64,000 nt of DNA from Nitrosopumilus sp. GTDB taxonomy: Archaea > Thermoproteota > Nitrososphaeria > Nitrososphaerales > Nitrosopumilaceae. Below are positions 1 to 64,000 of this stretch, piece by piece. The notes under the pieces were generated by a model. It was not told the origin of the DNA. It saw only the letters and a list, made by a program, of their open reading frames with translations, and did not search any database. Where the stretch lies: contig OZ241857.1 in assembly GCA_965203315.1 (NCBI GenBank), forward strand, positions 1,664,001 to 1,728,000, given 5' to 3'. Every line of letters begins with the position of its first letter. Position 1 is the first letter of the stretch. The position numbers were made by a program, and so were the translations under genes.

Positions 1-29
1 TTTATTTGCACAACTTGCTATTATGTTAT

Positions 30-569
30 ATGGTCAAGAGATTTCATCTAGCTCTGGGAGCAATTCCTGTGATTATAGCTCTGTTGATATCGATTCCAAT
101 GTTGACCAAGACAGAGATTCCTATATCTGCTGCAAACTCTTTTGATCGTATAGATATAGAATACACAAAACATCAACTAAAAAAGATATCTTATGGCGTA
201 ACAGAGAGGACAGGTTCACAAAAGGCAGAGATTCTCTCGATCAAAGACAACGGTGATGTAAAATATACTCTGAGCGATCAAGGATACCTTCAACCCACCA
301 TACAGTCCAAACTCGATCCACAAAAGTTGAGCAAGATCAAGGCATTGATCAAAGAGACTGGATTTATGACTATTCCATCTCAGTCATTTGAGATCCTAGA
401 CAATGTCACAGAGTATCAAAAGTCAAACGTTCGTATCACACTAAATGGCATAACACATAGAGTACACTGGCCAGAACAGAATGCTACAGATGGCTTTATC
501 CCTCCAATTATTACAATGATTGAGAACGAGCTTGATGGTATCATAGATGAGACCAAAGACACTCCCTAG
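30..569 (+). CDS. Conserved hypothetical protein with N-terminal membrane anchor
   Basis: ORF 6..569; ATG at 30 is the more plausible start. Hydrophobic N-terminal stretch LALGAIPVIIALLISIPML. Confidence 0.7.
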   Translation: MVKRFHLALGAIPVIIALLISIPMLTKTEIPISAANSFDRIDIEYTKHQLKKISYGVTERTGSQKAEILSIKDNGDVKYTLSDQGYLQPTIQSKLDPQKLSKIKALIKETGFMTIPSQSFEILDNVTEYQKSNVRITLNGITHRVHWPEQNATDGFIPPIITMIENELDGIIDETKDTP

Positions 570-627
570 TATGTACAAGACAGTATTCACAAATAAACAC
601 AAATAACCTTTCACTTGTAATGTATCT

Positions 628-1575
628 ATGATTCCGCTCTTTGGTCAACGTGATGATGCTAGAGGCATTATATGCGACGGTACTCTACGTGGCACTAGTA
701 CACTAAAACGCGGGTTTGCACATATGTTGAAGAACGGTGTAGTTATGGATGTGACTACAGTTGAACAAGCACAGATTGCAGAGGATGCTGGAGCTGTATC
801 TGTTATGGTATTGGACAAACTACCCTCACAGGTCAGAGCAGCCGGTGGAGTTGCACGAACAGCTAGTATACAGATAATTCAAGATATCATGAGCGCTGTC
901 ACGATTCCAGTAATGGCCAAGTGTCGTATAGGGCATACCTCTGAGGCACTAGTTCTTCAAGAGACAGACGTAGACATGATAGACGAGTCTGAAGTATTGA
1001 CTCCTGCAGATGAACTACGACATATCTGGAAGTGGAACTTTACCACACCGTTTGTAAACGGCGCAAGATCTCTCGGCGAAGCTCTAAGACGCATAGAGGA
1101 GGGAGCAGCTATGATTCGCACCAAAGGTGAACCTGGTACTGGAAATGTCGCAGAAGCTATAACGCATATCAAAAAGGTAAATGATGGACTACGGAATATA
1201 CGTGCGATATACGAGTCAGGTGATGAACAAGAGATGATTCGTATGTCTAGAGAGTTTGGAGTCTCATTTGATACTCTACAACATACTGCTGCATTGGGTA
1301 GACTGCCAGTCGTAAACTTTGCTGCAGGTGGTATCGCAACACCAGCTGATGCTGCATATCTTATGTCACTTGGATGTGATGGAATATTTGTTGGCTCTGG
1401 AATCTTTGACACCGATGATGCTAAACAGAGAGCGAGAGCAATAGTACTTGCTACAACATTTTGGAGTGATCCAAAAGAGGTCATGTCCGCACAAAAGATG
1501 ATCGATGAACGACAGTCGATGGTAGGACTTGATATAAAGACATTAGAGATGCGTATGCAGGATCGTGGTGATTAG
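628..1575 (+). CDS. pdxS: Pyridoxal 5'-phosphate synthase lyase subunit
   Basis: [27 protein letters not shown] and [12 protein letters not shown] motifs; adjacent to pdxT. Confidence 0.97.
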
Positions 1576-1577
1576 AT

Positions 1578-2183
1578 ATGATACGAATAGGTGTACTGGG
1601 TATTCAAGGAGACGTCCATGAAAATATACTTGCAGTGAAAGCATCAGCTACAAAACTTGGTATAGAGTGTACAGTACATACAGTAAATACCAGTGCAGAT
1701 CTAGCCCAAGTGGATGGTCTTGTAATTCCTGGTGGTGAGAGTACTACTATTGGCAAGATGTCTATAGACAACGGACTATACCAAGATATCAAACAGCGAA
1801 TAAATGGTGATCTACCGGTACTGGGGATATGTGCTGGTATGGTGTTGTTGTCCAAATCAGTAAGTGATCACACAGTTGGCATAACAGATCAACCCCTTCT
1901 TGATATACTTGATGTCCAACTCGAACGCAACTCTTTTGGTAGACAACGAGACTCTTTTGAAGCTACAATATCACTTGACGAGATCAACATTCCTCAGTTT
2001 AACGGTATCTTTATACGCGCACCATCGATCTCTGGTGTAGGCTCTGATGTTACCGTACTATCAAAACTCGACGACAAGATAGTCGCAGTCAAAAGAGGCA
2101 AGATCATCGGGACTGCATTTCATCCCGAATTGACTAGAGACACATCAATACATGAATATTTTTTAAAACTCGTCGCCGGCTAA
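1578..2183 (+). CDS. pdxT: Pyridoxal 5'-phosphate synthase glutaminase subunit
   Basis: GVLGIQG, IPGGESTT, GICAG and FHPEL motifs. Confidence 0.97.
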   Translation: MIRIGVLGIQGDVHENILAVKASATKLGIECTVHTVNTSADLAQVDGLVIPGGESTTIGKMSIDNGLYQDIKQRINGDLPVLGICAGMVLLSKSVSDHTVGITDQPLLDILDVQLERNSFGRQRDSFEATISLDEINIPQFNGIFIRAPSISGVGSDVTVLSKLDDKIVAVKRGKIIGTAFHPELTRDTSIHEYFLKLVAG

Positions 2184-2202
2184 ATGTCCGCACCGTTTGA
2201 TT

Positions 2203-4545
2203 CTATGTGTTGTCATCTGTGTACACTATGTTGTGCATTGCGATCAGATCTGATCTAAATGGAGCTAGAGTTGCTGGGATATCGATCTCTATCTGATCCT
2301 TTAACGACAAACCCTGTGATCTCTTGTTGTTCCATACTGTTGAGTTGAACTCTGTTATCTGATTCGTTGTGTGTTCATCATACTTTGTACCTTTAGAGTC
2401 TGGTAGTGTCTGTACATGAATACTCTTATCTGAGTATAGCTTGTGCCAAAGATACTCTGTGATGAATGGAGTTATTGGCGCCAAGAGCTTTAAGATTGTT
2501 GCAAGAACTGTATGTAGTGTAAATATTGCAGCATCTCTGGACTCGTCATCAAAGCCAGTACCGTATGCACGTTTCTTTACCATCTCGATATAGTGTGCCG
2601 CAAACACATTCCAAGTAAACTCTCGTATCGCAATAGTTGGAACAAAAAAGTTGTATACGTCGTATCCTTTTCTGCACTCTATTACTAGCTTGTCGAGTTC
2701 TGACAGGATCCATCTATCTGTATCTTTGAGATTTGTACTAGATGCTGGTTCTAAACTAGAGATAAACCTTGCAATGTTCCACAGCTTGCTGAGAAACTTT
2801 TTGGTAGACTCTATCTTTTGTTCATTACACCTAAAGTCATAACCGTGATTGATCTCACTCGCGCTCCAGAACCTAAAGGTATCTGCTCCCATCTTTTGGA
2901 TTATCGGATATGGATCTATGGCATTTCCTTTACTCTTACTCATCTTTGTTCCCCGTTCATCTAGTCCATAACCCATAACCCATGCCTCTGACCACGGCTT
3001 TGTACCTGTGAGCTCTTTACATCGCAACAATGTATAGTACATCCATGTGCGCACGATATCTTTTGCTTGCGGTCTGATCGCAGACGGATATGTCTTTGTA
3101 AAAAAGTCATCATCTGTATGATATTTTGATATATACAATGGTGACACACTAGAGTCCATCCATGTATCAAACGTACGTTCTTCGCCCACAAAATCTGTAC
3201 AGGAACACTTTGTGCATTCTTTGATGGGACAGTCTTCCATCCATGGTCTATAGTATCGTCCGGACTCTGGAACATGTGGTGTATTACATCTCTGGCAGTA
3301 CCATACTGGTATCTCTGTACCATAGTATCTTCGTCTCGATATTGGCCAGTCTATGCTTATCGAGTCGAGCCAATTCATCATTATCTGTTTGTGCATACGA
3401 GGATGAAATGTTATTGTATCTACAATATCTCTCAACTCGTCAATTTGCTCTAACTGTCTCATATAGTACTCTTCCATTGGAATTATCTCTATCGGAGTCT
3501 TGCTACGCTCCGAGGTTGGAGTTCTATGTACGATGTCTGTGATATCTTGTACTAGACCTGCTGACGTCAGATCCTCGATTATCTTTGCTCTTGCTTGCTT
3601 TGGTCGCATTCCTGCGTATGTACCTGCAGCTGCAGTCATCTTTCCGTCGAGACCTATGGCTACTACTTCTTCTAGACGCAGCTCTCTAAACAACGCTACA
3701 TCGTGCTGATCACCATAGCTGCAAACCATCACTGCTCCTGAACCAAAGTTCATATCTGCTGAGTGATGAGTCTGTATCTTTACCGTCTGACCGGTTATAG
3801 GAACTAGTACATCTTTACCAACCAGATCTGTGTATCTTGCATCGTCTTTGTTTACCACTATAACTTTACAGGCACACAAGAGTTCTGGTCTTGTACTGGC
3901 GATTGTTATTGTACTGTTTGTATCTTTTATCGCAAATCTCATGTATACGAGTTTTGTAGCAATATCTTCGTAGACGATCTCTGCGTCTGCTATCGTTGTT
4001 CCTGATGCCCAATCATAGTTGTTTGGTCTGTTTGCAAGATATATCTGACCTCTATTCCACATCTCGATGAATGTACTCTGAGTTAATGTTCTATACTCTG
4101 TAGAGTCTGTTCTGTAATAGTTGTCAAAGTCGCCACTGATACCCAAACTCTTCATAATGTTTAACATCTCTGCCTCTAGATCATCTAATGCCACTCGACA
4201 TAGATCTAAAAACTCTGATCTATCGGTCTCTCGCATTCGTATCTTGTGCTTCTTTTCTGTATACAGTTCTACCGGCAGACCGTTTCGATCTATTCCTATA
4301 GGGAAGTAGACGTTCTTGCCTGACATTCTAGCTGTCCTTGCAATCATGTCTATCTGTGCATAATGTGCAGCTGCGCCAATATGCCATGGCCTTCCTGATG
4401 GATATGGTGGTGGTGTATCTATGGTATAGTTTGCAGCACTAGAGTCATTTGGTACAAACTTGTATATTCCAGATTTGTGCCATTCTTTTAGAATATCTCG
4501 TTCTAGCTCTGGATTCCATGTTTTTTGTGTTATCTTTGGTTCCAT
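2203..4545 (-). CDS. valS: Valine--tRNA ligase
   Basis: DTPPPYPSG..WHIG (HIGH-like), DWPISRRRYYG, DTWMDSS and KMSKS motifs. Confidence 0.93.
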   Translation of the reverse strand: MEPKITQKTWNPELERDILKEWHKSGIYKFVPNDSSAANYTIDTPPPYPSGRPWHIGAAAHYAQIDMIARTARMSGKNVYFPIGIDRNGLPVELYTEKKHKIRMRETDRSEFLDLCRVALDDLEAEMLNIMKSLGISGDFDNYYRTDSTEYRTLTQSTFIEMWNRGQIYLANRPNNYDWASGTTIADAEIVYEDIATKLVYMRFAIKDTNSTITIASTRPELLCACKVIVVNKDDARYTDLVGKDVLVPITGQTVKIQTHHSADMNFGSGAVMVCSYGDQHDVALFRELRLEEVVAIGLDGKMTAAAGTYAGMRPKQARAKIIEDLTSAGLVQDITDIVHRTPTSERSKTPIEIIPMEEYYMRQLEQIDELRDIVDTITFHPRMHKQIMMNWLDSISIDWPISRRRYYGTEIPVWYCQRCNTPHVPESGRYYRPWMEDCPIKECTKCSCTDFVGEERTFDTWMDSSVSPLYISKYHTDDDFFTKTYPSAIRPQAKDIVRTWMYYTLLRCKELTGTKPWSEAWVMGYGLDERGTKMSKSKGNAIDPYPIIQKMGADTFRFWSASEINHGYDFRCNEQKIESTKKFLSKLWNIARFISSLEPASSTNLKDTDRWILSELDKLVIECRKGYDVYNFFVPTIAIREFTWNVFAAHYIEMVKKRAYGTGFDDESRDAAIFTLHTVLATILKLLAPITPFITEYLWHKLYSDKSIHVQTLPDSKGTKYDEHTTNQITEFNSTVWNNKRSQGLSLKDQIEIDIPATLAPFRSDLIAMHNIVYTDDNT

Positions 4546-4546
4546 T

Positions 4547-5341
4547 TTATCTTATGTTTGATATAATGTGCGCTCCTTTATTATGTCCCTCATAGATATA
4601 AACACCTACTGCCTCGATATTCTCTGGTAACTTTGTAGCTAGCAACTTTATTATCTCACTTGCAAGATTCTCGATGGTCGCTTCACCTTTTAGTAGATAC
4701 GTTGTCGATTTGGGTACTCGTAGATCAAATGTGCCTCTTGGCCCATCAAACTGTACTGTATAGTGCGAGTCATCTTGATCTGTTGTGTATGTTGTGTTGA
4801 TAAAGAATTTATGATCAAATACATCAATCACTTGTTTGATTATCTGTTTTGCGACACCAAAGTCCAAGAGCAAGTTGTTCTTCATCTGCCCTACTAGTTC
4901 TATCATCACTGATGACGTATGTCCATGTAGTATGGAGCATTTTGTTACTAGTGGTAGTATATGTGCATAATCAAAAGTAAATGATGGATCTTCGAGGAAT
5001 ATTGATCCGGTCTGTGGTGTCTTGTCATAGTATACGAGTTCACCCAACTCTCTTATCTTTGCGGCAAACTTTGGATGTCCTATCGCAATAATCTTTTGCT
5101 CTTCTTTTATCTTTTCATATCGTTTAACATCAGACTCGCCATCTATCACCTCAATCATTCCAGAGTCTGTCTTAAAGTCCACCTGTATCTCTGTGCCATC
5201 TTGTAGTTTTGTAGTTTGGTTATATTGGTACGGCACACCTAGAAAATCTAACATCTGTGCAATAGTCAACTCTGTCCTTGATCGTAGGAGATTTTTATGA
5301 CTATCGATATACTTTAGATCAGAGTCTTGTATAGTCGACAT
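4547..5341 (-). CDS. 6-pyruvoyl-tetrahydropterin synthase/QueD-family protein with extra N-terminal domain
   Basis: C-terminal half has FDYAH..C..LHGH..DFG..DHK..T.ENLA (PTPS/QueD T-fold); the N-terminal ~110 aa are unrelated to that fold. Confidence 0.8.
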   Translation of the reverse strand: MSTIQDSDLKYIDSHKNLLRSRTELTIAQMLDFLGVPYQYNQTTKLQDGTEIQVDFKTDSGMIEVIDGESDVKRYEKIKEEQKIIAIGHPKFAAKIRELGELVYYDKTPQTGSIFLEDPSFTFDYAHILPLVTKCSILHGHTSSVMIELVGQMKNNLLLDFGVAKQIIKQVIDVFDHKFFINTTYTTDQDDSHYTVQFDGPRGTFDLRVPKSTTYLLKGEATIENLASEIIKLLATKLPENIEAVGVYIYEGHNKGAHIISNIR

Positions 5342-5379
5342 TAGAGTATGTTGTATGTCTGGCTATAAATTCTATAAAG

Positions 5380-5658
5380 TTAGGAGAACGAGTCTAGTAT
5401 TCTTGCTAGTTTTATGTCATTCTCTGTTATACCACCTGCATCATGCGTAGTCAGATCAATTACTAGTCTGTTGTATACGTTGAACCACTCTGGATGATGA
5501 TTCATCTTTTCTATCTCCATCGCAGCTCTTGTCATAAACCCAAAGGCTTGATTAAAACTGGAAAACTCGAACTCTTTGTGTAGTTTAGAGTTTACTAGTT
5601 GCCACCCATCCATCTCTTTTAGTGCATCTCTTATCTCATCGTCTGATAACTTGTTCAT
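5380..5658 (-). CDS. Pterin-4-alpha-carbinolamine dehydratase
   Basis: HHPEW.NVYN and [12 protein letters not shown] motifs. Confidence 0.95.
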
Positions 5659-6115
5659 CGTGTACAGTAATGCCGTGTTATTTTTAAACTATACAGTCAA
5701 GACTTGTTCAATTTGACCAGATCTGTCTGATGCATTGAGGATATGTTACAAATCTCTGATTGCGTAGGTTGTCAACTTTATTACGTGTGGTTCTGACATA
5801 TCCGTTCATAAAGTATTATGATGAGGGAATAAACCGCTAGCATAAAGCCGCGAGGTGACCACGTGAATCACGAGACTGGCACTGCCAGACAATAATGCAA
5901 TACTGGATGGATCATCCTTTATCTAGATCTTTAAAAACCGATTAAACCACATCTGATTCTATAGTCACGAACGGAATTGTTTTCCTGTTTACTCCCGCAT
6001 ATGTGGTGTAAGACGGAATTTACCTCTGGCAGAACAACTAACGCCAAATTGTAATACCACATACTAGGAAAATAATTATGTTCGCGACTATATAATGAGT
6101 TGTAAAACTCTGGGA

Positions 6116-6793
6116 TTATCTGATATACCTAAAGTTTAGATAATATCCACCTTGATGATTATGCTCAGACTTGCATTTCTGGCATATTGTCACAATATGC
6201 GCGATATACTCGTTTGAATCTTTGGTGAAATAGATGTACCAAAACTGTTTCTTGTATTGTATGTGATTTCCACACTCTGTACATTTTGCAGATCGACGTG
6301 AATCTTTGTCAAACTCAAACTTGTATGATCTTTCTATAGATTCAACTCCGAGCCATGGAGTTTCTAATTCCGATTTACATTTTGGACAATTCGCAATACG
6401 TAAAAATTCATATAATCCAAATATTTTGTGTGGAAGCTCAGATTCTGGATCAAACTTTTTTCCAGTCTTTACTCGAAGAAATTGATAGCTTAAAAATTCT
6501 TTATATGCATCACTCTGTACGTCAGAATGCGTTTTTATGTATTCTAGCAGATTCTCTATCATTACATGTGCACCTTTTGGTATGCTTTCTCTAAACTCTT
6601 CAAGTTTCATTTCAACATGGAACAAATGATCCGCTAGATCTGAAGAGCATGTATATGCTGACATTAGATGTTTTTCATTATCCTCATCTGTGTTAAAATA
6701 TATGCTCTTCTTCTGCTTCCATCGGAGTCTGCGATGATCTAGTTTTGCATCGCACTCGTGACAGATTAGATCAAACTCTTCGTCTCTCTTCAA
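6116..6793 (-). CDS. Cys-rich hypothetical protein (4 CxxC pairs), paralog 1 of 3
   Basis: Shares FDLICHEC, YEFL..A.CPKC.SELETPW, CxxC..I....QFWYIYFTKD and TICQKC with 6863..7531 and 8289..8966. Confidence 0.85.
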   Translation of the reverse strand: MKRDEEFDLICHECDAKLDHRRLRWKQKKSIYFNTDEDNEKHLMSAYTCSSDLADHLFHVEMKLEEFRESIPKGAHVMIENLLEYIKTHSDVQSDAYKEFLSYQFLRVKTGKKFDPESELPHKIFGLYEFLRIANCPKCKSELETPWLGVESIERSYKFEFDKDSRRSAKCTECGNHIQYKKQFWYIYFTKDSNEYIAHIVTICQKCKSEHNHQGGYYLNFRYIR

Positions 6794-6862
6794 TACTATG
6801 TGCTCTTGATCAATTTTTTATAAGTTTTTCATCATTCGGTGCTGTAATGTGGCATTGAGTTA

Positions 6863-7531
6863 TCATGCTATGTATCTAAAGTTTAGATTATATCCGCCTT
6901 CATGATGATGTTCATTATGACATCTCTTGCATATAGTTACAACATGTGATTCAAAATAGTCTTCGTCTTTAGTAAAATAGATGTACCAAAATTGCTCTCT
7001 ATATTTTATATAATTGTGACATTCAGAGCATTTTGAGATTCTTGGTTTCGGTACACCAAAAGAGTGTACTACCTCTTGTGATTCAGGACCTCTCCATGGC
7101 GTCTCTAACTCACTCTTGCATTTTGGACATTTTGATACATATAGAAATTCATAACTACCAAATATTTTGTTAGGTTGTTCTGACTCTCGATCAAAGTCCT
7201 TTCCAGTAGTTATGCGAAGAAAATCATTGCCTAGAAATTTCTCATAAACTTCGCTCTTTACATCCGAGTGTGTTGCCATGTACTTGAACATGTCGTCAGC
7301 CGTTATCTTTAAGCCGTTCCTTATATCGTCTATCAGTCTTGAAAACTGTAATTCACGTTCAAATAAACGATCTGTTATCTTCCTATCACATGTGGGGTTA
7401 GACACTGCGTATTTGTTATTATCATCTATCACCCCTCCAAATTCTGTGTATTTTTTCTGCCGCCATCTTAATTTTGTATGATCTAGTTTTGTGTTACACT
7501 CGTGACATATTATGTCGAATCTTTCACTCAC
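6863..7531 (-). CDS. Cys-rich hypothetical protein (4 CxxC pairs), paralog 2 of 3
   Basis: Same motif set: FDIICHEC, CPKCKSELETPW, CSEC, FWYIYFTKD, TICKRC, GGYNLNFRYI. Confidence 0.85.
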   Translation of the reverse strand: MSERFDIICHECNTKLDHTKLRWRQKKYTEFGGVIDDNNKYAVSNPTCDRKITDRLFERELQFSRLIDDIRNGLKITADDMFKYMATHSDVKSEVYEKFLGNDFLRITTGKDFDRESEQPNKIFGSYEFLYVSKCPKCKSELETPWRGPESQEVVHSFGVPKPRISKCSECHNYIKYREQFWYIYFTKDEDYFESHVVTICKRCHNEHHHEGGYNLNFRYIA

Positions 7532-7575
7532 ATCTTTTATGACTTGATGGTAGTTATAATAATGATTCTCTTGGC

Positions 7576-7693
7576 TGTTCTTTTCGGTTTGTGTGAGATA
7601 GAATGGTTATAGAAAAAGCACTGCAAGATTCTATAGGGGAAAATTATAGAAAAAGTCTTACGAAATATCATCTCACATAAATCGAAAAGATCC
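7576..7693 (+). mobile_element. MITE copy (degenerate left TIR)
   Basis: Aligns along its length with 36737..36851. Right end CGAAAAGATCC intact, left end TGTTCTTTTCGG; no TSD visible. Confidence 0.85.
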
Positions 7694-7759
7694 TTAGTGA
7701 TAGCAGTATAGATGTACTAGTATATATCAAGACGTCTTAGCGTGAATCAGACCATCTGA

Positions 7760-7843
7760 TAGGCGCGGTGGGATTTGAACCCACGATGGCCTTTGCTATT
7801 CATTGACGATGAATTCTGCTGGGCCAAGCTCTAGCACACGTCT
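7760..7843 (-). tRNA. Non-canonical tRNA-Leu-like RNA with GTC at the anticodon position (or pseudo-tRNA)
   Basis: 84 nt. Acceptor AGACGTG/CGCGCCT (one mismatch) plus A73; D-loop AG..GG; stem ATTCA/TGAAT with loop TCGTCAA; 13-nt variable arm AGCAAAGGCCATC; T-arm GTGGG-TTCAAAT-CCCAC. Confidence 0.7.
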
Positions 7844-8288
7844 AAACTTAAAATATAACATTATACTAATAACAATATTGACGATGAGTTGAGCCTTTGC
7901 TAACTCGTAGAGTTGGTTTCACATAGGAGCCATCTCTCATTTTTGATTGAAGAACTATACCATAAAAGAACGGAGTGCTTGTAATTCGAGTTGAATATTG
8001 ATGATTGTTATCTATGTGGAAATAAACTTGCGAGTAATCAAAAATTAATATGATTGTATGTATTAGTGCCTATTGGCTATAAGTTGCTCTAAAGCAATTT
8101 AGTAGAAGGTGTTCTGGACCCTTCTACGCTCTTTATTCTGCATGTGATGTACCAAAAAGATCGTCCATAGATCATAACCATTAACTTTGATCTCTCCCCG
8201 CACACACTATTTTTAGCGGTATATTTTTAAAATTTTTTAGAATGAACCATAATAAATATTCGTTGTATCTGTCGGTGTGTACTTGCAA

Positions 8289-8966
8289 CTATTCTATATA
8301 TCTGAGGCCCAAGTTGTAGTTACCTTTGTACTGGGTCTCTGATTGACATTTTTGGCATATTGTTGTAATGTTTGGTTTATACTCGTGAAATTCGTCTCTT
8401 GTAAAGTAAATATACCAAAACTGACTCGTGATTACTATTCTGCTATTACATGCTCTACATTTTATGAAAGAATCAGACTTTCTGTTTTTGCTGGACAGCT
8501 TTGATGCATTGATAGAGTCGGTACCGCGCCACGGAGTCTCTAGCCTTGTTTCACACTTTGGACAGTCTGCCATATGCAAAAACTCATAGTTTCCAAACAC
8601 AATATATGGGAGATCTGCTTCTGGATCACTCTTTCTTCTACTTGCTGGAGTGAGCGACTCTGCATTAGAAAATGATCTATATGCATTAGCACGTATGTCC
8701 TCATTTTGCATAATGTATAACAACATATCATAATCTGATGGTCTCTTGCCCTCTCTCATCTCTTTTTTGATCTTTTCTATCTCGACTTCTGTCTCCAATA
8801 AATGCTCTGTGACTTGTGGAGGTTCTGTAGATATTGAAAGTGCATGTCTCTTGTTATCTTCATTAGTGTCAAATTCTACACTCTTTATCTGTCTCCATTT
8901 GAGTTTACTGTGGTGTAGTTTTGATCCACATCCGTGACAGATTAGATCAAATTTCTCTACTCCCAT
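8289..8966 (-). CDS. Cys-rich hypothetical protein (4 CxxC pairs), paralog 3 of 3
   Basis: FDLICHGC, CPKCETRLETPW, CRAC, FWYIYFTRD, TICQKC; starts 55 bp after the helicase stop. Confidence 0.85.
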   Translation of the reverse strand: MGVEKFDLICHGCGSKLHHSKLKWRQIKSVEFDTNEDNKRHALSISTEPPQVTEHLLETEVEIEKIKKEMREGKRPSDYDMLLYIMQNEDIRANAYRSFSNAESLTPASRRKSDPEADLPYIVFGNYEFLHMADCPKCETRLETPWRGTDSINASKLSSKNRKSDSFIKCRACNSRIVITSQFWYIYFTRDEFHEYKPNITTICQKCQSETQYKGNYNLGLRYIE

Positions 8967-9021
8967 TATGATTGTGTTGAGTATAGTTTCTTTATATTTT
9001 GTTATGTGTTCAATTGACGCT

Positions 9022-12000
9022 TTACTGAAATTTGGTCAGCTTGCCACTCTCTTCTGGTTGTGTAATGAACATGGCTCCGATCAACTTTAGTTCTGCTCGT
9101 TGTATGTCTTCTTTGATCTTGATCGGTTCTGTCTTTTCTTGTAGTCCGATAAACTCACTCATCTTTTTGATACTGGATACTAGGCTATCAATATCTTGCG
9201 TTCTGTCATAATCTAGTAGATACTCTCTGATATCGTCTTGCCATGCTCTAACATACTCTGATTTTATGATGTTTGTGACCTCTCGACCATCATCTTTTGT
9301 TATGTGGCCATTGATTGTAGCATCTATTATGATCTTTTTTATCTTTGAGACATCCTTGTCGTACTGTTGTCTCTTTTTGCCCACGCTCTCCTTTACATAC
9401 TGGATAATCTGATCATTCTTTCTATCTATTGCATCTCTTGCTTTTCTGTCGATATCTAGCAACATCTCGAATGACTCTTGATTATTGGGTCCATCCATTG
9501 GAAGATACGTTGGAGTATCTACATTACAAGATATCATGTTTATGGCTTCAAAGTCATCATCAGGTACATATGCCTTGTCTCTCGTACGATCATACACAAC
9601 AAAGTAGACTCGTCTCTCTGGTCTCTCTTGCAGATATCCGAGTATTGCATATCGACCTCTCTCTTGTTTACCACTACGCCTACCCATGGGTACCTCTTCC
9701 ATCTTGTCTATTCCTTTTTCCTTTATGTATCGACTAAGCTCGTTTATCGGTGACACTGCAGGCATTATGTCAGATTCGCGTTCCATGTCTTCGATTACCT
9801 TTGATGTGCCCTCTTTACCTGCAAGAATCTTGATCCTCTCTTTTATGGTCCCATTGAATTGTTTTGGTGTAGGCGTTGTTCCCAATACTTCAGAGTCTAG
9901 ACCCACCGTTTCGTTTACAGTTCCAATCTTCTCTATCAACTTTCCCATGATCTTTAAAATATTGTCTAGCTCTTTGTCTGGATAGCAGGCTCTTGTGTGT
10001 ATTGTATCGTATTCGCTGGTGAGTCTATCTACTCTACCTGTACGTTGAACTATTCTCATTGGATTCCACGGTAAATCATAGTTTATCACATAGTTACAAT
10101 CTTGGAGATTCTGTCCTTCAGACAAGACCTCTGTTGATACTAGGATATCGATCTCTTTTTCATCTAATATTTGATCCTCTAGTAGATTTGCTTTTGGAGC
10201 AAACATTCGTATGTATTTTTTTCTGACTTCTTGTTTTGTACTTCCAGTTATACATTCTATTTTATAATTCACAAATTTGTCTTGTAGTTCTTTTGTAATG
10301 TATTTCGCTGTAGTAACATATTCTGTAAATATCAGTACCTTTCTACTCTCTGTCTCTAGTGCTTTCTCTCGAAGTATTCTTTTTATGACCTCTTCGATCT
10401 TTGTATCTACTGTAATACGCTTTACACTATCTAGTAACTCTTCTAGTATTACGAGATCTTGATCAATATCTGACTTTAGTCTCTCGATATCATATGATTT
10501 GTGTATATTTTCCTTCTCTATCTTGTTTATCTCTTGTATAAAGAATTGGGTCTTTTCTTGATCGTCTGGATCAATATCAGTATCACCTTGTTCAATATCA
10601 TTCCATTTTGTTATTATCCTGTTAAAGTCTCGAACTCGTAGTATCTTTCCTTCGTCTAGTATATCTTTGACTTGCTTGTACAACATGACCTTGTTCTCTA
10701 TGCTTGTTTTACACGCAACTACACTACTCTCAAATCGTTTCAAAAGTAGTATCACTTGGAGATGAGCTACTATGCGATGTCTATTTTTTTCATCTTCTGA
10801 TAGATTTGTATTGTATCGTTCTATTCCGTATGGCGCCATCGTTAATTTTCCGATCTTGTCTAGAATCTCTTCAAAGACGTTTCCATATAGCTCACTCAAG
10901 CTGTACTCTATTGCAGCATAGCTGTGTTTTGGAAACTTTATCTCTCTGCCGTTTATTGTATCATCTTGATATACATCTTTGATGTATGATCTAGTTCGTC
11001 GTACCATTACTGTATCTAAGAGCTGTTGAATCTTTGTCAGTCCTTGAGTCAGACCCTCTTTGTTTGCAGCATCGCGCATGTGTTTGTACAGATCTGGAAT
11101 GCCAATCGTCTTGTAAAAGTAAGTGTCTTCTCCTCCAGTGATGATTGAGAGTTGATAGTATAGGTCCATGAGTGAGTTGTTTATTGGCGTAGCTGAGAGT
11201 AGTACTGCTTGTTTCTTCTTTCCTACTGACATTAATTTCATGAGATTCTTTCTACGGTTTGCCGTCTTTGATCTAAAGTTTTGACTTTCGTCTATTAGTA
11301 CTAGATCTATGTTTCTATACTTGACGAGATCATCTAGTATGATATCTCGTCCAAGTGACTCCATTGTCAGTTTCTCTCTGATATTGATATCTACCTCTTT
11401 TAGTTTCTCTTCCCACATGCTGTGTAATACTTGTGCTGGGGCTATCAGTAAGACCTTTTTGCCTTCTTTGAGTACCTTTTGTCGTAGTATCTCAATGCCG
11501 ATATTTGTTTTGCCAAGACCTGTCGCATCTGCAATTATTGTACCGCCATGATCTGCTACTATGAATAGTCCGGTTCTTACTGCATCTTGCTGAAACTTTG
11601 TAAGTGTCTTGCTAGAAATATCTCTCTCGTCTACCTTTGTTAATAGTGGTTTGAATCTCTCAAATAATAGTTTCATGTATACTTGATGTGGATTTGGCGG
11701 TACTCCAAACTTTGATTCTTTGAGTACACTGATGAGATCTTGTTTGGTATCTTTGGATTGATCCCACATTCGATCAAACCACTCTCTTGTAGTCTTGCTG
11801 ATTCCTGGTTGATACAGTCCTGCATTCAGTTCATAGTTTCCTACCATTCCTGCTGCTGTAAAGTTGCTTGAGCCAACAAAGACTGCATTGTCTCCTAGAA
11901 TGTAGCACTTGGAGTGATTGAACCTTCTCGTACCTTGTCTGACTTGGACGTTCTGCCTCTCTAAGAGTTTGATGAGGCTAGATATATCATTCATGGACTT

Positions 12001-12306
12001 TTGATCTAGATCGGTATCTTCTAGACTTGCCTTGAGAGATATCGATTCCTTGTATTGTTTAGCATATTCTTCAAATGTCTTCTCTGACGGTACGATCGCC
12101 TCCTTACCTAGTAATAGTCGTATCTCGAATGAATCTCTCTCTATTGCAGATTCAAGATTCTCTCGTAGCATTCCATATCCCTGTACGTTGAAATAACCTG
12201 TAGAGATGTCTAGATATCCAGCACTTGGGATCTCTGAGTTGAGAATCATTTGCATTGTATGTGGTTCTGTGTTGTCGATGATATCTCGCTTGATGCGTTC
12301 AGTCAT
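9022..12306 (-). CDS. PLD-family nuclease fused to SNF2-type SF2 helicase (defence-associated)
   Basis: HSKCYILGD..FVGSSNFT (HxK PLD motif); DATGLGKT (Walker A), DESQ (Walker B), SATPINN, SEGQNLQ, NYDLPWNP and QRTGRVDR. Start overlaps the upstream stop (ATGA). Confidence 0.9.
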   Translation of the reverse strand: MTERIKRDIIDNTEPHTMQMILNSEIPSAGYLDISTGYFNVQGYGMLRENLESAIERDSFEIRLLLGKEAIVPSEKTFEEYAKQYKESISLKASLEDTDLDQKSMNDISSLIKLLERQNVQVRQGTRRFNHSKCYILGDNAVFVGSSNFTAAGMVGNYELNAGLYQPGISKTTREWFDRMWDQSKDTKQDLISVLKESKFGVPPNPHQVYMKLLFERFKPLLTKVDERDISSKTLTKFQQDAVRTGLFIVADHGGTIIADATGLGKTNIGIEILRQKVLKEGKKVLLIAPAQVLHSMWEEKLKEVDINIREKLTMESLGRDIILDDLVKYRNIDLVLIDESQNFRSKTANRRKNLMKLMSVGKKKQAVLLSATPINNSLMDLYYQLSIITGGEDTYFYKTIGIPDLYKHMRDAANKEGLTQGLTKIQQLLDTVMVRRTRSYIKDVYQDDTINGREIKFPKHSYAAIEYSLSELYGNVFEEILDKIGKLTMAPYGIERYNTNLSEDEKNRHRIVAHLQVILLLKRFESSVVACKTSIENKVMLYKQVKDILDEGKILRVRDFNRIITKWNDIEQGDTDIDPDDQEKTQFFIQEINKIEKENIHKSYDIERLKSDIDQDLVILEELLDSVKRITVDTKIEEVIKRILREKALETESRKVLIFTEYVTTAKYITKELQDKFVNYKIECITGSTKQEVRKKYIRMFAPKANLLEDQILDEKEIDILVSTEVLSEGQNLQDCNYVINYDLPWNPMRIVQRTGRVDRLTSEYDTIHTRACYPDKELDNILKIMGKLIEKIGTVNETVGLDSEVLGTTPTPKQFNGTIKERIKILAGKEGTSKVIEDMERESDIMPAVSPINELSRYIKEKGIDKMEEVPMGRRSGKQERGRYAILGYLQERPERRVYFVVYDRTRDKAYVPDDDFEAINMISCNVDTPTYLPMDGPNNQESFEMLLDIDRKARDAIDRKNDQIIQYVKESVGKKRQQYDKDVSKIKKIIIDATINGHITKDDGREVTNIIKSEYVRAWQDDIREYLLDYDRTQDIDSLVSSIKKMSEFIGLQEKTEPIKIKEDIQRAELKLIGAMFITQPEESGKLTKFQ

Positions 12307-15300
12307 TGTGATATCGCCTCATAATATTCTAGTGCAAGTGCAGCCATCTCACCATAGAACTCTTTAATGTTCTTGTTATCCCAAACAATATCTTGCATCT
12401 CGTACAGCTGTTGGTTTCTCTTGAATAGTGGAAATGTATCGATTATTGTCTTGTACTCCTGTACAGTTAAACAGTACGAGTGTGCAACTAGAGCATCTAG
12501 TTCAGCAGTGACCTCGATCTTTTCTGCTGGTGTTAGTTTCTTGTTTTCTATGTGAAATATCTCAGCAAACTCCTCAAACTCTGGTGTGCCAACTAGAAGT
12601 TTTGTTGCAAGTTCAGCAATTTGTCTATCATGAACTGATTTTGGTAAAGGTAATGTTGATACAATGCTAGCTAGATTTGTCTGGTTTTTTGAACGAGATA
12701 TAAAATCAAATGTTAATGAATTCAACACTCCACACAAATATGAAATTTTTCTATGATATTCTGAATCTAAAATAATCTTTTCGTATTTTTTTAGAATAAC
12801 AGAACGTAAAGAATTTGAATGAAATGTATTCTGAGATATAATGGTAGATATGCATGTACGCATATTTGTGGGACTTGTAATGTTGCGAAAAATTAGTCTG
12901 TACGAGTTATGAATCTCTTTACACTTACCTAAAAATGCTTTTACTCCATTTAGTCTATCTAATCCTTTCTTTTTGTTTGATGCGAATTGTGGCCTAGCCC
13001 ATTCTTGTGTATATTGATGTATGTTTTTACCTTCAAATACTAACCAGCCTTTCCCATCTTCTGACAAGAGATCGGAGTCGTTTGTTTTATGAAATTCACT
13101 TACAAGCTTAACCTGCCATCCGTCTTTTAGATTTGATAATGATAATTTTGTTTGTGATAACTTTTGAAATATATTTGATTGAGTACCTATTATTTCTGGT
13201 ATTGTATATTCTTCTGGAGATGTTTCTATAATTGTTTTCTTAGATAACGTACCGAATTTCTCTTGTTCTCTAGAATGGTCTTCTAGTGAGTCAAGGTAAT
13301 GTATATAAAACCCAGCTGGGAACTGTCCTGTCCTGTCCTGTCCTGTCCTGTCCTGTCCTGTCCTGTCCTGTCCTGTCCTGTCCTGTCCTGTCCTGTCCTG
13401 TCCTGTCCTGTCCTGTCCTGTCCTGTCCTGTCCTGTCCTGTCCTGTCCTGTCCTGTCCTGTCCTGTCCTGTCCTGTCCTGTCCTGTCCTGTCCTGTCCTG
13501 TCCTGTCCTGTCCTGTCCTGTCCTGTCCTGTCCTGTCCTGTCCTGTCCTGTCCTGTCCTGTCCTGTCCTGTCCTGTCCTGTCCTGTCCTGTCCTGTCCTG
13601 TCCTGTCCTGTCCTGTCCTGTCCTGTCCTGTCCTGTCCTGTCCTGTCCTGTCCTGTCCTGTATAGTTAATAACAAAAATCGATAACTTGAATGAATATTG
13701 AATATCTTTTTTCTATTTTCAAATACATACATTGAGATGATATCTCTTTCAAGTATGTACTTACGAAGATTTATGCCACCTGGGATGGTAAGGAGTTGTG
13801 CCGGAATTAATATTGAAACGATACCATTTTCTGTAGTGAGATATAACGTCCGTTCTAGTATGAGTTTCCATAAATCATTATCCCCTGTTCCTTGTAGTGA
13901 AAATATGTTATAAAACAATGATTTTTCTCTTATTTGTTTTTCATACAAGTCCCACAATCTTTTAATATTATGTTCTTTGAGAAGATCTTTTTTTCTCTCT
14001 TTCTTTTTGACATTCGGTTTTAGATCCTTAAATGTGGGATCAATTGGAGTAAAAAACTCGTCATCGCTAGGCTTTACTTTCTCCCAGGGGGGGTTGCCAA
14101 CTATGCAATCAAAGCCTCGTCTAGAGTCAGTAAATGCGTCATTGAACTCGAGCTCCCAATGAAAGAATCTGTGGCGCTCTGCTAGATCATTTACAATTTT
14201 TTGGGCCTTTGCAATATCATTTGACTTGTCATATATGCCAAACCGATGAATAAACTCTGACTTTGCTTTCTTTGGCAGAATCTTTGGTTCAATCTTTGAT
14301 GCGGTTAATGCATCTAGGACATTTCTGTTTGGTTCTATTGATTTGATGTATTCGTTATACTTGTCCTCACTCTCATGAACTTGCTGTATTGTCACATCTG
14401 AACTTGAGACAATATCGTGCATCATCTTTGTCGACTCATTGCTAAGAGTATAGTCATCTAGAGACGTATTCTGCTTATCATCCAGATCATCAAGAAACAT
14501 TCCTATCGTAGAGTCGCCTACTTTGAGATGATGATCCATATACGTCAGCGGAACACCAATTGCAAAGGAATCTAACCACAATGACAGCTTGGCTAGATCT
14601 ACTGCCATTGGATTTATGTCGACTCCAAATATGCACCGTTTCATTATTTTACGTTTGAGCAGTACATCTGGAGTTAGCAGATTCTCATCAATTGTAACTC
14701 CTTTCTTGTTCTGCTCTTCTAGTACTCTCTTTCTATCCCGTTCTATCTCATCTAGTAGAGGATGATCTGGATGTTTTTCTAACGTATCTGTGACCCATGA
14801 TGTGATTCTGTTTAATGCTTCAACTAGAAAGTGACCACTGCCCATTGCTGGGTCTAGTACCTGAATATCTAACAGTCTGTCCATACATATCTGTAGATTT
14901 TTTGCAGTCTTGTTCTTCTTGTATTGTTTGATATCTTTGTCAATCAACTCTTCACGTTCTGCAAAGATTGGACCCAGTCCCTGTTTTACCAAAAATTTTA
15001 CAATCTTTTCTGGTGTGTAATAACTTGCAGATGTCTTGCGTGATACAATTCCACTCTTTGATGCAAGATAGAGATCATTCTTTTTGTACGAATAGGTGGA
15101 CTCTTGCTTTGTCTTGACCTGTCGAACTCCTTTACTGTCTTCAAGTAATGCAATATCCTCTTTTGCTTGTTTTGGCTCGTACTCTAATAGTCGCTCAAAT
15201 ACACTGCCCAAATGCCTGACCGTTAAACCGGTATAGTCTAATGTCTCGCCATCTCGTTCTAATAGTCCACGTAGTGCACTCGCAATGAATCGATTTTGAA

Positions 15301-16594
15301 TGTGTAGTTCATCTCCAGCCTTACCTATCTTGAATAGATCCCCGTTATACTGTGGCAGATTGTGTTTTGGACTGCCCTTTCTAACTGCTGTAAATAATTC
15401 TAGTAACGCATCCCAACAATCTGTACCTTTTGGATTCTGTTCATACGAATCCAAGTGATTACGAATAGATTGTAGTGATATGGGCTTGTACTTTTCGTCC
15501 CTTGTAGGCAAAAGATTTTTGGCTTCAGCATATGCCAAAAACCAAACTCTATACATGATTCTCAGTGCAGACTGTTTTGCAACCGCTAGCTCGTCTGATC
15601 TGAATGTCTTTTTACCGTCATGATCCAGTACTCCTTTAATGATATCCAAGAATAGTCCTTTTGGACTCATTATCTTCTCTGCAAGATTCTCCTCCAGATC
15701 TCTCGAATGCTCTTTACTCTCCTCAAAGAATAACTCGATGTCTCTCTTTCCATCTATCTCTTCAAAGGTATTAGCACCAAACATAATTATCAGATATCGA
15801 GTTACTGATTCACGTGCATCATCGAGATTTATCTCAAAATAGTTTGTACTGGTCGCTGATATCTTGCTAGAGTACAAACGCCACCTCTTACCATTTGTTA
15901 GTATAGACCACTCTTTCTCAGAGAGAGACGAGACAGCTGTATAACTTGGTGTCACCTCATTGTCAGTCTTTCTTATGTTAAAGTCCTCTTGATCTGTTAT
16001 GGTTATTGCCACTTTGTCGTATGACTCTTTTGTCATATCCCAACCAAGTGCTTCTAGTATCTCTCTAACACTTGATCCAATCTTTTGTTTAACTTTGGGT
16101 AAGATATCATCTACATCTTGTCGTGTATCTTGAAAGATTCTGCTACGAAGATAATGTGTTGCAAATAGTCCGCGATTATCAAAGTCTCCAGTAGTATTTG
16201 GGATTGCATTAATTGATTGCTTTATTCCTATCTTTAGATCAAACTCGTCTGCAGCATCTGTAATTCCGTTGGATTTTAGTACACTTGCAATTCGTTCATA
16301 CTCGAATCTATTTTCTAATCTAGTTATGTGACTCTCTCCAGAAGACTTGAGAAACAGTGCTCCGAGTTCTTGTACAATTACTATACAGTCCTCAAAGTTA
16401 ATCAGTGCTTTCTTTACTTCTGATATCTTTTTTGGTCCATTATTGATCAGTATGATTGGAATCTCTTTGGTAGGATTGTCGTGATTCAAACTATAACACA
16501 ACCAGTCTTCTGCCAGTGGAATCTCTCGTTTTGCTATCAGATCTACTCCTATGGACTCTAGTAGAATCTGTTGTTCTGTATTCATAACGATCAC
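12303..16594 (-). pseudogene. Type IIG/Eco57I-like N6-adenine DNA methyltransferase, frameshifted at an internal pentanucleotide repeat (likely phase-variable, OFF allele)
   Basis: SYYTP, DPAMGSGHFL, GVDINPMAV, FHWELEF and GNPPW in ORF 13283..16594. A second frame is open from the repeat (QFPAGFYIH...SPEEYTIPE...) through ORF 12303..13067, the target-recognition-like C-terminus. Confidence 0.9.
13323..13661. repeat. Perfect microsatellite (CTGTC)67 + CTGT; (GACAG)n on the coding strand
   Basis: 339 bp uninterrupted 5-bp period inside the methyltransferase gene. Confidence 0.98.
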
Positions 16595-16711
16595 TTGTGT
16601 CTCCTAATCGATCCTCTCATATCTAATCTATTCATCATCTGGAATTACCACTTCTTGAAATTCATCACTTAGAATACTAAACAATCCAAGTCTTATAAGC
16701 ATCTGATCTCC

Positions 16712-17275
16712 TCAATACCATCCTGAGTATATCTCTCGCGTCCCTGTGATACTGCGTTGGCGAGGCTTTTTAAGTATGAACTCTCTTATTTTTAGATCCA
16801 TCTCTTTCGTGTTTCTAACATCCGAAATAGTTACTAGATTATTTGCTGACTCTATATTCTCTGATATCAAACGCTTAGTCTTTCTATGCAAGTTCATGCC
16901 CATATCCCTAATGTAGACTTCTAAATAGGCATCTGAAATACCATCTCTAACTGCAAAAGACTCATGTTCTTTTACCCACAAAAAATATCTCTGCGTTAGC
17001 AATGGTACCATCTCTATCTCTGGTTCTATACGCATATCTCGTGCCATCATGGCTATTCTCTCGATAAACGAGCCATGAAATTCATATAGCAGTCCTTCAT
17101 TCTCCCAGAATCTTACTGTATATCTTAGTCTATCTTCAGTTGCGTTGGCGTATCGGCGATCTACATACCTGCTCAATCTTTTAGCTATATCTTTGGACTT
17201 TTCTTTACGCAATTTAACATAACTGCAAACTTCAGCTCCTTCATGCTTGCATGACTTCATACTCGTTTTAATCAT
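16712..17275 (-). CDS. Hypothetical protein
   Basis: 187-aa ORF upstream of and co-oriented with the methyltransferase; no motif recognised. Confidence 0.6.
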   Translation of the reverse strand: MIKTSMKSCKHEGAEVCSYVKLRKEKSKDIAKRLSRYVDRRYANATEDRLRYTVRFWENEGLLYEFHGSFIERIAMMARDMRIEPEIEMVPLLTQRYFLWVKEHESFAVRDGISDAYLEVYIRDMGMNLHRKTKRLISENIESANNLVTISDVRNTKEMDLKIREFILKKPRQRSITGTREIYSGWY

Positions 17276-17434
17276 GGGTGCTTATTTATTAATATTCAAG
17301 AGATTTAGGTTTCCATAAATGGGGTGATATCTTGTATACTTGCCCAGATTTTATGGGATTACATTATGTCAAATCAAGATAACAAACACACTCAAAACTA
17401 TATTACAACGAGTCTGATATGATCTGCTAAAGAT

Positions 17435-18193
17435 ATGAGTGATGTACAACGACTATTGGCAGAAATTCAAACTGCAATAAGAGACACTGTACATACAAGA
17501 AAGATTGGAATTGCATTTTCTGGTGGTGTAGACAGTACATTATTGGCCAAGCTATGTGATGCAAACTATGATCCAACTTTACTGACCATAGGATTTGCAG
17601 AGTCTCATGATATGTTATTTGCAGCTCAGGTCGGCAAACTCTTAGAACTATCACATCATACACTAGAGATCGATCCTGATACATTTGGCAACATAGCATC
17701 TCACGTGTGTAAAAGAATACCACAGGATAATATTTCTTGGCAAGAGAACGGTATTGCATTTTATTATGTCTCAAAACTAGCAGCAAGTTTGGATCTTGAC
17801 GTGGTAATTACCGCAAACGGAATAGATGAACTCTTTTGTGGGTATAATGCTTATCTCCAAGCTTTTGATCTAGGCGAAGCTGCGATTCTAGAGATGATGG
17901 ATAATAAATTAACAAACGAGGTTGATATGATGAAGGCTATAGATACAGTTACATCAGAGTTTGGCGTCAAGCTGATACAACCACTACTTGGAGATCGATT
18001 TATAGAATTTGCAAAGACTCTTCCGATATACGACAAGATACAGAGCTCAGATGATCTATACAGGAAACATATTATTCGTAGATTGGCAAAAGAGGTAGGC
18101 GTTCCTGCCATGTCTTATACAAAGCGAAAGAAGGCATTACAATATGGAACAAAGATACACAAGAATCTATTAAAGTTTAAGAAAGCCTCTTGA
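17435..18193 (+). CDS. Asparagine synthase C-terminal-domain (PP-loop) protein
   Basis: AFSGGVDS PP-loop, G.DELFCGY and KKALQYGT motifs. Confidence 0.88.
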   Translation: MSDVQRLLAEIQTAIRDTVHTRKIGIAFSGGVDSTLLAKLCDANYDPTLLTIGFAESHDMLFAAQVGKLLELSHHTLEIDPDTFGNIASHVCKRIPQDNISWQENGIAFYYVSKLAASLDLDVVITANGIDELFCGYNAYLQAFDLGEAAILEMMDNKLTNEVDMMKAIDTVTSEFGVKLIQPLLGDRFIEFAKTLPIYDKIQSSDDLYRKHIIRRLAKEVGVPAMSYTKRKKALQYGTKIHKNLLKFKKAS

Positions 18194-19538
18194 CTGTTCG
18201 TTTGACTCTCTTGTTTACATTTTGAATTATCTTCAATGATGCACCGAGGTGACTATCTGGTACAAATATGTCGTCTATCTCTTTATGATCAAGATATGAT
18301 GCTATCACACTATCACTCTTTATCGCATCTCTGTATTGTGTATTGTTCTTTATGGCATCAAATGCGACTCGTTGTACATCACGATATGCTACAAATCTGG
18401 CAACCCCTTTCTTGATTAGTGCCTCTAGTACAAACTCTGCATATATCTGACCGCCGGTTATGTCTAAATTTGCGCGTATTCTTGATTCATTTACTATGAG
18501 ATTTGAGACTACCCTGATCATCGTCTCCAACATATCGTCTGTTAGGATAGATACGGTTGGAATGATGAATCTCTCGTTTGCAGAGTTTGAGAGATCTCGT
18601 TCATGCCATAGTGGAATATTCTCAAATGCGACTCCGACATAACTGCGTAATATCTTTGATAGTGATGACACTCGTTCACTCTTGATGGGGTTTCGTTTTA
18701 CAGGTACAGCGCTACTCCCCATCTGACCTTTTTTAAACTGCTCAGTCACTTCTCCTATCTCTGTACGCTGTAGATTTCTAATCTCTATTGCAATCTTTTC
18801 AAGTGTTGAGCCAATTAGCGCCATCTCGAATACAAACTCGGCATATCTCTCTCGAGGAACCAACTGGGTTGCAACTTCGGCCGGATATAGATTCAATTGA
18901 TCAGCAACTCTCTGTTGTACATCGAGTGCTTTTGCGCCCATCAATGATCCAGTTCCTACAACACCTAGTGTCTTGCATATGAGAATACGTTTTTCGATCT
19001 CTTCTATGCGTTCTAGATGACTCGTCATCTCTGCTGCCCAGTTTGCAAACTTTAAACCAAATGATATGATACTTGCATGTTGTCCGTGTGTTCTACCTAC
19101 TGCTGGTAGGCTCTTGTACTGTACTGCCATATCTGCAAGTGTGGTTGCAATCTTTATGATCTTTGGTCGTATTACCTCTAGAGCGTCTCGCATCTGTAGC
19201 GAGTTACTCGTATCTACTAGATCATTACTAGTCAATCCATAATGTATCCATGGTCGTGCGTTCTTGGCACATCTCTCACTCAATGATTCTATTAGAGCTG
19301 CTGTATCGTGGTCACTCTTTGCTTCAAGCTGTTTGATTCGTCTAACTGTTATCTCTTTAGCATTTGCAATTTTATGAATCTCAACTCCCACCCAGTTTGG
19401 AATTATGCCCAACTCACTCTGTGATAGAGCTACTGCACCCTCAATCTCTAACTGATAATCAATCTTTTGCTGTTCGCCAAATATGGCAAGCATCTCTTTT
19501 GTTCCATATCTTCCACTATCTATTGGTAGAATTGCCAA
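18177..19538 (-). CDS. purB: Adenylosuccinate lyase
   Basis: HYGLTSND, GRTHGQHA and GSSAVPVKRNP signatures. TTG at 19538 is the likely start (ORF track 19556). Confidence 0.95.
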   Translation of the reverse strand: MAILPIDSGRYGTKEMLAIFGEQQKIDYQLEIEGAVALSQSELGIIPNWVGVEIHKIANAKEITVRRIKQLEAKSDHDTAALIESLSERCAKNARPWIHYGLTSNDLVDTSNSLQMRDALEVIRPKIIKIATTLADMAVQYKSLPAVGRTHGQHASIISFGLKFANWAAEMTSHLERIEEIEKRILICKTLGVVGTGSLMGAKALDVQQRVADQLNLYPAEVATQLVPRERYAEFVFEMALIGSTLEKIAIEIRNLQRTEIGEVTEQFKKGQMGSSAVPVKRNPIKSERVSSLSKILRSYVGVAFENIPLWHERDLSNSANERFIIPTVSILTDDMLETMIRVVSNLIVNESRIRANLDITGGQIYAEFVLEALIKKGVARFVAYRDVQRVAFDAIKNNTQYRDAIKSDSVIASYLDHKEIDDIFVPDSHLGASLKIIQNVNKRVKRTVKRLS

Positions 19539-19665
19539 CAAATCTACAATATACACATTTAAAATAAATCTACTGAATTTAGTATCTGGAAAATTCTACG
19601 TACGCGTTACATATTTGTTGTTGATCTGTTTAGGTATGTTTACTGTATACATTACCAGTACCTAC

Positions 19666-19863
19666 TCATCGTCTTGATTTTTTAATGGTCGCAATCTTTT
19701 TCTGAGATCTAGGCTCTTTGGTCTTTACTCTTGATTTGTCTACCTTTCCTTCACGCTTTGTTGTCTTGCCACTACGACGTGCCGCTCGTGAAGTCTTTAT
19801 TCTGATCTCTTCTTGTCTCTTTTGCTCTTCAATCTCTTCATCAGATGCTCTCCTTCGTACCAT
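19666..19863 (-). CDS. Small basic hypothetical protein
   Basis: 65-aa K/R-rich ORF with ATG start and upstream TTTAACTATA-like box. Confidence 0.6.
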   Translation of the reverse strand: MVRRRASDEEIEEQKRQEEIRIKTSRAARRSGKTTKREGKVDKSRVKTKEPRSQKKIATIKKSRR

Positions 19864-20003
19864 ACATCTGATCTAATCATCTTATAGTTAAATATGTCTG
19901 AGATCAAATTCTATTTATATTATAACAACTCGAAATCTAAACGATGTTGTTTGGAGATGCTAGAATCTAATTATCAAATAATGTTTGTTGGTGAGATATA
20001 CAG

Positions 20004-20276
20004 ATGACCTTTACTTCTTCTGAGACCGACGCACTCCGTACTCTAAAAATGCTGTTTGAATTGGTAGATAAAGAAGGACCATTTCTTGAAGAAGAACCTA
20101 GAAACAAATTTGAGCGATTGGTGTCTAGTTTGACTAAAACTCAGAGATTATGGATGGTTCATTATCTAATAGTTACCATCCAAAACTTTCTCGAATATGC
20201 GGACAAGGAAGAGCGTGACATCATATTGGATCAGATATTAGAGTTTCCATTCGAGTTGGAAGATGAAGATAAATAG
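20004..20276 (+). CDS. Hypothetical protein
   Basis: 90-aa ORF with ATG start and protein-like composition. Confidence 0.55.
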   Translation: MTFTSSETDALRTLKMLFELVDKEGPFLEEEPRNKFERLVSSLTKTQRLWMVHYLIVTIQNFLEYADKEERDIILDQILEFPFELEDEDK

Positions 20277-20436
20277 GATCACTTGCTATTCGATCAAACA
20301 TGTTCAAAACAATAAACCCTCCATACTATACTAGTCATCTAGATATGATCTGTCATTTAAGGAGATCATACATGATAAACTCTGCCTACGACTCTTCTGA
20401 TACTTTAAATTGGATTGCTAATCCACTCTACCGATA

Positions 20437-21885
20437 ATGTCTAACATGACTCCAGTCAAGATAGATGCCAATCAGTACGAGATCCAAGCCGACTCTAATC
20501 TAGGTATGAAGGTACCGGTAAGAATCTATGCTGATGATCTTTTATTACAAAAGATGCTATCTGATCGAACTATACTCCAAGCACGTAACGTAGCATCGAT
20601 TCCAGGAATTTTGGGTCATAGCGTTGTTCTGCCTGACGGACACGAAGGATACGGCTTTCCAGTAGGCGGTGTTGCGGCAATGGATGCAGAGGAGGGAATG
20701 ATCAGTCCAGGTGGTGTAGGTTATGATATCAACTGTGGTGTACGATTGATCACATCCACGCTAGACGAGAATACCGTCCGCCCAAAACTTGGAGATCTGG
20801 TGAGTGATCTATTCAAGTCTATTCCTTCTGGTGTAGGCTCCAAGGGTGCTGTAAAACTCGGGAATGCTGATCTAGACGAGGTTCTTGTTCGTGGCGTCAA
20901 TTGGGCTGTAGATCATGGTTTTGGTACATCTGATGATACAGATGTATGTGAAGAGAGTGGTCAGATGGATGGAGCAGATCCAGACAAGATATCTGAAAGG
21001 GCACGAAAGAGAGGACTGCCACAACTTGGAAGTCTCGGCTCAGGTAATCACTTTTTAGAGGTTCAAAAGGTCGCAGAAATTCACGATAGAGAAGCTGCAT
21101 CTAGGATGGGACTCAAAGAAGGCTCAATAACGATTCTTATCCATTGTGGCTCTCGTGGGTTTGGCCATCAAGTGTGTAGCGACTATCTACGTGTATCTGA
21201 GCAGTCTATGAAAAAGTATGGTATACATCTCGCTGACCGTGAACTCGCATGTGTTCCAAACACATCAGAAGAAGGTCACTCTTATCGAAAGGCAATGTTT
21301 GCTGCATTAAACTTTGCATGGTGTAATAGACAAATGTTGACACATTGGACTAGAAGATCATTTGAGCGAGTCTTTGGTCAAACCGAGTCAGATCTAGAGA
21401 TGAATCTCGTATATGATGTAGCACACAATATTGCAAAGATCGAGAGACACAAAGTTGATGGTAACGAACGTGACGTAGTTGTCCATCGCAAAGGCGCAAC
21501 TAGAGCATTTCCTGCCAATCGAGACGAGGTTCCTAGCAGATATCGTAGTCTTGGTCAACCTGTGTTGATTCCAGGTTCTATGGGTACATCTAGCTGGATA
21601 CTCTTGGGTCAACCGGGTTCTATGGAACTGAGCTTTGGTTCTACTGCACACGGGGCAGGTAGGACGATGTCTAGGTCCAAAGCGCGGAGAAACTATAACG
21701 AAGACAGTGTTCGTAAATCACTAAATGAGAAGGGGATCTTTATCAAGGCATTAACTAGAGACGGAATAGTGGAAGAGACACCACAAGCATACAAGGATGT
21801 CGATGCAGTAGTTAATGTCTCTCACAATCTCGGCATTGCGACCAAAGTCGCAAAACTAGTACCTATAGGTGTGATAAAGGGTTGA
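20437..21885 (+). CDS. rtcB: RNA-splicing ligase RtcB
   Basis: PDGHEGYGFPVG, GYDINCG, GSLGSGNHFLE, HRKGAT and HGAGR motifs. Confidence 0.97.
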   Translation: MSNMTPVKIDANQYEIQADSNLGMKVPVRIYADDLLLQKMLSDRTILQARNVASIPGILGHSVVLPDGHEGYGFPVGGVAAMDAEEGMISPGGVGYDINCGVRLITSTLDENTVRPKLGDLVSDLFKSIPSGVGSKGAVKLGNADLDEVLVRGVNWAVDHGFGTSDDTDVCEESGQMDGADPDKISERARKRGLPQLGSLGSGNHFLEVQKVAEIHDREAASRMGLKEGSITILIHCGSRGFGHQVCSDYLRVSEQSMKKYGIHLADRELACVPNTSEEGHSYRKAMFAALNFAWCNRQMLTHWTRRSFERVFGQTESDLEMNLVYDVAHNIAKIERHKVDGNERDVVVHRKGATRAFPANRDEVPSRYRSLGQPVLIPGSMGTSSWILLGQPGSMELSFGSTAHGAGRTMSRSKARRNYNEDSVRKSLNEKGIFIKALTRDGIVEETPQAYKDVDAVVNVSHNLGIATKVAKLVPIGVIKG

Positions 21886-22289
21886 GCGAAGACTTTGAAC
21901 TAGAACGATTAAAGGCCAAGAGGCTGGCAGAGATGAAGAAGAATATTGCGTCTCAAGATACTAATCCAAGCGTCACTGAACCAAAACCAAAGACTCTCAC
22001 ACCACGTGAGATACTTGTATCGCGACTTGGCTTTAGAGGTCTTGAAGTATTAGAGAATGCCGAGTCACAGTTTCCTAGGGAGACTGGTATTGTTGTGTCA
22101 CAACTAGCACACCTCCTCAAGTCTGGTGAGATCAATGAATCTATTGATGGTGGACAACTACTAGCATTGTTTCGCACAATCGGACTTGGAGTACGAGTTG
22201 CAACAAAGATCAACGTAGAACAAGATGGCAAATTTGTATCACTAGGTGACAAACTGAGAAACAAATCTAGTACCGGTGACGACGAGTGA
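21882..22289 (+). CDS. PDCD5-like double-stranded DNA-binding protein
   Basis: ELERLKAKRLAEM N-terminus and G.I...ID...LL.LF pattern. Confidence 0.7.
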   Translation: MSEDFELERLKAKRLAEMKKNIASQDTNPSVTEPKPKTLTPREILVSRLGFRGLEVLENAESQFPRETGIVVSQLAHLLKSGEINESIDGGQLLALFRTIGLGVRVATKINVEQDGKFVSLGDKLRNKSSTGDDE

Positions 22290-22591
22290 TAGTTCAAGTT
22301 CGTACTAGGAGATATGACGATGATCTATTGTCCATGAAAAAGTCACTCTCTCATATGGAGACACTTTTAGGAGTATACAATGGATGCAAATTTAGCGAAC
22401 CGTCATCAAAGTTTGGTTGGACATTCTTCAAGATCAACTTTTCATCAAATCTACAATCTGCTATCGAGATCAAGTTTGCCGACATGTTGTCAAAATATAG
22501 GTGGAGTAATCAGACTCAAAAGTTTGTAAAGTTTATGAATGATTATTTTAACGCACGTGGTTCTGATGTGACTCTGTCTGTATCTGACTAG
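22286..22591 (+). CDS. Hypothetical protein
   Basis: 101-aa ORF translationally coupled (GTGA) to the previous gene. Confidence 0.65.
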
Positions 22592-23229
22592 ACCCTTCTT
22601 CCTCGTTTGCCACCCTTCTTTCTAGTTGTATCGTGAGGAATTGGTGTAACATCATCGATTCTCCCAATCTTGAATCCTCCTCTGGCAAGAGCTCGAATTG
22701 CCGCCTGTGCTCCTGGACCTGGAACTCTAGATCCTACTCCACCCACAGCTCTAACTCTGATATGAAATCCAACAAAGCCTTTTGTTCTAGCAGATTCGAT
22801 AACTTTGTTTGCTGCTTTCATTGCAGCAAAAGGTGACGATTCATATCTATCTGCTGTAACGTGGTTTCCTCCAGAACTTATTGAGACAGTCTCGCCTCCG
22901 GTTAGATCAGTCATGTGTATTATCGTATTGTTATAACTACTAAAGATGTGCGCTATTCCCCACTTTTCTTGAGTCTCTTTTTTAGGCTCTTCCTTCTCTT
23001 CTGGTTTAGCCTCAGCCTTTGGTTCTACAGGTACCTCTCTAGTAACTGACGCATCACTCTCTATAGACACATTCTCTTCTGGTTTAGCCTCAACCTTTGG
23101 TTCTACAGGTACCTCTCTAGTAACTGACGCATCACCCTCTATAGACACACTCTCTTCTGGTTTAGCCTCAACCTTTGGTTCTACAGGTACTGTAACAACC
23201 TCTGATACTACATTGTCTGTATCTGACAC
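22588..23229 (-). CDS. rps11: 30S ribosomal protein S11 with acidic repeat-containing N-terminal extension
   Basis: [25 protein letters not shown] and [22 protein letters not shown] at 23229 is the likely start. Confidence 0.95.
22996..23190. repeat. 78-bp coding tandem repeat, ~2.5 copies, in rps11
   Basis: Encodes [12 protein letters not shown](S/N)VSIE(G/S)DASVTREV. Confidence 0.9.
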
Positions 23230-23394
23230 GATTATACCACTCTCTATGGGTTTAAAATACATTGTTTGATTCACGTGTAATCCATGCTTGTGGTACATAT
23301 CGGTATCAAGACAGACATGGATATCATTATGAAAAGTCATTCCAACCCATATCGTGTCTTGAGATCAGACGTACTAGTGATGTTTAGATCCCAG

Positions 23395-24324
23395 CTATCT
23401 AAAATGTCTCCAACCTGTATCGTGAATTGGTGTACCATCTTCAAGTATTACACCATCACCAGAATCGACATACCCGATCTCGATGATTGGAGTCTCGAGT
23501 GCTCTTGCACTGTTTATTATCTCTGTTCTGAATTTTAATGGCACCGTAAACACAAACTCGTACTCTTCACCTCCACCAAATACGGCGTCCATGTATCTAT
23601 CTCCTAGATGTGCTCGCATCTTTCTACCACTCGGTATCTTTGTTATGACAAACTGCTTTCCGCTCTGACGTGCCATCTCGTTTAGTGTGGTGGATAGACC
23701 GTCGCTAGAGTCCATCGATGATGTAAAATATCGGCCATTTGTTAACCCAAACTTTAATCTCGGTTTAGGTCTTGTAAAGGATTTAACAGCTCTCTCTATT
23801 CTCTCGGCTCTCTTTAACATTATGTCTAATCCTAAAGCTGTATAACCAAACGGTCCTGTCACATAAATTAGATCATCTTTTTTAGAACCGTTTCTGGGTA
23901 CAATCTCTGTAGCAATCCCAAACATGCATACAGTTAAGACAATCTCTCTTCCTTGGTTTGTGTCTCCTCCCACTATCTCTACTTTGAACTCTTTGACAGC
24001 TGCACGAAATCCTCGTGCAAGCTGCACAATCTGTTCTCGCGAGATACTCTTTGGCAAGCTTGTTGATATTATGCAGTATCTTGGTCTAACACCTTTTGCT
24101 GCAAAATCACTTATGCACGCTACAACACTCTTTCTTGCTGCATCATCTAATCTCATCGAGTCAGGAATATCTGTACTCTGAACCATGGTATCTGTCTTGA
24201 CAATCATCTTGCCATGCATCTTGCTACCAAAATTCAATACCTCCACATCTTCTGCTACAAACTCTCGTTTTGACAATCGGTCTTGAAAGGTAGTGATTAT
24301 CTCACTCTCTTCCAACTTTGGCAC
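23395..24324 (-). CDS. thiL: Thiamine-phosphate kinase
   Basis: SDFAAKG, IVGGDT, MDSSDGL, GGEEYE and GWRHF motifs. Confidence 0.93.
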   Translation of the reverse strand: MPKLEESEIITTFQDRLSKREFVAEDVEVLNFGSKMHGKMIVKTDTMVQSTDIPDSMRLDDAARKSVVACISDFAAKGVRPRYCIISTSLPKSISREQIVQLARGFRAAVKEFKVEIVGGDTNQGREIVLTVCMFGIATEIVPRNGSKKDDLIYVTGPFGYTALGLDIMLKRAERIERAVKSFTRPKPRLKFGLTNGRYFTSSMDSSDGLSTTLNEMARQSGKQFVITKIPSGRKMRAHLGDRYMDAVFGGGEEYEFVFTVPLKFRTEIINSARALETPIIEIGYVDSGDGVILEDGTPIHDTGWRHFR

Positions 24325-25591
24325 AACTCTCCTCGGTCATCGTGACCACGCTATTGACTATATCTTGACACTTTGTCGTATCGCAAGACTCGGCAGATAC
24401 TCTAATGATGTCTTCTGTATTTGATTTTCGTACCAATACCCAACTATCTTCGTCAATTATGCCCTTTAACCCATCAAGCGTATCTACTGTACTGTACATG
24501 TGCTCAAACCTATCTTGTATGTCCTCGATGACTTTATCATGTATGTTAGAATCTACTGGAATCTTTGTTCTGATCTGATGGTATCTATTCATGTATTCTA
24601 TGATATCGTTAAGCTTGTTGCTAGACATAGACGAGATCAATCCTGCTGTCAACATGCCGTCTCTACAATAGTTGAATCTCGGTAGAATAAAGCCACCACT
24701 ACTACCTTCTCCGCCAGCATCCGCGTCTATCTTTAATGAAAGATCGATTACGTTTGCTTCGCCAACCTTGGATCGATGTACGGTTCCACCATGTTCGTTT
24801 ATCATATGTTCTATTGCAATACTGGTATCGATACTTAGGACAAATTTTTTATGCCCTGTATCGAGAGCCTTTGCTACTCCTAACCCAAGTGTTACGTCAG
24901 GAGATTGTTTTATGCCCTTGTTTACAACAACTAGTCTATCTGCATCTAGATCAAATGCAAAACCAATACTCTCTTTTGCGATATCTGTCAATAACTGTAA
25001 CGAATCATTTGTAGGATCTGGTCCTCTGGATCCACTCTCTTTGTTTATTACTTTCACATTGCAACCCAACTCTAACAACAACACATCCGCAAATCCATTT
25101 GCAGCTCCTCCACCAACATCTACTACAACACTAGGTTTGTTCTCAACAGTACCTATGGTATCTATTGCATCTGATATGTACGATGATCTTGTATCTTGAT
25201 GTATTCCAATCTTGTTTGATCTTGTATCTTGATGCTGAATAATCTTTTGCAACTCGTTCTCATTTATTCCTCTGCCATTAACAATAAACTTGATTCCATT
25301 CCATTCTAAAGGGTTGTGCGATGCTGTAATTACAACTCCTGTTCCGTACCTTCTGGCTTCTCTAAATACAACTGGAGTTGGAACGACTCCTAGGCTATAC
25401 ACATCCGTACCATTCTTTAACAACGTCGCAATTGCGGTATTGTATATCATCTCTCCACTCGGGCGAGTATCTCTGCCTATTACACACTTTGATCCTGACA
25501 GTGTCCCAAAATTATTACAAAACTCTATCGTGTCTAGTAGCCCAAGATCATCTCCAAACACACCTCTTATTCCAGAAATCGTCTTCTTCAA
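24302..25591 (-). CDS. Phosphohexomutase (phosphomannomutase/phosphoglucosamine mutase family)
   Basis: ITASHNP phosphoserine loop; DLDADR, GEGSSG and RKSNTE motifs. Confidence 0.92.
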   Translation of the reverse strand: MKKTISGIRGVFGDDLGLLDTIEFCNNFGTLSGSKCVIGRDTRPSGEMIYNTAIATLLKNGTDVYSLGVVPTPVVFREARRYGTGVVITASHNPLEWNGIKFIVNGRGINENELQKIIQHQDTRSNKIGIHQDTRSSYISDAIDTIGTVENKPSVVVDVGGGAANGFADVLLLELGCNVKVINKESGSRGPDPTNDSLQLLTDIAKESIGFAFDLDADRLVVVNKGIKQSPDVTLGLGVAKALDTGHKKFVLSIDTSIAIEHMINEHGGTVHRSKVGEANVIDLSLKIDADAGGEGSSGGFILPRFNYCRDGMLTAGLISSMSSNKLNDIIEYMNRYHQIRTKIPVDSNIHDKVIEDIQDRFEHMYSTVDTLDGLKGIIDEDSWVLVRKSNTEDIIRVSAESCDTTKCQDIVNSVVTMTEESCAKVGRE

Positions 25592-25645
25592 TCAAAACAT
25601 TCTCCATGATGCTTTTTATTAACTCTGATGTATTTACCAAGATGT

Positions 25646-25719
25646 GCCTTGGTAGCTCAGTCTGGCAGAGCAAACGCTTCGTAAGCGTTAGGTCGCGGGT
25701 TCAAATCCCGTTCAAGGCT
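25646..25719 (+). tRNA. tRNA-Thr(CGT)
   Basis: GCCTTGG/TCAAGGC acceptor, AACGC-TTCGTAA-GCGTT anticodon arm, GGTTCAAATCC T-loop, U73. Confidence 0.96.
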
Positions 25720-25756
25720 CATAATACACAGACTAGAAATTAGATGATGCTTTATA

Positions 25757-26311
25757 GTGATCATGGATATGCTCAGTCGTGCAGAACTATTAGCTAAAAC
25801 ACGACATGCTGGCACGCTCAAAAGAGACGGCACAACCCCCTTTACTAGGCATCTTGAAGACGTTGTGAGCCATCTCAAAGGATTAGGTATAACAGATGAC
25901 GATCTATTGTGTGCGGGGTGGCTACATGACATTCTCGAGTATACTGATACTAGTTTCGATGACATATATGATCAATTTGGAAGTCAAGTGGCCGTAATCG
26001 TATCAACCTTGTCTAAAGACATGTCTCTTCCACGAAAGAGGCGTGAACAGGCGTATCTTGCACAACTACGTGACTCGTCATATGGTGCTAAACTTGTCAA
26101 ACTATGTGACATATCTGCAAACCTTGGCGACTTGAAAGGCTGGAATGTAAGCAGATCAAAGAAGATCAGACAAATGCGTCAAAAGAGACGGTATGCTAGT
26201 ATTATCCGAGACGAACTGATTACAAACAAGAGATATCCGAGAACGATAACTCTACTTGAGAGTATCGACCAAACTCTTAGACAATTTGGACAGAGAACCA
26301 TCCTTGTTTGA
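25757..26311 (+). CDS. HD-domain hydrolase (SpoT/Mesh1-like)
   Basis: H.G..KRDG.TPF..H, WLHDILE.T and VKLCD motifs. Confidence 0.88.
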   Translation: MIMDMLSRAELLAKTRHAGTLKRDGTTPFTRHLEDVVSHLKGLGITDDDLLCAGWLHDILEYTDTSFDDIYDQFGSQVAVIVSTLSKDMSLPRKRREQAYLAQLRDSSYGAKLVKLCDISANLGDLKGWNVSRSKKIRQMRQKRRYASIIRDELITNKRYPRTITLLESIDQTLRQFGQRTILV

Positions 26312-26331
26312 TTTACTATTGGTATAGTTTC

Positions 26332-26620
26332 TATTCATCAAATGGCTTGATATCTGACTTTCTTCCATACTCCTCAAAACTCTCGATATCCAACTCTAGT
26401 TCTTTGCCTAAACCTTTCCACCACTCATTGCCTTCTTTAATCATACTCCAATTGAGTTTCATAAAATACTCCTTTATAGATCTATCGTTTAGACATTTTT
26501 TGACTAAAAAATTAAGATTTTGACTCTTTCTGTTTTGTCTTTCGGTATATGATTATCATCAGAGCTCCTCCGGCACATATCCAAAAGACTGTAGATAATC
26601 CATGATCAACTGCGGGCCGC
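26332..26620 (-). pseudogene. Degraded ORF remnant
   Basis: Protein-like reading (...LVKKCLNDRSIKEYFMKLNW...EWWKGLG...) broken upstream by a frameshift and stops; boundaries approximate. Confidence 0.35.
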
Positions 26621-26736
26621 AAGACTCCTAGATATGCCAGCGTCATTATCACAACAAGAGATATTCCGACTAGCTCTAACTTTTTTACCATTGACTACGA
26701 ATAAAATCAAAAAGATATATGGTTTTGTAACTAGGG

Positions 26737-26955
26737 TTGGTTGATATGGACAAATATCTCAGCGTGATCCTCGTATTCATGATTATTGGCATTCCTATAT
26801 CCTTTCTTGAGCCCACTACAGGTCAGCTGCGTGATCCGCCATTTTATGCATTATTTTATGCGTCAATTGGTGGTATGTGTGTGATTATAGTATACACTTC
26901 GTATAAGAATAGACAGGAACAAAGAAAGAGTAATGCTAGACGTCGCTCAAAGTAG
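26737..26955 (+). CDS. Small two-TM membrane protein
   Basis: Two hydrophobic segments and a basic tail. Confidence 0.7.
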   Translation: MVDMDKYLSVILVFMIIGIPISFLEPTTGQLRDPPFYALFYASIGGMCVIIVYTSYKNRQEQRKSNARRRSK

Positions 26956-26956
26956 A

Positions 26957-27241
26957 TTATAATTCCAAACCAAATGATTCTGCAATACTAGCAAATTTTG
27001 CATAAGATTCTAGATACTGTTTCCCTTTTGGTGTTATGACGAAGACATGTTTGCCATCAAACTCGATCTTGTTTATGAGACCTGCACCAGTAAGATTTGT
27101 TATGAACTTTGATAGTCTTGCGTGTGGAATATTGGCTTGTGCAAGTAATGATGTAGTCTTGATGCCTCTTTGGCCAGAGTCCTTGGTAACAGTCAACAGA
27201 TCTGCCATTATATGCATACTAGATCTATATTGCATTGTCAT
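26957..27241 (-). CDS. Winged-helix DNA-binding protein
   Basis: YRS...I.ADLL...ANI...L...L...GLI.....F.IT.KG..YL pattern; similar to 35388..35675. Confidence 0.85.
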   Translation of the reverse strand: MTMQYRSSMHIMADLLTVTKDSGQRGIKTTSLLAQANIPHARLSKFITNLTGAGLINKIEFDGKHVFVITPKGKQYLESYAKFASIAESFGLEL

Positions 27242-27503
27242 TGTATGCTGATTCGTAATTCTAAATATAATGGTTTGTTAGTTGCTGTGTTTAGCGAATG
27301 TGATCTCTCAATGACAAGATCAAGTTGAATTTCGTATTCTTAGTATGATCTCAACCGTTCTCTTTTACCACAAGATTCTCGATTAGGGTTTACTATTTCT
27401 GATGTACATTTGTTAATTTTACCGATATGTACAACTCTTACATAACGTGCAATATGTAACAAACGTGTTATCTAATCCTGTTGACGAAATAGATGGAGTC
27501 GAT

Positions 27504-27620
27504 AAATCTTTTCGATTTACGTGGGATATATTTTCACAAGGCTTTTTCCATAGTTTTCCATCACAGAATCTTGTAGTGTTTTCATGTAACAATCCTATCC
27601 AACGTAAACAGCAAAGATCC
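27504..27620 (-). mobile_element. MITE copy, left boundary of TA cassette
   Basis: Reverse complement GGATCTTTGCTG...CACGTAAATCGAAAAGATTT aligns with 36737..36851. Confidence 0.85.
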
Positions 27621-27674
27621 AAGAATAGCATCTAGCCAAAAGAGCTACTTTTTGTACAAAAAGTGTTATGTGAG

Positions 27675-28175
27675 TTATCTACGAGTATATTTAAAATCTT
27701 TAGGCATTCGGAATTCAGAGTTGTATAATTGGGTTAGAATCTCATCAACCTCATCAAAGCTTTTAATTCCTTTATCTTCCAACATTAAGATCAATCCGAT
27801 TAATCCTATGTGTTTTAGTTTTGAGTTTGATGCTAGCTTTCGTGCATCGGCATCATCTAATACACAGTAGACATTATTTTTGTATCATCCTAGTTTTAAA
27901 CAGGTCAAGATTACATCTATCTCACCCTCTTTTAATTTAGATGTGGTTAATTTGAAATTCATAATCTCTACAAATGAATTTCTTTCTGAATATGTGAGTT
28001 TACCTTCTTTGATTAGTTTTTGTACATCTATATTTGATGGCTTGGCTTCCACCTCTTTTTGAACATATTTTGGTACCACTAATTCATGTCCTAATTTTAA
28101 AATATCATCAAAGACATCTGGTCTATTGATAAGATCAAATATTCCAATCAATACAGACGCGTCTAATATCTTCAT
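27675..28175 (-). pseudogene. PIN-domain (DUF3368-like) toxin with internal in-frame TGA
   Basis: ILDASVLI and L..GE.DVI, then TGA at 27885-27887, then in-frame YCVLDDADARKLA..IGLIGLIL to TAA at 27675. Confidence 0.85.
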
Positions 28176-28786
28176 AACTCTAGTTTTAACAATCCTCTGT
28201 CGAGCATCTTACGTTGCATGTCATATACTGTTTCACCCAATAGATCCCCTCCTCGTCCACCACTAAGATTTTCTTTTGCAATCATTGAAAATATGTGTTC
28301 TTCAATATCTGGTTTGAGTTTTTCATATGTTTTAGAGCCTTTGGCCATATCTGGATACTCGCAGTACATGTATGATAACATCTCTGGAATAGTTACGTCA
28401 TTTAGAGTATCTTTATAGTTGTGAAATACCCATGACATCTTTGGTTCAAGTAGGTCTGGAACTTCTGGAAATCCGCCCTTCTCTTCTCCAATGATTCTGG
28501 CGTACTCTATGCTATGTTTGGCTAATTGAATGGTATCGTCTTTTTCTACCAGTATATTCATGTGTACTAGACGCTTCAAAGTATCGTCTAAAACTACACT
28601 GTATGGGCCATCATCCTTTATTGTAAAATTACACCACTCTCTGATCTCTGGATATGGAGCACCTAACATGTACATCAAGACTTGGAGTTTCTGTCTGCCG
28701 TATATTGGCTCATCATCTACATATACTAGCAAAAGTATGTACTTTTCGAGTTCGCTGATCTCTAGAGTTGCAGTGTCTATTGCCAT
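28172..28786 (-). CDS. Putative antitoxin (N-terminal wHTH, C-terminal UPF0175-like HTH)
   Basis: GRQKLQVLMY..GPYS wHTH pattern and C-terminal LSGGRGGDLLG; stop overlaps the PIN start (ATGA-type coupling). Confidence 0.7.
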   Translation of the reverse strand: MAIDTATLEISELEKYILLLVYVDDEPIYGRQKLQVLMYMLGAPYPEIREWCNFTIKDDGPYSVVLDDTLKRLVHMNILVEKDDTIQLAKHSIEYARIIGEEKGGFPEVPDLLEPKMSWVFHNYKDTLNDVTIPEMLSYMYCEYPDMAKGSKTYEKLKPDIEEHIFSMIAKENLSGGRGGDLLGETVYDMQRKMLDRGLLKLEL

Positions 28787-28844
28787 ACTTTTTTATCCCT
28801 CTAACGACATAAAAACATTCTGGCATTGTACCGTCATGGTACCA

Positions 28845-28961
28845 GGGATTATTCGGTTTACGTGGGACAGAATTTTTTACAGAAAAATTACTATGTGATC
28901 CTATAGTGAAAATTTAAAGACAGTCCTGTAAAATGTCATCCAACATAAACCAAAGAGATCA
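28845..28961 (+). mobile_element. MITE copy (degenerate), right boundary of TA cassette
   Basis: GGGATTATTCGGTTTACGTGGGA...AAATGTCATCCAACATAAACCAAAGAGATCA aligns with 36737..36851. Confidence 0.8.
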
Positions 28962-29609
28962 CAGTCGATAAGTCCTACCAGTTGTTTCAGAAAATTTACC
29001 AATGTTTGAGATTTATTATGGTGTGTGATAACAGCGAGATATCTACAGGACAATAAAAGTTAGATTATTTTGGATAGTTGCTTTTGATACGAAACAACTA
29101 ACTGCAACTAGTCTGAAATTATGTTGGTAGATATGCATGACGATTACGTAAAGTTCGTTTTTTTGCAAGTGCCAACATGTTTTGAAGACAAGTTTGTAAT
29201 ATTCTCTACTGAATGATCTTTGGATAGTAGTTTCAAAATATTATGATATGTTTCTTCAGTCTTATCTTATGTATTATTGTATTGTTATAAAATCAAAGCG
29301 TTAGATACATCTGTATCATGATCTGTAATATAGAATCTGATTGATCTCAAAGTTGTACTAGTGAACAAATAAAACATCCACCAAAACATTCTCGTAAGAC
29401 TTTTTTATTCTTTAAAACAACATTACTAAATATGATGAACCGTGTTATATTGATCACATGTCTAGTAAACAAGACGCTAATTGTGCTTGATACTGGTAGT
29501 GAGACACATAATCGCTCACTGCACATTGTACTAGTTCTCGACTTTTTTGATACGTCAAACGAATTCGATCTACTATTCAGATAAATAACATAAAGATTAC
29601 ACACGTGTA

Positions 29610-30185
29610 ATGTCGTCTATTCCATGGTATACTGACTTTATCGGTATTGCCTATAGGTACTTTGATCTACGAATGAATATCATACCTCTCTTCACGAGTC
29701 AAACACAGTCTCTGCCATTATGGCAAGACGTAATTCATTGGTGGGTCAATCCCTCCATCAAAGTTAGATTTGTGGAGACTGGTGATGACTATTGGTTCAT
29801 TTTAGGCGCTGACTCTCAAATACCGGATAGAAATTTGGCCTTTTACAAAGTTCTACCCAAATCCGTTCATTATGAGCGCTTCAAGAAGGGACATGGCGGT
29901 GAAGCATATCTACGCTTTGGTGTATATTCAAAGATCCATCTTGTAGATGCAAAAAAGGGAATGCTTTGTGAATGTGGGCATGAGGCAGTAGATCATGATG
30001 AGGGCGATGGTGATGTGTGTCTGTATAATACATGCGACTGTAAAAGATTTGAGACGTTTCAGGTAAATATGCTCAAACGGAAGAAGACTATAACTAACAT
30101 CATGTTTCTTGATGAAGAACAAGTCAAAGACGATGCTCTTGCATGGAACTGTCTGTATCGACACAAGTATTTGAATCGTTCTTGA
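29610..30185 (+). CDS. Hypothetical protein with small Cys/His metal-binding motif
   Basis: CECGH...H......C....C.C motif; 191 aa. Confidence 0.75.
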   Translation: MSSIPWYTDFIGIAYRYFDLRMNIIPLFTSQTQSLPLWQDVIHWWVNPSIKVRFVETGDDYWFILGADSQIPDRNLAFYKVLPKSVHYERFKKGHGGEAYLRFGVYSKIHLVDAKKGMLCECGHEAVDHDEGDGDVCLYNTCDCKRFETFQVNMLKRKKTITNIMFLDEEQVKDDALAWNCLYRHKYLNRS

Positions 30186-30273
30186 AATACTGTATATGTG
30201 ACTCTTGTGTCATGTTTGAAAGACTATACTAACAAGGTTTCTAAAGTTCAAAACCAGTCGCACATGACATTCT

Positions 30274-30435
30274 CTAATCTTTGTTGACTCGCACATGTTC
30301 ACCAGGATAGTATTCTTTGATCTTTTTAGAGTAACAGATGCCGCAAAGTAGTCCTTTGATCTCCCACTTCATCATAGGTTTGTATTGCAGTTCTATCTTT
30401 GAACCACATATTGTACATTGATCTTTTGAATCCAA
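30274..30435 (-). CDS. Small zinc-ribbon protein
   Basis: CTIC..LCGICY; TTG at 30435 is the likely start (ORF track 30546). Confidence 0.65.
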   Translation of the reverse strand: MDSKDQCTICGSKIELQYKPMMKWEIKGLLCGICYSKKIKEYYPGEHVRVNKD

Positions 30436-30700
30436 GTGATCGTAATTTGAATCATCAATATAAAAAAGATTCTCGATGCTCTGTGGACTCCTAGTACGAG
30501 GGAAAGCAACTATAATAAAAAATCTAGAATATTCGCTCTGGATCAAATATGGATAATCTAGAATATTTGAAGAGGGTTTAGATATGCGCGGGCTAGTGGT
30601 TCAACTATCAAACATGTTTGGGATACTTGAGATAGAGTTCATGTGTTCCTAGACACACAATCGTCAAAATTATACATACCTTTTACATAATACTTGTTAC

Positions 30701-31108
30701 ATGCTCTTAAAACTATCCATTGTTTGTGGACTCGTGGTGGTGTCTATAGTTATTGGCGGTACTGTATTCATGCCAGTATCTGAGAGTACTGAAGAACTTG
30801 AATCTATAAGAGTTGATGTGGTGATGCCAACAAAAGTATCTAGACCTGGCTGTGAGATTACAGATGAATGTTATGTTCCGTCTAGTCTAGCTGTACAATC
30901 TGGCGATTCTGTTACTTGGATTAACGATGACTCTGCCTTTCACAGTGTTACCTCTGGTACATACGATACTCCATTAGAGTTGTTTGATAGTGGATATATG
31001 GATCCCTTTGAGACCTTTTCGTATACGTTTGATGATCCTGGTACATACGAGTACTATTGTACACTCCACCCGTGGATGGAAGGAGAGATCATTGTTCGGG
31101 AGAGGTGA
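30701..31108 (+). CDS. Membrane-anchored blue copper (plastocyanin/cupredoxin) protein
   Basis: N-terminal TM; W.N.DSAFHSVT and YYCTLHPWMEG type-1 copper ligands. Confidence 0.93.
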   Translation: MLLKLSIVCGLVVVSIVIGGTVFMPVSESTEELESIRVDVVMPTKVSRPGCEITDECYVPSSLAVQSGDSVTWINDDSAFHSVTSGTYDTPLELFDSGYMDPFETFSYTFDDPGTYEYYCTLHPWMEGEIIVRER

Positions 31109-31174
31109 GGGAGGGAGTCGAACCCCCTTGTATAGGCTTTGCAGGCCCACGCATAACCGTTCTGCCACCGCACC
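31103..31174 (-). tRNA. tRNA-Cys(GCA)
   Basis: Reverse complement GGTGCGGTGGCAGAACGGTTATGCGTGGGCCTGCAAAGCCTATACAAGGGGGTTCGACTCCCTCCCTCACCT; U73. Confidence 0.93.
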
Positions 31175-31273
31175 GTTTTATGAAACAGAGATTGAATAAT
31201 TTAAGCTCTTGTCATGATCTAGCCCTTTCAGTCCCTGATGGCGCATGTCACATACTATCAAAGTTCCAACGAA

Positions 31274-31495
31274 TCAAAATTTACCCAAGTGTTTTGATGC
31301 TAGTCTTATGTCTTCGGCTTTTATGGTTCTTCGACGTGCATGTGATGCCATCTCTACTGCGTCTTTAGCAATACTAACAGCTATCTCTTCAACTACTCGG
31401 CGCAACTCTTCTGCTGACTCGTCGCTTATCCTCCCCGCTCCTGACTTTTTTAGAATTCGATACATGGCAGATAGCCCCAATTCTGACGTCTTCAT
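31274..31495 (-). CDS. Archaeal histone (HMf family)
   Basis: RILKKSGAGRISDESA and HARRRTIKAEDI histone-fold motifs. Confidence 0.93.
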   Translation of the reverse strand: MKTSELGLSAMYRILKKSGAGRISDESAEELRRVVEEIAVSIAKDAVEMASHARRRTIKAEDIRLASKHLGKF

Positions 31496-31588
31496 GTATT
31501 ATAAATCACATATTTGAAAAAATACAACTATGTTAAAAAAATATCACTAAAAAATCGATTTATACAGACCTTTTTGATCACTTGTTGC

Positions 31589-32347
31589 ATGACTTTCTAT
31601 ATAGACTCTCATATCCATCTATCTGATCCAGTCTATCAGAATGGTACGTCCTTCATCTTGCAACAGATGAGTGTGTTGGGTATAAAGGCTTGTTGCGTAT
31701 CCGTGAATTCAAGTACCTCACTAGACACATTAGAACTCGATAAGACTACAGATGTGATCTTTCCTTTTGTTGGAATTCATCCAGAATTCACTGATGATGA
31801 TCTTGAAGCATTTGTATCTCTTGTAGAGGACAATCATAAACAGATATCTGGGATTGGAGAGATTGGTCTCGATCCAGTCTTTAGTGATGATGACTATGCT
31901 ACACAGATCAAAGTATTTGAGACACAACTAGATTTGGCTGAAAAATTTCACAAGCCGGTATCTATTCATTCTAGAAAGAGTCTGGAAGAGATCTTTTCTA
32001 TAATGACTTCCTATGATACTAGTCATGCAGTGTTACATTGGTTTGATAGCAGTAAGAAGAATCTTACACGTGCCATTGACATGGGTTTTTTTATATCGTT
32101 TAGTCCGGTACTACTCTATGCTAACGATAAGCAAGTTCTCCTTTCACACGCAGATCAATCCAAGGTTCTTGTAGAGACAGACGGCCCTGTAAGATTTTCA
32201 CACTGTTTCGAGATGAAGATGGCACAACCAATCTTTATCCCAAGCTTGATCTTTTGCGCATCTAAAATAATGGATATGTCTTTTGATGATATGGCATTAA
32301 CCCTAGAAAGTAATTTTAGATCATTTTTAAATATAGATCATATGTGA
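31589..32347 (+). CDS. TatD-family hydrolase
   Basis: IDSHIH, GIHP, GEIGLD, IHSR and ETDGP motifs; ATG at 31589. Confidence 0.93.
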   Translation: MTFYIDSHIHLSDPVYQNGTSFILQQMSVLGIKACCVSVNSSTSLDTLELDKTTDVIFPFVGIHPEFTDDDLEAFVSLVEDNHKQISGIGEIGLDPVFSDDDYATQIKVFETQLDLAEKFHKPVSIHSRKSLEEIFSIMTSYDTSHAVLHWFDSSKKNLTRAIDMGFFISFSPVLLYANDKQVLLSHADQSKVLVETDGPVRFSHCFEMKMAQPIFIPSLIFCASKIMDMSFDDMALTLESNFRSFLNIDHM

Positions 32348-32820
32348 TGGACATATTGATAGTTTGATCGCGTTCTAAAGTATTATCCATTTATGATATT
32401 TTCTATGACGATCAAAGATTCCTTTATCTAAATATGTATTGAGATCAGTAGAGACTTGATTGATTCTTAATATTAAAAAATTAAATGTCATCACACTATG
32501 TCCATAGCCAATTCGTGTAATTAGTGACTAATATCGTGGTCACTCTAAATGAGTTCAAATATGGAGTGTGTGTTGATCAACTGTTTGCTACTCATATGCT
32601 AGAAATTATGCATATTGTGAAACACTCAAAATAATTCAGAATCACTGATCTAGTTACACGTCTAGTGTGTTACAAAATTAGTAGTCAATGCATGAGTTGT
32701 AGGCTAGTTTGTGATATGTCATGGCGTAGAACAAATCTTGGATTGTGTGGATAGATTTTGCCGATGTGCTGTCTCGATTTATTCTATAGATATAAAATAC
32801 CCTCAGTTGTCATCAAAAGA

Positions 32821-33348
32821 GTGAACAGAATAAAGAGTCTCTCAGATAAGGTACTTGAGGAACACAAGTCCAAGTTTGGTGCCAATTTTACTGACAACAA
32901 AAAAGCGTTGAATGAGATCACTACTATACGCTCTAAAAGTTTAAAGAATCAAATCGCAGGTTATATTACTAGATTTACCAAGAAAGAGATTCGTGACATA
33001 AAGTCTAAACAAGCTCGATTTATCGCAGAGTCTAAAAAATCGATCAAGCCAGAACGTCCATCTGAGCCTAAATTTCAATCCGACGTTGGTGATATCATCA
33101 AACCCGCCGAGTCTACTACCAAACCAACCGAGACCACAGAACCCACAGCTACCAAACCCGCCGAGTCTACTACCAAACCAACCGAGACCACAGAACCCAC
33201 AGCTACCAAACCAACCGAGACCACAGAACCCACAGCTACCAAACCAACCGAGACCACAGAACCCACAGCTACCAAACCCGCCGAGTCTACTACCAAACCA
33301 ACCGAGACCACAGAACATTCACAAACAGCTTCTTCTGCACATACTTAG
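32821..33348 (+). CDS. rps17e: 30S ribosomal protein S17e with repetitive C-terminal tail
   Basis: NF.DNKK.L..I..IRSK.LKNQIAGYIT; GTG at 32821. Confidence 0.9.
   Translation: MNRIKSLSDKVLEEHKSKFGANFTDNKKALNEITTIRSKSLKNQIAGYITRFTKKEIRDIKSKQARFIAESKKSIKPERPSEPKFQSDVGDIIKPAESTTKPTETTEPTATKPAESTTKPTETTEPTATKPTETTEPTATKPTETTEPTATKPAESTTKPTETTEHSQTASSAHT
33100..33316. repeat. Composite coding tandem repeat (21-bp and 33-bp units) in rps17e
   Basis: Units encode KPAESTT and KPTETTEPTAT with identical DNA between copies. Confidence 0.92.
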
Positions 33349-33383
33349 TACATTATAATTTGTCTATTTTCTTTAAACAGTGA

Positions 33384-34157
33384 ATGGTTACGATAAAATT
33401 TATTGGTGGCGCAAAAAAATCATTTGATCAAACTCAGTTGAGTATAGACGAATTTGTAGTAGATATCAGAGATCTATTAACAACTCTTAACAAACTCAAA
33501 TTGGATGACACTCCTTACATAGATACAACAAACTATCTGATTGCCGTCAACGGTATTGACTCATCAGCAATTAGTGGCATTGATACCCAACTGAAACAAG
33601 ATGACATTATCAGCATAATCCCCATAATTCATGGTGGCGATTCCAAAAAACTTCAATTCAAGTTGTTGGGAAGAACTATTCAGCTTGTTGAGGTTAGAGG
33701 TGACCGCAAGTTTACTGTAGATTTCTTTGATGATCTAAGAAGGCGATACCCAAAACTAAGACTTCAAGCAATATCCAGCACCTATATTCTAAATCTCTCT
33801 CATCTGAGAAAGATTCTAAATCTCTCTTTTATACACGAACGGAGAGATACGCTTCTTGCCAAGAGATTGGAGACTGATGTTTTACTACGTTTTGCAATAA
33901 CAACTCAGATATCTGAGGCGATCAAAACTGTTGGCATCAAACCAAACAAAGACTTCTTTATCATTGGAATTGGACCTAAATCACTGTTAGATTCATTGTA
34001 TGTTGAACTATTGCCTAATCTGACAACTCCATTAACAAAGGACAACACTAGCACTCTAAAGAAGAACTTTGGTATCTCAAAGAGATATATCGATACAATC
34101 GATACGGATACTCCTCTTGAAGACATTCTAGCAGAGAAGGCAGCTGTTCTATTCTGA
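33384..34157 (+). CDS. Ubiquitin-like (ThiS/MoaD) domain fused to KEOPS subunit Cgi121
   Basis: LIAVNG...IIPIIHGG beta-grasp end, then ETDVLLRFA.T.QISEAI..VG Cgi121 pattern. Confidence 0.88.
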   Translation: MVTIKFIGGAKKSFDQTQLSIDEFVVDIRDLLTTLNKLKLDDTPYIDTTNYLIAVNGIDSSAISGIDTQLKQDDIISIIPIIHGGDSKKLQFKLLGRTIQLVEVRGDRKFTVDFFDDLRRRYPKLRLQAISSTYILNLSHLRKILNLSFIHERRDTLLAKRLETDVLLRFAITTQISEAIKTVGIKPNKDFFIIGIGPKSLLDSLYVELLPNLTTPLTKDNTSTLKKNFGISKRYIDTIDTDTPLEDILAEKAAVLF

Positions 34158-34670
34158 CATATTGATCTTTGTCTTTGTAATGCTTAGTATGTCGGCAGGT
34201 CTTAAAATTGATACGCCCGTCTGTTTACCGAGTATCTCGACAAGAATAATCTTGTCCGGTAGTTCTAACGATACTTTGTTCTTTACATCGCTAGCAATCT
34301 TTGTGATCAGATCTCTACTCGACATATCGGAATTCCGTTTTTCAACAGTTATTCTATATGTTTCAGATTCACAAATATTTCCTGACAAAGACGATGCTGC
34401 TGCTACTATCTCTTGTATTGTGCTGGTCACTAGCTTTTGTACAGGAATGATTCGTAGACAGTATCGTACGCTCCACGGCTCTTCGATCAACCTTGATCTG
34501 ATCTCTTGAACCACATATATTGGATCTATACTTGTATCTACAGTTATTATTCCCGACATTTCTGTTTGTGTTGTAGTACATGAATGATCGCCCATATCTG
34601 ATAAAAAACTCTCTATCTCTTCACAAGCCTCTATCTCTAGATGTCTAGCACATGTAACTATAAGATTCAT
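34149..34670 (-). CDS. THUMP-domain RNA-binding protein
   Basis: TYRITVEKR and VSLELPDKIILVEI motifs. Confidence 0.88.
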   Translation of the reverse strand: MNLIVTCARHLEIEACEEIESFLSDMGDHSCTTTQTEMSGIITVDTSIDPIYVVQEIRSRLIEEPWSVRYCLRIIPVQKLVTSTIQEIVAAASSLSGNICESETYRITVEKRNSDMSSRDLITKIASDVKNKVSLELPDKIILVEILGKQTGVSILRPADILSITKTKINMSE

Positions 34671-35263
34671 CTGTCTGACACCTCGTCTCTACTGATTGCG
34701 CCCTCTCGTACAATCTTTACTGCTCCCGCATCTATCTCTATGATCGTCGACTCTTTACCACCTCCCGTTATGCCTCCATCTACAAATACATCACATCTTT
34801 TAGCAATGGAACATAGATTAGGATCAGTGACGGATTTACTGCCTGATAGATTTGCACTTGTTCCTACAAGAGATTTACATCCTGCTAATATCTCAAGTAT
34901 GCATCTATTATTTGGAACTCGTAGTGCAATCTTGTCTTCAAGTTTTAACGATCTCTTTATCTCTTGATCTTTAACCTCTAGTATTATGGTCAAGGCACCA
35001 GGCCAAAACTTTTCGGCCAACTTTAAGGCAGTCTTGTCAAAGTATCCTATCTCTTGAGCAACTTGAATAGAATGAACTAGGATTGGAAATGGTTTTTTCA
35101 TGTCTCGTGATTTTATATCATATATCTTGGCTACTGATTTACTAACATATGGGCTACATCCTATCCCATATATGGTGTCGGTTGGAAATATTACAATACC
35201 GCCATGCTTGATCGTCTCAACTGCACTCTTTACTCCCAGAGCATCGCATCTAACTTTTAACAC
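34667..35263 (-). CDS. sua5: L-threonylcarbamoyladenylate synthase (Sua5/TsaC)
   Basis: FPTDTIYGI, K.R...KP, FWPGALT and TSANLSG motifs. Confidence 0.93.
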   Translation of the reverse strand: MLKVRCDALGVKSAVETIKHGGIVIFPTDTIYGIGCSPYVSKSVAKIYDIKSRDMKKPFPILVHSIQVAQEIGYFDKTALKLAEKFWPGALTIILEVKDQEIKRSLKLEDKIALRVPNNRCILEILAGCKSLVGTSANLSGSKSVTDPNLCSIAKRCDVFVDGGITGGGKESTIIEIDAGAVKIVREGAISRDEVSDR

Positions 35264-35387
35264 ATATTCGTTATGCTGTCTGGTTAATTATCACTTTTGT
35301 TGCGTATTTGGAATGATCACTTGTATGCGCAATACATGGTGTTTATGTACAACTAGATCTAATTTGAGAAGATGAATATTATGAGAT

Positions 35388-35675
35388 CTAGATGTTTAAT
35401 CCAAAATCTTCAGCAAATTTGGTAAAGTTGTGATATTCTTGAAGAAACTCTCTTCCAGAACTACTAATCTTATACTTGTTTGATCCATATGATGTATCTT
35501 GCTCCAAGAGACCCTGTTCTACCAAAGTCTTTAGTATCCTCGATATTCTCGAATGAGATATGTTTGCCTTTCGAATGAGATATGTTACAGAGGTTCCATC
35601 TTCATCCTGCTGATCGTCACGTGTAGTTGACAGTATGTCCCCAATGATCTTTATGTGTGTCCTGTACTCGGCCAT
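35388..35675 (-). CDS. Winged-helix DNA-binding protein
   Basis: YRT...IIGDIL, KANISH.R, L...GLL and Y.IS..GREFL pattern. Confidence 0.85.
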   Translation of the reverse strand: MAEYRTHIKIIGDILSTTRDDQQDEDGTSVTYLIRKANISHSRISRILKTLVEQGLLEQDTSYGSNKYKISSSGREFLQEYHNFTKFAEDFGLNI

Positions 35676-35782
35676 CTCTATCTGCTCCTTACAATCTATG
35701 TATGATATTGTGATGGTATCTTGAAATACACAAAAAAGATAAAAGAAATTGACTTAATGTCTAGGTTCCCCAAGATTTGTGC

Positions 35783-36433
35783 CTAATCTTGTTTATCAAA
35801 GTCTTCATCGAACTTTATCTTCATCAAAGGTACTCGACTGACCGGAATAAACAACAGTATCAGACCTATGATCTTGATCATGATCGACACGCTATCTAGG
35901 ACAAGTTCGGGGAAGACAAAAGCATACCATCCCAAGAACTCGCCTAGCGCCAAAAGCCCCAATCCGGCGGCGACTAGGATCGCACCTTTGTTCCTATTAT
36001 CTATATGTGATAACAACGTCTCGATCGCCCCATACGCAAGTAGGATAAACGAGATCGATCTAAAGAGATGCTCCAATTGAATCGTTGATACCACGAACAG
36101 CGGTAAAATCACTATCGATCTAAAGTATGATGTCTTTGGAAAGAATGACTTTATGCTATGTGAGAATGCAATGAAAAAATATCCGATGGTCTGAATCGCG
36201 ATCCCAAGAGTCTGAACCCATCGTTCTATGTCTCCTGATTTTATTATGAGCTCATCTACCAAATAGCCCATCCATATCACAAAGAATCCACTACTTATTG
36301 AAAAGAACGCTATAGATAATCGAAAGAGCGTTGGACTACCTGTATTTCTAAAACCGATGAGCGACATCGTTCCTATACTCAAACCTACCAAAAATCCAAT
36401 TAGATTTAGAATACTCTCTAGTATGATCTCCAA
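35783..36433 (-). CDS. Multi-pass membrane protein
   Basis: About seven hydrophobic segments. Confidence 0.8.
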   Translation of the reverse strand: MEIILESILNLIGFLVGLSIGTMSLIGFRNTGSPTLFRLSIAFFSISSGFFVIWMGYLVDELIIKSGDIERWVQTLGIAIQTIGYFFIAFSHSIKSFFPKTSYFRSIVILPLFVVSTIQLEHLFRSISFILLAYGAIETLLSHIDNRNKGAILVAAGLGLLALGEFLGWYAFVFPELVLDSVSIMIKIIGLILLFIPVSRVPLMKIKFDEDFDKQD

Positions 36434-36478
36434 CTATCTAATCAAGATGCATTCTACTAGTTATTTTTATCTAATGTA

Positions 36479-36688
36479 TTATTCCCATTCGTCGAGTGAT
36501 CCGGTCTGTTGACTCTTTGTGTCTCCTGTATAATCTCCCAATATGTCCGAGTAGACAGGTTCGTTATGTGCAACAAATTTTACATACTCTCCATAACTCA
36601 TCTCTAGATCACACGAGTCACACTTGACCAGTGAAAAGTCCATAGTCAATTCAGCACTACTCTTACATTGAGGACACTTTATCTTCAA
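36479..36688 (-). CDS. Small zinc-ribbon protein
   Basis: CPQC..CDSC; TTG at 36688 is the likely start. Confidence 0.7.
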   Translation of the reverse strand: MKIKCPQCKSSAELTMDFSLVKCDSCDLEMSYGEYVKFVAHNEPVYSDILGDYTGDTKSQQTGSLDEWE

Positions 36689-36736
36689 TGTATTGTAGTT
36701 GTAGATGTTCTCTATTATTGGTTTGTGATACAAGAT

Positions 36737-36851
36737 GGATCTTTTCGATTTGCGTGAGATGAATGATTACAGAAAAAGCACACAAGATTCTATAAGGGAA
36801 AATTAGAAAAAAGCCTTGCGAAATGTCATCCCACATAAGCCGAAAAGATCC
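36737..36851 (+). mobile_element. 115-bp MITE with intact TIRs and 8-bp target-site duplication
   Basis: TIRs GGATCTTTTCG / CGAAAAGATCC; TACAAGAT directly repeated at 36729-36736 and 36852-36859. Confidence 0.93.
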
Positions 36852-37235
36852 TACAAGATATCTAACAATTTGAGATGTTACGTACCGAATACACTACACC
36901 ATGTTCTAACATTCAGTACCACGTGCAGAATTGTAGCCACTACAAACGAAACATGACTAACGCACTGGAATTGTTATGATTGTGTAGATACCATGTAATG
37001 TTCAAATCTACACGGAAGACTCTTCTCGGATCAATGCTGGGTTTGGATATCGTCTGGTTTGGTTTGTTCTTGTGTGGTGTCTATGTCTCTTGAACTCAAC
37101 GATCTTGTATGTTTACCATCAAGATCGTATCTAGTTGAAATAGATTGGAAGGATCAACAGTAGACTAGATGCATATGGACTCGGCGTTACAATCTTGTCA
37201 ACAAATAAAAGGCTACTCTGTTGAGCCATTTTAGA

Positions 37236-37523
37236 ATGAGTCGTTTGTGCACAAAGTGCAAAGATCAGATCCCTGACGAAACCCAACTAGATGTAGTTGC
37301 TCAAAAATACCCTGTATGTAACAAATGCTGGGAAGAGTGGAAAGAGTACCGTGTAATGGTGATCAACGAGATGCGCCTTGATATGTCTATGGCAGATCAC
37401 CGAAAACTACTCAAAAAACACGAAAAGATATTTGCTGGCGTGATGTCTCCTGATGGTCAAGTGATCGATTATACCAATGAAGACAATCGGAACCCTGATG
37501 AGCCCAAACCTTTAGAGTCCTAG
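37236..37523 (+). CDS. Fe(2+)-trafficking/YggX-like protein
   Basis: C.KCW.EW.....M.INE.RL pattern of the YggX family. Confidence 0.75.
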   Translation: MSRLCTKCKDQIPDETQLDVVAQKYPVCNKCWEEWKEYRVMVINEMRLDMSMADHRKLLKKHEKIFAGVMSPDGQVIDYTNEDNRNPDEPKPLES

Positions 37524-37973
37524 CATTCTCTTTGCGTTATCTGGAATGATCATCATCAATACTCGTATCTTACTATCATCTAATTCATCTATTATCTCTC
37601 TAACTGTATGTGCTAGTACATTCTGTTCTTCTTCTCTCAGATTTAGATAGATCTCTAAAATTCCATCTAGATTGAACTCGATCAACTTTTGTGGGTTTAG
37701 TGTAGCTACCGATATGTACGCAGAAAAGATCTCATGCCGTTGCTCTTCTGTAAATGTAGCTAGTATCTCGAGCCATGTACTAAACAGTTTGGCAAAGTTT
37801 GGAAAAGGAATGGTTGGTCCTGCATCGAATGCGTTGTATATTATCTCACTCTGTTCTGTTGGCGGTAATCCAAAGAACTCGATCATGCGTTTCTTTAGAA
37901 TTGGTCTTCTCAAAAAGTCTGGTAGGCTTGCTAGATTTACAATAATATTTCCCGCAAAGTTCTCATGTGACAT
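37512..37973 (-). CDS. Hypothetical protein
   Basis: 153-aa helical ORF. Confidence 0.75.
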   Translation of the reverse strand: MSHENFAGNIIVNLASLPDFLRRPILKKRMIEFFGLPPTEQSEIIYNAFDAGPTIPFPNFAKLFSTWLEILATFTEEQRHEIFSAYISVATLNPQKLIEFNLDGILEIYLNLREEEQNVLAHTVREIIDELDDSKIRVLMMIIPDNAKRMLGL

Positions 37974-38038
37974 ATTTTAGATATTTGTTCTTGAGTATAA
38001 AATCATAGCAATTATTGGCTGTAATTATGATCAGTGTA

Positions 38039-39223
38039 TCAGTCAATCAGATTCTTGTTCTCTTCAGTTGTAATCCTTTGTTCCAATCTATCTTCTAGTG
38101 GAATCTCTACAAGGTCTCCCATCCTTAGATTCTTCAAACCGGCTGCAACTGCTTTTGCTCCTTCCTGATCATTATCTAAACCTAATAATGACATCAGATA
38201 TGCTGCTCCTGTCTTGCCTGCAAGCTCACCAAACACTATTCTTCTTCTATTTCCTACAGTTCGTGGAGGTATGGGCTCATACGCTGCAGGATTTCGAAGT
38301 ATTGCTGCCAAGTGTGTTCCTGCCTTGTGCTTGTACGCCGATGCTCCAACTATTGGTTTAGAATCATACGGTGCTATTGATGTATAACTCTCTATAAGTC
38401 TAGAGAGATCTAGTAACATATCTAATCTAAAGTCATTTGGTGATTTGTAGAGATATGTGAGTGCGACAGATACTTCAGCCAGCGAAGGTATTCCTGTTCT
38501 CTCTCCGATGCCATCAATAGTGGTATGAATCTGATCGACTCCTGCATCACATGCTGCAAATGCATTTGCAAGTGCAAATCCGATATCATTATGAACATGA
38601 GCGTCTAGTGGTACATTAATTGCATCTCTCACTCGTCTTACAAAGTTGTACATACCAATCGGTCTCATTATTCCAACTGTATCTGGAAGACTGATTCGAT
38701 CAACTCCTGCTGACTCTATCTCGCGGCATATCTCTAGAAGAAATTCTGGTTCTGCTCTACTTCCATCCTCTACCGTAAATCTGATCTTTAAGCCATGAGA
38801 TTTGGCATACTCGACTGTCTCTACTGCACGTCTTAATGCCTCTTGTTTTGTTATGCGTAATTTATCTTTTAGATGAATATCTGATACTCCTAGATATGCT
38901 GCACACCACTGTGCATCACAATCTAGTGATACATCGATATCTTGTTTCAACGCACGTCCGTGCGAGACGATATCTGCTCTTAATCCTTGTTTGATGATGG
39001 TCTTTGTTGCCTTGCGATGATCTTCTGATACGATGGGGGATATCTCGATCTGATCTACTCCGAAATAGTCTAACATCCACGCTATCTGTATACGCTGCTT
39101 GTTTGTAAAAGAGACTCCTGGATGTTGTTCACCCTCGCGTAGAGTGCTGTCTAGCACACTGATCTTCTTTGGGTTCTCTTCGTATGCATTGTACATATCA
39201 GCATAGTAGTTTGGATGTGTCAT
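38039..39223 (-). CDS. Homocitrate synthase / LeuA-family DRE-TIM enzyme
   Basis: DSTLREGEQ, PDTVG, HVHNDIG and GIGERTG; no LeuA regulatory domain; downstream of the LysW operon. Confidence 0.88.
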   Translation of the reverse strand: MTHPNYYADMYNAYEENPKKISVLDSTLREGEQHPGVSFTNKQRIQIAWMLDYFGVDQIEISPIVSEDHRKATKTIIKQGLRADIVSHGRALKQDIDVSLDCDAQWCAAYLGVSDIHLKDKLRITKQEALRRAVETVEYAKSHGLKIRFTVEDGSRAEPEFLLEICREIESAGVDRISLPDTVGIMRPIGMYNFVRRVRDAINVPLDAHVHNDIGFALANAFAACDAGVDQIHTTIDGIGERTGIPSLAEVSVALTYLYKSPNDFRLDMLLDLSRLIESYTSIAPYDSKPIVGASAYKHKAGTHLAAILRNPAAYEPIPPRTVGNRRRIVFGELAGKTGAAYLMSLLGLDNDQEGAKAVAAGLKNLRMGDLVEIPLEDRLEQRITTEENKNLID

Positions 39224-39337
39224 TGACTAAACATTGTTTGATATTGATCTTATAAACATATTCGTACTAGTTTCGTCCAAAAAACACACATTTGATCCGA
39301 AAATAGACAAAAAACACACATTTTGATCCGGTTATCG

Positions 39338-39751
39338 TCACAAGACTTTATTCAAGATTATGACGGTATTTGTATCGATGACTCCTTTGATCTTTCGTAG
39401 CGCATCTATACTAGTGTTTATCTCTGCAACACTTGGAGCACCAACTATGGTCGCAATGTCGTATTGGCCAGTAATCTCGTATACTGTGTTTACTCCATCT
39501 ATCTCTGCAAGTTTTACAGAGACTTGGGAAGTATCGATAGATGAGTCGACCGATATCAATACTATTGCACTGGTGATTCCTTGATCTCCCATCTCGATCG
39601 TAAACTTTTTGATGACTCCTCCATCGACCAAACACTTTACTCTACGCCGTACTGCTCCATCTGAGAGCTTCATCTTTTTTCCAATATCCTTGTATGACTC
39701 TCTGGCATTCTCTTTGAGGTATCCTATTATCTCTTCATCTATGCTAGGCAC
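39338..39751 (-). CDS. lysM: Lrp/AsnC-family regulator
   Basis: AsnC HTH (NARES..DIG..SDGAVRRRV) and YEITGQYD; position in the lys operon. Confidence 0.85.
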   Translation of the reverse strand: MPSIDEEIIGYLKENARESYKDIGKKMKLSDGAVRRRVKCLVDGGVIKKFTIEMGDQGITSAIVLISVDSSIDTSQVSVKLAEIDGVNTVYEITGQYDIATIVGAPSVAEINTSIDALRKIKGVIDTNTVIILNKVL

Positions 39752-40913
39752 GTTTTTTGGCCTCCTCTTCTAATACTTTATCTAGTATATCTAGAACTTT
39801 TGTGATGTCTCTGCGTGATATGAGTAGTGGTGGTAGAATTCGCAGTATGTTTCTACCAGAGTATAACATGAGCACGCCCTGTTTCAAGAGTTCATCTAGT
39901 ATGTTTCGTATATCAAATCTCATCTCAATACCTATCATCAATCCTTTACCGCGAACCTCTCTGATCATTGTATGTTTTGTTTTGAGTCTCTCCAAACCTT
40001 CAATGAATATCTGCCCCATCTCTTTTGCATTATCTATCATTCCTCCCGTTAGTTCATCAAGGACTGCTGATCCAGCTGCACATGATATGGGATTTCCTCC
40101 AAATGTGGACGAGTGCTCTCCCTTGTTCATAGTGGCAAGTATCTCTGGTCTGACTAGTGTCGCGCCCATTGGAATTCCTCCTGCAATTCCTTTTGCAAGG
40201 CACATAATATCTGGTCTAGTGTTCCAATGATCACATGCCCACAAACTTCCTGTTCTGCCTAGACCAGCTTGTATCTCATCAAATATCAACACAATACCTC
40301 GTTCATCACAGAGACGTCTAACATCTGACAAAAAGTTTGGAGGTGCAACATGAATTCCACTCTCTCCTTGAATTGGTTCTAGAATTACCAGTGCAGTGTC
40401 GTCATCTATTGTAGCACGCAATGACTCAATATCTCCAAACGTCGCAAACGCAACTCTCTCAACTAGTGGCTCAAACGGCTTACGATACTTTGGATTAAAT
40501 GTAAGTGATAATGCTCCAAATGACTTGCCATGGTATGATCCCTTCATGGCCACCATTCCCTTCTTTCCAGTAAACTTTCTTGCAAACTTTATTGCTGCCT
40601 CGATTGACTCTGCTCCGCTGTTGTTCAAATGTACCTGAGTCAGGCCTTCTGGCGCAAGACTGGTGAGTTTCTTTAAAAACTCTTCTCGTGTCTTGTTGTA
40701 TAGCGAACTATGAACAGTAATGATCTTGTCGAGTTGTTTACGAATCGCAGTATTTACATTATTGTTCTGGTGCCCAACTAGGGCTACTCCATATCCTCCC
40801 ATACAGTCGATATACTCTCGCCCATCTGTATCCCACACATGTGCTCCTTGTCCTCGTTCAATCGTGACTGGAAATCGTTGATACAGATTTCCCATAAATT
40901 GATCTTCACTCAT
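39744..40913 (-). CDS. lysJ: [LysW]-aminoadipate/glutamate semialdehyde aminotransferase
   Basis: DEIQAGLGRTG, AKGIAGG and STFGGNP; ATG at 40913. Confidence 0.92.
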   Translation of the reverse strand: MSEDQFMGNLYQRFPVTIERGQGAHVWDTDGREYIDCMGGYGVALVGHQNNNVNTAIRKQLDKIITVHSSLYNKTREEFLKKLTSLAPEGLTQVHLNNSGAESIEAAIKFARKFTGKKGMVAMKGSYHGKSFGALSLTFNPKYRKPFEPLVERVAFATFGDIESLRATIDDDTALVILEPIQGESGIHVAPPNFLSDVRRLCDERGIVLIFDEIQAGLGRTGSLWACDHWNTRPDIMCLAKGIAGGIPMGATLVRPEILATMNKGEHSSTFGGNPISCAAGSAVLDELTGGMIDNAKEMGQIFIEGLERLKTKHTMIREVRGKGLMIGIEMRFDIRNILDELLKQGVLMLYSGRNILRILPPLLISRRDITKVLDILDKVLEEEAKKRA

Positions 40914-41710
40914 CTCTTGATCACCGTACATCCTCTATGTGCTATTGCAGATGAAACAGGATCAACACGTTGTCCGTTTGCGATCAGCACTTCTCCAACT
41001 CCCATCTCTAGAGACTCGATCGATGCTAATATCTTCTTCTCCATTCCTGGTCCGATCTTGGGTCTGATCTCTTTTGCTGCATCTAGTGTCAACTCTGATA
41101 CAACTTTATCATCCATCAATAGCCCATCAACATTTGTGATAAATAATACCTTATCTGATTTGACACTTGCTGCTACATATGCGGCAGCTCTATCTCCATC
41201 TATGTTGAGTAGTTCAAACTCTTCACTCATTGCGATGGGTGAGATGACTGGAACTAGTCCTTTTGATAAAAGTAATCTTATAAACTCTGAATTTACCTCT
41301 CTTATCTTTCCAGTATATCCTCCATCGATTGCTTGTTTTCTACCCTTTTCATTTACGATCAACAATCTCTTCTTTCTATCTGCTCTGATGAGTTTGGCAT
41401 CGACGCCAGAGATCCCCACCGCATTAATGCCACTCTTTTGCAGCATCTGAACAATAATCTTGTTGATCTTGCCTGACATGACCATTGTAAAGATCTCTGC
41501 TGTCTCTTTATCGGTATATCTGCTCTTTATTCCGCTAGGCGATGTAACGAATTTGGGTTCTTTACCTAGCTGTTCACATAGATGTGAAACCTCTTTTCCC
41601 CCACCATGAACTAGAATCAATCCTTCTTTCTTGGAGATATTTTTAATGTCTTCTATAAAGGACTCGTGTAGATCATCGACCACACTCCCTCCTATCTTTA
41701 TCGTGATCAT
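40910..41710 (-). CDS. lysZ: [LysW]-aminoadipate/glutamate kinase
   Basis: IKIGGS, VHGGG, SRYTD, NIDGDRAA and GPGMEKK motifs. Confidence 0.92.
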   Translation of the reverse strand: MITIKIGGSVVDDLHESFIEDIKNISKKEGLILVHGGGKEVSHLCEQLGKEPKFVTSPSGIKSRYTDKETAEIFTMVMSGKINKIIVQMLQKSGINAVGISGVDAKLIRADRKKRLLIVNEKGRKQAIDGGYTGKIREVNSEFIRLLLSKGLVPVISPIAMSEEFELLNIDGDRAAAYVAASVKSDKVLFITNVDGLLMDDKVVSELTLDAAKEIRPKIGPGMEKKILASIESLEMGVGEVLIANGQRVDPVSSAIAHRGCTVIKR

Positions 41711-41712
41711 GT

Positions 41713-42759
41713 CTAAACTGGTGTCAACGGCGTATATCGTAGTCCATCCATCTCATCAAAGCCACACATAACATTCATGTTCTGTATAGCAGATCCTGCA
41801 GCTCCTTTCATCAGATTGTCTGATGCAGAGAGTGCAACAAGTCTGTGATTGTCTTGATCTAAATCAAATCCAATATCACAAAAGTTTGATCCTACCAAAA
41901 ACTTTGGATCTGGAAATTTGTATAGTCCTTTCTTGTCTCTGATCAATCTTACAAACTTTTCGTCACCATATGCGCTACGGTACAACTTCCACAGCTCTTT
42001 CTCATCAACGTCTCTCTTCATAAATGTGTGATTTGTACACAATATTCCACGAACAACGTCTACAGCGTGTGGACTCATAGACACTTGAATCTTCTTTTTT
42101 GCAATCTGACTGAGTTCTTGTTCTATTTCACCGGTGTGTCTATGTTTTGCAGGTTTGTATGGTCTAATGACACCGGCTCTCATCGCATGTGCAGATCCAG
42201 ATCCAGAGCCTGCACCAGAAGAACCAATCTTGGAATCAACGATGATATGTTCTATATCTATTATATCGTCTCTTATTAGAGGAGCAATAGCAAGTATCGA
42301 TGTTACTGCCATACATCCGGGACAAGATACCAACTTTGCATTTTTGATCTCTTCTCGATGAAGCTCAGGAACACCATATACTGAATTTGAAAGATACTCT
42401 GGATGTGGATGCTCCCATCCATACCATTTATCATATGCTGTTTGATCATGTAGTCTATAATCTGCACTAAGATCAATTACCTTTACATCTCTATCGTATA
42501 GTGCTTTTACTATCTCTGTTGCTGTGCCATGTGGAACAGCCGTAAAAACTAGATCACAACTATCTGAGATTCTATCATAATCCAACTCTGAGAAGGTTAG
42601 ATCGGTAAATCCCTTCAAACTAGGTTGAACTCGATGTAGGTACTCGCCCACATGCTGTCGTGATGTTACTGCACCTATCTCTATCTTTGGATGGTTCACT
42701 AAAAGCCGTATGGTCTCACCACCTACATATCCAGACGCTCCGACAACACCTACCTTCAT
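41713..42759 (-). CDS. lysY: [LysW]-phosphate reductase (ArgC family)
   Basis: GASGYVG, DLSADYR, PGC and DNLMKGAAG motifs. Confidence 0.93.
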   Translation of the reverse strand: MKVGVVGASGYVGGETIRLLVNHPKIEIGAVTSRQHVGEYLHRVQPSLKGFTDLTFSELDYDRISDSCDLVFTAVPHGTATEIVKALYDRDVKVIDLSADYRLHDQTAYDKWYGWEHPHPEYLSNSVYGVPELHREEIKNAKLVSCPGCMAVTSILAIAPLIRDDIIDIEHIIVDSKIGSSGAGSGSGSAHAMRAGVIRPYKPAKHRHTGEIEQELSQIAKKKIQVSMSPHAVDVVRGILCTNHTFMKRDVDEKELWKLYRSAYGDEKFVRLIRDKKGLYKFPDPKFLVGSNFCDIGFDLDQDNHRLVALSASDNLMKGAAGSAIQNMNVMCGFDEMDGLRYTPLTPV

Positions 42760-43155
42760 AACGTTTTATCACTTGATGTGTAATTTAATTCGTTATTATG
42801 TATTGTGTATTATGTACTCTATTGTATGACTTGTACGGAGAGAGACTTGATCCAAAATTAGACAGATACATTTTGACCTAGAGAAAAGCGATCTGTAGAC
42901 ACTATCTGATCTGCTCTATCTTTTTGTATTGTCTGGGGCATATCAGATACTGTTGTGTCAGATACTATATCTGGCTTGTCTCTTTCATCCGACAGATTCA
43001 CTTTCTACATTTTACCGCTCATTCTATTCTGTATGATGTATGTCTGATTGTGTATCGAGTTTAGTCATTTGACTTGAGTAAACCACTTTTGTACTATACC
43101 CACAATAAACACTATGTTTTTAATAGTGAATATATTTTGAATATTGATATAATAT

Positions 43156-43890
43156 ATGCCACAGAGTAAGAAGAGTTTTAGACTCAGTCCATCAAAGTAT
43201 GTGACATATGATATGTGTCCTTTAAAGTTTCAGTATCAATATATTGACCAAGAGCCAACCGAGCCATCACCTCATTTGGAGCTAGGTAATGTAATACACA
43301 ACACTATAGAGGAATTGGAAGAACTCGAAGAGGTCACGGAACGTATCGCATTAAAATATCTAAACAAAAATCTTAAAGCGACAGATCTGATTAAAAGTAA
43401 AAAAGAGTTTAAAGACAGAGCCAAAAAAATGCTCAAAAAATATTTAGAATGGTCAAAGGAAAATACAGATAACGCTACGGTAGACGTTGAGGTCTGGTTT
43501 GATCTAAAAAGACCTACCCATATTAAAGGTAGAATAGATCGAGTAGAAGAGACTCCAAAAGGCAATATCGAGATAATCGATTACAAGACGGGAAAAACTA
43601 GCCTCAACAAAAAGACCATTCGAAAAGATATTCAGATGAATATGTATGCTATTGGTGCAAAAAAGTTGTACCGTAAAACTCCAACAGCTGCTTCTGTATT
43701 ATACCTAAAGACAGGCAGGATGGTCAGATATAATATTACCAATAAATCCCTTGAGGTATTTCGTAAGAGACTTGACAAGATGACAAAGTCTATCAACAAA
43801 TCGATCAAGAACAATGATTTTAAGGCCAAGCCAGGATATTGGTGTCGCTTTTGTGATTATGCTGATATATGTGAGTACAATCCATACTAG
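43156..43890 (+). CDS. Solo PD-(D/E)XK nuclease, RecB/AddB/Cas4-like, with Fe-S cysteines
   Basis: SPS...CP, G...H, GRIDR, IIDYKTG, Q...Y and C-terminal CRFCDY..IC. Confidence 0.88.
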   Translation: MPQSKKSFRLSPSKYVTYDMCPLKFQYQYIDQEPTEPSPHLELGNVIHNTIEELEELEEVTERIALKYLNKNLKATDLIKSKKEFKDRAKKMLKKYLEWSKENTDNATVDVEVWFDLKRPTHIKGRIDRVEETPKGNIEIIDYKTGKTSLNKKTIRKDIQMNMYAIGAKKLYRKTPTAASVLYLKTGRMVRYNITNKSLEVFRKRLDKMTKSINKSIKNNDFKAKPGYWCRFCDYADICEYNPY

Positions 43891-43984
43891 ACAATAATAA
43901 AAACACAACTATGCCATCGAAAATATCCATGTGAATTCTTTATAAAGGTTTTAGCGATTTTCAGTCTTTGGTCCATAGTTTACA

Positions 43985-44135
43985 CTAGGAATGTATTCCT
44001 CACGATCACAGGACTTCGGACATATATCCATTCGAGCCAGTTACGCTCAGTATCATCTTGGTCCTTTTATCAAAATCTGTCCATTTATTTTTCAGTGGCT
44101 CTCCCACAATATTCGACCGGACCGTTACGATTTTG
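43985..44135 (-). ncRNA. Candidate IS110 bridge/seek RNA region
   Basis: Four short inverted repeats directly 3' of the transposase stop: 44095-44107, 44034-44048, 44018-44029, 43987-44000. Confidence 0.5.
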
Positions 44136-44136
44136 A

Positions 44137-45249
44137 CTATGACACAACAAACTTTCTATCCTCTGCTAACACACAATATATCACTCGAAGTAATTTGGCA
44201 GCAGCTGCAACTGTTGCCTTGCTTGTACCGCGTTTCTTTGCAAGTTTATAGTAAAATCTAGAAATGTTTGTATCTGTATGTCTGACGTGTACATGTACTG
44301 CTTCAGTTAGAATCCATCTTAGCATACGACTACCACGTTTGGTTATATGACCATGAATCACTTTATCTGCAGAGTTTCGTACTGATGGAACTAGTCCTGC
44401 ATATGCGCATAGTTTATCTGATCCATGAAATCTTTTGATATCTCCTATCTCTGCCGCAATTACAAGTGCACTGTAATTGCCTATGCCTGGAATTGTTTTC
44501 AAGAGTGCTGCATATCTTGTTTTATCTACTTTGGTCGCTATTTTGATATCATCTTCAAGAATCTCTTTGTTACAAAATTCTATTGATCTCAGATAAGACT
44601 CTATACGATAGTCTCCAAGTTGTTGTAATTTCTTGATGTATTGCTTAGAAAATGGATTACCATCTATCTTTATCCCACTCTGTAGTATTATTCCATGTAT
44701 TAGATTCTTGTATCTTGTTCTATCTCTCACATATCTCTGTCTATGTCGTACCAGTTGTTTTGATTCAATAGTATCTAGATCCGATACATAACACTCTGGA
44801 ATGTAATTGAGTCTGAGTAGGTCTGCCAGTGTCCATGCATCTACCTTGTCTGTCTTTTTCTTTGATGCAGCTATCGCTCTAGTTTGGTATGGATTCGACA
44901 ACACTACATTAAATCCCAATTCATCTACCAAGTATCTAAACAGTCCATACCAGACTGACGATGACTCTAGAACACACTTTGTCTTGTCTCTAGAAAACTG
45001 TGCAAAGAACCTTTTGATACTGTCATGATCTGTAGCAACACGTTCATTGAGCAAACGCTTACCATCCTCATCAACTGCTGCAACCTGTAGAAACTTTTTG
45101 TGAGCGTCTATTCCAACGTATATCATCTTACTTTTACTTTTTTTCTGGGTAATCTGTTTGTTTGCATTTTTAGATCGATTTACAGGTGATCGCTTGGATC
45201 GACTTGCATGCTTGGTATCATCTGAATTTGCTTTGATCGATTTCTTCAC
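44137..45249 (-). CDS. IS110-family transposase/recombinase
   Basis: GID, LESS and KTDKVDA (DEDD RuvC-like), TIPGIG, AYAGLVPSVRNS and K.G...LR; no internal stop. Confidence 0.96.
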   Translation of the reverse strand: MKKSIKANSDDTKHASRSKRSPVNRSKNANKQITQKKSKSKMIYVGIDAHKKFLQVAAVDEDGKRLLNERVATDHDSIKRFFAQFSRDKTKCVLESSSVWYGLFRYLVDELGFNVVLSNPYQTRAIAASKKKTDKVDAWTLADLLRLNYIPECYVSDLDTIESKQLVRHRQRYVRDRTRYKNLIHGIILQSGIKIDGNPFSKQYIKKLQQLGDYRIESYLRSIEFCNKEILEDDIKIATKVDKTRYAALLKTIPGIGNYSALVIAAEIGDIKRFHGSDKLCAYAGLVPSVRNSADKVIHGHITKRGSRMLRWILTEAVHVHVRHTDTNISRFYYKLAKKRGTSKATVAAAAKLLRVIYCVLAEDRKFVVS

Positions 45250-45256
45250 ATATGTT

Positions 45257-45365
45257 TATTTTTGTGCCACGTGTGTGATTTGGACTATTACATTTATACG
45301 GAGTTTTAATATTTTTGTGCCACGTGTGTGATTTGGACTATTACATTTATACGGAGTTTTAATAT
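45257..45365. repeat. Perfect 53-bp tandem duplication upstream of the IS110 transposase
   Basis: ATTTTTGTGCCACGTGTGTGATTTGGACTATTACATTTATACGGAGTTTTAAT x2. Confidence 0.95.
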
Positions 45366-45769
45366 GTATGCAGATCTATAAATTCACAACACATTGTAAA
45401 TTTACCTCTAGACTATCAAATATTTCGTCAATAACTTTAATCAATATTCAACTAAACAAGAGATATGCATAATGGTGAGAGTGTGTTTTGGTTTATGCTA
45501 AGATGATCGTGCTAAGTATCATGCCTAGCATATCATTCGTTAAGAAATCGACCACATATGTCTCTTGGAAAAGGTAGATTTGAAACGCCACATGAAACAT
45601 TTAATCGAAAGATACCAAAAAAGGAAACGTCCACTGTAGAGTCGTCTGGAGATGAATATCGTGTCAAATGATATGGTGAACGATTTTTATTTCACACTAT
45701 TCATGTGGATAACAGAGCGCTAATAGAGTGATCAATTTAACAAAAAATTCATGTCAGAGTAATGATCTG

Positions 45770-46621
45770 TCATTTTTTAATATAATTTAATGCAAAGTTG
45801 ATCATCTCTCTTGGAATGTCTCGTTTTGCAACCTTTGCTAATCCTTTAAACTCAACTGTATTGTTTACTTCATGTACGACCAGGCCTCGCTCTTTATCTT
45901 CCATCATATCTATGCCTAATATTCCACCTCCCACAGCATCTGCTGCTTTTATTGCAATCTCTTCTATCTCTTTTGTGATCTCGCATCTTTCTGGATCTCC
46001 ACCTAACGCAACGTTTGTTTTAAAATCACCTGCAGATCTACGATACATGGCCGCTACTGCTTCATCTCCAACTGTGATGACCCTGATATCTCTTGGCGGT
46101 CTATCTATAAGCTCTTGCAGATAGTATATTCTATCGTATGGTCCATCAGTTACATCACGTATCTCGATAATTGCATCTATTGTATCTCTATCCTTGATGG
46201 GCATTACTCCTCGACCCCAACTCCCGATGACTGGTTTAATGACTACCGGATACCCCATATTCTCAATGACATCGATTGCGCCTAAACTAGAGAATGCAAA
46301 TTTTGTCGTGGGCGTTGGCACATTGTGTTTTTTTAGACACAACGTTACGAACATCTTGTTTCCACATATACTTGCTACCTCGAGTCTATTCAATACAGGC
46401 ATGTCGATAAACTCTAGACTAGCTGTAAAGTGTAATCCTCTAAAGTAACTAACACATCGCTCAATCGCTATATCTCCTAACGAGTCATTCTTGCTATCAG
46501 TACTCATCTCTGTCGTCTTGGCGTCTAGCATTTGTACATTACAACCTAGGTCTACAGCTGCATTTTGGAGCATCTTCTCCTCTGTTCTGATTCGGTCAAA
46601 GACGATACAGATCTTTGGCAT
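45770..46621 (-). CDS. lysX: LysW-amino acid ligase (RimK/ATP-grasp)
   Basis: KPVIGSWGR, RDIRV, FKTNVALGG and HEVNNTVEFK motifs. Confidence 0.93.
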   Translation of the reverse strand: MPKICIVFDRIRTEEKMLQNAAVDLGCNVQMLDAKTTEMSTDSKNDSLGDIAIERCVSYFRGLHFTASLEFIDMPVLNRLEVASICGNKMFVTLCLKKHNVPTPTTKFAFSSLGAIDVIENMGYPVVIKPVIGSWGRGVMPIKDRDTIDAIIEIRDVTDGPYDRIYYLQELIDRPPRDIRVITVGDEAVAAMYRRSAGDFKTNVALGGDPERCEITKEIEEIAIKAADAVGGGILGIDMMEDKERGLVVHEVNNTVEFKGLAKVAKRDIPREMINFALNYIKK

Positions 46622-46788
46622 TACTCTCCCCAGTCTTCACCTACGCTCTCTGCATGCTTTATCTCTGTGTTGGCACCATCTCTCTTTGTTATCTCAAAGT
46701 CGGCACCACAATCATAACAAGAGATAATTTCACCAACTGAGGCATCGTCTGGAATATTCATCGTCGCATCACATTCTGGACAGTTCAT
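46621..46788 (-). CDS. lysW: Amino-group carrier protein LysW (not in ORF track)
   Basis: 55 aa: MNCPECD...C.DCG...EDWGE C-terminus; overlaps the argG stop and the lysX start. Confidence 0.95.
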   Translation of the reverse strand: MNCPECDATMNIPDDASVGEIISCYDCGADFEITKRDGANTEIKHAESVGEDWGE

Positions 46789-47984
46789 GTTTTTGTTTGC
46801 CTCCTCTTTTGTAATTTATTCGCTTCTGTTGTCTGTAATCCCCATAACTCTACGAATCCCTTTGCTAGCCTCTGATCAAATGTAGACTCTGTTCCATATG
46901 TAGCAATATCGCGCTTGTACAACGCGTATTCTGATTTACGACCTACAACTCTTAAACTGCCCTTGTACATCTTTAACTTTACAGTTCCAGATACAACTTG
47001 TTGAGACTCTCGGATAAATGCATCCAAGTCTACTCTTAATGGATCCTGCCATAGTCCCGAGTATACGAGATGTGCCCACTCGTCATCTATTGTAACTTTG
47101 AATCGATTTTCGTGTTTTGTGTGAACCATCTTCTCTAGGTCAGTGTGAGCTGTGATGAGGCATGTAGCTGCTGGCGTCTCATATACCTCTCGTGACTTTA
47201 TTCCTACAACTCTGTCTTCTATATGATCAACGATTCCTACTCCTGACTCTCCTGCCTTGCGGTTGATGTACTCGATCAATCTCTGTAGATTCATTGCTTT
47301 ATTATCGACTGTCACTGGGACTCCTTGCTTGAACTTTATTGTTAGATATGTTGGTTTGTCTGGAAGATCTCTGGTCTTGACCCAGATAAAGGCATCATCT
47401 GGAGGTTCACTGTACGGATCCTCTAATACTCCACCTTCGATTGCACGTCCCCACAAGTTTTGATCTATGCTGAACTTTTTTGCAACATTGTCAATCTCTA
47501 TTCCATGATGTCTTGCAAACTCTAGTTCTGTATCACGATCTAGATTCTTATCTCGAATTGGTGCTATTATTGGAAGATCAGATCCAGATCGTAACGTTAG
47601 ATCAAATCTTACTTGATCATTTCCCTTGCCTGAACATCCATGCGCTAATGCGGCAACGTCTTCTTTTACTGCGATCTCTAATACTTTCTCTGCGATCAGC
47701 GGTCTCGCAAGTGCAGTAGCTAAACAATATTCTCTTTGATATAGAGCATTTGCTTTTATTGCTGGTGTAATGTAATCACTTGCAAACTCTGCTTTTGCAT
47801 CAATATTGTAATGACGCTTTACTCCGAGCTTTTTTGCTTTCTTTGCGATCTCACGCTTGTCTTCACCCTGACCCACATCAACCGTGACTGTAATTACATC
47901 CATGTCGTGCTCTTCTTGGAGGTACTTTACAACAACTGATGTGTCTAGACCTCCCGAAAACGCAAGAATTCCTTTTTGTGTCAT
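46785..47984 (-). CDS. argG: Argininosuccinate synthase
   Basis: AFSGGLDTS, HGCSGKGNDQVRF and GIKSREVYE motifs. Confidence 0.96.
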   Translation of the reverse strand: MTQKGILAFSGGLDTSVVVKYLQEEHDMDVITVTVDVGQGEDKREIAKKAKKLGVKRHYNIDAKAEFASDYITPAIKANALYQREYCLATALARPLIAEKVLEIAVKEDVAALAHGCSGKGNDQVRFDLTLRSGSDLPIIAPIRDKNLDRDTELEFARHHGIEIDNVAKKFSIDQNLWGRAIEGGVLEDPYSEPPDDAFIWVKTRDLPDKPTYLTIKFKQGVPVTVDNKAMNLQRLIEYINRKAGESGVGIVDHIEDRVVGIKSREVYETPAATCLITAHTDLEKMVHTKHENRFKVTIDDEWAHLVYSGLWQDPLRVDLDAFIRESQQVVSGTVKLKMYKGSLRVVGRKSEYALYKRDIATYGTESTFDQRLAKGFVELWGLQTTEANKLQKRRQTKT

Positions 47985-48134
47985 AAAACACAATTACGGA
48001 TATATTTTTAGAATTTATCTTTTGTGTATTCTTGTGTCTACTGTGTTGTGTCTGTTGTGTTGTGTCTGCTGATGTTGAACTGGTAGACGTTCAGACTTTT
48101 TCAAATATAAATAACATCAAAAGTACGATATACT

Positions 48135-48347
48135 ATGGGTATTGTGTCCAAAGGCGCAAAGTGTAACGTTGATGGATGTACAGATGACGGCGCTAGATCG
48201 TTGAATACATCCAAAGTTGAGAGTGCTGGTCTTCGCGTAAACTCGTCTGGAAAAAAGACTGTTCTATGTAAGACTCATTACAAAGAATGGAAGAAAGAGT
48301 CTAAAGGCGATCGTGATCTAGAACGTGCGAGATTTGATAGATTTTAA
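48135..48347 (+). CDS. Small Cys/His-containing hypothetical protein
   Basis: C.VDGC...LCK.HYKEWKK; 70 aa. Confidence 0.75.
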   Translation: MGIVSKGAKCNVDGCTDDGARSLNTSKVESAGLRVNSSGKKTVLCKTHYKEWKKESKGDRDLERARFDRF

Positions 48348-49411
48348 CTCTTTACTGGATTTTGTGTATAGTCTTCAACGAGCTTTTGATATATTTCGCC
48401 TATCTTTGAATAGAGACGCTTTGATCTGCGTGGCTTTTGATTGCTGAGTGCATATAGTGCCAATATTGGAAATGCGATAGTTGTGTCAGCATATACTGTA
48501 ACTATGCCTTGATGCGAGTCTTGGATTTTGCCCCAACTCTTACCTTCTTGAAGTGTTGCTCCAGATAGTCCTCCTGTATCTGGTCTAGCATCAGTTATCT
48601 GAATGATATAGTCTTGTCCGCCATCATTTCGCCTCAAGATCTGATCGAGGAGTGGCCCTGTCTGCTGTGCCATATTCTTTGGTACTCCTCCTCCCAACTC
48701 CAATATGCCTGATTTTGTAGAACTGTATAGTATTGCAGCCTGCTCTAATATCTCTCGTACAAAGTCAAGATTGTACTTTTTTCCAGCAAGTCTGTGTATT
48801 GCTAAATTTAACGCTAGTGATGAGTCTTTGATGGTTGAGATGTATACTGGAACATCCTGGTCATATGCAGCAACTATAAAACTCTGATCTGGATGTTTGG
48901 CATTGTTCTTACTCAGGTATCCCATCTTGTTACAAAATTCTGCAGTTGTAAATGGTTTATCAGTAAAATCGGCAAACATCTTTTGAACGACTTGATCTTG
49001 AGCCTCAAGGGTCTCATAGAATTTGATATATACGTCACGAATTCTAACTATCTCGTTCTCGTACAGCTTCATGTCGTCTACATTGAAACTACCTTGCTTG
49101 ATTGGTAATCCCCATGCAAAGTGGTCTTCATGATATACATTTGCACCAGTAGTAATTATCCAATCTACAAATCCACGTTCAATTAACGTCTTGATTATGC
49201 CACCAAAACCTACTGGCGTCATCGCACCTGATACACTGAGACAGATAGTTGCATCTTCTTGTATCATAGTTGCATACAACTTTGCAGCCTCACCTAAACT
49301 TCTACCATTGAATCCAGATCTTGCATACACCTCTACCAACTGTTCTATTGTCATGTCGGGTTCAAGTGATATGTGTGGTATGTCATTTCCATAAAATTTA
49401 TGTGGATCCAA
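48344..49411 (-). CDS. Deoxyhypusine synthase family protein
   Basis: TTGAN, GGGVPKN and GGLSGATLQEG.SWGK motifs. Confidence 0.92.
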   Translation of the reverse strand: MDPHKFYGNDIPHISLEPDMTIEQLVEVYARSGFNGRSLGEAAKLYATMIQEDATICLSVSGAMTPVGFGGIIKTLIERGFVDWIITTGANVYHEDHFAWGLPIKQGSFNVDDMKLYENEIVRIRDVYIKFYETLEAQDQVVQKMFADFTDKPFTTAEFCNKMGYLSKNNAKHPDQSFIVAAYDQDVPVYISTIKDSSLALNLAIHRLAGKKYNLDFVREILEQAAILYSSTKSGILELGGGVPKNMAQQTGPLLDQILRRNDGGQDYIIQITDARPDTGGLSGATLQEGKSWGKIQDSHQGIVTVYADTTIAFPILALYALSNQKPRRSKRLYSKIGEIYQKLVEDYTQNPVKS

Positions 49412-49523
49412 CTAGAAACAAAAAAGTCCATACAGTAAATAATACTTGCTGATCAAACTTGCATCTCATGTACTCATATCTGATGCTCTAAAACATTATT
49501 TGTATGAGTATGTCTGTATATGC

Positions 49524-49859
49524 ATGAAGATTATCGAACTTGATTCTAATCGTATATCAAAACAACCAGATGAGACGAGTGTTATCTTGTCTACTAGTTT
49601 ACATCATGAAGAACATGTCATAAACCGAGTTGAACTTCGTCTATATGTGGAACACACTGATGTCAAGCATGGTCAACACTATCTGATCACATCGTTTGTT
49701 GATACCGATATAGGATCAGTTGAGATGATATATGATGAAGGATTTTTAGGTCAGGATCCACTAGTACGCGCAACTAACTTTCTGACATCCACACTAGGAA
49801 TCTCTAGTCTCATTCTCCGCTCACTAATATCGTTACATGACAGAGCTAACAACGTCTGA
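49524..49859 (+). CDS. Hypothetical protein
   Basis: ORF 49446..49859; ATG at 49524 is the likely start. Confidence 0.65.
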   Translation: MKIIELDSNRISKQPDETSVILSTSLHHEEHVINRVELRLYVEHTDVKHGQHYLITSFVDTDIGSVEMIYDEGFLGQDPLVRATNFLTSTLGISSLILRSLISLHDRANNV

Positions 49860-50087
49860 CCGCTCGGTCTAGTTACTATGTATCGTTATATCGATCTAGT
49901 GTAAGTTGTATCTGATATCATCGATGTTAATTCAAGCTGCATTCTATTCTGGACTATGGTGGTGGCTTACTGTATGTGTTACTTTTTAATTGATACGATC
50001 CTTGACTACATGTTCACTGTACTAGGCAGATATACTCATGTCAGAAAATATCAAAAAGTTTAATTCAATTATACTCTGTGTCAATTT

Positions 50088-51965
50088 ATGAGAATATTGC
50101 AACTTCACTGTGACAGTATTGAATACACTCCAATCAAGAAGGAGATCAAGATCGCTAAAGATCTTACAGATACTCAAACATGTCATCTAGATGAAGTCGT
50201 AGTTGCATTTATCTCGATTGAGAGAGGTGACAACTCGAATGTTGTTCAAGATGCAGTATCGCAGATCACAGAGTCTATGAATAAGGTTGGCTGTCGGCAT
50301 CTACTACTTTATCCATACGCCCATCTGAGCTCCGACCTTGCTAGTCCAGGTCACGCGATAAAACTGTTGGATGAGATGGAAAAGGCTACATTCGACCTTG
50401 ATGTCTCTTGCGCACCTTTTGGTTGGACCAAGTCATATAATATCAAAGTCAAGGGGCATCCATTAGCAGAGACATCCAAGGTGATATCATCTAGTTCCGT
50501 AACATCTCATGAATCTGTTGACACGCAAGAAGATACATCAACTGCGCTACAACACGAGTCTACAATTCAATCGTCGTGGAAGATAATGACTCCTGATGGT
50601 GTAATGGTTGACATTGATCAATTTGATTTCACAAACCACAAGAAACTAGAAAAGCTTGCCAAGTACGAGTCTGAAAAATCAAGAAATGTCGATGAAGCGC
50701 CGCCGCATGTGTCGCTGATGAAGAAGCTTGGAATTGCAGATTATGAATCTGCATCTGATTCTGGTAATATGAGATTCTTTCCAAATGGTCGACTGATCAA
50801 GTCCTTGATAGAACGTTATGTAACAGATAGGGTAAAAGAGTATGGTGGCTCCGAAGTGGAGACGCCAATCATGTACGACTCGGAGCACCCAAGCATGGTC
50901 AGTTACTTTAATCGTTTTCCTGCAAGACAGTATAGTATTGATTCAGAGGGAAAACGACTCTTTCTTCGTTTTGCAGCATGTTTTGGTCAGTTTTTAATGG
51001 CAAACCACTTTCAACTATCGTACAAAAATCTGCCGTACAAATTGTACGAGCTGACACGGTATAGTTTTAGACGTGAACAGTCAGGTGAGCTGGTAGGACT
51101 GCGACGCTTACGTGCATTTACCATGCCCGACTGTCATGCATTTTGTGCAGATATGCAACAAGCGATATCTGAACTACGTAAAAGATTTATTCTATCTCAA
51201 AGCGTTCTAGATAATCTAGGTATTGAGCGATCTGACTATGAGATGGCCATACGGTTTACTGAAGATTTTTACAACGAAAATCACCAAATGATCGAGGATA
51301 TGATAAAGCAACACAACAGACCAGTATTAGTCGAGATGTGGAAAGAAAAGTTCTTCTACTTTGTACTAAAGTGGGAGTTTAACTTTATCGACAATATGGG
51401 AAAGGCATCGGCTCTCTCTACTGATCAAATAGACGTAGAGAATGGTGCAAGATATGGAATAGAGTTTGCGAACGAGAATAACATTATGATAAATCCAATA
51501 ATACTACACAACTCTCCTAGTGGCGCTATTGAGCGAATAATTTATGCATTGTTGGAAAAGGCAGCGTCAGATACAAGCCAAGGACAAAAACCACAACTGC
51601 CATTGTGGTTAGCGCCAACACAAATCCGTATAATTCCTATAACTGAAGAGTTTAATGACTATTGTGAAAAGTTGGTTCAAAGACTGACTGCCGAGAACAT
51701 TCGAGTTGATATGGATGAACGCAATGAGAGTATAGGCAAGCGAATTCGAGATGCTGAGAAAGAGTGGATACAATATATTCTTGTGATAGGCAAGCGCGAG
51801 ATCGAGTCTACCAATCTTAGTATTCGAGATAGACAGATGGGTACTGTACGTAACATTACATTTGATGATCTCTTGGGTGAGATTCGAGCAAAGACTGCTA
51901 ACAAACCATACACCATGCTTAATTTACCATATTTGCTCTCAAAAAGACCACAGATAATGGTTTGA
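50088..51965 (+). CDS. thrS: Threonine--tRNA ligase (archaeal type)
   Basis: Archaeal editing domain (YPYAHLS, PFGW), RFAACFG, FRREQSGE and H.SPSGAIER motifs. Confidence 0.96.
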   Translation: MRILQLHCDSIEYTPIKKEIKIAKDLTDTQTCHLDEVVVAFISIERGDNSNVVQDAVSQITESMNKVGCRHLLLYPYAHLSSDLASPGHAIKLLDEMEKATFDLDVSCAPFGWTKSYNIKVKGHPLAETSKVISSSSVTSHESVDTQEDTSTALQHESTIQSSWKIMTPDGVMVDIDQFDFTNHKKLEKLAKYESEKSRNVDEAPPHVSLMKKLGIADYESASDSGNMRFFPNGRLIKSLIERYVTDRVKEYGGSEVETPIMYDSEHPSMVSYFNRFPARQYSIDSEGKRLFLRFAACFGQFLMANHFQLSYKNLPYKLYELTRYSFRREQSGELVGLRRLRAFTMPDCHAFCADMQQAISELRKRFILSQSVLDNLGIERSDYEMAIRFTEDFYNENHQMIEDMIKQHNRPVLVEMWKEKFFYFVLKWEFNFIDNMGKASALSTDQIDVENGARYGIEFANENNIMINPIILHNSPSGAIERIIYALLEKAASDTSQGQKPQLPLWLAPTQIRIIPITEEFNDYCEKLVQRLTAENIRVDMDERNESIGKRIRDAEKEWIQYILVIGKREIESTNLSIRDRQMGTVRNITFDDLLGEIRAKTANKPYTMLNLPYLLSKRPQIMV

Positions 51966-51971
51966 TACAAT

Positions 51972-52844
51972 ATGAGTTTTGTAGATCTATATTTGAATAG
52001 AGGTACATTAATCGCAAGTTCTGATACGGAACCTGTATCCACCGTATTTGGAGTACCATTTGATTCTACTCACTCTTACAAACCTGGTTGTAGGTTTGGC
52101 CCTGATGCTATCCGTGACGCATACAACAATATTGAGACATTTCATCCACAGTTTGGTATAGATCTAGAAACGATAGGAATTGAAGATCTTGGAAATACTC
52201 CTCATACCGTATCTTCCTCAACAATGGTTGAGATGGTTCAAAAGATAACTACCGAACTATTACACAAAGATAGACAGATCATTGTTTTAGGCGGCGAGCA
52301 CTCTATAACATATGGAACATACACAAGCTTTCCAAAAGAGACTGGATATGTCGTATTTGATGCTCATTACGATCTACGTGATGGATTTGCAGATACCAAG
52401 TTGAGCCACGCAGCATATCTGCGTCGTATAATCGAAGAACGTGGATCTGACAAGATACTTCATGTAGGTGCAAGGGCGTTTGTAGGCGAAGAACTCGAGT
52501 TTCTAAAAGAGAATAATATCTCCACAATAACTGATAGAGATATTCGTAATGGTGATGGACCTAAACTATTATCACAGTTTATTGACAGACTCGAATCTGT
52601 CTATGTTAGTTTTGATCTAGATGTACTAGATCCAGCTTTTGCACCAGGCGTTGGAAATCCAGAAGCAGTAGGAATATACTCGCGTGAATTGTTTGACATG
52701 ATTGATTCATTTGCGTCTACTCGGATTCTCGGTGTGGATATTGTTGAGTTAAATCCATATCACGATACGGGTGCCACATCTACCCTTGCTGCTAAAATAA
52801 TGTCTACGATGATTGCGTTAAACTTGACGCAGCAATCTAGATGA
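51972..52844 (+). CDS. speB: Agmatinase
   Basis: GGEHS, DAHYD, SFDLDVLDPAFAPG and ELNP motifs. Confidence 0.93.
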   Translation: MSFVDLYLNRGTLIASSDTEPVSTVFGVPFDSTHSYKPGCRFGPDAIRDAYNNIETFHPQFGIDLETIGIEDLGNTPHTVSSSTMVEMVQKITTELLHKDRQIIVLGGEHSITYGTYTSFPKETGYVVFDAHYDLRDGFADTKLSHAAYLRRIIEERGSDKILHVGARAFVGEELEFLKENNISTITDRDIRNGDGPKLLSQFIDRLESVYVSFDLDVLDPAFAPGVGNPEAVGIYSRELFDMIDSFASTRILGVDIVELNPYHDTGATSTLAAKIMSTMIALNLTQQSR

Positions 52845-53014
52845 GTTTGGACACATTGATCTTTCGGCTCTTCAAAATTGAGATAAACACCTCTGAATTG
52901 AACTCTTGTGATCTTTTGCTATGTTGTTGACTTTGATATCGATTTACATGCCTACTGCTCTGAATTTAGTAGAATACAAAAGATCTAACTCTTCATTTTT
53001 AGATGCTGTGGTTC

Positions 53015-53131
53015 AATTCTTTTCAATTTACCCAGGATAGTATTCTAGAAGACTTTTTCTAAAAACGTTCCTATAAAGTCTGCTGGTACTTTTTCTGTTA
53101 AAATCCTATCTCACATAAATCGAAACGATCT
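53015..53131 (-). mobile_element. MITE copy (degenerate)
   Basis: Ends AATTCTTTTCAATTT...TCTCACATAAATCGAAACGATCT; internal sequence aligns in reverse with 7576..7693. Confidence 0.78.
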
Positions 53132-53144
53132 AAGTTGTAATGTA

Positions 53145-54275
53145 TTACATCTTGTCGAGTAGGGATTTTTGATAATGTTGTAATGATTGTCCAATCGGTC
53201 TCTTTGGATTGGGAGGTGCAATTATCTGATTCAAGATCTTTGGAGGTAGTTTAGACTCGATAGCATCATTGACATTCTTTTTTATCTTCAAGATGTTGCT
53301 TTTGTATAAATCAATACCAGTAAAACTACGTTGCAGACATGCAGATACTATCCCTGTTGTTCCTCTTCCAGCAAATGGATCTAGAACATGATCACCTTTC
53401 CGTGTTGTGAATTTTACGATATTTGCAATCAAGTCTTCTGGAAACATTGCAAAATGCTCATTGCCGTGATGCGCTTTAGTTGATATCTCCCAGACATTGC
53501 CAGGGTTCTTGCCTAGTGGATTACATGCTGCAAATACAGGATAGTGTTTGTGTCCGCCGACCCTCTTTCGAGTTGCATGCCTCTTGAACTTGCGATAACA
53601 GGTAGGGCAATGTTTCTCTGGATCATACCCAAAAGCCCAAGATATCTCATTCGTGGTAGGTAATTCACTAAACGGCGTATCTGGAGTAGCATTATGAATG
53701 GTTTCAAGAATCTTCTTTATTGCCCGTTGATTCTTCTTGAACGGTCTAGTCTGTATGTTTTGAATTGGAGGCGGTTTACTTGAACCGGATGTAACCTCGT
53801 TTCCTTGTACACGAATCGAGTCCATATCTAGATAAGGTTTACCAGACTTTGATAGAAATAGTACAAATTCATACGATTGAGTTAGACTCGTTTTTGAACT
53901 TGACGATACAGCATTCTTTTTGTACCAGATAATATCTTCATGAAATACATATCCTATTTCGGTCAATGCGATAGCAAGCTTGTGAGGGATCATTAGTTTT
54001 GAATGGTTTCGTCTAGTGTCACCAATTACAATAAACAGACTACCATCGTCTCTTAGTAATCTTTTACATTCTGCAAACACATCGACCAACTTTTCTATAA
54101 ATAACTCGGGAGTGCTCTCTTGACCGATCTCGTTACGCTTTGTTCCATAACTTCGATGTTTATAGTAGGGCGGAGATGTAATGACTGTTTGATACTTTGT
54201 GTGCTTTGGCTCTTGGGCTAACTTGGCCAAGATGTCTAGTGCATTACCCTCAAGTATTTTGGGTGTGACGGTCAT
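53145..54275 (-). CDS. Site-specific DNA methyltransferase, beta class (N4-C/N6-A)
   Basis: TSPPY before HFAMFP and DPFAGRGTT. Confidence 0.93.
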   Translation of the reverse strand: MTVTPKILEGNALDILAKLAQEPKHTKYQTVITSPPYYKHRSYGTKRNEIGQESTPELFIEKLVDVFAECKRLLRDDGSLFIVIGDTRRNHSKLMIPHKLAIALTEIGYVFHEDIIWYKKNAVSSSSKTSLTQSYEFVLFLSKSGKPYLDMDSIRVQGNEVTSGSSKPPPIQNIQTRPFKKNQRAIKKILETIHNATPDTPFSELPTTNEISWAFGYDPEKHCPTCYRKFKRHATRKRVGGHKHYPVFAACNPLGKNPGNVWEISTKAHHGNEHFAMFPEDLIANIVKFTTRKGDHVLDPFAGRGTTGIVSACLQRSFTGIDLYKSNILKIKKNVNDAIESKLPPKILNQIIAPPNPKRPIGQSLQHYQKSLLDKM

Positions 54276-55434
54276 AGTATAACTCCCGCTGAAATGTATA
54301 TGCAGTCAACTATATCTTGTTCTGTCATCTTGATCTGTGGGATCTTGGATCGTATATTGCCTGCCATCTCTTTCAGTAAAGATAGATCGTTAGAATTGAC
54401 TTTTAATTCTTTCATCTGGGCTTTAAAATCAGAGTCTGTGTTGTAGAGATCTCTTATACACATGTGACAGTTTGTGCCAAATTCTAAGAATTGATGTCTC
54501 TGTGATATCCCTAGAGTCAATGCAATCCACATATCGTCCCATGGCTTTTTAAATATACTAGTTGACAGATCATCTAACACATATTTATTATTTGTGAATC
54601 TCTTTATGACCTCATCACCATAAACAGTTTCAATGACAAACTCGATATTATTTTTAGGCATTATGATCTTTAGATTTTCAACATCAGATGATAATCCCGG
54701 ATTAGTACTGGAATACTTCTCCATTAGATTTTTACTCGTGGTATAAAATCCACTGCGTTTATCGTCAATCAAAGTAGCTGGACTTCCTTGTATATTGTAC
54801 AGAAAACCCATGAGCATCTCAAATTTTGTTATGCCTATCTTGGCAAGTAATTCTGGTAGTGTATATTCTTGTTCTGAGTTTGTGTCAGTTAGAGCGATAG
54901 TGTCGTCTATGATCTTTTTTGATAGTTCAAAATATTTCTTCAATCCTTCATTTCTAGCTGCTGTTCCTCCACTATCTATTCTATTTTTAATCTCAAAGAG
55001 AGTTAATTTTTTGTCTTGAACATTAAGCAAATCAATCTTTAGTTTAAATTTTTTTGAAACGACACCATTTAGATCTTGGGTATCTTTTACTAATTTATCG
55101 AGAAATGTTGACAAGTATAACTCTTCATAAGAGGTCGCACCTGTAAATTTTTTAAAAAGTTTTTGTAATATTTTTCCACGACTACCTTTTGAACCCCAAA
55201 AATACGATGTAATCTCTAAAAATGAATTATAGTAATTGGCGTTAGATTTTGTTGCTTCTTTACCATAATACTGTCCTGCAAATGGATCGATGCTCGAGTA
55301 ACTGTTACTTGTTTTTTCAAAGATCTTTGTTATTGTGTTTTATATGCATCATACAACCATCTTTCTTGCTCAGCAAGTTTTGACTTATCTTGTAAGAGTA
55401 ACAAGGTTCTAGTACAAAGTTCTGTTTCTGTCAA
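54272..55434 (-). pseudogene. Putative type II restriction endonuclease with a 1-nt frameshift
   Basis: ID...FEIK PD-(D/E)XK core. The frame is open 54272..55339; an upstream frame from TTG 55434 joins if the A4 run at 55338-55341 were A5. Stop overlaps the MTase start. Confidence 0.7.
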
Positions 55435-55557
55435 ACTATACAGATATCATATGTTCATTATTTATACCTACAATCTTTACATGACAAGGATATCAGATTT
55501 TTCCAAAACTGATTTTATCGTTTCAAGATAGAGGTGTTTGCATCACTTTGTTATATT

Positions 55558-55610
55558 GGATCTTTTCAGTTTACGCATGATGGTATTTTAGAAGACTCTT
55601 CTAAAAATAT
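55558..55610 (-). mobile_element. Truncated MITE half
   Basis: GGATCTTTTCAGTTTACGCATGATGGTATTTTAGAAGACTCTTCTAAAAA matches the first half of 53015..53131. Confidence 0.7.
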
Positions 55611-55886
55611 CTTATTATCTAAACATATTAAAATGCATATTTGAATAAAATCAATATGTATTGTGTTTACTCTTACCTAAAAACAAATTTTAAAAGAGTT
55701 GAGTTCTTACATGTGATCACTCTCTAGCTCATAGTTGGATACTCTCCACAATATGGTAGATATGATGTATGGCGATATATTGAATACTGTGAATGTGTGA
55801 GTTTCAGTATCAGTTACACTAGTTGCTATAGTGATTCCAATATACGATATTCAGACTTTATTAGATAGTATGATTGGGATTAGCAC

Positions 55887-56453
55887 ATGTTGAATAATCT
55901 TAGAGAGCATCTTCGACCTCTTCTCGAGGGAGTTGGAAAAAAGTTTGCAGCGACAGGTCTCTCACCAAACTTTTGGACACTGGTGGGTCTCGGATTTGCA
56001 TTCCTCTCTAGTATTGTATATGGTATTGGGATAGAGTACAGTCTCTTGATTGGTGGAGTTTTGTTGTTGGTCTCGGGATTCTTTGATATAGTTGATGGTC
56101 AAGTTGCACGAGTCACATCCAAGACATCTAGACGAGGCGAGTATCTAGACTCTGTGTCAGACAAGATTGCTGAAGTTGCAATATTTCTTGGAATTCTATT
56201 GGGTAATCATGCTGATCCTTATCTGATTATTCTTGCAATATCACTGTCACTGCTTGTGAGTTATGCTAGAGCAAAATCTGATGCAATACAGATAAAATTG
56301 CAAGGAATTGGAATAGGTGAGCGAGCCGAGCGATTACTAGTTGTTGCAGCTGTAGGCATGATCGGGTTCATGGAGTATGCTATGGTTATAGTCGCAGTTA
56401 TTGCCGCAATTACTCTTGTACAACGAATTATAGTTACACTAAGATCGATCTAA
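55887..56453 (+). CDS. CDP-alcohol phosphatidyltransferase (archaetidylinositol-phosphate synthase-like)
   Basis: D.VDG.VAR......G.YLDS.SD signature; SYARA and ERAER motifs. Confidence 0.92.
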   Translation: MLNNLREHLRPLLEGVGKKFAATGLSPNFWTLVGLGFAFLSSIVYGIGIEYSLLIGGVLLLVSGFFDIVDGQVARVTSKTSRRGEYLDSVSDKIAEVAIFLGILLGNHADPYLIILAISLSLLVSYARAKSDAIQIKLQGIGIGERAERLLVVAAVGMIGFMEYAMVIVAVIAAITLVQRIIVTLRSI

Positions 56454-56737
56454 CGTAGCTTGCCACGCTTTCTTCGGTTGTCTGCTGAACGAATCTTTAG
56501 AATCTTGAAATGAATTGCACATGATATACAGTACCATTTTAGAACCGTCGGTGATGCAATGTATGTCCCTTGAGCTCGAAGTTCCTTGGCTAGTGTATGT
56601 TCAACTAGATTTAATCTAGATGTGACCTTTTTTGCTTTGTCCTTTGGTACAGTCTGCCCGCAATTTGTACATTGAACAACACCTGACGAGCCTTTTCCTC
56701 CCTTTGTACGACCACGACTTGCACGTTTTAGTGGCAT
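56450..56737 (-). CDS. rps26e: 30S ribosomal protein S26e
   Basis: MPLKRASRGR, C.NCG..VPKDKAKK and YCISCAIH motifs. Confidence 0.95.
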   Translation of the reverse strand: MPLKRASRGRTKGGKGSSGVVQCTNCGQTVPKDKAKKVTSRLNLVEHTLAKELRAQGTYIASPTVLKWYCISCAIHFKILKIRSADNRRKRGKLR

Positions 56738-56879
56738 GACAATAGCCTGATCTACCTACTTATATTCTTGAGTTTGTAGCTTGTCTCGTCTTGATATCTC
56801 TTGTCACCGTATCATGAGACTCGCTTTGGAATTCATGTGATTTCTCTGATCTGTCCAACGAGTGTCTTGACAACTAATA

Positions 56880-57075
56880 GTTTGAGATTTGTGCAGATGT
56901 CAAGAGTCTAGACCATGGTTTTGTGATATCTCTAATTCCATCTAGTTGACAAGACGCCATGTTGATATCATGCTCAGACACCTCAAGTCCAACATCTTAC
57001 AGAGCCCTGTTCAAACACGATGTCGATTTGTTGTACAACATCTCTACGTCAAATATTGCATAATATCTATAAAAA
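56880..57075 (-). pseudogene. Possible HAD-hydrolase remnant
   Basis: Minus-strand reading AIFDVEMLY...LNRAL*DVGLEVSEHDI loosely resembles HAD motif I, with an internal stop. Confidence 0.3.
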
Positions 57076-57258
57076 GTAGTTTTTACGAATTTTACATAAT
57101 GTCTTTTAAGCCCTTAATAAATATCGGATGTAATGCGAGGTCTCTGTCATCTGTGTTATACATCAGGTACCGAACTAGTGATAATCCATAACATGATAAT
57201 GTGTAAACGTTGTGCTAAAAAAGCAAGACACTAATTCAACTCATCTCAAATTAGCTGT

Positions 57259-58128
57259 ATGAAACTAGCTGTATTTGCACACTGCGCAATAGATACAATT
57301 CAGATAGGATCTAGTCAGTATGAGCAGATTGGTGGTTCCGGTTGCTATTGTAGTATGATGGCAAGAAAGTTTGCTCTCAAAGTTGATCTTGTCACAAAGT
57401 TTGGTCCCAATTTTCCACAACAGTATCTAAAGAACGCCGGCGTATCATTTGTTGACAGCATCTCAAAGAGTGACACAACTAGATTCAAGATAACTATTGA
57501 TGGCTCAGAGAGACATCTATATCTGGAACACGAATGTGTTCCTATTCAATATCAAAACATTGATGCCGACTGTCATCTGATCAGTCCAATATATCATGAA
57601 ATATCGTTCGAGTTATTCTCAAGACTAAAGAAAGACTCTAAATTTCTTCTAGTTGATCCACAAGGATTTTTACGTAGAGTGGATACAACAAATCTCATCA
57701 AACTCGAGCCGACTGATCTAGATCTAGCTGGAGTTGATGCAATCAAGATTAATGCAGACGAAGGAGCTTGTCTTGCAAAAGGAACACCAAAAGAGTTGAT
57801 GCTTTCATTACAAAAACGTGGTGTACAGTATGTCTTGTTTACAGACAAGACAATGATCTCGTTGTTGGTCAAAGACAAAATATACTCAATAACTCTTCCA
57901 AACAAACAGATCTATGACACGACCGGAGTAGGCGATATCTTTTGTACAGCATTTTGTGCAACGATGTTGCGAGAAGATGATTTCTTGTGGGCTCTCTGTT
58001 TTGCTGGAGGTGCAGCTCAAGCTACATTAGACTCTAAAGAGGTTGGTCTACAAAAGATTCCAAAACGAGGAACTATTCAGACTAACGCATCCTACTTTTA
58101 CAACCTAGTCAAGTTTTACGATATCTAA
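57259..58128 (+). CDS. PfkB-family carbohydrate kinase
   Basis: GGSG, VDPQG, K.N..E and DTTGVGDIF motifs. Confidence 0.92.
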   Translation: MKLAVFAHCAIDTIQIGSSQYEQIGGSGCYCSMMARKFALKVDLVTKFGPNFPQQYLKNAGVSFVDSISKSDTTRFKITIDGSERHLYLEHECVPIQYQNIDADCHLISPIYHEISFELFSRLKKDSKFLLVDPQGFLRRVDTTNLIKLEPTDLDLAGVDAIKINADEGACLAKGTPKELMLSLQKRGVQYVLFTDKTMISLLVKDKIYSITLPNKQIYDTTGVGDIFCTAFCATMLREDDFLWALCFAGGAAQATLDSKEVGLQKIPKRGTIQTNASYFYNLVKFYDI

Positions 58129-58173
58129 AGTGATCGTACTGTTATTAAAGTAGATATTACCAAATGACTGATA

Positions 58174-59169
58174 ATGCAAGTTGGAATCTATGGATCAGGT
58201 GTTGCAGAGAATGCAGCCAAGACTATAAAGAAACTCTTGGATGAAAATGGAATTCGTTCATTCACTTCTAGATCCAAGACCAAGCATGTAGATTTTACAA
58301 TAGTGTTGGGGGGTGATCGTGGAGTTCGAAACTATTTTCATAGAACATTTGATTCAACATCTCCTGTACTCGGTGTTAACGAAGGTGAGTCTGGTGGTTT
58401 CCTTGCACAGATCGAACTGCGCGAGTTTTCATCGTTTGTCAAAACTTTGAAGAATCAAAACTACATCATAGAAGAGGTTCCTCGTTTAGGTGTAAAGATA
58501 GATGGACGTAGCGTCTATCCTGTCTTGAACGACGTTGGCATCTTTTCATCAAAGAGTGCAATGTTGATGGAACATACTTTACATGTAAACGGTGAAGAGG
58601 TATGGCACGATAACAGTGATGGTATAATAATATCTACCCCCATCGGCTCATCTGCTTACTCGATGTCAGCCGGTGGCCCAATGATCTTTCAAGACTCTGC
58701 TGTATTTGAGATAATCTCTGTAAACTCTCTGGATATAACAAGACGTCCAATAGTAGTATCAAACAACAGCTCGATCTTGATCGACGATATAGCAGCTAGA
58801 CTACACTGCGAAGTAATCCTTGACGGTCTAGATAGATATACGGTTACAAAGAATGTAGAGTGTAATCAGTTCTTTCCACCCGCCAAGATAATTCGACTCA
58901 AAAAAGATCTCACCGCAATCTCTGCATTGACAAAAAAGGTTCATTTAGCAGAGGATCTACTCAGCATGCCACCTAGCGCAAAGCTACTCTTAAAGACTCT
59001 CGAGTATGAGGGAACGCTAACCCAGAAAGATCTTGCAAACAAGACACTCTTGCCTGATAGAACAGTCCGATTAGCATTGAGTCATCTGTTAAAGAAAGGA
59101 TATGTCAAGAAGAAGGTGTCAGTCCGAGATGCAAGGCAGCGTATTTACGAGATATCAAAGATGGACTAG
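58174..59169 (+). CDS. NAD(+) kinase with C-terminal winged HTH
   Basis: LGGD.G, GFL, LND and STPIGSSAYSMSAGGP motifs; C-terminal LTQKDLA..LP.RTVR.AL. Confidence 0.88.
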   Translation: MQVGIYGSGVAENAAKTIKKLLDENGIRSFTSRSKTKHVDFTIVLGGDRGVRNYFHRTFDSTSPVLGVNEGESGGFLAQIELREFSSFVKTLKNQNYIIEEVPRLGVKIDGRSVYPVLNDVGIFSSKSAMLMEHTLHVNGEEVWHDNSDGIIISTPIGSSAYSMSAGGPMIFQDSAVFEIISVNSLDITRRPIVVSNNSSILIDDIAARLHCEVILDGLDRYTVTKNVECNQFFPPAKIIRLKKDLTAISALTKKVHLAEDLLSMPPSAKLLLKTLEYEGTLTQKDLANKTLLPDRTVRLALSHLLKKGYVKKKVSVRDARQRIYEISKMD

Positions 59170-60770
59170 GGTACTCTAGCAGCTGCACGCATAAATGCCA
59201 CAAACACGTCTTCAGGAAATCCTGGTCTACTGTTAAACTCTGGATGAAATTGGACTCCTATGTGGAATCGATGATCTGGGATCTCTAGTGACTCCATTCT
59301 CCTACCTCTATCACTATGTGCTGCAAAGATCATTCCATTTGCCACAAACACGTCTATAAACTCTGGATTGATCTCGTATCGATGCCTGTGTCGTTTGTTA
59401 ATTACATCGGAATCATATATGGATCGCATCATTGTATCTCTCTTGATATTGATCTCATTTGAACCTAAACGTAACGATCCACCCATATCGCTGACATCTA
59501 TCTGCTCTGGCAAGATATCTACTACTGGATATTTAGTATCAGGATTGAGCTCTGTAGAGTTTGCTCCATCCAAGTTTAATACATCTCGAGCAAACTCGAC
59601 TGCTGCTAGTTGAAATCCAAAACATATTCCTAAAAATGGAATGTCTTTGACTCTGGAATACTTTATTGTGTTGATTATTCCTTCCGAACCTCTTGTACCA
59701 AATCCGCCCGGAGCTAGAATTCCATCATATCTTGATAGTGTTGTATAATCTGTAATATTCTCAGAGTCTATCCAATCTATTACAAGTGATCTATTAACAC
59801 TTGCAGCAGCATCGCCAAGTGCGTGATTTACGCTTACATAGCTATCAGCTAGTGCGACATATTTACCAACCATGGCAATCTTGACCTCTTGTTCTTTTTG
59901 AGATGATATAGTATGTGTTATCTTGTTCCATGCATCCCAATTTGCAGATGCGTTTACCATTCCAACCATTCCGAACTTTCTAAAGATAGAATCAATTATT
60001 CCTTGATCGTATAGTGTCTGTGGAACATCAAATATCGATCTTACATCATGACAAGACAATACATCCTCGGGCATGACATTTGTAAACATGGCAATCTTTT
60101 TCTTCGTCTTTGATTCAAGTGGTACAGTACATCGAACGGCTAAAAAGTCTGGTTGGATACCTATGCGACGCAACTCTTGAACGCTATGTTGTGTAGGTTT
60201 TGTCTTTTGTTCCCTCACGACATCGAGAGATGGTGCAAGCGTAACATGAACAAAGATTACCCCTTGTGGTCCTTCCTCAACTCTCATCTGTCTTAGAGCC
60301 TCTAGGAACGGTAGTGACTCGATATCACCTACTGTGCCTCCACACTCTATTATCAAAAAATCTAATCTCTCTTTTTGTGCAATGTCTCGTATTCTTTTTT
60401 TTATCTCGTCTGTGACATGAGGAATTATCTGAACACATGCACCCAAGTATTTACCTTGCCTCTCTGCTTCTATTACCGACGAGTATACTTGGGCTGTTGT
60501 GATGTTATGATCTTTGGGCATATTTTGATTCAAGAACCGTTCATAATTTCCAATATCCATATCACACTCGCCACCATCTTCTGTCACAAAGACCTCGCCA
60601 TGAGCAACTGGATTCATAGTTCCAGCATCATAGTTTAGGTAAGGATCGATCTTGACACAAGATACTCGCTGATCTGCAAGTTGGAGCAGCTTTGCTATCG
60701 ATGATGTGGTGATGCCCTTTCCCAGACCAGACATTACACCTCCTGTAACAAAGATAAATCTTGTTTGCAC
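59166..60770 (-). CDS. pyrG: CTP synthase
   Basis: VTGGVMSGLGKG, KTKPTQHSV, GICFG, RHRHRYE and QFHPE motifs; GTG at 60770. Confidence 0.97.
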   Translation of the reverse strand: MQTRFIFVTGGVMSGLGKGITTSSIAKLLQLADQRVSCVKIDPYLNYDAGTMNPVAHGEVFVTEDGGECDMDIGNYERFLNQNMPKDHNITTAQVYSSVIEAERQGKYLGACVQIIPHVTDEIKKRIRDIAQKERLDFLIIECGGTVGDIESLPFLEALRQMRVEEGPQGVIFVHVTLAPSLDVVREQKTKPTQHSVQELRRIGIQPDFLAVRCTVPLESKTKKKIAMFTNVMPEDVLSCHDVRSIFDVPQTLYDQGIIDSIFRKFGMVGMVNASANWDAWNKITHTISSQKEQEVKIAMVGKYVALADSYVSVNHALGDAAASVNRSLVIDWIDSENITDYTTLSRYDGILAPGGFGTRGSEGIINTIKYSRVKDIPFLGICFGFQLAAVEFARDVLNLDGANSTELNPDTKYPVVDILPEQIDVSDMGGSLRLGSNEINIKRDTMMRSIYDSDVINKRHRHRYEINPEFIDVFVANGMIFAAHSDRGRRMESLEIPDHRFHIGVQFHPEFNSRPGFPEDVFVAFMRAAARVP

Positions 60771-60810
60771 ATTAAAGAAACGAGTAAACACCTTTTGTAT
60801 GTTTTGTCAT

Positions 60811-60834
60811 GTTGTGGTTGTGGTTGTGGTTGTG
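60811..60834. repeat. (GTTGTG)4 microsatellite upstream of pyrG
   Basis: Four perfect copies. Confidence 0.8.
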
Positions 60835-61064
60835 TATAACATATTCACAGGCTCTATAATACCTAGAGAAGCGGGCTGAGATTTGATGCATCAAATATCG
60901 ATTATTGTCTTTATGTTAACAAAAAAAGTAGAATAGGAGTATGTGGCCGTGAGCATATACTCTTTCTAATTTGCTAGTTTAAGTCTCAAACTCTGAAAAA
61001 GTCTTGTATTGCATATTACAAATTAATCGTCTAATGTTTTAACAAACTATGATTCTATGTATGT

Positions 61065-62348
61065 CTACGGTGTGAGCCGATCTATATCTCTTGGATATAG
61101 TGTCGCATCTCGAATATTCTCTGTACTTGTGAGTGCCATGATCAATCGCTCTAGACCGATTCCACATCCTGCATGAGGTGGCATTCCATAATCGAACGCA
61201 GTTAGATGATATTCAAACGCGTCGATCGTTAGTCCCTTGTTCTTCATCTTGGTCTCCAATTCTTTACGATCTGCAATTCTTGTACTGCCAGAAGATAACT
61301 CTAGATCTCCATACATCAGATCAAATGACTCTGATATATTCGAGTCTGTCTTGCTCTCCTTTACATAGAACGGTTTTGGAGCCATCGGCCAATCTTTGAT
61401 AAAGTAGAATCCCTCTAGGCCAATCTTTTTGAGATTTGATGGATATAGATCATCTCCCCACTCTACCTTTGCATCGACTGACTGCATCTTTTTCAACAAT
61501 TCGTCATATGTGTATCGTGGAATCTTGTCTGGTATGTGGGGTACAGCAAATTTGGAGTTATCTGCTACCTTGGCTGATACTTTGATGATATCTTCGATTC
61601 TATCTATAATGTCGTTATAGTCCACAAACGCTTCCTCCAAATCTATTGATATGGCCTCAGCTAGATGGCGATTAGTTCTAGATGGTTCAGCGCGAAAGAT
61701 CGGTCCTATCTCGAACACTTTCTCAAAACTCATCGTGAGTTGCTCTTTATACAACTGTGGACTCTGTGCCAAGAACGCTTGTTTATTGTAGTAAAATATC
61801 GGAAAGAGAGCTGCACCTCCCTCTGTTGCTGACGAGATCATCTTTGGTGTATTGATCTCTACAAAACCATCGTTATGGAGATAGTCTCTGATTGCTTTTA
61901 GTATGTTACTTCTTGTGATAAATATGTCTTGAAGCATAGTGCGTCTGAGATCGATTGATCTAATCTCAAGTCTAGTCTCAATATTCTTTACCGTCTTGGC
62001 AGTTGGCTCAAACGGAGGAGTCTTTTGAGCATTTGTAAATACATGTAGTGCCTCTGGCACAATCTCAAATCCGCTTGGCGATTTAGGTGATGCTTTTACC
62101 ATTCCAGTAACTCCAACAGATGAGTGTGCTTTGAGAGACTCTAGTCTAACTCGTATCTCGTCAGGACAGCTACCTTTCTTGGCAACGACATAGATATCTC
62201 CGCATCTATCTCGTATTGTGGCAAAGATGATGTTACCGTGTCTTCTAATAGTCAGTACCCATCCCATTACGGTTACACGACTGCCATCTGTTGTAGAATC
62301 AAACTGATCAGAATAGTGCGTTCTTCGGATATCGCCTAGATCGTCCAT
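61065..62348 (-). CDS. aspS: Aspartate--tRNA ligase (archaeal type)
   Basis: LAQSPQLYK, FRAE...RHLAE, ELSSGS.R and PPHAG.G.GLER motifs. Confidence 0.95.
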   Translation of the reverse strand: MDDLGDIRRTHYSDQFDSTTDGSRVTVMGWVLTIRRHGNIIFATIRDRCGDIYVVAKKGSCPDEIRVRLESLKAHSSVGVTGMVKASPKSPSGFEIVPEALHVFTNAQKTPPFEPTAKTVKNIETRLEIRSIDLRRTMLQDIFITRSNILKAIRDYLHNDGFVEINTPKMISSATEGGAALFPIFYYNKQAFLAQSPQLYKEQLTMSFEKVFEIGPIFRAEPSRTNRHLAEAISIDLEEAFVDYNDIIDRIEDIIKVSAKVADNSKFAVPHIPDKIPRYTYDELLKKMQSVDAKVEWGDDLYPSNLKKIGLEGFYFIKDWPMAPKPFYVKESKTDSNISESFDLMYGDLELSSGSTRIADRKELETKMKNKGLTIDAFEYHLTAFDYGMPPHAGCGIGLERLIMALTSTENIRDATLYPRDIDRLTP

Positions 62349-62491
62349 AGTTCAACTTTGTATTTATGGTATAATTAATTTTGGTAATTGTTGAATCTTG
62401 TGGCGTATCGAATGAGACTATGATGTATATCGCCTCTAGATTCTCCACGGATCATACATAACGCTTATAGCAACACAGATCTGATGATGAC

Positions 62492-62701
62492 TTGATGGAT
62501 ATACTGATGGGTCTAGTTATTGCGACTATTATCATAGCTGCAGTATATGTGGGCTCACATGCTGCAATGCATGCTGAAGATAAACCAGCTAAAGGACACA
62601 ACATCTCTATACTTCCTCATAAATTAGATAGCCAGACTATACATCCATACGTTACTAGTTCATTCCACAAAATATACAACCCAAACATATCTTATGCTTG
62701 A
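62492..62701 (+). CDS. Small membrane-anchored hypothetical protein
   Basis: Hydrophobic N-terminus; short ORF. Confidence 0.4.
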   Translation: MMDILMGLVIATIIIAAVYVGSHAAMHAEDKPAKGHNISILPHKLDSQTIHPYVTSSFHKIYNPNISYA

Positions 62702-62750
62702 GAGTATTGTCTAGTTAATACTAAAATTATCAACACCATGTTGCTTATTT

Positions 62751-62963
62751 GTGACTCTCTCTGATCGAGAAAGATTGATTGCAGTTATATCCAATGCAAT
62801 AACCGTATACTCTGCCTTAAAAGAACAAGAACGTTCTAGTTCCAATATGTACGAGTTTGTCTTGAATGCTGTACCCTCTGAGATACGCTCAAACCTAGAT
62901 GCTGCACTAATAGACGAAGTATTTGCATATGTATCTTCAATACACTCAAGTCATAATTCATAA
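62751..62963 (+). CDS. Hypothetical protein
   Basis: 70-aa ORF immediately upstream of purP. Confidence 0.6.
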   Translation: MTLSDRERLIAVISNAITVYSALKEQERSSSNMYEFVLNAVPSEIRSNLDAALIDEVFAYVSSIHSSHNS

Positions 62964-62991
62964 AGCACACGCGAGAACCAATTATATCATA

Positions 62992-64000
62992 ATGATCTCG
63001 ATCGCAACTCTCGGCTCACATTGCTCACTCCAAGTTCTAAAAGGTGCCAAGGATGAAGGAGTCAAGACTATCCTTGTATGTGAGAAACGACGAGAGCGAC
63101 TCTATCGGAGATTTCCATTTATCGACGAGATGATACTAGTTGACTCTTTTGATGAGATACTCGATACTCGTTGCCAATCGATCTTGGAGAATAATGATGC
63201 TGTTCTAATCCCACATGGTACACTGATTGCTCAGATGAGTTCATCTGAGATCGAGTCAATCAAGACTCCGATCTTTGGTAATCGCTGGATACTTAGATGG
63301 GAGTCTGACCGCAAACTAAAGGAACAGCTCATGCGTGAAGCAGATCTTCCAGTCCCAACTCCTGTACACGATCCATCTACAATCTCTGATATGGTTATCG
63401 CAAAGCGACAAGGTGCTGCAGGCGGCAAAGGGTACTTTGTAGCAGCATCAAAGGAAGAGTATGATGAAAAACGTTCACAATTAATATCTGATGGTATAAT
63501 CTCTAAAGACGAATCGCTATATCTACAAGAGTATGTGGCAGGCGTACTTGCATATCTACAATTCTTCTACTCTCCACTATCTGATCAGGTCGAGTTTTTT
63601 GGTGCAGATCAGCGACACGAGTCTGATATTGAAGGACTGGGAAGAATACCAGCCAGACAACAGCTAGATCGTCAAAAAGTTCCTTCGTTTAATGTTATAG
63701 GGAATAGTCCACTAGTTCTAAGAGAGTCACTACTAGATCAAGCATATACGATGGGTGAGAACTTTGTTGCCGCTGCCAAAAGACTCGTTCCTCCTGGCAT
63801 GAATGGACCATTCTGTATAGAAGGCGTCTATGACGAGAATGCAAAATTTACTTCATTCGAGTTCTCTGCTAGAATAGTTGCCGGAACCAACATCTACATG
63901 ACTGGTTCGCCGTACTATACGATGTTGTTTGGTGAGAGTCTAAGCATGGGTCAAAGGATTGCACGTGAGATAAAGACCGCTTTTAATACTGGCAAACTTG
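62992..64000 (+). CDS. purP: Formate--phosphoribosylaminoimidazolecarboxamide ligase (runs off the window end; not in ORF track)
   Basis: MISIATLGSHCSLQVLKGAKDEG, IPHGT, GAAGGKGYF and FEFSARIVAGTN motifs. Confidence 0.93.
   Translation, partial: MISIATLGSHCSLQVLKGAKDEGVKTILVCEKRRERLYRRFPFIDEMILVDSFDEILDTRCQSILENNDAVLIPHGTLIAQMSSSEIESIKTPIFGNRWILRWESDRKLKEQLMREADLPVPTPVHDPSTISDMVIAKRQGAAGGKGYFVAASKEEYDEKRSQLISDGIISKDESLYLQEYVAGVLAYLQFFYSPLSDQVEFFGADQRHESDIEGLGRIPARQQLDRQKVPSFNVIGNSPLVLRESLLDQAYTMGENFVAAAKRLVPPGMNGPFCIEGVYDENAKFTSFEFSARIVAGTNIYMTGSPYYTMLFGESLSMGQRIAREIKTAFNTGKL

Follow-up and report, generated by a model that had tools for sequence, protein, structure and literature searches.

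What is a sequence with the body of a tRNA-Leu and an Asp triplet in an irregular anticodon loop doing in the genome of a Nitrosopumilus species? It lies on the minus strand of the 64,000-nucleotide stretch of DNA that was analysed (the window). Wrong-anticodon tRNA predictions are usually labelled pseudogenes or recoding tRNAs, and this case fits neither label cleanly. The sequence and its anticodon arm are placed as follows.

7760-7843, minus strand: focal tRNA-like sequence derived from tRNA-Leu, 84 nt, with loop triplet GTC, C33 and A73; aligned with five paralogs
7798-7814, minus strand: anticodon arm of the focal sequence, consisting of a 5-bp stem (7810-7814 with 7798-7802) and a 7-nt loop (7803-7809)

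ARAGORN predicts a tRNA-Asp with anticodon gtc at 7758-7844 (minus strand), and the Rfam tRNA family RF00005 matches 7760-7843 on the same strand with 31.9 bits (gathering score 29; E 0.0095 over the window). The focal copy is the lowest-scoring of the 46 above-cut-off RF00005 matches in the whole genome. The feature is real and above chance expectation, yet it is weak as a tRNA match. An earlier note on this DNA had parsed the minus-strand sequence into tRNA arms, and the parse was confirmed on re-reading; the A3-C70 and A12-C23 mismatches that it listed agree with the Infernal alignment, in which one acceptor-stem pair and two D-stem pairs are non-standard. The anticodon stem is fully paired (5/5 bp), and the loop has C33 instead of U33 and contains no leucine anticodon. 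The body is Leu-like, as had been claimed: the T arm has the same sequence as that of the genome's true tRNA-Leu genes, the D loop is similar to theirs, A73 is present, and the long variable region (13 nt, of which only about 2 bp can pair) has a loop ending in AG as in four true tRNA-Leu genes. We take A73 and the AG-ended variable loop to be the identity elements read by archaeal LeuRS. CCA is not encoded. With two A·C mismatches, C33 and no encoded CCA as signs of decay, the focal copy is worn and has begun to decay.

The genome has other genes for both amino acids. A canonical tRNA-Asp(GTC) with encoded CCA is located at C1:845138-845212, and further GTC tRNAs are found at C1:718538 and C1:1406350. 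The variable region of the focal body is long and its T arm is of the Leu type, and the tRNA-Asp genes differ from it in sequence, so that the sequence proves to be something other than the ordinary tRNA-Asp. Genes for tRNA-Leu with anticodons CAA, TAG, GAG and CAG are all present; a missing tRNA-Leu(TAA) was considered as the reason for the look-alikes and rejected, an intron-bearing candidate having been found near C1:1039044-1039200. With this set of tRNA-Asp and tRNA-Leu genes present, there is no decoding gap for a look-alike to fill. The cell's tRNA-Asp is another gene, and as a tRNA-Leu the focal sequence is not needed.

The focal sequence is accompanied by a second element and belongs to a family. 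A partner element of about 105 nt with two hairpins is found immediately 5' of each of six tRNA-like sequences in the genome. An nhmmer profile built from four of these units and run on the whole genome found 10 copies of the partner element, six followed by a tRNA-like sequence of 83-85 nt and four alone; none of the six tRNA-like sequences lacks a partner (0 of 6). The following features surround the focal copy.

7844-7948, no strand assigned: partner element, type B; hairpin 1 pairs 7909-7916 with 7930-7937 and hairpin 2 pairs 7886-7890 with 7902-7906; copies of matched segments A and B (described below) lie within it
8039-8139, minus strand: second partner element, type A, solo, with no tRNA-like sequence after it
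7730-7751, minus strand: trailer motif 3' of the focal tRNA-like sequence, which the type-A unit on contig C5 also has
7575-7693, no strand assigned: MITE-like repeat of 119 nt with terminal inverted repeats of about 26 nt, just 3' of the trailer, with raised depth in DNA reads
5659-17434, no strand assigned: accessory defence island of about 11.8 kb that contains the focal unit and is absent in four relatives

When the six tRNA-like sequences are aligned on the cloverleaf, 78.2% of cells pair, versus 36-40% with the pairing partners slid. Nine of the 21 pairs are altered on both sides and all four helices show compensatory change; double changes occupy 15 cells, a value reached in 0 of 500 shuffles. 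The anticodon stem (helix 3) is 90% paired across the six copies, with both-sided change in three pairs, and the compensatory changes among paralogs uphold the earlier note's argument that pairing of this stem has been maintained. The copies differ in condition. Two of the six are included in the RF00005 list, and the other four miss E <= 1; L002 lacks a portion of the T arm, and degradation is seen in c610 and c243b. On contig C5, the tRNA-like sequence of the unit at 238699-238894 scores 48.1 bits and has a perfect acceptor stem and 20 of 21 pairs Watson-Crick; it alone in the family has encoded CCA, and it is the strongest candidate for a member that still works. G·U and A·C cells are about equally common in the stems (11 vs 12), and recent change in them looks neutral. 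For the partner elements, RNAalifold gave no consensus fold across the 10 copies, types A and B being misaligned in hairpin 1, and Rfam, searched at permissive thresholds with both strands of 7500-8300 and the C5 locus, gave no family for the partner (the best other match was a snoRNA model, E 2.8).

The island of the focal unit encodes three paralogous zinc-ribbon-like ORFs, a helicase with HKD and Snf2 domains (DrmD-like) and a split methyltransferase resembling Type IIG enzymes and DrmMI. A link between the zinc-ribbon ORFs and the units was rejected on finding that paralogs of these ORFs are not near other units. The units in general are set in accessory regions with restriction-modification or defence genes, IS110-family insertion sequences and MITEs. 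No transposase was found beside the focal unit, and no tRNA-dependent transferase among the neighbours scanned. Reverse transcriptase (PF00078) and Y1 transposase (PF01797) are absent from the genome, and retro-element and IS200/IS605-type readings were rejected on these grounds. The genes that flank the island lie 64-1490 nt apart in four of four relatives of the same genus, without an intervening tRNA, which does not support the suggestion that the focal sequence is the relic integration site of a chromosomal tRNA. By BLAST, the unit was not found in 150 genomes of the same genus (five candidates scored per genome), nine of which had T-arm-only matches, and searches of 40 relatives likewise gave T-arm matches only. 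A strict degenerate pattern for type A had no match in the viral_contigs, genome_contigs and metagenome_contigs collections, and it also missed the window's own solo copy, so that this blank says little about absence. The family thus seems to be strain-specific and accessory, not found elsewhere in the genomes searched. Of the earlier note's two-sided check for conserved homologs, the part on other genomes drew a blank, and the part on the manner of change was answered within the genome, where the five paralogs differ by compensatory, not random, change.

The loop triplet differs among the copies (GTC, GCC, ATC and TCC), and position 33 is A or C in five of the six. Because of C33 and of a loop that is different in every copy, the focal sequence is very unlikely to decode. 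This bears on the proposal of a stand-alone leucylated tRNA that reads Asp codons as Leu, donates its amino acid or serves as a toxin decoy, with no role for the partner. Such a proposal is consistent with the retained A73 and AG-ended variable loop and with the defence genes nearby, and natural dual-identity tRNAs are known, for example tRNA-ProX of Streptomyces (PMC11415595), which resembles the focal sequence in joining a body with identity elements of one amino acid to the anticodon triplet of another. The present family differs from it in having C33 or A33 in five of six copies, a triplet that is not conserved and copies of which most are decaying. The mismatches in the acceptor and D stems of the focal copy, its unencoded CCA and the lack of a transferase among the scanned neighbours also count against a stand-alone tRNA, which moreover leaves the matched partner unexplained; we regard it as highly improbable.

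The partner is matched to its own tRNA-like sequence in two segments. Neither the partner nor these segments figured in the earlier note, and they alter the interpretation of the locus.

7802-7815, minus strand: matched segment B in the tRNA-like sequence (5' side of the anticodon stem plus loop), with its copy at 7877-7890; 14 nt, 93% identity, offset 75
7789-7798, minus strand: matched segment A in the tRNA-like sequence (end of the 3' side of the anticodon stem plus variable loop), with its copy at 7893-7902; 10/10 identities, offset 104

In the four better-kept units the partner bears unit-specific copies of the two segments of its own tRNA-like sequence, in swapped order. The matches are direct and lie at constant offsets of 72-75 and 101-104 in the focal unit, L003 and L004; in L002 the first match is at the script's threshold and the second (10 nt, 90%, offset 100) is present in one of two comparisons only. 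Both segments are still present in the worn focal copy, and they sit about 30-55 nt inside the tRNA-like sequence. The best match of the partner is its own tRNA-like sequence in four of the six units. As a control, 43 of 44 other tRNA matches have at most 10/12 identities to their own 150-nt upstream regions, compared with 11-12 in the four units. Between the focal unit and its nearest kin, L002, the partners are 71% identical, and the tRNA-like sequence and the partner copy show the same differences in the loop-side bases; next to these, a type-specific C/T difference that distinguishes the two copies has been retained and not homogenised. A search of the rest of the genome for a third copy of the matched segments turned up only one related solo element, c382, plus scattered matches indistinguishable from chance.

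Could the units simply be functionless debris, that is, old tRNA-Leu-like duplicates joined to a partial tandem duplication, with the matches kept by short-tract gene conversion or by recent origin? The low RF00005 scores, the damage in L002, c610 and c243b, the near-equal numbers of G·U and A·C cells and the failure to find the family in the other genomes searched all suit this explanation. Nevertheless, it is at odds with the compensatory change in all four helices, with the parallel change of matched segments between units that are about 30% diverged, with the difference that was not homogenised directly beside them and with the flawless copy on contig C5, and we consider it unlikely.

The explanation that we favour, tentatively and at somewhat less than an even chance, is that the tRNA-Leu-derived sequences, six diverged copies with the focal sequence among them, each belong to a two-part non-coding accessory module, the loops of which are matched address segments. 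Since a structured element next to the tRNA-like sequence has copies of its anticodon and variable loops, and loops and copies change together, we infer that these loops serve recognition and not decoding. The anticodon loop and the variable loop would be two exposed address segments rather than codon readers, and of the two segments in the partner, one would be exposed by the hairpin 2 loop and the other would lie in an adjoining single-stranded stretch. Recognition would probably be by RNA-RNA pairing, with divergent transcription of the partner from the strand opposite the tRNA-like sequence. A partner RNA from that strand would have a free 5' tail able to pair with the anticodon loop and a hairpin loop able to pair with the variable loop, so that only its own tRNA-like RNA would be recognised.

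Several features of the partner elements bear on which strand is used. Nine of the 12 non-Watson-Crick cells of hairpin 2 are A·C on the strand of the tRNA-like sequence (and G·U on the other strand) and one is the reverse, a 9:1 count that represents about 4-5 independent events against one. The partner cores fold better on the other strand in six of 10 copies (summed energies -156.3 vs -134.7 kcal/mol), and the fold z-score is better on that strand in four of six copies, the tRNA-like's own strand being better in two of six, including the best-kept copy. The other-strand folds of all three type-B copies terminate in a run of 4-6 U, although T runs are available on both strands. In the four solo partners, the conserved block stops no more than about 11 nt from the would-be start of the tRNA-like sequence. 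A promoter matrix derived from 40 regions upstream of tRNAs was so diffuse that it located no start, whichever strand was taken. Taken together, this weakly suggests the strand opposite the tRNA-like sequence, and the candidate partner transcript in the focal unit would be a plus-strand RNA of approximately 7876-7946 that has a five-T run at its end.

In the predicted folds, the partner and the tRNA-like sequence have a complementary tail-loop and loop-loop geometry. Co-fold energies are noisy and their specificity is weak, the cognate partner being best for one of six tRNA-like sequences and second-best for four. Cis-linked antisense and target RNAs, such as plasmid copy-control RNAs and the RNAs of type I toxin-antitoxin systems, meet through exposed loops. 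The predicted RNAs of the present units resemble these pairs in that two exposed loops of one RNA would be complementary to a free tail and a hairpin loop of the other, and in that the pairs are copy-specific and sit on accessory DNA. They differ in that the genes do not overlap, the complementary patches are swapped in order, the target is a tRNA-like RNA rather than an mRNA or primer, and both RNAs are putative. The swapped order of the segments, it may be observed, has no simple origin under the RNA-pair model.

The exchange of modules between units raises a different explanation, in which recognition takes place in DNA. L003 and c610 are 82% identical in the partner and 96% in nt 1-26 of the tRNA-like sequence, but 57% in its last 37 nt; the focal unit and L003 are 62% identical in the partner, 58% in the 5' part, 76% in the 3' part and 66% in the trailer. 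The break in both comparisons falls in the anticodon arm, and this breakpoint is better explained by DNA recombination than by the RNA-pair model. The matched segments might accordingly be core-type recombination sites, and the units att-like junctions of island-building elements. In the anticodon stem-loop, inverted-repeat arms would then flank a 7-bp spacer, and in hairpin 2 these arms would flank another one; a site-specific recombinase would require identical spacers, and the tRNA-like sequence would owe its 5' part to the element and its 3' part to the target. The trailer shared by the focal unit and the type-A unit on contig C5, which has an exact 11-mer and an 8-nt palindrome, is in keeping with such recombination, as is the location of the units in islands adjoining defence genes. 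Short att sites and tRNA targets are usual in thaumarchaeal integrated elements (PMC6563490), and integration creates partial or non-canonical tRNA genes (van der Gulik et al. 2023, PMC9897764). With the cases in these two papers the focal locus shares a low-scoring tRNA prediction in accessory DNA, an odd isotype, a partial tRNA repeat nearby and a chimera that breaks in the anticodon arm. It departs from them in that the gene is full length with no chromosomal tRNA of the same sequence, in that the repeats are 10-14 nt long, swapped in order and 72-104 nt apart with no element or integrase between or beside them, and in that relatives have an empty site that holds no tRNA. Nothing element-sized fits between repeats so closely spaced, and no integrase lies near the focal unit, the genome's only two PF00589 matches being far off at C1:412469 and C1:1468056. 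Furthermore, the break in the solo partners coincides with the 5' end of the tRNA-like sequence and not with the matched sites, displaced tRNA-like halves were not found elsewhere in the genome by nhmmer, and the partner copies are mere half-sites for the other spacer. On balance, recombination sites are a rather unlikely explanation of the matched segments.

Insertion sequences offer a further one. The genome contains 14 PF01548 matches to the IS110 family, and one IS family of 1.3-1.4 kb is present in nine near-identical copies. The partner might be a guide RNA of the IS110/IS1111 type (bridge or seek RNA), or a hitchhiker moved by an IS110-family transposase, with the segments specifying a tRNA-like target or donor end. 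An IS of this kind is found upstream of two of the 10 partners, those of L002 and L003, on their strand and at distances of 313 and 351 nt, and the 11-mer of the trailer shared by the focal unit with L003 is found otherwise only in the 3' non-coding part of the nine IS copies, inverted. Guide loops that co-vary with flanking DNA are the hallmark of seek RNAs (PMC11187229), and for ISPpu9 an sRNA module, ssr9, is described that occurs both in company with an IS110 element and solo (PMC12288879). The present units resemble both in being short structured non-coding elements with variable segments that co-vary with matching nearby DNA, in copies both linked to IS110 elements and solo, in a host genome rich in the IS family. 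Seek and bridge RNAs are encoded in the non-coding region of the IS by the DEDD transposase, whereas our units are outside the IS ends and without significant similarity to IS sequence: the left part of the unit has no blastn-short match in the IS and a lone 26-nt match in flanking DNA, and its similarity to the IS ends has z <= 3.0, with best scores reached by 6-22 of 300 shuffles. The other eight partners have no IS110 gene among the ORFs checked within about 5 kb. Seek RNAs match one segment per strand around the insertion point (PMC11187229), but both matches here are on one DNA strand and lie about 30-55 nt inside the tRNA-like fold rather than at an insertion junction. A guide or hitchhiker of this kind is quite unlikely. 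A C/D-box guide, bulge-helix-bulge splicing, a permuted tRNA and tandem duplication of a 5' half were also considered and rejected, there being no boxes or bulges by eye and none of the four explaining both matches.

The case carries a lesson for annotation, namely that paralogs and local repeats should be looked for before a mistranslating tRNA is named. Recognition in DNA, if true, would show the assembly of defence islands at tRNA-like sites with private spacers in these archaea. If instead the two-part module acts by RNA-RNA recognition, as we favour, archaeal mobile DNA would carry an RNA shaped like a tRNA together with an RNA partner of its own, possibly as a new kind of addiction or control module. 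The more specific version, that these are toxin-antitoxin-like, RNA-only addiction modules of mobile defence islands, is improbable on present evidence. The toxin would be the look-alike, charged by LeuRS with any anticodon and mistranslating through its Asp- and Gly-type triplets; the antitoxin would be the divergent partner RNA, masking the anticodon loop and variable arm of its own tRNA-like RNA; and fast-changing matched loops would keep the pairs private. Such modules would account for the occurrence of a partner with every tRNA-like sequence (6/6) yet of partners that are solo (4/10), and for Leu identity features kept despite a variable loop. They would also account for an arrangement elsewhere in the genome, where a tRNA-Phe(GAA)-like gene of 86 nt, which has G73 and whose variable arm is long, has a 12/12 copy of that arm 83 nt upstream.

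The tRNA-like feature at positions 7760-7843 (minus strand) is, with high confidence, a worn copy of a strain-specific non-coding module that derives from tRNA-Leu, is carried on an island and has two parts: a partner element of ~105 nt with two hairpins (7844-7948 in the focal unit), followed directly by the tRNA-like. The parse of 7760-7843 in the earlier note agrees exactly with the sequence. ARAGORN places a GTC-anticodon tRNA at 7758-7844. Against the Rfam tRNA model (RF00005; gathering score 29), 7760-7843 scores 31.9 bits, the lowest of 46 scores over the cut-off in the whole 2.47-Mb genome; the alignment marks one non-standard acceptor-stem pair and two such pairs in the D stem. The anticodon stem is paired throughout, position 33 is C, position 73 is A, and CCA is not encoded. 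The feature is real, yet marginal as a tRNA. Its Leu-like body, also claimed previously, was confirmed, because it shares its T arm, base for base, with the genome's true tRNA-Leu genes, and its D and variable loops are similar to theirs.

The focal tRNA-like is not required for decoding, nor is it the ordinary tRNA-Asp of the genome, an identity that the earlier note had left possible. The tRNA-Leu genes carry the anticodons CAA, TAG, GAG and CAG, and the following genes complete the relevant set:

C1:845138-845212, canonical tRNA-Asp(GTC), CCA encoded
C1:718538-718609, tRNA-Asp(GTC)-like gene, 66.5 bits
C1:1406350-1406421, tRNA-Asp(GTC)-like gene, 39.9 bits
C1:~1039044-1039200 and C1:~1038873-1038900 (locus L044), tRNA-Leu(TAA) candidate whose intron follows the anticodon loop

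The two tRNA-Asp(GTC)-like genes are similar to each other and unlike the canonical tRNA-Asp, and may be foreign tRNAs. The tRNA-Leu(TAA) candidate, which was overlooked by both tRNA finders, probably has a second intron further 5', and part of its T arm and 3' end is repeated ~180 nt downstream, in the manner of a short att repeat.

A genome search with the focal region recovered three additional tRNA-like relatives, and a profile of these four units found 10 copies of the partner element, of two types (A and B), each with two hairpins. A tRNA-like of 83-85 nt directly follows six of them (the focal unit, L002, c243b, L003, c610 and L004); the other four (c1658, c243a, c382 and window 8039-8139) are solo partners, and no tRNA-like without a partner element was found by profile search of the genome. 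The stand-alone functions first proposed for the tRNA-like (toxin decoy, amino-acid donor or Asp-to-Leu mistranslator) are very improbable.

Only the focal copy and the copy on contig C5 (unit L003) reach the RF00005 list, the other four tRNA-likes missing E <= 1. The C5 copy scores 48.1 bits, with a perfect acceptor stem, an encoded CCA and Watson-Crick bases in 20 of 21 pairs. When the six tRNA-likes are aligned, 78.2% of cells hold standard pairs, against 36-40% with slid partners; both sides have changed in 9 of 21 pairs, and double changes occupy 15 cells, a number attained in none of 500 shuffles. In the anticodon stem, 90% of cells are paired and three pairs show compensatory change. 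Mismatches over all copies comprise 11 G·U and 12 A·C, and those of the focal stems 1 G·U, 2 A·C and 1 other, so that recent change in the stems looks neutral. Together, the compensatory pairing and the neutral-looking recent change indicate that the fold was maintained during divergence of the family, on which structural selection formerly acted, and that the C5 copy looks intact while the focal copy is wearing out. Functionless decay of the units as a whole, with which the neutral-looking change would agree and the compensatory pairing would not, is distinctly unlikely.

In the focal, L003 and L004 units, two stretches of the tRNA-like recur, in direct orientation, in its own partner element: segment B (5' anticodon stem and loop; offset 72-75) and segment A (end of the 3' anticodon stem and variable loop; offset 101-104), in the order A-B in the partner and B-A in the tRNA-like. 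Segment A lies on the 5' arm of hairpin 2 of the partner and in its loop, and segment B on the 3' arm and in the unpaired stretch beyond. The focal segments are:

7802-7815 versus 7877-7890, segment B, 14 nt, 93% identical
7789-7798 versus 7893-7902, segment A, 10 of 10 identical

In L002, segment B is clear and segment A is weaker (10 nt at 90%, offset 100), falling under the threshold of the constant-offset match scan and visible in a separate comparison. The best match of the partner is its own tRNA-like in four of six units, the two exceptions being degraded copies. In a control comparison of each tRNA with its own 150 nt upstream, these four units reach 11-12 of 12 identities, while 43 of the 44 other tRNA hits stay at 10 of 12 or below. 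The most variable part of partner and tRNA-like alike is the loop-side bases, which between the focal and L002 units (partners 71% identical) differ identically in both; next to them, a C/T difference that distinguishes the partner copy from the tRNA-like copy persists in all three type-B units.

These matched, co-varying loops are tentatively read as serving recognition rather than decoding, with pairing between two RNAs as the favoured form. The partner RNA would be transcribed divergently from the tRNA-like and would pair with it through a free 5' stretch, complementary on that strand to the anticodon loop, and through the loop of hairpin 2, complementary to the variable loop. A version in which the two form an RNA-only addiction module, a leucylatable, mistranslating tRNA with a private antisense RNA, is quite improbable.

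Covariation and predicted folding lean weakly towards a partner RNA from the strand opposite to the tRNA-like. Hairpin 2 is Watson-Crick in 48 of 60 cells; the other 12 comprise nine A·C on the strand of the tRNA-like (G·U on the other), one the reverse and two artefacts of column choice, the nine-to-one ratio boiling down to roughly 4-5 events versus 1. The opposite strand gives the more stable fold in 6 of 10 cores (sums -156.3 versus -134.7 kcal/mol) and the better z-score in four of six copies. In every copy its predicted fold leaves 8-13 nt free on the 5' side, ahead of hairpin 2 and then hairpin 1, and a run of 4-6 U follows the fold in all three type-B copies. The conserved block of the solo partners stops within ~11 nt of the would-be tRNA-like start, as expected if the block were its own gene starting there. 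However, for the best-kept copy and L002 the strand of the tRNA-like gives the better fold, and co-fold energies favour the cognate partner for just one of six tRNA-likes. A promoter matrix was uninformative on strand.

The modules of the units have discordant histories. Between L003 and c610, identity is 82% in the partner, 96% in tRNA-like positions 1-26 and 57% in the last 37 nt; between the focal unit and L003, of different partner types, it is 62% in the partner, 58% in the 5' part, 76% in the 3' part and 66% in the trailer (the motif 3' of the tRNA-like, 7730-7751 in the focal unit), with an exact 11-mer. This discordance supports exchange of modules as DNA, with a break near the loop of the anticodon arm, and is the main support for reading the matched segments as att-like DNA sites, which is unlikely.

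IS110 transposase domains have 14 matches in the genome, and an IS of ~1.3-1.4 kb is present in nine near-identical copies, two of which precede the L002 and L003 units on the same strand, at distances of 313 and 351 nt:

L005:3343-4437, IS110-family copy near a unit
L006:3317-4453, IS110-family copy near a unit

The trailer 11-mer occurs elsewhere solely in the 3' non-coding part of the nine IS copies, inverted. By a rough calculation the two adjacencies are unlikely to be due to chance, although the calculation presumes evenly spread IS copies, which mobile-DNA clusters break. A partner that is an IS110-type guide or hitchhiker is retained as an alternative because small RNA modules can travel with such elements, as the ISPpu9-ssr9 case shows (PMC12288879). 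It is nevertheless improbable: the units lie outside the IS ends and have no significant similarity to them, and the two matched segments share a strand, which those of seek RNAs do not (PMC11187229). The two IS-adjacent units differ in type, and their IS-unit spacers are unlike each other. A diverged IS110-family element (~43924-45227, minus strand, ~70% identical to the main family) adjoins a perfect 53-nt tandem duplication (45257-45362).

The focal unit lies between a pterin dehydratase gene (ends 5658) and an asparagine-synthase-like gene (starts 17435), which are separated by 11.8 kb here. In all four same-genus genomes examined, the gap between these two genes is 64-1490 nt and contains no tRNA. 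By BLAST, units are absent from 150 other genomes of the genus (11 matches in 9 genomes are to the T arm only) and from 40 relatives (T-arm matches and two AT-rich ones), and a strict pattern had no matches in three public collections. Of the homologs sought by the earlier note, then, none appeared in other genomes searched, and five paralogs with compensatory change were found in the same genome.

The island encodes three paralogous zinc-ribbon-like ORFs, an HKD+Snf2 (DrmD-like) helicase and a split Type IIG/DrmMI-like methyltransferase, and houses a MITE and a solo partner beside the focal unit; neighbours of other units include MmeI-type and Type ISP enzymes, toxin-antitoxin genes and IS elements. 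The zinc-ribbon-like ORFs (6116-6793, 6863-7531 and 8289-8966, all minus strand; ~225 aa, several CxxC pairs) are 38-52% mutually identical, match no Pfam or PADLOC family, and have about five further distant paralogs elsewhere in the genome; they flank the focal unit, two to one side and one to the other, and are unlinked to other units. A perfect (CTGTC) repeat (67.8 copies, 13323-13661) lies within the 3' end of the methyltransferase ORF (13283-16594, minus strand), just before a separate specificity-domain ORF (12303-13067, minus strand); since its 5-nt unit shifts the frame, it looks like a phase-variable switch joining or splitting the methyltransferase. A Type ISP restriction-modification gene lies on a 2.6-kb stretch present twice at 96% identity, beside L003 (L006 ~5405-8040) and c243b (L010 5655-8256), with its orientation towards the unit reversed between the two; the copy on C5 is apparently broken into short ORFs.

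The MITE-like family (~119 nt, ~26-nt terminal inverted repeats) is also represented by an end that follows solo partner c243a. Its copies in the window are:

7575-7693, just 3' of the focal unit, with elevated depth in a DNA run, as repeats would give
27506-27582, 28905-28960, 36737-36851, 53018-53130 and 55557-55582, other copies

The same family recurs ~140 nt 3' of an 86-nt tRNA-Phe(GAA)-like gene (C1:1424343-1424428, locus L043:6044-6129; 60.7 bits). Its anticodon loop is normal, position 73 is G and the long variable arm is palindromic; the gene is missing from 150 congeners and adjoins a methyltransferase and a PDC-S37/Hhe-like helicase-nuclease. A 12/12 copy of its variable arm lies 83 nt upstream within a hairpin, in sequence that the profile search did not class as a type-B partner. 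This second case suggests that such upstream copies are a wider habit among foreign tRNA-like genes of this genome. A normal tRNA-Phe is located at C1:1784347.

Follow-up and report, generated by a model that had tools for sequence, protein, structure and literature searches.

The window, the whole 64,000-nt stretch of Nitrosopumilus sp. DNA that was analysed, carries on its minus strand a long pentanucleotide tract inside a predicted methyltransferase gene and a nuclease-helicase gene beside it. The features of the locus are listed in the order of transcription.

13662..16594, minus strand: methyltransferase 5′ part, 977 codons from the GTG at 16594 (alternative ATG at 16585)
13323..13661, minus strand: pentanucleotide tract, perfect (GACAG)67.8 on the coding strand (Tandem Repeats Finder, sequence and translations)
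13283..13322, minus strand: tail that the 67-unit allele translates out of frame, SSQLGFIYITLTH, closed by a TAG stop at 13283-13285 (translations)
12303..13322, minus strand: methyltransferase 3′ part, 339 codons, TGA stop at 12303-12305
9022..12306, minus strand: 1094-aa fusion of a PLD (HKD) nuclease and an SNF2 helicase (Pfam, PADLOC)

Tandem Repeats Finder describes the tract with a period of 5, 67.8 copies, 100% matches, 0 indels and a score of 678, and it is the longest perfect simple repeat of the 2.47-Mb genome. The minus-strand ORF that enters the tract (13283..16594, 1103 aa from the GTG) ends in ...LLLTI(QDRTG)22QDSSQLGFIYITLTH*, and a second minus-strand frame is stop-free from 13712 to 12303 (...QFPAGFYIHYL...YYEAISQ*). 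In the window allele, 338 nt separate the codon for I in the 5′ flank from the codon for F in the 3′ flank, and 338+5k is divisible by 3 at k = -1, +2, +5 and +8. The sequence-only reading had claimed 67 perfect units, a protein end at 13283, a second frame open down to 12303 and fusion of the two frames by removing one unit or adding two, and each of these is borne out by the coordinates above. Its estimate of ~1428 aa at 66 units equals the count of 1428 codons from the GTG. Its remark that the repeat holds no stop in any frame is also correct, with (QDRTG)n as the peptide in each of the three minus-strand frames; this is no evidence in itself, since about three quarters of random 5-mers are expected to behave likewise.

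Profile comparisons indicate that the tract splits a single 1.4-kaa gene for a predicted Eco57I/PglX-like N6-adenine methyltransferase. The 5′ part comprises a degenerate PD-(D/E)xK-like N-terminal domain, a helical region and a gamma-class N6-adenine methyltransferase core with the motifs DPAMGSGHF and GNPPW, and it ends with the first strand of the last hairpin; its Pfam matches are Eco57I (7.3e-22), MmeI_Mtase (1.7e-9) and N6_Mtase (8.9e-7). The 3′ part starts with the last beta-strand of the methyltransferase fold (FPAGFYIH) and continues into the target-recognition domain, with a match to Pfam TaqI_C (1.6e-4) that lies under Pfam's cut-off. The PADLOC type IIG profile PDLC03613 on its own spans both parts, covering profile positions 114-900 in the 5′ part (2.6e-75) and 926-1243 in the 3′ part (4.7e-16) and leaving a gap of 26 positions at the tract. 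In nine same-genus orthologues the two parts form a single ORF, lying 27-36 nt apart in the same frame. The single profile and these orthologues uphold the earlier proposal that one restriction-modification (R-M) methyltransferase gene is divided by the tract. The 1316 codons of both halves contain no other stop or frameshift, and the methyltransferase core and the C-terminal target-recognition domain are joined in one chain in in-frame alleles only.

The partner protein matches PLDc_2 (1.2e-15), SNF2-rel_dom (9.4e-14), Helicase_C (7.8e-23) and the PADLOC profile 'HKD+Snf2' (1.8e-55), and no recognition domain was detected in it. Its ATG shares bases with the methyltransferase stop in an ATGA overlap. 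The PLD-SNF2 gene lies directly 3′ of the methyltransferase gene in 10 of the 10 genus loci, and synteny is confined to this pair; the locus neighbours encode a tRNA synthetase, PTPS, adenylosuccinate lyase and RtcB. The host is a Nitrosopumilaceae archaeon bearing amoA. The earlier assignment of the gene to an archaeon is supported by amoA, TFB and MCM in the genome and by the closest named relatives of the methyltransferase gene, which belong to Nitrosopumilaceae, Nitrosopumilus and Nitrososphaera. Known mismatch-repair genes were not found: neither MutS_V nor NucS_C had a match in the genome, which is 99.98% complete.

Tract site in the methyltransferase fold

The structure of an orthologue (G153) was predicted with a pLDDT of 90.5 and a pTM of 0.88. 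In this model the loop at the tract site is a 6-residue turn joining strands 494-501 and 508-515, which puts the tract at a beta-hairpin tip immediately ahead of the final strand of the methyltransferase fold. Among the orthologues the loop has 8-11 residues and varies in sequence; together with the model, this variability shows that the site tolerates change. In one further orthologue (G017), the frame is broken by an unrelated shift of 1 nt, a few codons before this loop. A fold search with the model matched CamA, PglX/BrxX, M.BseCI and M.TaqI, and also BpuSI, whereas PDB sequence searches with the G153 orthologue and with a 9-sequence profile each gave 0 matches. The sequence-only reading had placed the tract between the catalytic and target-recognition parts. 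The recognition part is indeed downstream. However, the tract does not occupy a free interdomain linker, as the second strand of the hairpin still belongs to the methyltransferase fold. Thus, the catalytic part is also incomplete in the OFF form, because the FPAGFYIH strand after the tract is part of that fold.

Alleles and repeats at related loci

The window's own product falls in a 90% cluster with 3 members, including P0122, a protein of 1440 aa with (QDRTG)25 from a different contig of 15,720 nt in another public assembly. Comparison of its flanks with the window gene showed identity of 974/974 residues in the N-part and 339/339 in the C-part. The distance between the flanks is 378 nt in P0122 and 338 nt in the window, a difference of +40 nt or 8 units. 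Thus, P0122 is an ON allele, with a tract 8 units longer and an unbroken reading frame. Two alleles, one in frame and one out of frame, are therefore on record for a gene that is the same apart from its unit number; both come from consensus assemblies, whose sample(s) of origin may be one or two. The proposal of ON/OFF states set by copy number gains support from this pair. By chance alone, one length in three would be in frame.

A second repeat occupies the same loop in a related protein. P0124, from the cluster of the 82%-identical P0003, ends in ...LLLTLQNNVG(SDQIR)10SDPCWILST*, where SDPCWILST is the -1 frame of IPAGFYLH, so that this protein is also out of frame at the loop. Assuming 5-periodic DNA, (SDQIR)10 fits a TCAGA unit only. 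P0003 is itself truncated, but elsewhere in the protein. Among the 120 best homologues listed, the loop-site repeat occurs in only 2 sequence clusters. (GACAG)6 was found in 1 of 151 genus genomes, the source genome itself (G000), and (GATCA)6 in 0 of the 151, which means that this set lacks the genome of the 82% relative. An exact 39-nt flank-plus-repeat pattern had 0 matches in JGI metagenome contigs. Five sequencing runs from 3 studies contain at least 98% of the sampled words. The k-mer contigs of four runs (X1, X2, X3 and X5) show no differences over window positions 13645-14644 and end 12-17 nt inside the tract; the comparison therefore covers the flank and gives no copy number or heterogeneity. 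In two run records, 15 'gaps' fall at the repeat end.

Short-unit repeats of the genome are enriched at methyltransferase genes. Six of its 13 short-unit repeats lie in, or at most 400 nt upstream of, the 33 methyltransferase ORFs, a target that makes up 2.87% of the genome (8e-7, or 1.9e-4 after merging three paralogues). A heptamer tract at three near-identical paralogous loci in one assembly has 22.4, 17.4 and 10.4 copies. The 180 kb surrounding 10 orthologues contain 7 short-unit repeats, 5 of which lie at most 200 nt upstream of a methyltransferase start, and these upstream zones make up 1.33% of the 180 kb (binomial 8.6e-9). The five upstream repeats each have a different unit. A G23/N10/C36 run just upstream of the L024 orthologue, likely a scaffold-gap artefact, was left out of the count. 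Non-triplet repeats thus recur at this methyltransferase family well beyond chance. Separately, CT[CA]TAATTG was considered as a widespread module and rejected, with just 1 of its 60 matches ahead of an ORF >210 aa.

Comparison with known systems

In bacterial phase-variable type III mod genes (modA, modB and others; GCACA[n]), a non-triplet repeat of strain-variable unit number lies inside the ORF (PMC5909438). The window gene is alike in that the unit is not a multiple of 3 and lies inside a methyltransferase ORF, that the subunit concerned carries both methyltransferase and target recognition, and that unit number gives in-frame and out-of-frame alleles. The partner motor-nuclease of type III systems depends on the repeat-bearing subunit (PMC5909438), and a similar dependence would hold for the archaeal partner. 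However, the archaeal enzyme is gamma-class and Eco57I/PglX-like, whereas Mod is beta-class; its repeat falls two thirds of the way along the gene, in a catalytic-fold hairpin, instead of near the 5′ end; and its host is a free-living archaeal nitrifier instead of a host-adapted bacterium. The archaeal tracts have 67-75 units, compared with 4-48 in the pentanucleotide mod tracts named in PMC5909438, the supplement of which may list longer ones. The word 'archaea' has 0 occurrences in the main text of that paper, and its supplement may list archaeal members.

A second comparison is with Pgl (BREX type 2) of Streptomyces coelicolor, for which PMC4365076 gives switching at 1e-2 to 1e-4 and ascribes it to changes in the length of a G-tract in pglX. 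PglX/BrxX structures (8q56, 8c45 and 9ewz) rank with the orthologue model's best structural matches, and the S. coelicolor host is also free-living, but bacterial. Its tract is a homopolymer and not a pentanucleotide, and Pgl is a six-gene BREX with PglZ, whereas the archaeal module has two genes with a PLD-SNF2 nuclease-helicase. The type-2 BREX-related systems described in PMC12839542, which reports them in archaea too, combine a DUF499 ATPase, an N6-methyltransferase, an HKD-Swi2/Snf2 helicase and DUF3780. The locus shares with them an N-terminal HKD nuclease-Swi2/Snf2 helicase paired with an N6-adenine methyltransferase. It contains no DUF499 gene and no conserved gene of DUF3780 size, and the sole DUF499 match of the genome (C1:1835783-1837447) is ~155 kb away.

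Type IIG enzymes (Eco57I, MmeI and BpuSI) resemble the methyltransferase, as seen in its matches to Pfam Eco57I and MmeI_Mtase and, over nearly its full length, to PADLOC REase_MTase_IIG. Phase-variable type IIG genes, e.g. Campylobacter cj0031, use a poly-G tract. An active PD-(D/E)xK nuclease in the same chain is a type IIG property that the archaeal protein does not share. Bacterial homologues retain the nuclease motif PD...ExK...TNGxxWRLY, whereas the PD and ExK residues are absent from 11 of 11 Nitrosopumilaceae/Nitrososphaera rows of the alignment (A3). The aligned sequences thus indicate that the Nitrosopumilaceae clade has lost these residues, and in this clade the methyltransferase is always accompanied by a separate PLD-SNF2 gene. 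For DISARM, the PADLOC matches are limited to DrmMI- and DrmD-like hits to the two genes, and none of the neighbours resembles DrmA (a DUF1998 helicase) or DrmB in size or Pfam domains.

Proposed contingency switching and its alternatives

The tract resembles the on/off repeat switches of bacteria, here in an archaeal host. We consider it likely, with a probability of about 0.8, that it serves as a hypermutable contingency switch and that the gene carrying it encodes the specificity-and-methylation subunit of an R-M-like defence module, which would consist of two genes and depend on ATP. Slipped-strand mispairing in replication would add or remove GACAG units. Alteration of the 338-nt segment by -1, +2, +5 or +8 units would give one protein of ~1.43-1.44 kaa (ON), in which (QDRTG)n would extend the tip of the last beta-hairpin into a long hydrophilic loop, ahead of the target-recognition domain. 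The putative ON protein would thereby accommodate an insert of 110-126 residues in a hairpin of the catalytic fold and still be active. At the remaining two thirds of lengths, translation would end 11-14 codons past the tract (OFF), and the product would be without both the final catalytic-fold strand and the entire recognition domain. Because the partner has no detectable recognition domain and its ATG overlaps the methyltransferase stop, methylation and restriction would go off together and self-restriction would be avoided, by analogy with Mod and Res of type III systems. The rate and reversibility of switching, the activity of the ON protein, its coupling to the partner and any effect on gene regulation are inferred, and the switching within one population and the phasevarion, a regulon set by the methylation state, that the sequence-only reading proposed are putative. 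So long a tract may switch very fast, and the population may simply be a fixed mixture.

The difference between the two assemblies could instead be an artefact, with the unit count mis-assembled in one or both records, a tract of fixed length and a gene that is permanently whole or broken. Both counts come from consensus assemblies, and long-read consensus may have miscounted a perfect microsatellite of 339-378 nt, which is hard to count in noisy long reads and is not spanned by short-read k-mer contigs; several long-read MAG homologues also break off at homopolymer-coded sites, where basecalling errors could be the cause. We nevertheless regard a fixed length as unlikely, since 40 nt is a large consensus error beside 1313 identical flanking residues, the loop of a related species bears another 5-periodic tract, also out of frame, and the heptamer copy number differs across three paralogous loci of one assembly.

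Gene decay, in which inactivation came before the microsatellite expanded in dead sequence with no selected function, would fit the out-of-frame window allele and a family whose members are often broken (the frameshift of G017 near the loop and the truncation of P0003 elsewhere). It is very unlikely given the 1316 codons free of other lesions, the in-frame allele with identical flanks, the intact PLD-SNF2 partner with its ATGA overlap and the occurrence of non-triplet repeats at this gene family far above chance. Marginally less probable still is that the repeat matters mainly at the protein level, as a hydrophilic loop of variable length serving e.g. as a spacer or decoy, with out-of-frame alleles as a tolerated by-product. 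Every frame does give the same stop-free hydrophilic peptide, and inserts are sterically easy at a hairpin tip. However, a 5-nt unit puts two thirds of lengths out of frame, where protein function would favour a 3n unit, and the related species has the unrelated peptide SDQIR at the same site. Expanded repeats in bacterial type III mod ORFs are likewise almost never 3n (PMC5909438).

The contingency switch may also be one locus of a genome-wide system, a joint reading that we hold only tentatively and think somewhat doubtful. A free-living ammonia-oxidising archaeon without mismatch repair would then carry hypermutable tracts at no fewer than six R-M genes (at least 6) and about 20 genes for giant secreted or surface proteins, with two archaea-specific read-outs besides the in-ORF frameshift. 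Tracts relevant to this wider reading include the heptamer, 13-mer and 16-mer repeats and 36 poly-G tracts. In one read-out, poly-G would separate the TATA box from a TTG start 7-8 nt downstream, and its length would set whether the leaderless mRNA starts at the start codon. In the other, repeat-bearing upstream ORFs would have one of three phases stopping directly against the main TTG/ATG start, so that the abutting stop would act as a termination-reinitiation switch.

Repeat-driven R-M phase variation is regarded as a trait of host-adapted bacteria. The sequence-only reading knew of no well-characterised archaeal case, in agreement with our full-text literature searches, which returned none of a repeat-switched R-M system, and with a 2025 review that names archaeal phylogenies as a future extension (PMC11868660). 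An abundant environmental nitrifier lineage shows bacterial switch logic, with OFF and ON alleles both on record. If the contingency switch is real, short-read MAGs would systematically miss or mis-call such loci, methylomes may vary within one strain of ammonia-oxidising archaea, and bet-hedging of virus defence against its costs would extend to archaea and to free-living microbes.

Reading frame and alleles of the methyltransferase gene

The tract is a perfect 5-nt tandem array of 67.8 copies (100% matches, no indels; TRF and direct reading) and is the longest perfect simple repeat of the 2.47-Mb, 7-contig genome to which the window belongs (G000). Read along the gene, which is on the minus strand, the unit is GACAG.

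Features of the locus
13323-13661, within the minus-strand gene: GACAG tract
13283..16594, minus strand: methyltransferase 5' ORF including the tract, 1103 aa from GTG, with an ATG at 16585
9022..12306: PLD/HKD nuclease fused to an SNF2 helicase (Pfam, PADLOC), next gene after the methyltransferase

The 5' ORF terminates as ...RFLLLTI(QDRTG)22QDSSQLGFIYITLTH*, and a second frame, open from within the tract as far as 12303, reads ...QFPAGFYIHYLDSL...YYEAISQ*. The I codon is separated from the F codon by 338 nt, which becomes a multiple of three upon loss of one unit or gain of two, five or eight. TRF, the translations and this arithmetic bore out all the numerical statements of the sequence-only reading on the tract, the stops and the frames. 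The k-mer contigs of four sequencing runs end 12-17 nt into the tract, and five runs from three studies contain the sequence; the exact tract-flank pattern had no match in JGI metagenome contigs.

Domain and orthologue comparisons indicate that the parts on either side of the tract are one gene. Pfam assigns Eco57I (7.3e-22), MmeI_Mtase and N6_Mtase to the 5' part and, below the cut-off, a TaqI_C specificity domain to the 3' part, while a single PADLOC profile, REase_MTase_IIG (1250 positions), covers the 5' part with positions 114-900 and the 3' part with 926-1243. The gene is present in 14 of 151 same-genus genomes, G000 counted (E<=1e-30). In nine orthologues the two parts are 27-36 nt apart, share a frame and form a single ORF of 1176-1391 aa. 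Orthologues have a short variable loop at this site (e.g., ...RFALLSV-KNSPGPDE-FSAGFYLH...), in place of which G000 has I(QDRTG)nQ.

A protein collection was searched with the window's own product and its 90% cluster was then listed, showing three members.

Members of the 90% cluster
P0002: 1100 aa, the window's product
P0123: 254 aa, ORF within the 3' part
P0122: 1440 aa, from another contig of 15,720 nt

In P0122, one uninterrupted chain, the first 974 residues are those of the window's 5' part without a difference, followed by (QDRTG)25 and by 339 residues identical to the 3' part. The distance between the flanks is 126 residues (378 nt) in P0122 versus 338 nt in the window, so that P0122 is eight units longer and in frame, both unit counts coming from consensus assemblies that do not distinguish one sample from two; the a priori chance of an in-frame length is 1 in 3. 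Thus, two public assemblies carry this otherwise identical gene with different tract lengths, one in the OFF form (out of frame, product cut) and the other in the ON form (in frame, parts fused). The interpretation of copy number as an ON/OFF control is supported by these alleles with identical flanks, and we assign a probability of about 0.8 to the locus being a repeat-driven switch in an archaeal restriction-modification (R-M) methyltransferase.

P0124 (1051 aa, 27,694-nt contig), which clusters with the closest other relative, P0003 (82% identity), ends in ...RYRFLLLTLQNNVG(SDQIR)10SDPCWILST*. This tail is IPAGFYLH in the -1 frame, indicating that P0124 is an OFF allele. Its unit, deduced from the peptide, would be TCAGA if the DNA is 5-periodic; the deduced pattern is absent from the 151 same-genus genomes. 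That two species carry different non-triplet repeats at one loop argues for the maintenance of a frameshift-prone tract there and against an accident of one lineage.

Frame interruptions of other kinds were also observed in the family. The G017 orthologue (L002:4380-4460; L numbers denote extracted loci with their own coordinates) has a 13-mer x41 at its 5' end. A few codons ahead of the loop, the Y codon of its HSSY sequence has lost 1 nt, which places the 3' part in another frame; this loss is a true frameshift or else an error of the assembly. In a more distant clade, P0027, P0068, P0070, P0076, P0087, P0088, P0091 and P0103 end early (1214-1272 aa), where the recognition domain has poly-P or poly-G coded runs (e.g., ...SLSPPPPPPPSNS*), and P0036, taken for comparison, carries PPPPP in frame (1314 aa). 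These cuts would reflect a homopolymer switch or else homopolymer errors of long reads.

Position of the tract in the fold and the partner gene

A structure model of residues 480-1329 of the G153 orthologue, built with a 57-sequence alignment (mean pLDDT 90.5, pTM 0.88), showed the loop as a 6-residue turn joining strand 494-501 (RFALLSV) to strand 508-515 (FSAGFYLH). The top structural matches are CamA, PglX/BrxX of BREX, M.BseCI, M.TaqI, LlaGI and BpuSI, all of them gamma-class N6-adenine methyltransferases whose recognition domain is C-terminal. The model thus places the tract at a hairpin tip within the end of the catalytic fold. The earlier proposal put the tract between the catalytic and recognition parts; no free linker holds it, however, since the catalytic fold continues beyond it. 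What is made in the OFF state lacks the last strand of the catalytic fold and the entire recognition domain. An insert at the hairpin tip is sterically plausible, and presumably the protein tolerates it.

The ATG of the partner PLD-SNF2 gene overlaps the methyltransferase stop (ATGA). The two genes are adjacent in all ten same-genus loci, to which no other G000 neighbour is common, and, among 80 homologue loci, in 4/4 named archaeal and 12/76 bacterial ones. The bacterial homologues retain an N-terminal nuclease motif, PD...ExK...TNGxxWRLY, of which PD and ExK are gone from the Nitrosopumilaceae and Nitrososphaera alignment rows. This loss and the pairing suggest a type IIG-derived methylation-and-recognition subunit that would hand cleavage to the PLD-SNF2 partner, a manner of working like that of type III Mod/Res. 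Given the overlap of start and stop codons, and as the partner showed no recognition domain, the OFF state would silence restriction too. The nearest architecture described in the retrieved text is the 'Type-2 BR' system (PMC12839542), which has DUF499 and DUF3780 genes; neither is in this locus.

Repeats at other R-M genes and their start sites

TRF analysis of 180 kb around ten orthologues (period <=16, at least 3 copies, at least 90% match) showed seven short-unit repeats, five of them in the 200 nt before the methyltransferase start (1.33% of the space; binomial 8.6e-9, the related genomes not being independent). The units of these five all differ, indicating separate origins.

Repeats upstream of orthologues
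G017: 13-mer x41
G170: 10-mer x18.8
G169: 13-mer x4.5
G153: 10-mer x3.1
G145: (TG)19
G028: 11-mer x5.9, ~150 nt upstream, in addition to the five above

A G23 run, ten N and a C36 run directly before the TAGTTG start of an orthologue in a short-read MAG (L024:5912-5981) were not counted as a repeat because they look like a scaffold gap where assembly failed.

In G000, 33 ORFs have a methyltransferase domain, and 6 of 13 repeats (period <=20, at least 4 copies, at least 90% match) fall inside one of them or in the 400 nt before it, a space that makes up 2.87% of the genome (binomial 8e-7, or 1.9e-4 with three paralogues taken as one).

Tracts noted separately upstream of R-M genes in G000
L106:3173-3329 = C5:239172-239328: TATCCAT x22.4, ends 32 nt upstream of ATG, type ISP gene, 1553 aa
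L111:3864-3985 = C1:243863-243984: TATCCAT x17.4, ends 32 nt upstream of ATG, type ISP gene, 961 aa (truncated)
L110:3164-3236 = C1:723163-723235: TATCCAT x10.4, ends 32 nt upstream of ATG, type ISP gene, 1550 aa
L104:5780-5991 = C1:665779-665990: 13-mer x16.3, 68 nt upstream of TTG, 837-aa PF01555 methyltransferase
L105:7974-8042 = C1:641973-642041: 16-mer x4.3, 68 nt upstream of TTG, 1376-aa type ISP gene
C5:308223-308233: G11, 9 nt upstream of TTG, 869-aa PF01555 paralogue

The three heptamer tracts consist of perfect copies in near-identical flanks before paralogous genes (Mrr_cat_2, ResIII, ISP_coupler, N6_Mtase, Type_ISP_C), indicating that tract length drifts in this genome.

For an archaeon with a 2.47-Mb genome, 33 distinct ORFs of this kind (PF02384, PF01555, PF07669) are unusually many. 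Away from R-M genes, a 13-mer x16.2 (CATACATTACAAC; L107:4232-4441 = C1:1264231-1264440) has a TFB gene on one side and an IS630-like DDE transposase on the other; this counter-example is counted in the enrichment. Contigs C2 (7.4 kb) and C3 (29 kb), full of long TG/CA arrays of up to 55 units unlike the other contigs, may be mis-binned or foreign DNA and were excluded from all counts.

Start contexts were compared at L002:942-1494, L012:1454-1500, L013:1195-1500, L015 (minus strand) 4431-4523 and the G000 R-M-tract loci; the 5'-repeat loci L003, which has no stop before its candidate GTG, and L016 were excluded for an unclear start. In 9/9 loci an in-frame stop abuts the main TTG or ATG start (as TAATTG or TAGATG) and that frame stays open through the tract, which is also crossed by an upstream ORF beginning with ATG; the phase of this ORF ends at the abutting stop in two of the nine (G170 and the x17 heptamer locus). 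One idea is that such repeat-bearing upstream ORFs act as a termination-reinitiation switch.

G000 (38.6% G+C) also has 36 poly-G/C tracts of 10-17 nt (e.g., C1:136717, C1:1793541, C5:81629, C5:267558, C1:318570). For about 22 of them, an ORF of 246-3085 aa with a signal-like N-terminus (LSKRHLISVLVLVAVVP...) starts 6-12 nt downstream, mostly with TTG, and 4-7 nt separate the tract from the end of a TTTATAA box on its upstream side. A second context, TTTTAAC-ttaac-Gn-tcgatagttttcacgc, occurs in ~7 copies without a long ORF.

Other repeats
Window 22994-23190: 78-nt x2.5
Window 33099-33316: 54-nt x3.8, 33-nt sub-period
Window 45257-45365: 53-nt x2.1
G000:C1:1011365-1016338: CRISPR-like array, 37-nt repeat

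Host and relation to known switches

G000 encodes archaeal amoA (1.2e-116), TFB and MCM, and the nearest named relatives of the methyltransferase gene are Nitrosopumilaceae, Nitrosopumilus and Nitrososphaera MAGs. The host is an ammonia-oxidising archaeon, as the assignment to an archaeon had held. G000 (99.98% complete) showed no match to MutS_V or NucS_C; without these domains, slipped intermediates would escape correction by any known mismatch-repair pathway.

Searches combining archaeal and phase-variation terms showed no archaeal repeat-switched methyltransferase among the titles and abstracts listed, and the text retrieved by full-text searches agrees with the prior statement that no well-characterised archaeal case is known. 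In the passages retrieved from each source, an archaeal R-M survey mentions phase-variable systems only as bacterial surveys (PMC10609329), a 2026 review names no archaeal example in 12 of the 21 places where it mentions archaea (PMC13076061), a 2025 phase-variation review looks ahead to an extension to archaeal phylogenies (PMC11868660), and a 2010 study of 18 archaeal genomes gives statistics on short homopolymers only, with 'restriction' occurring 0 times (PMC2831843). Likewise, the retrieved text of a bacterial type III survey, which never mentions archaea, reports pentanucleotide tracts of 4-48 units (PMC5909438), compared with 67-75 here, and pglX is described as phase-variable via a G tract (PMC4365076).

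Compared with known repeat switches, the domain of life and the enzyme family and module are new, the site is unusual, and the 67-75 units exceed the 4-48 of the bacterial pentanucleotide tracts in the retrieved text. If confirmed, the wider pattern, with tracts at many R-M genes and ~20 surface-protein genes beside archaeal promoter and start signals, would be more novel than the single switch.
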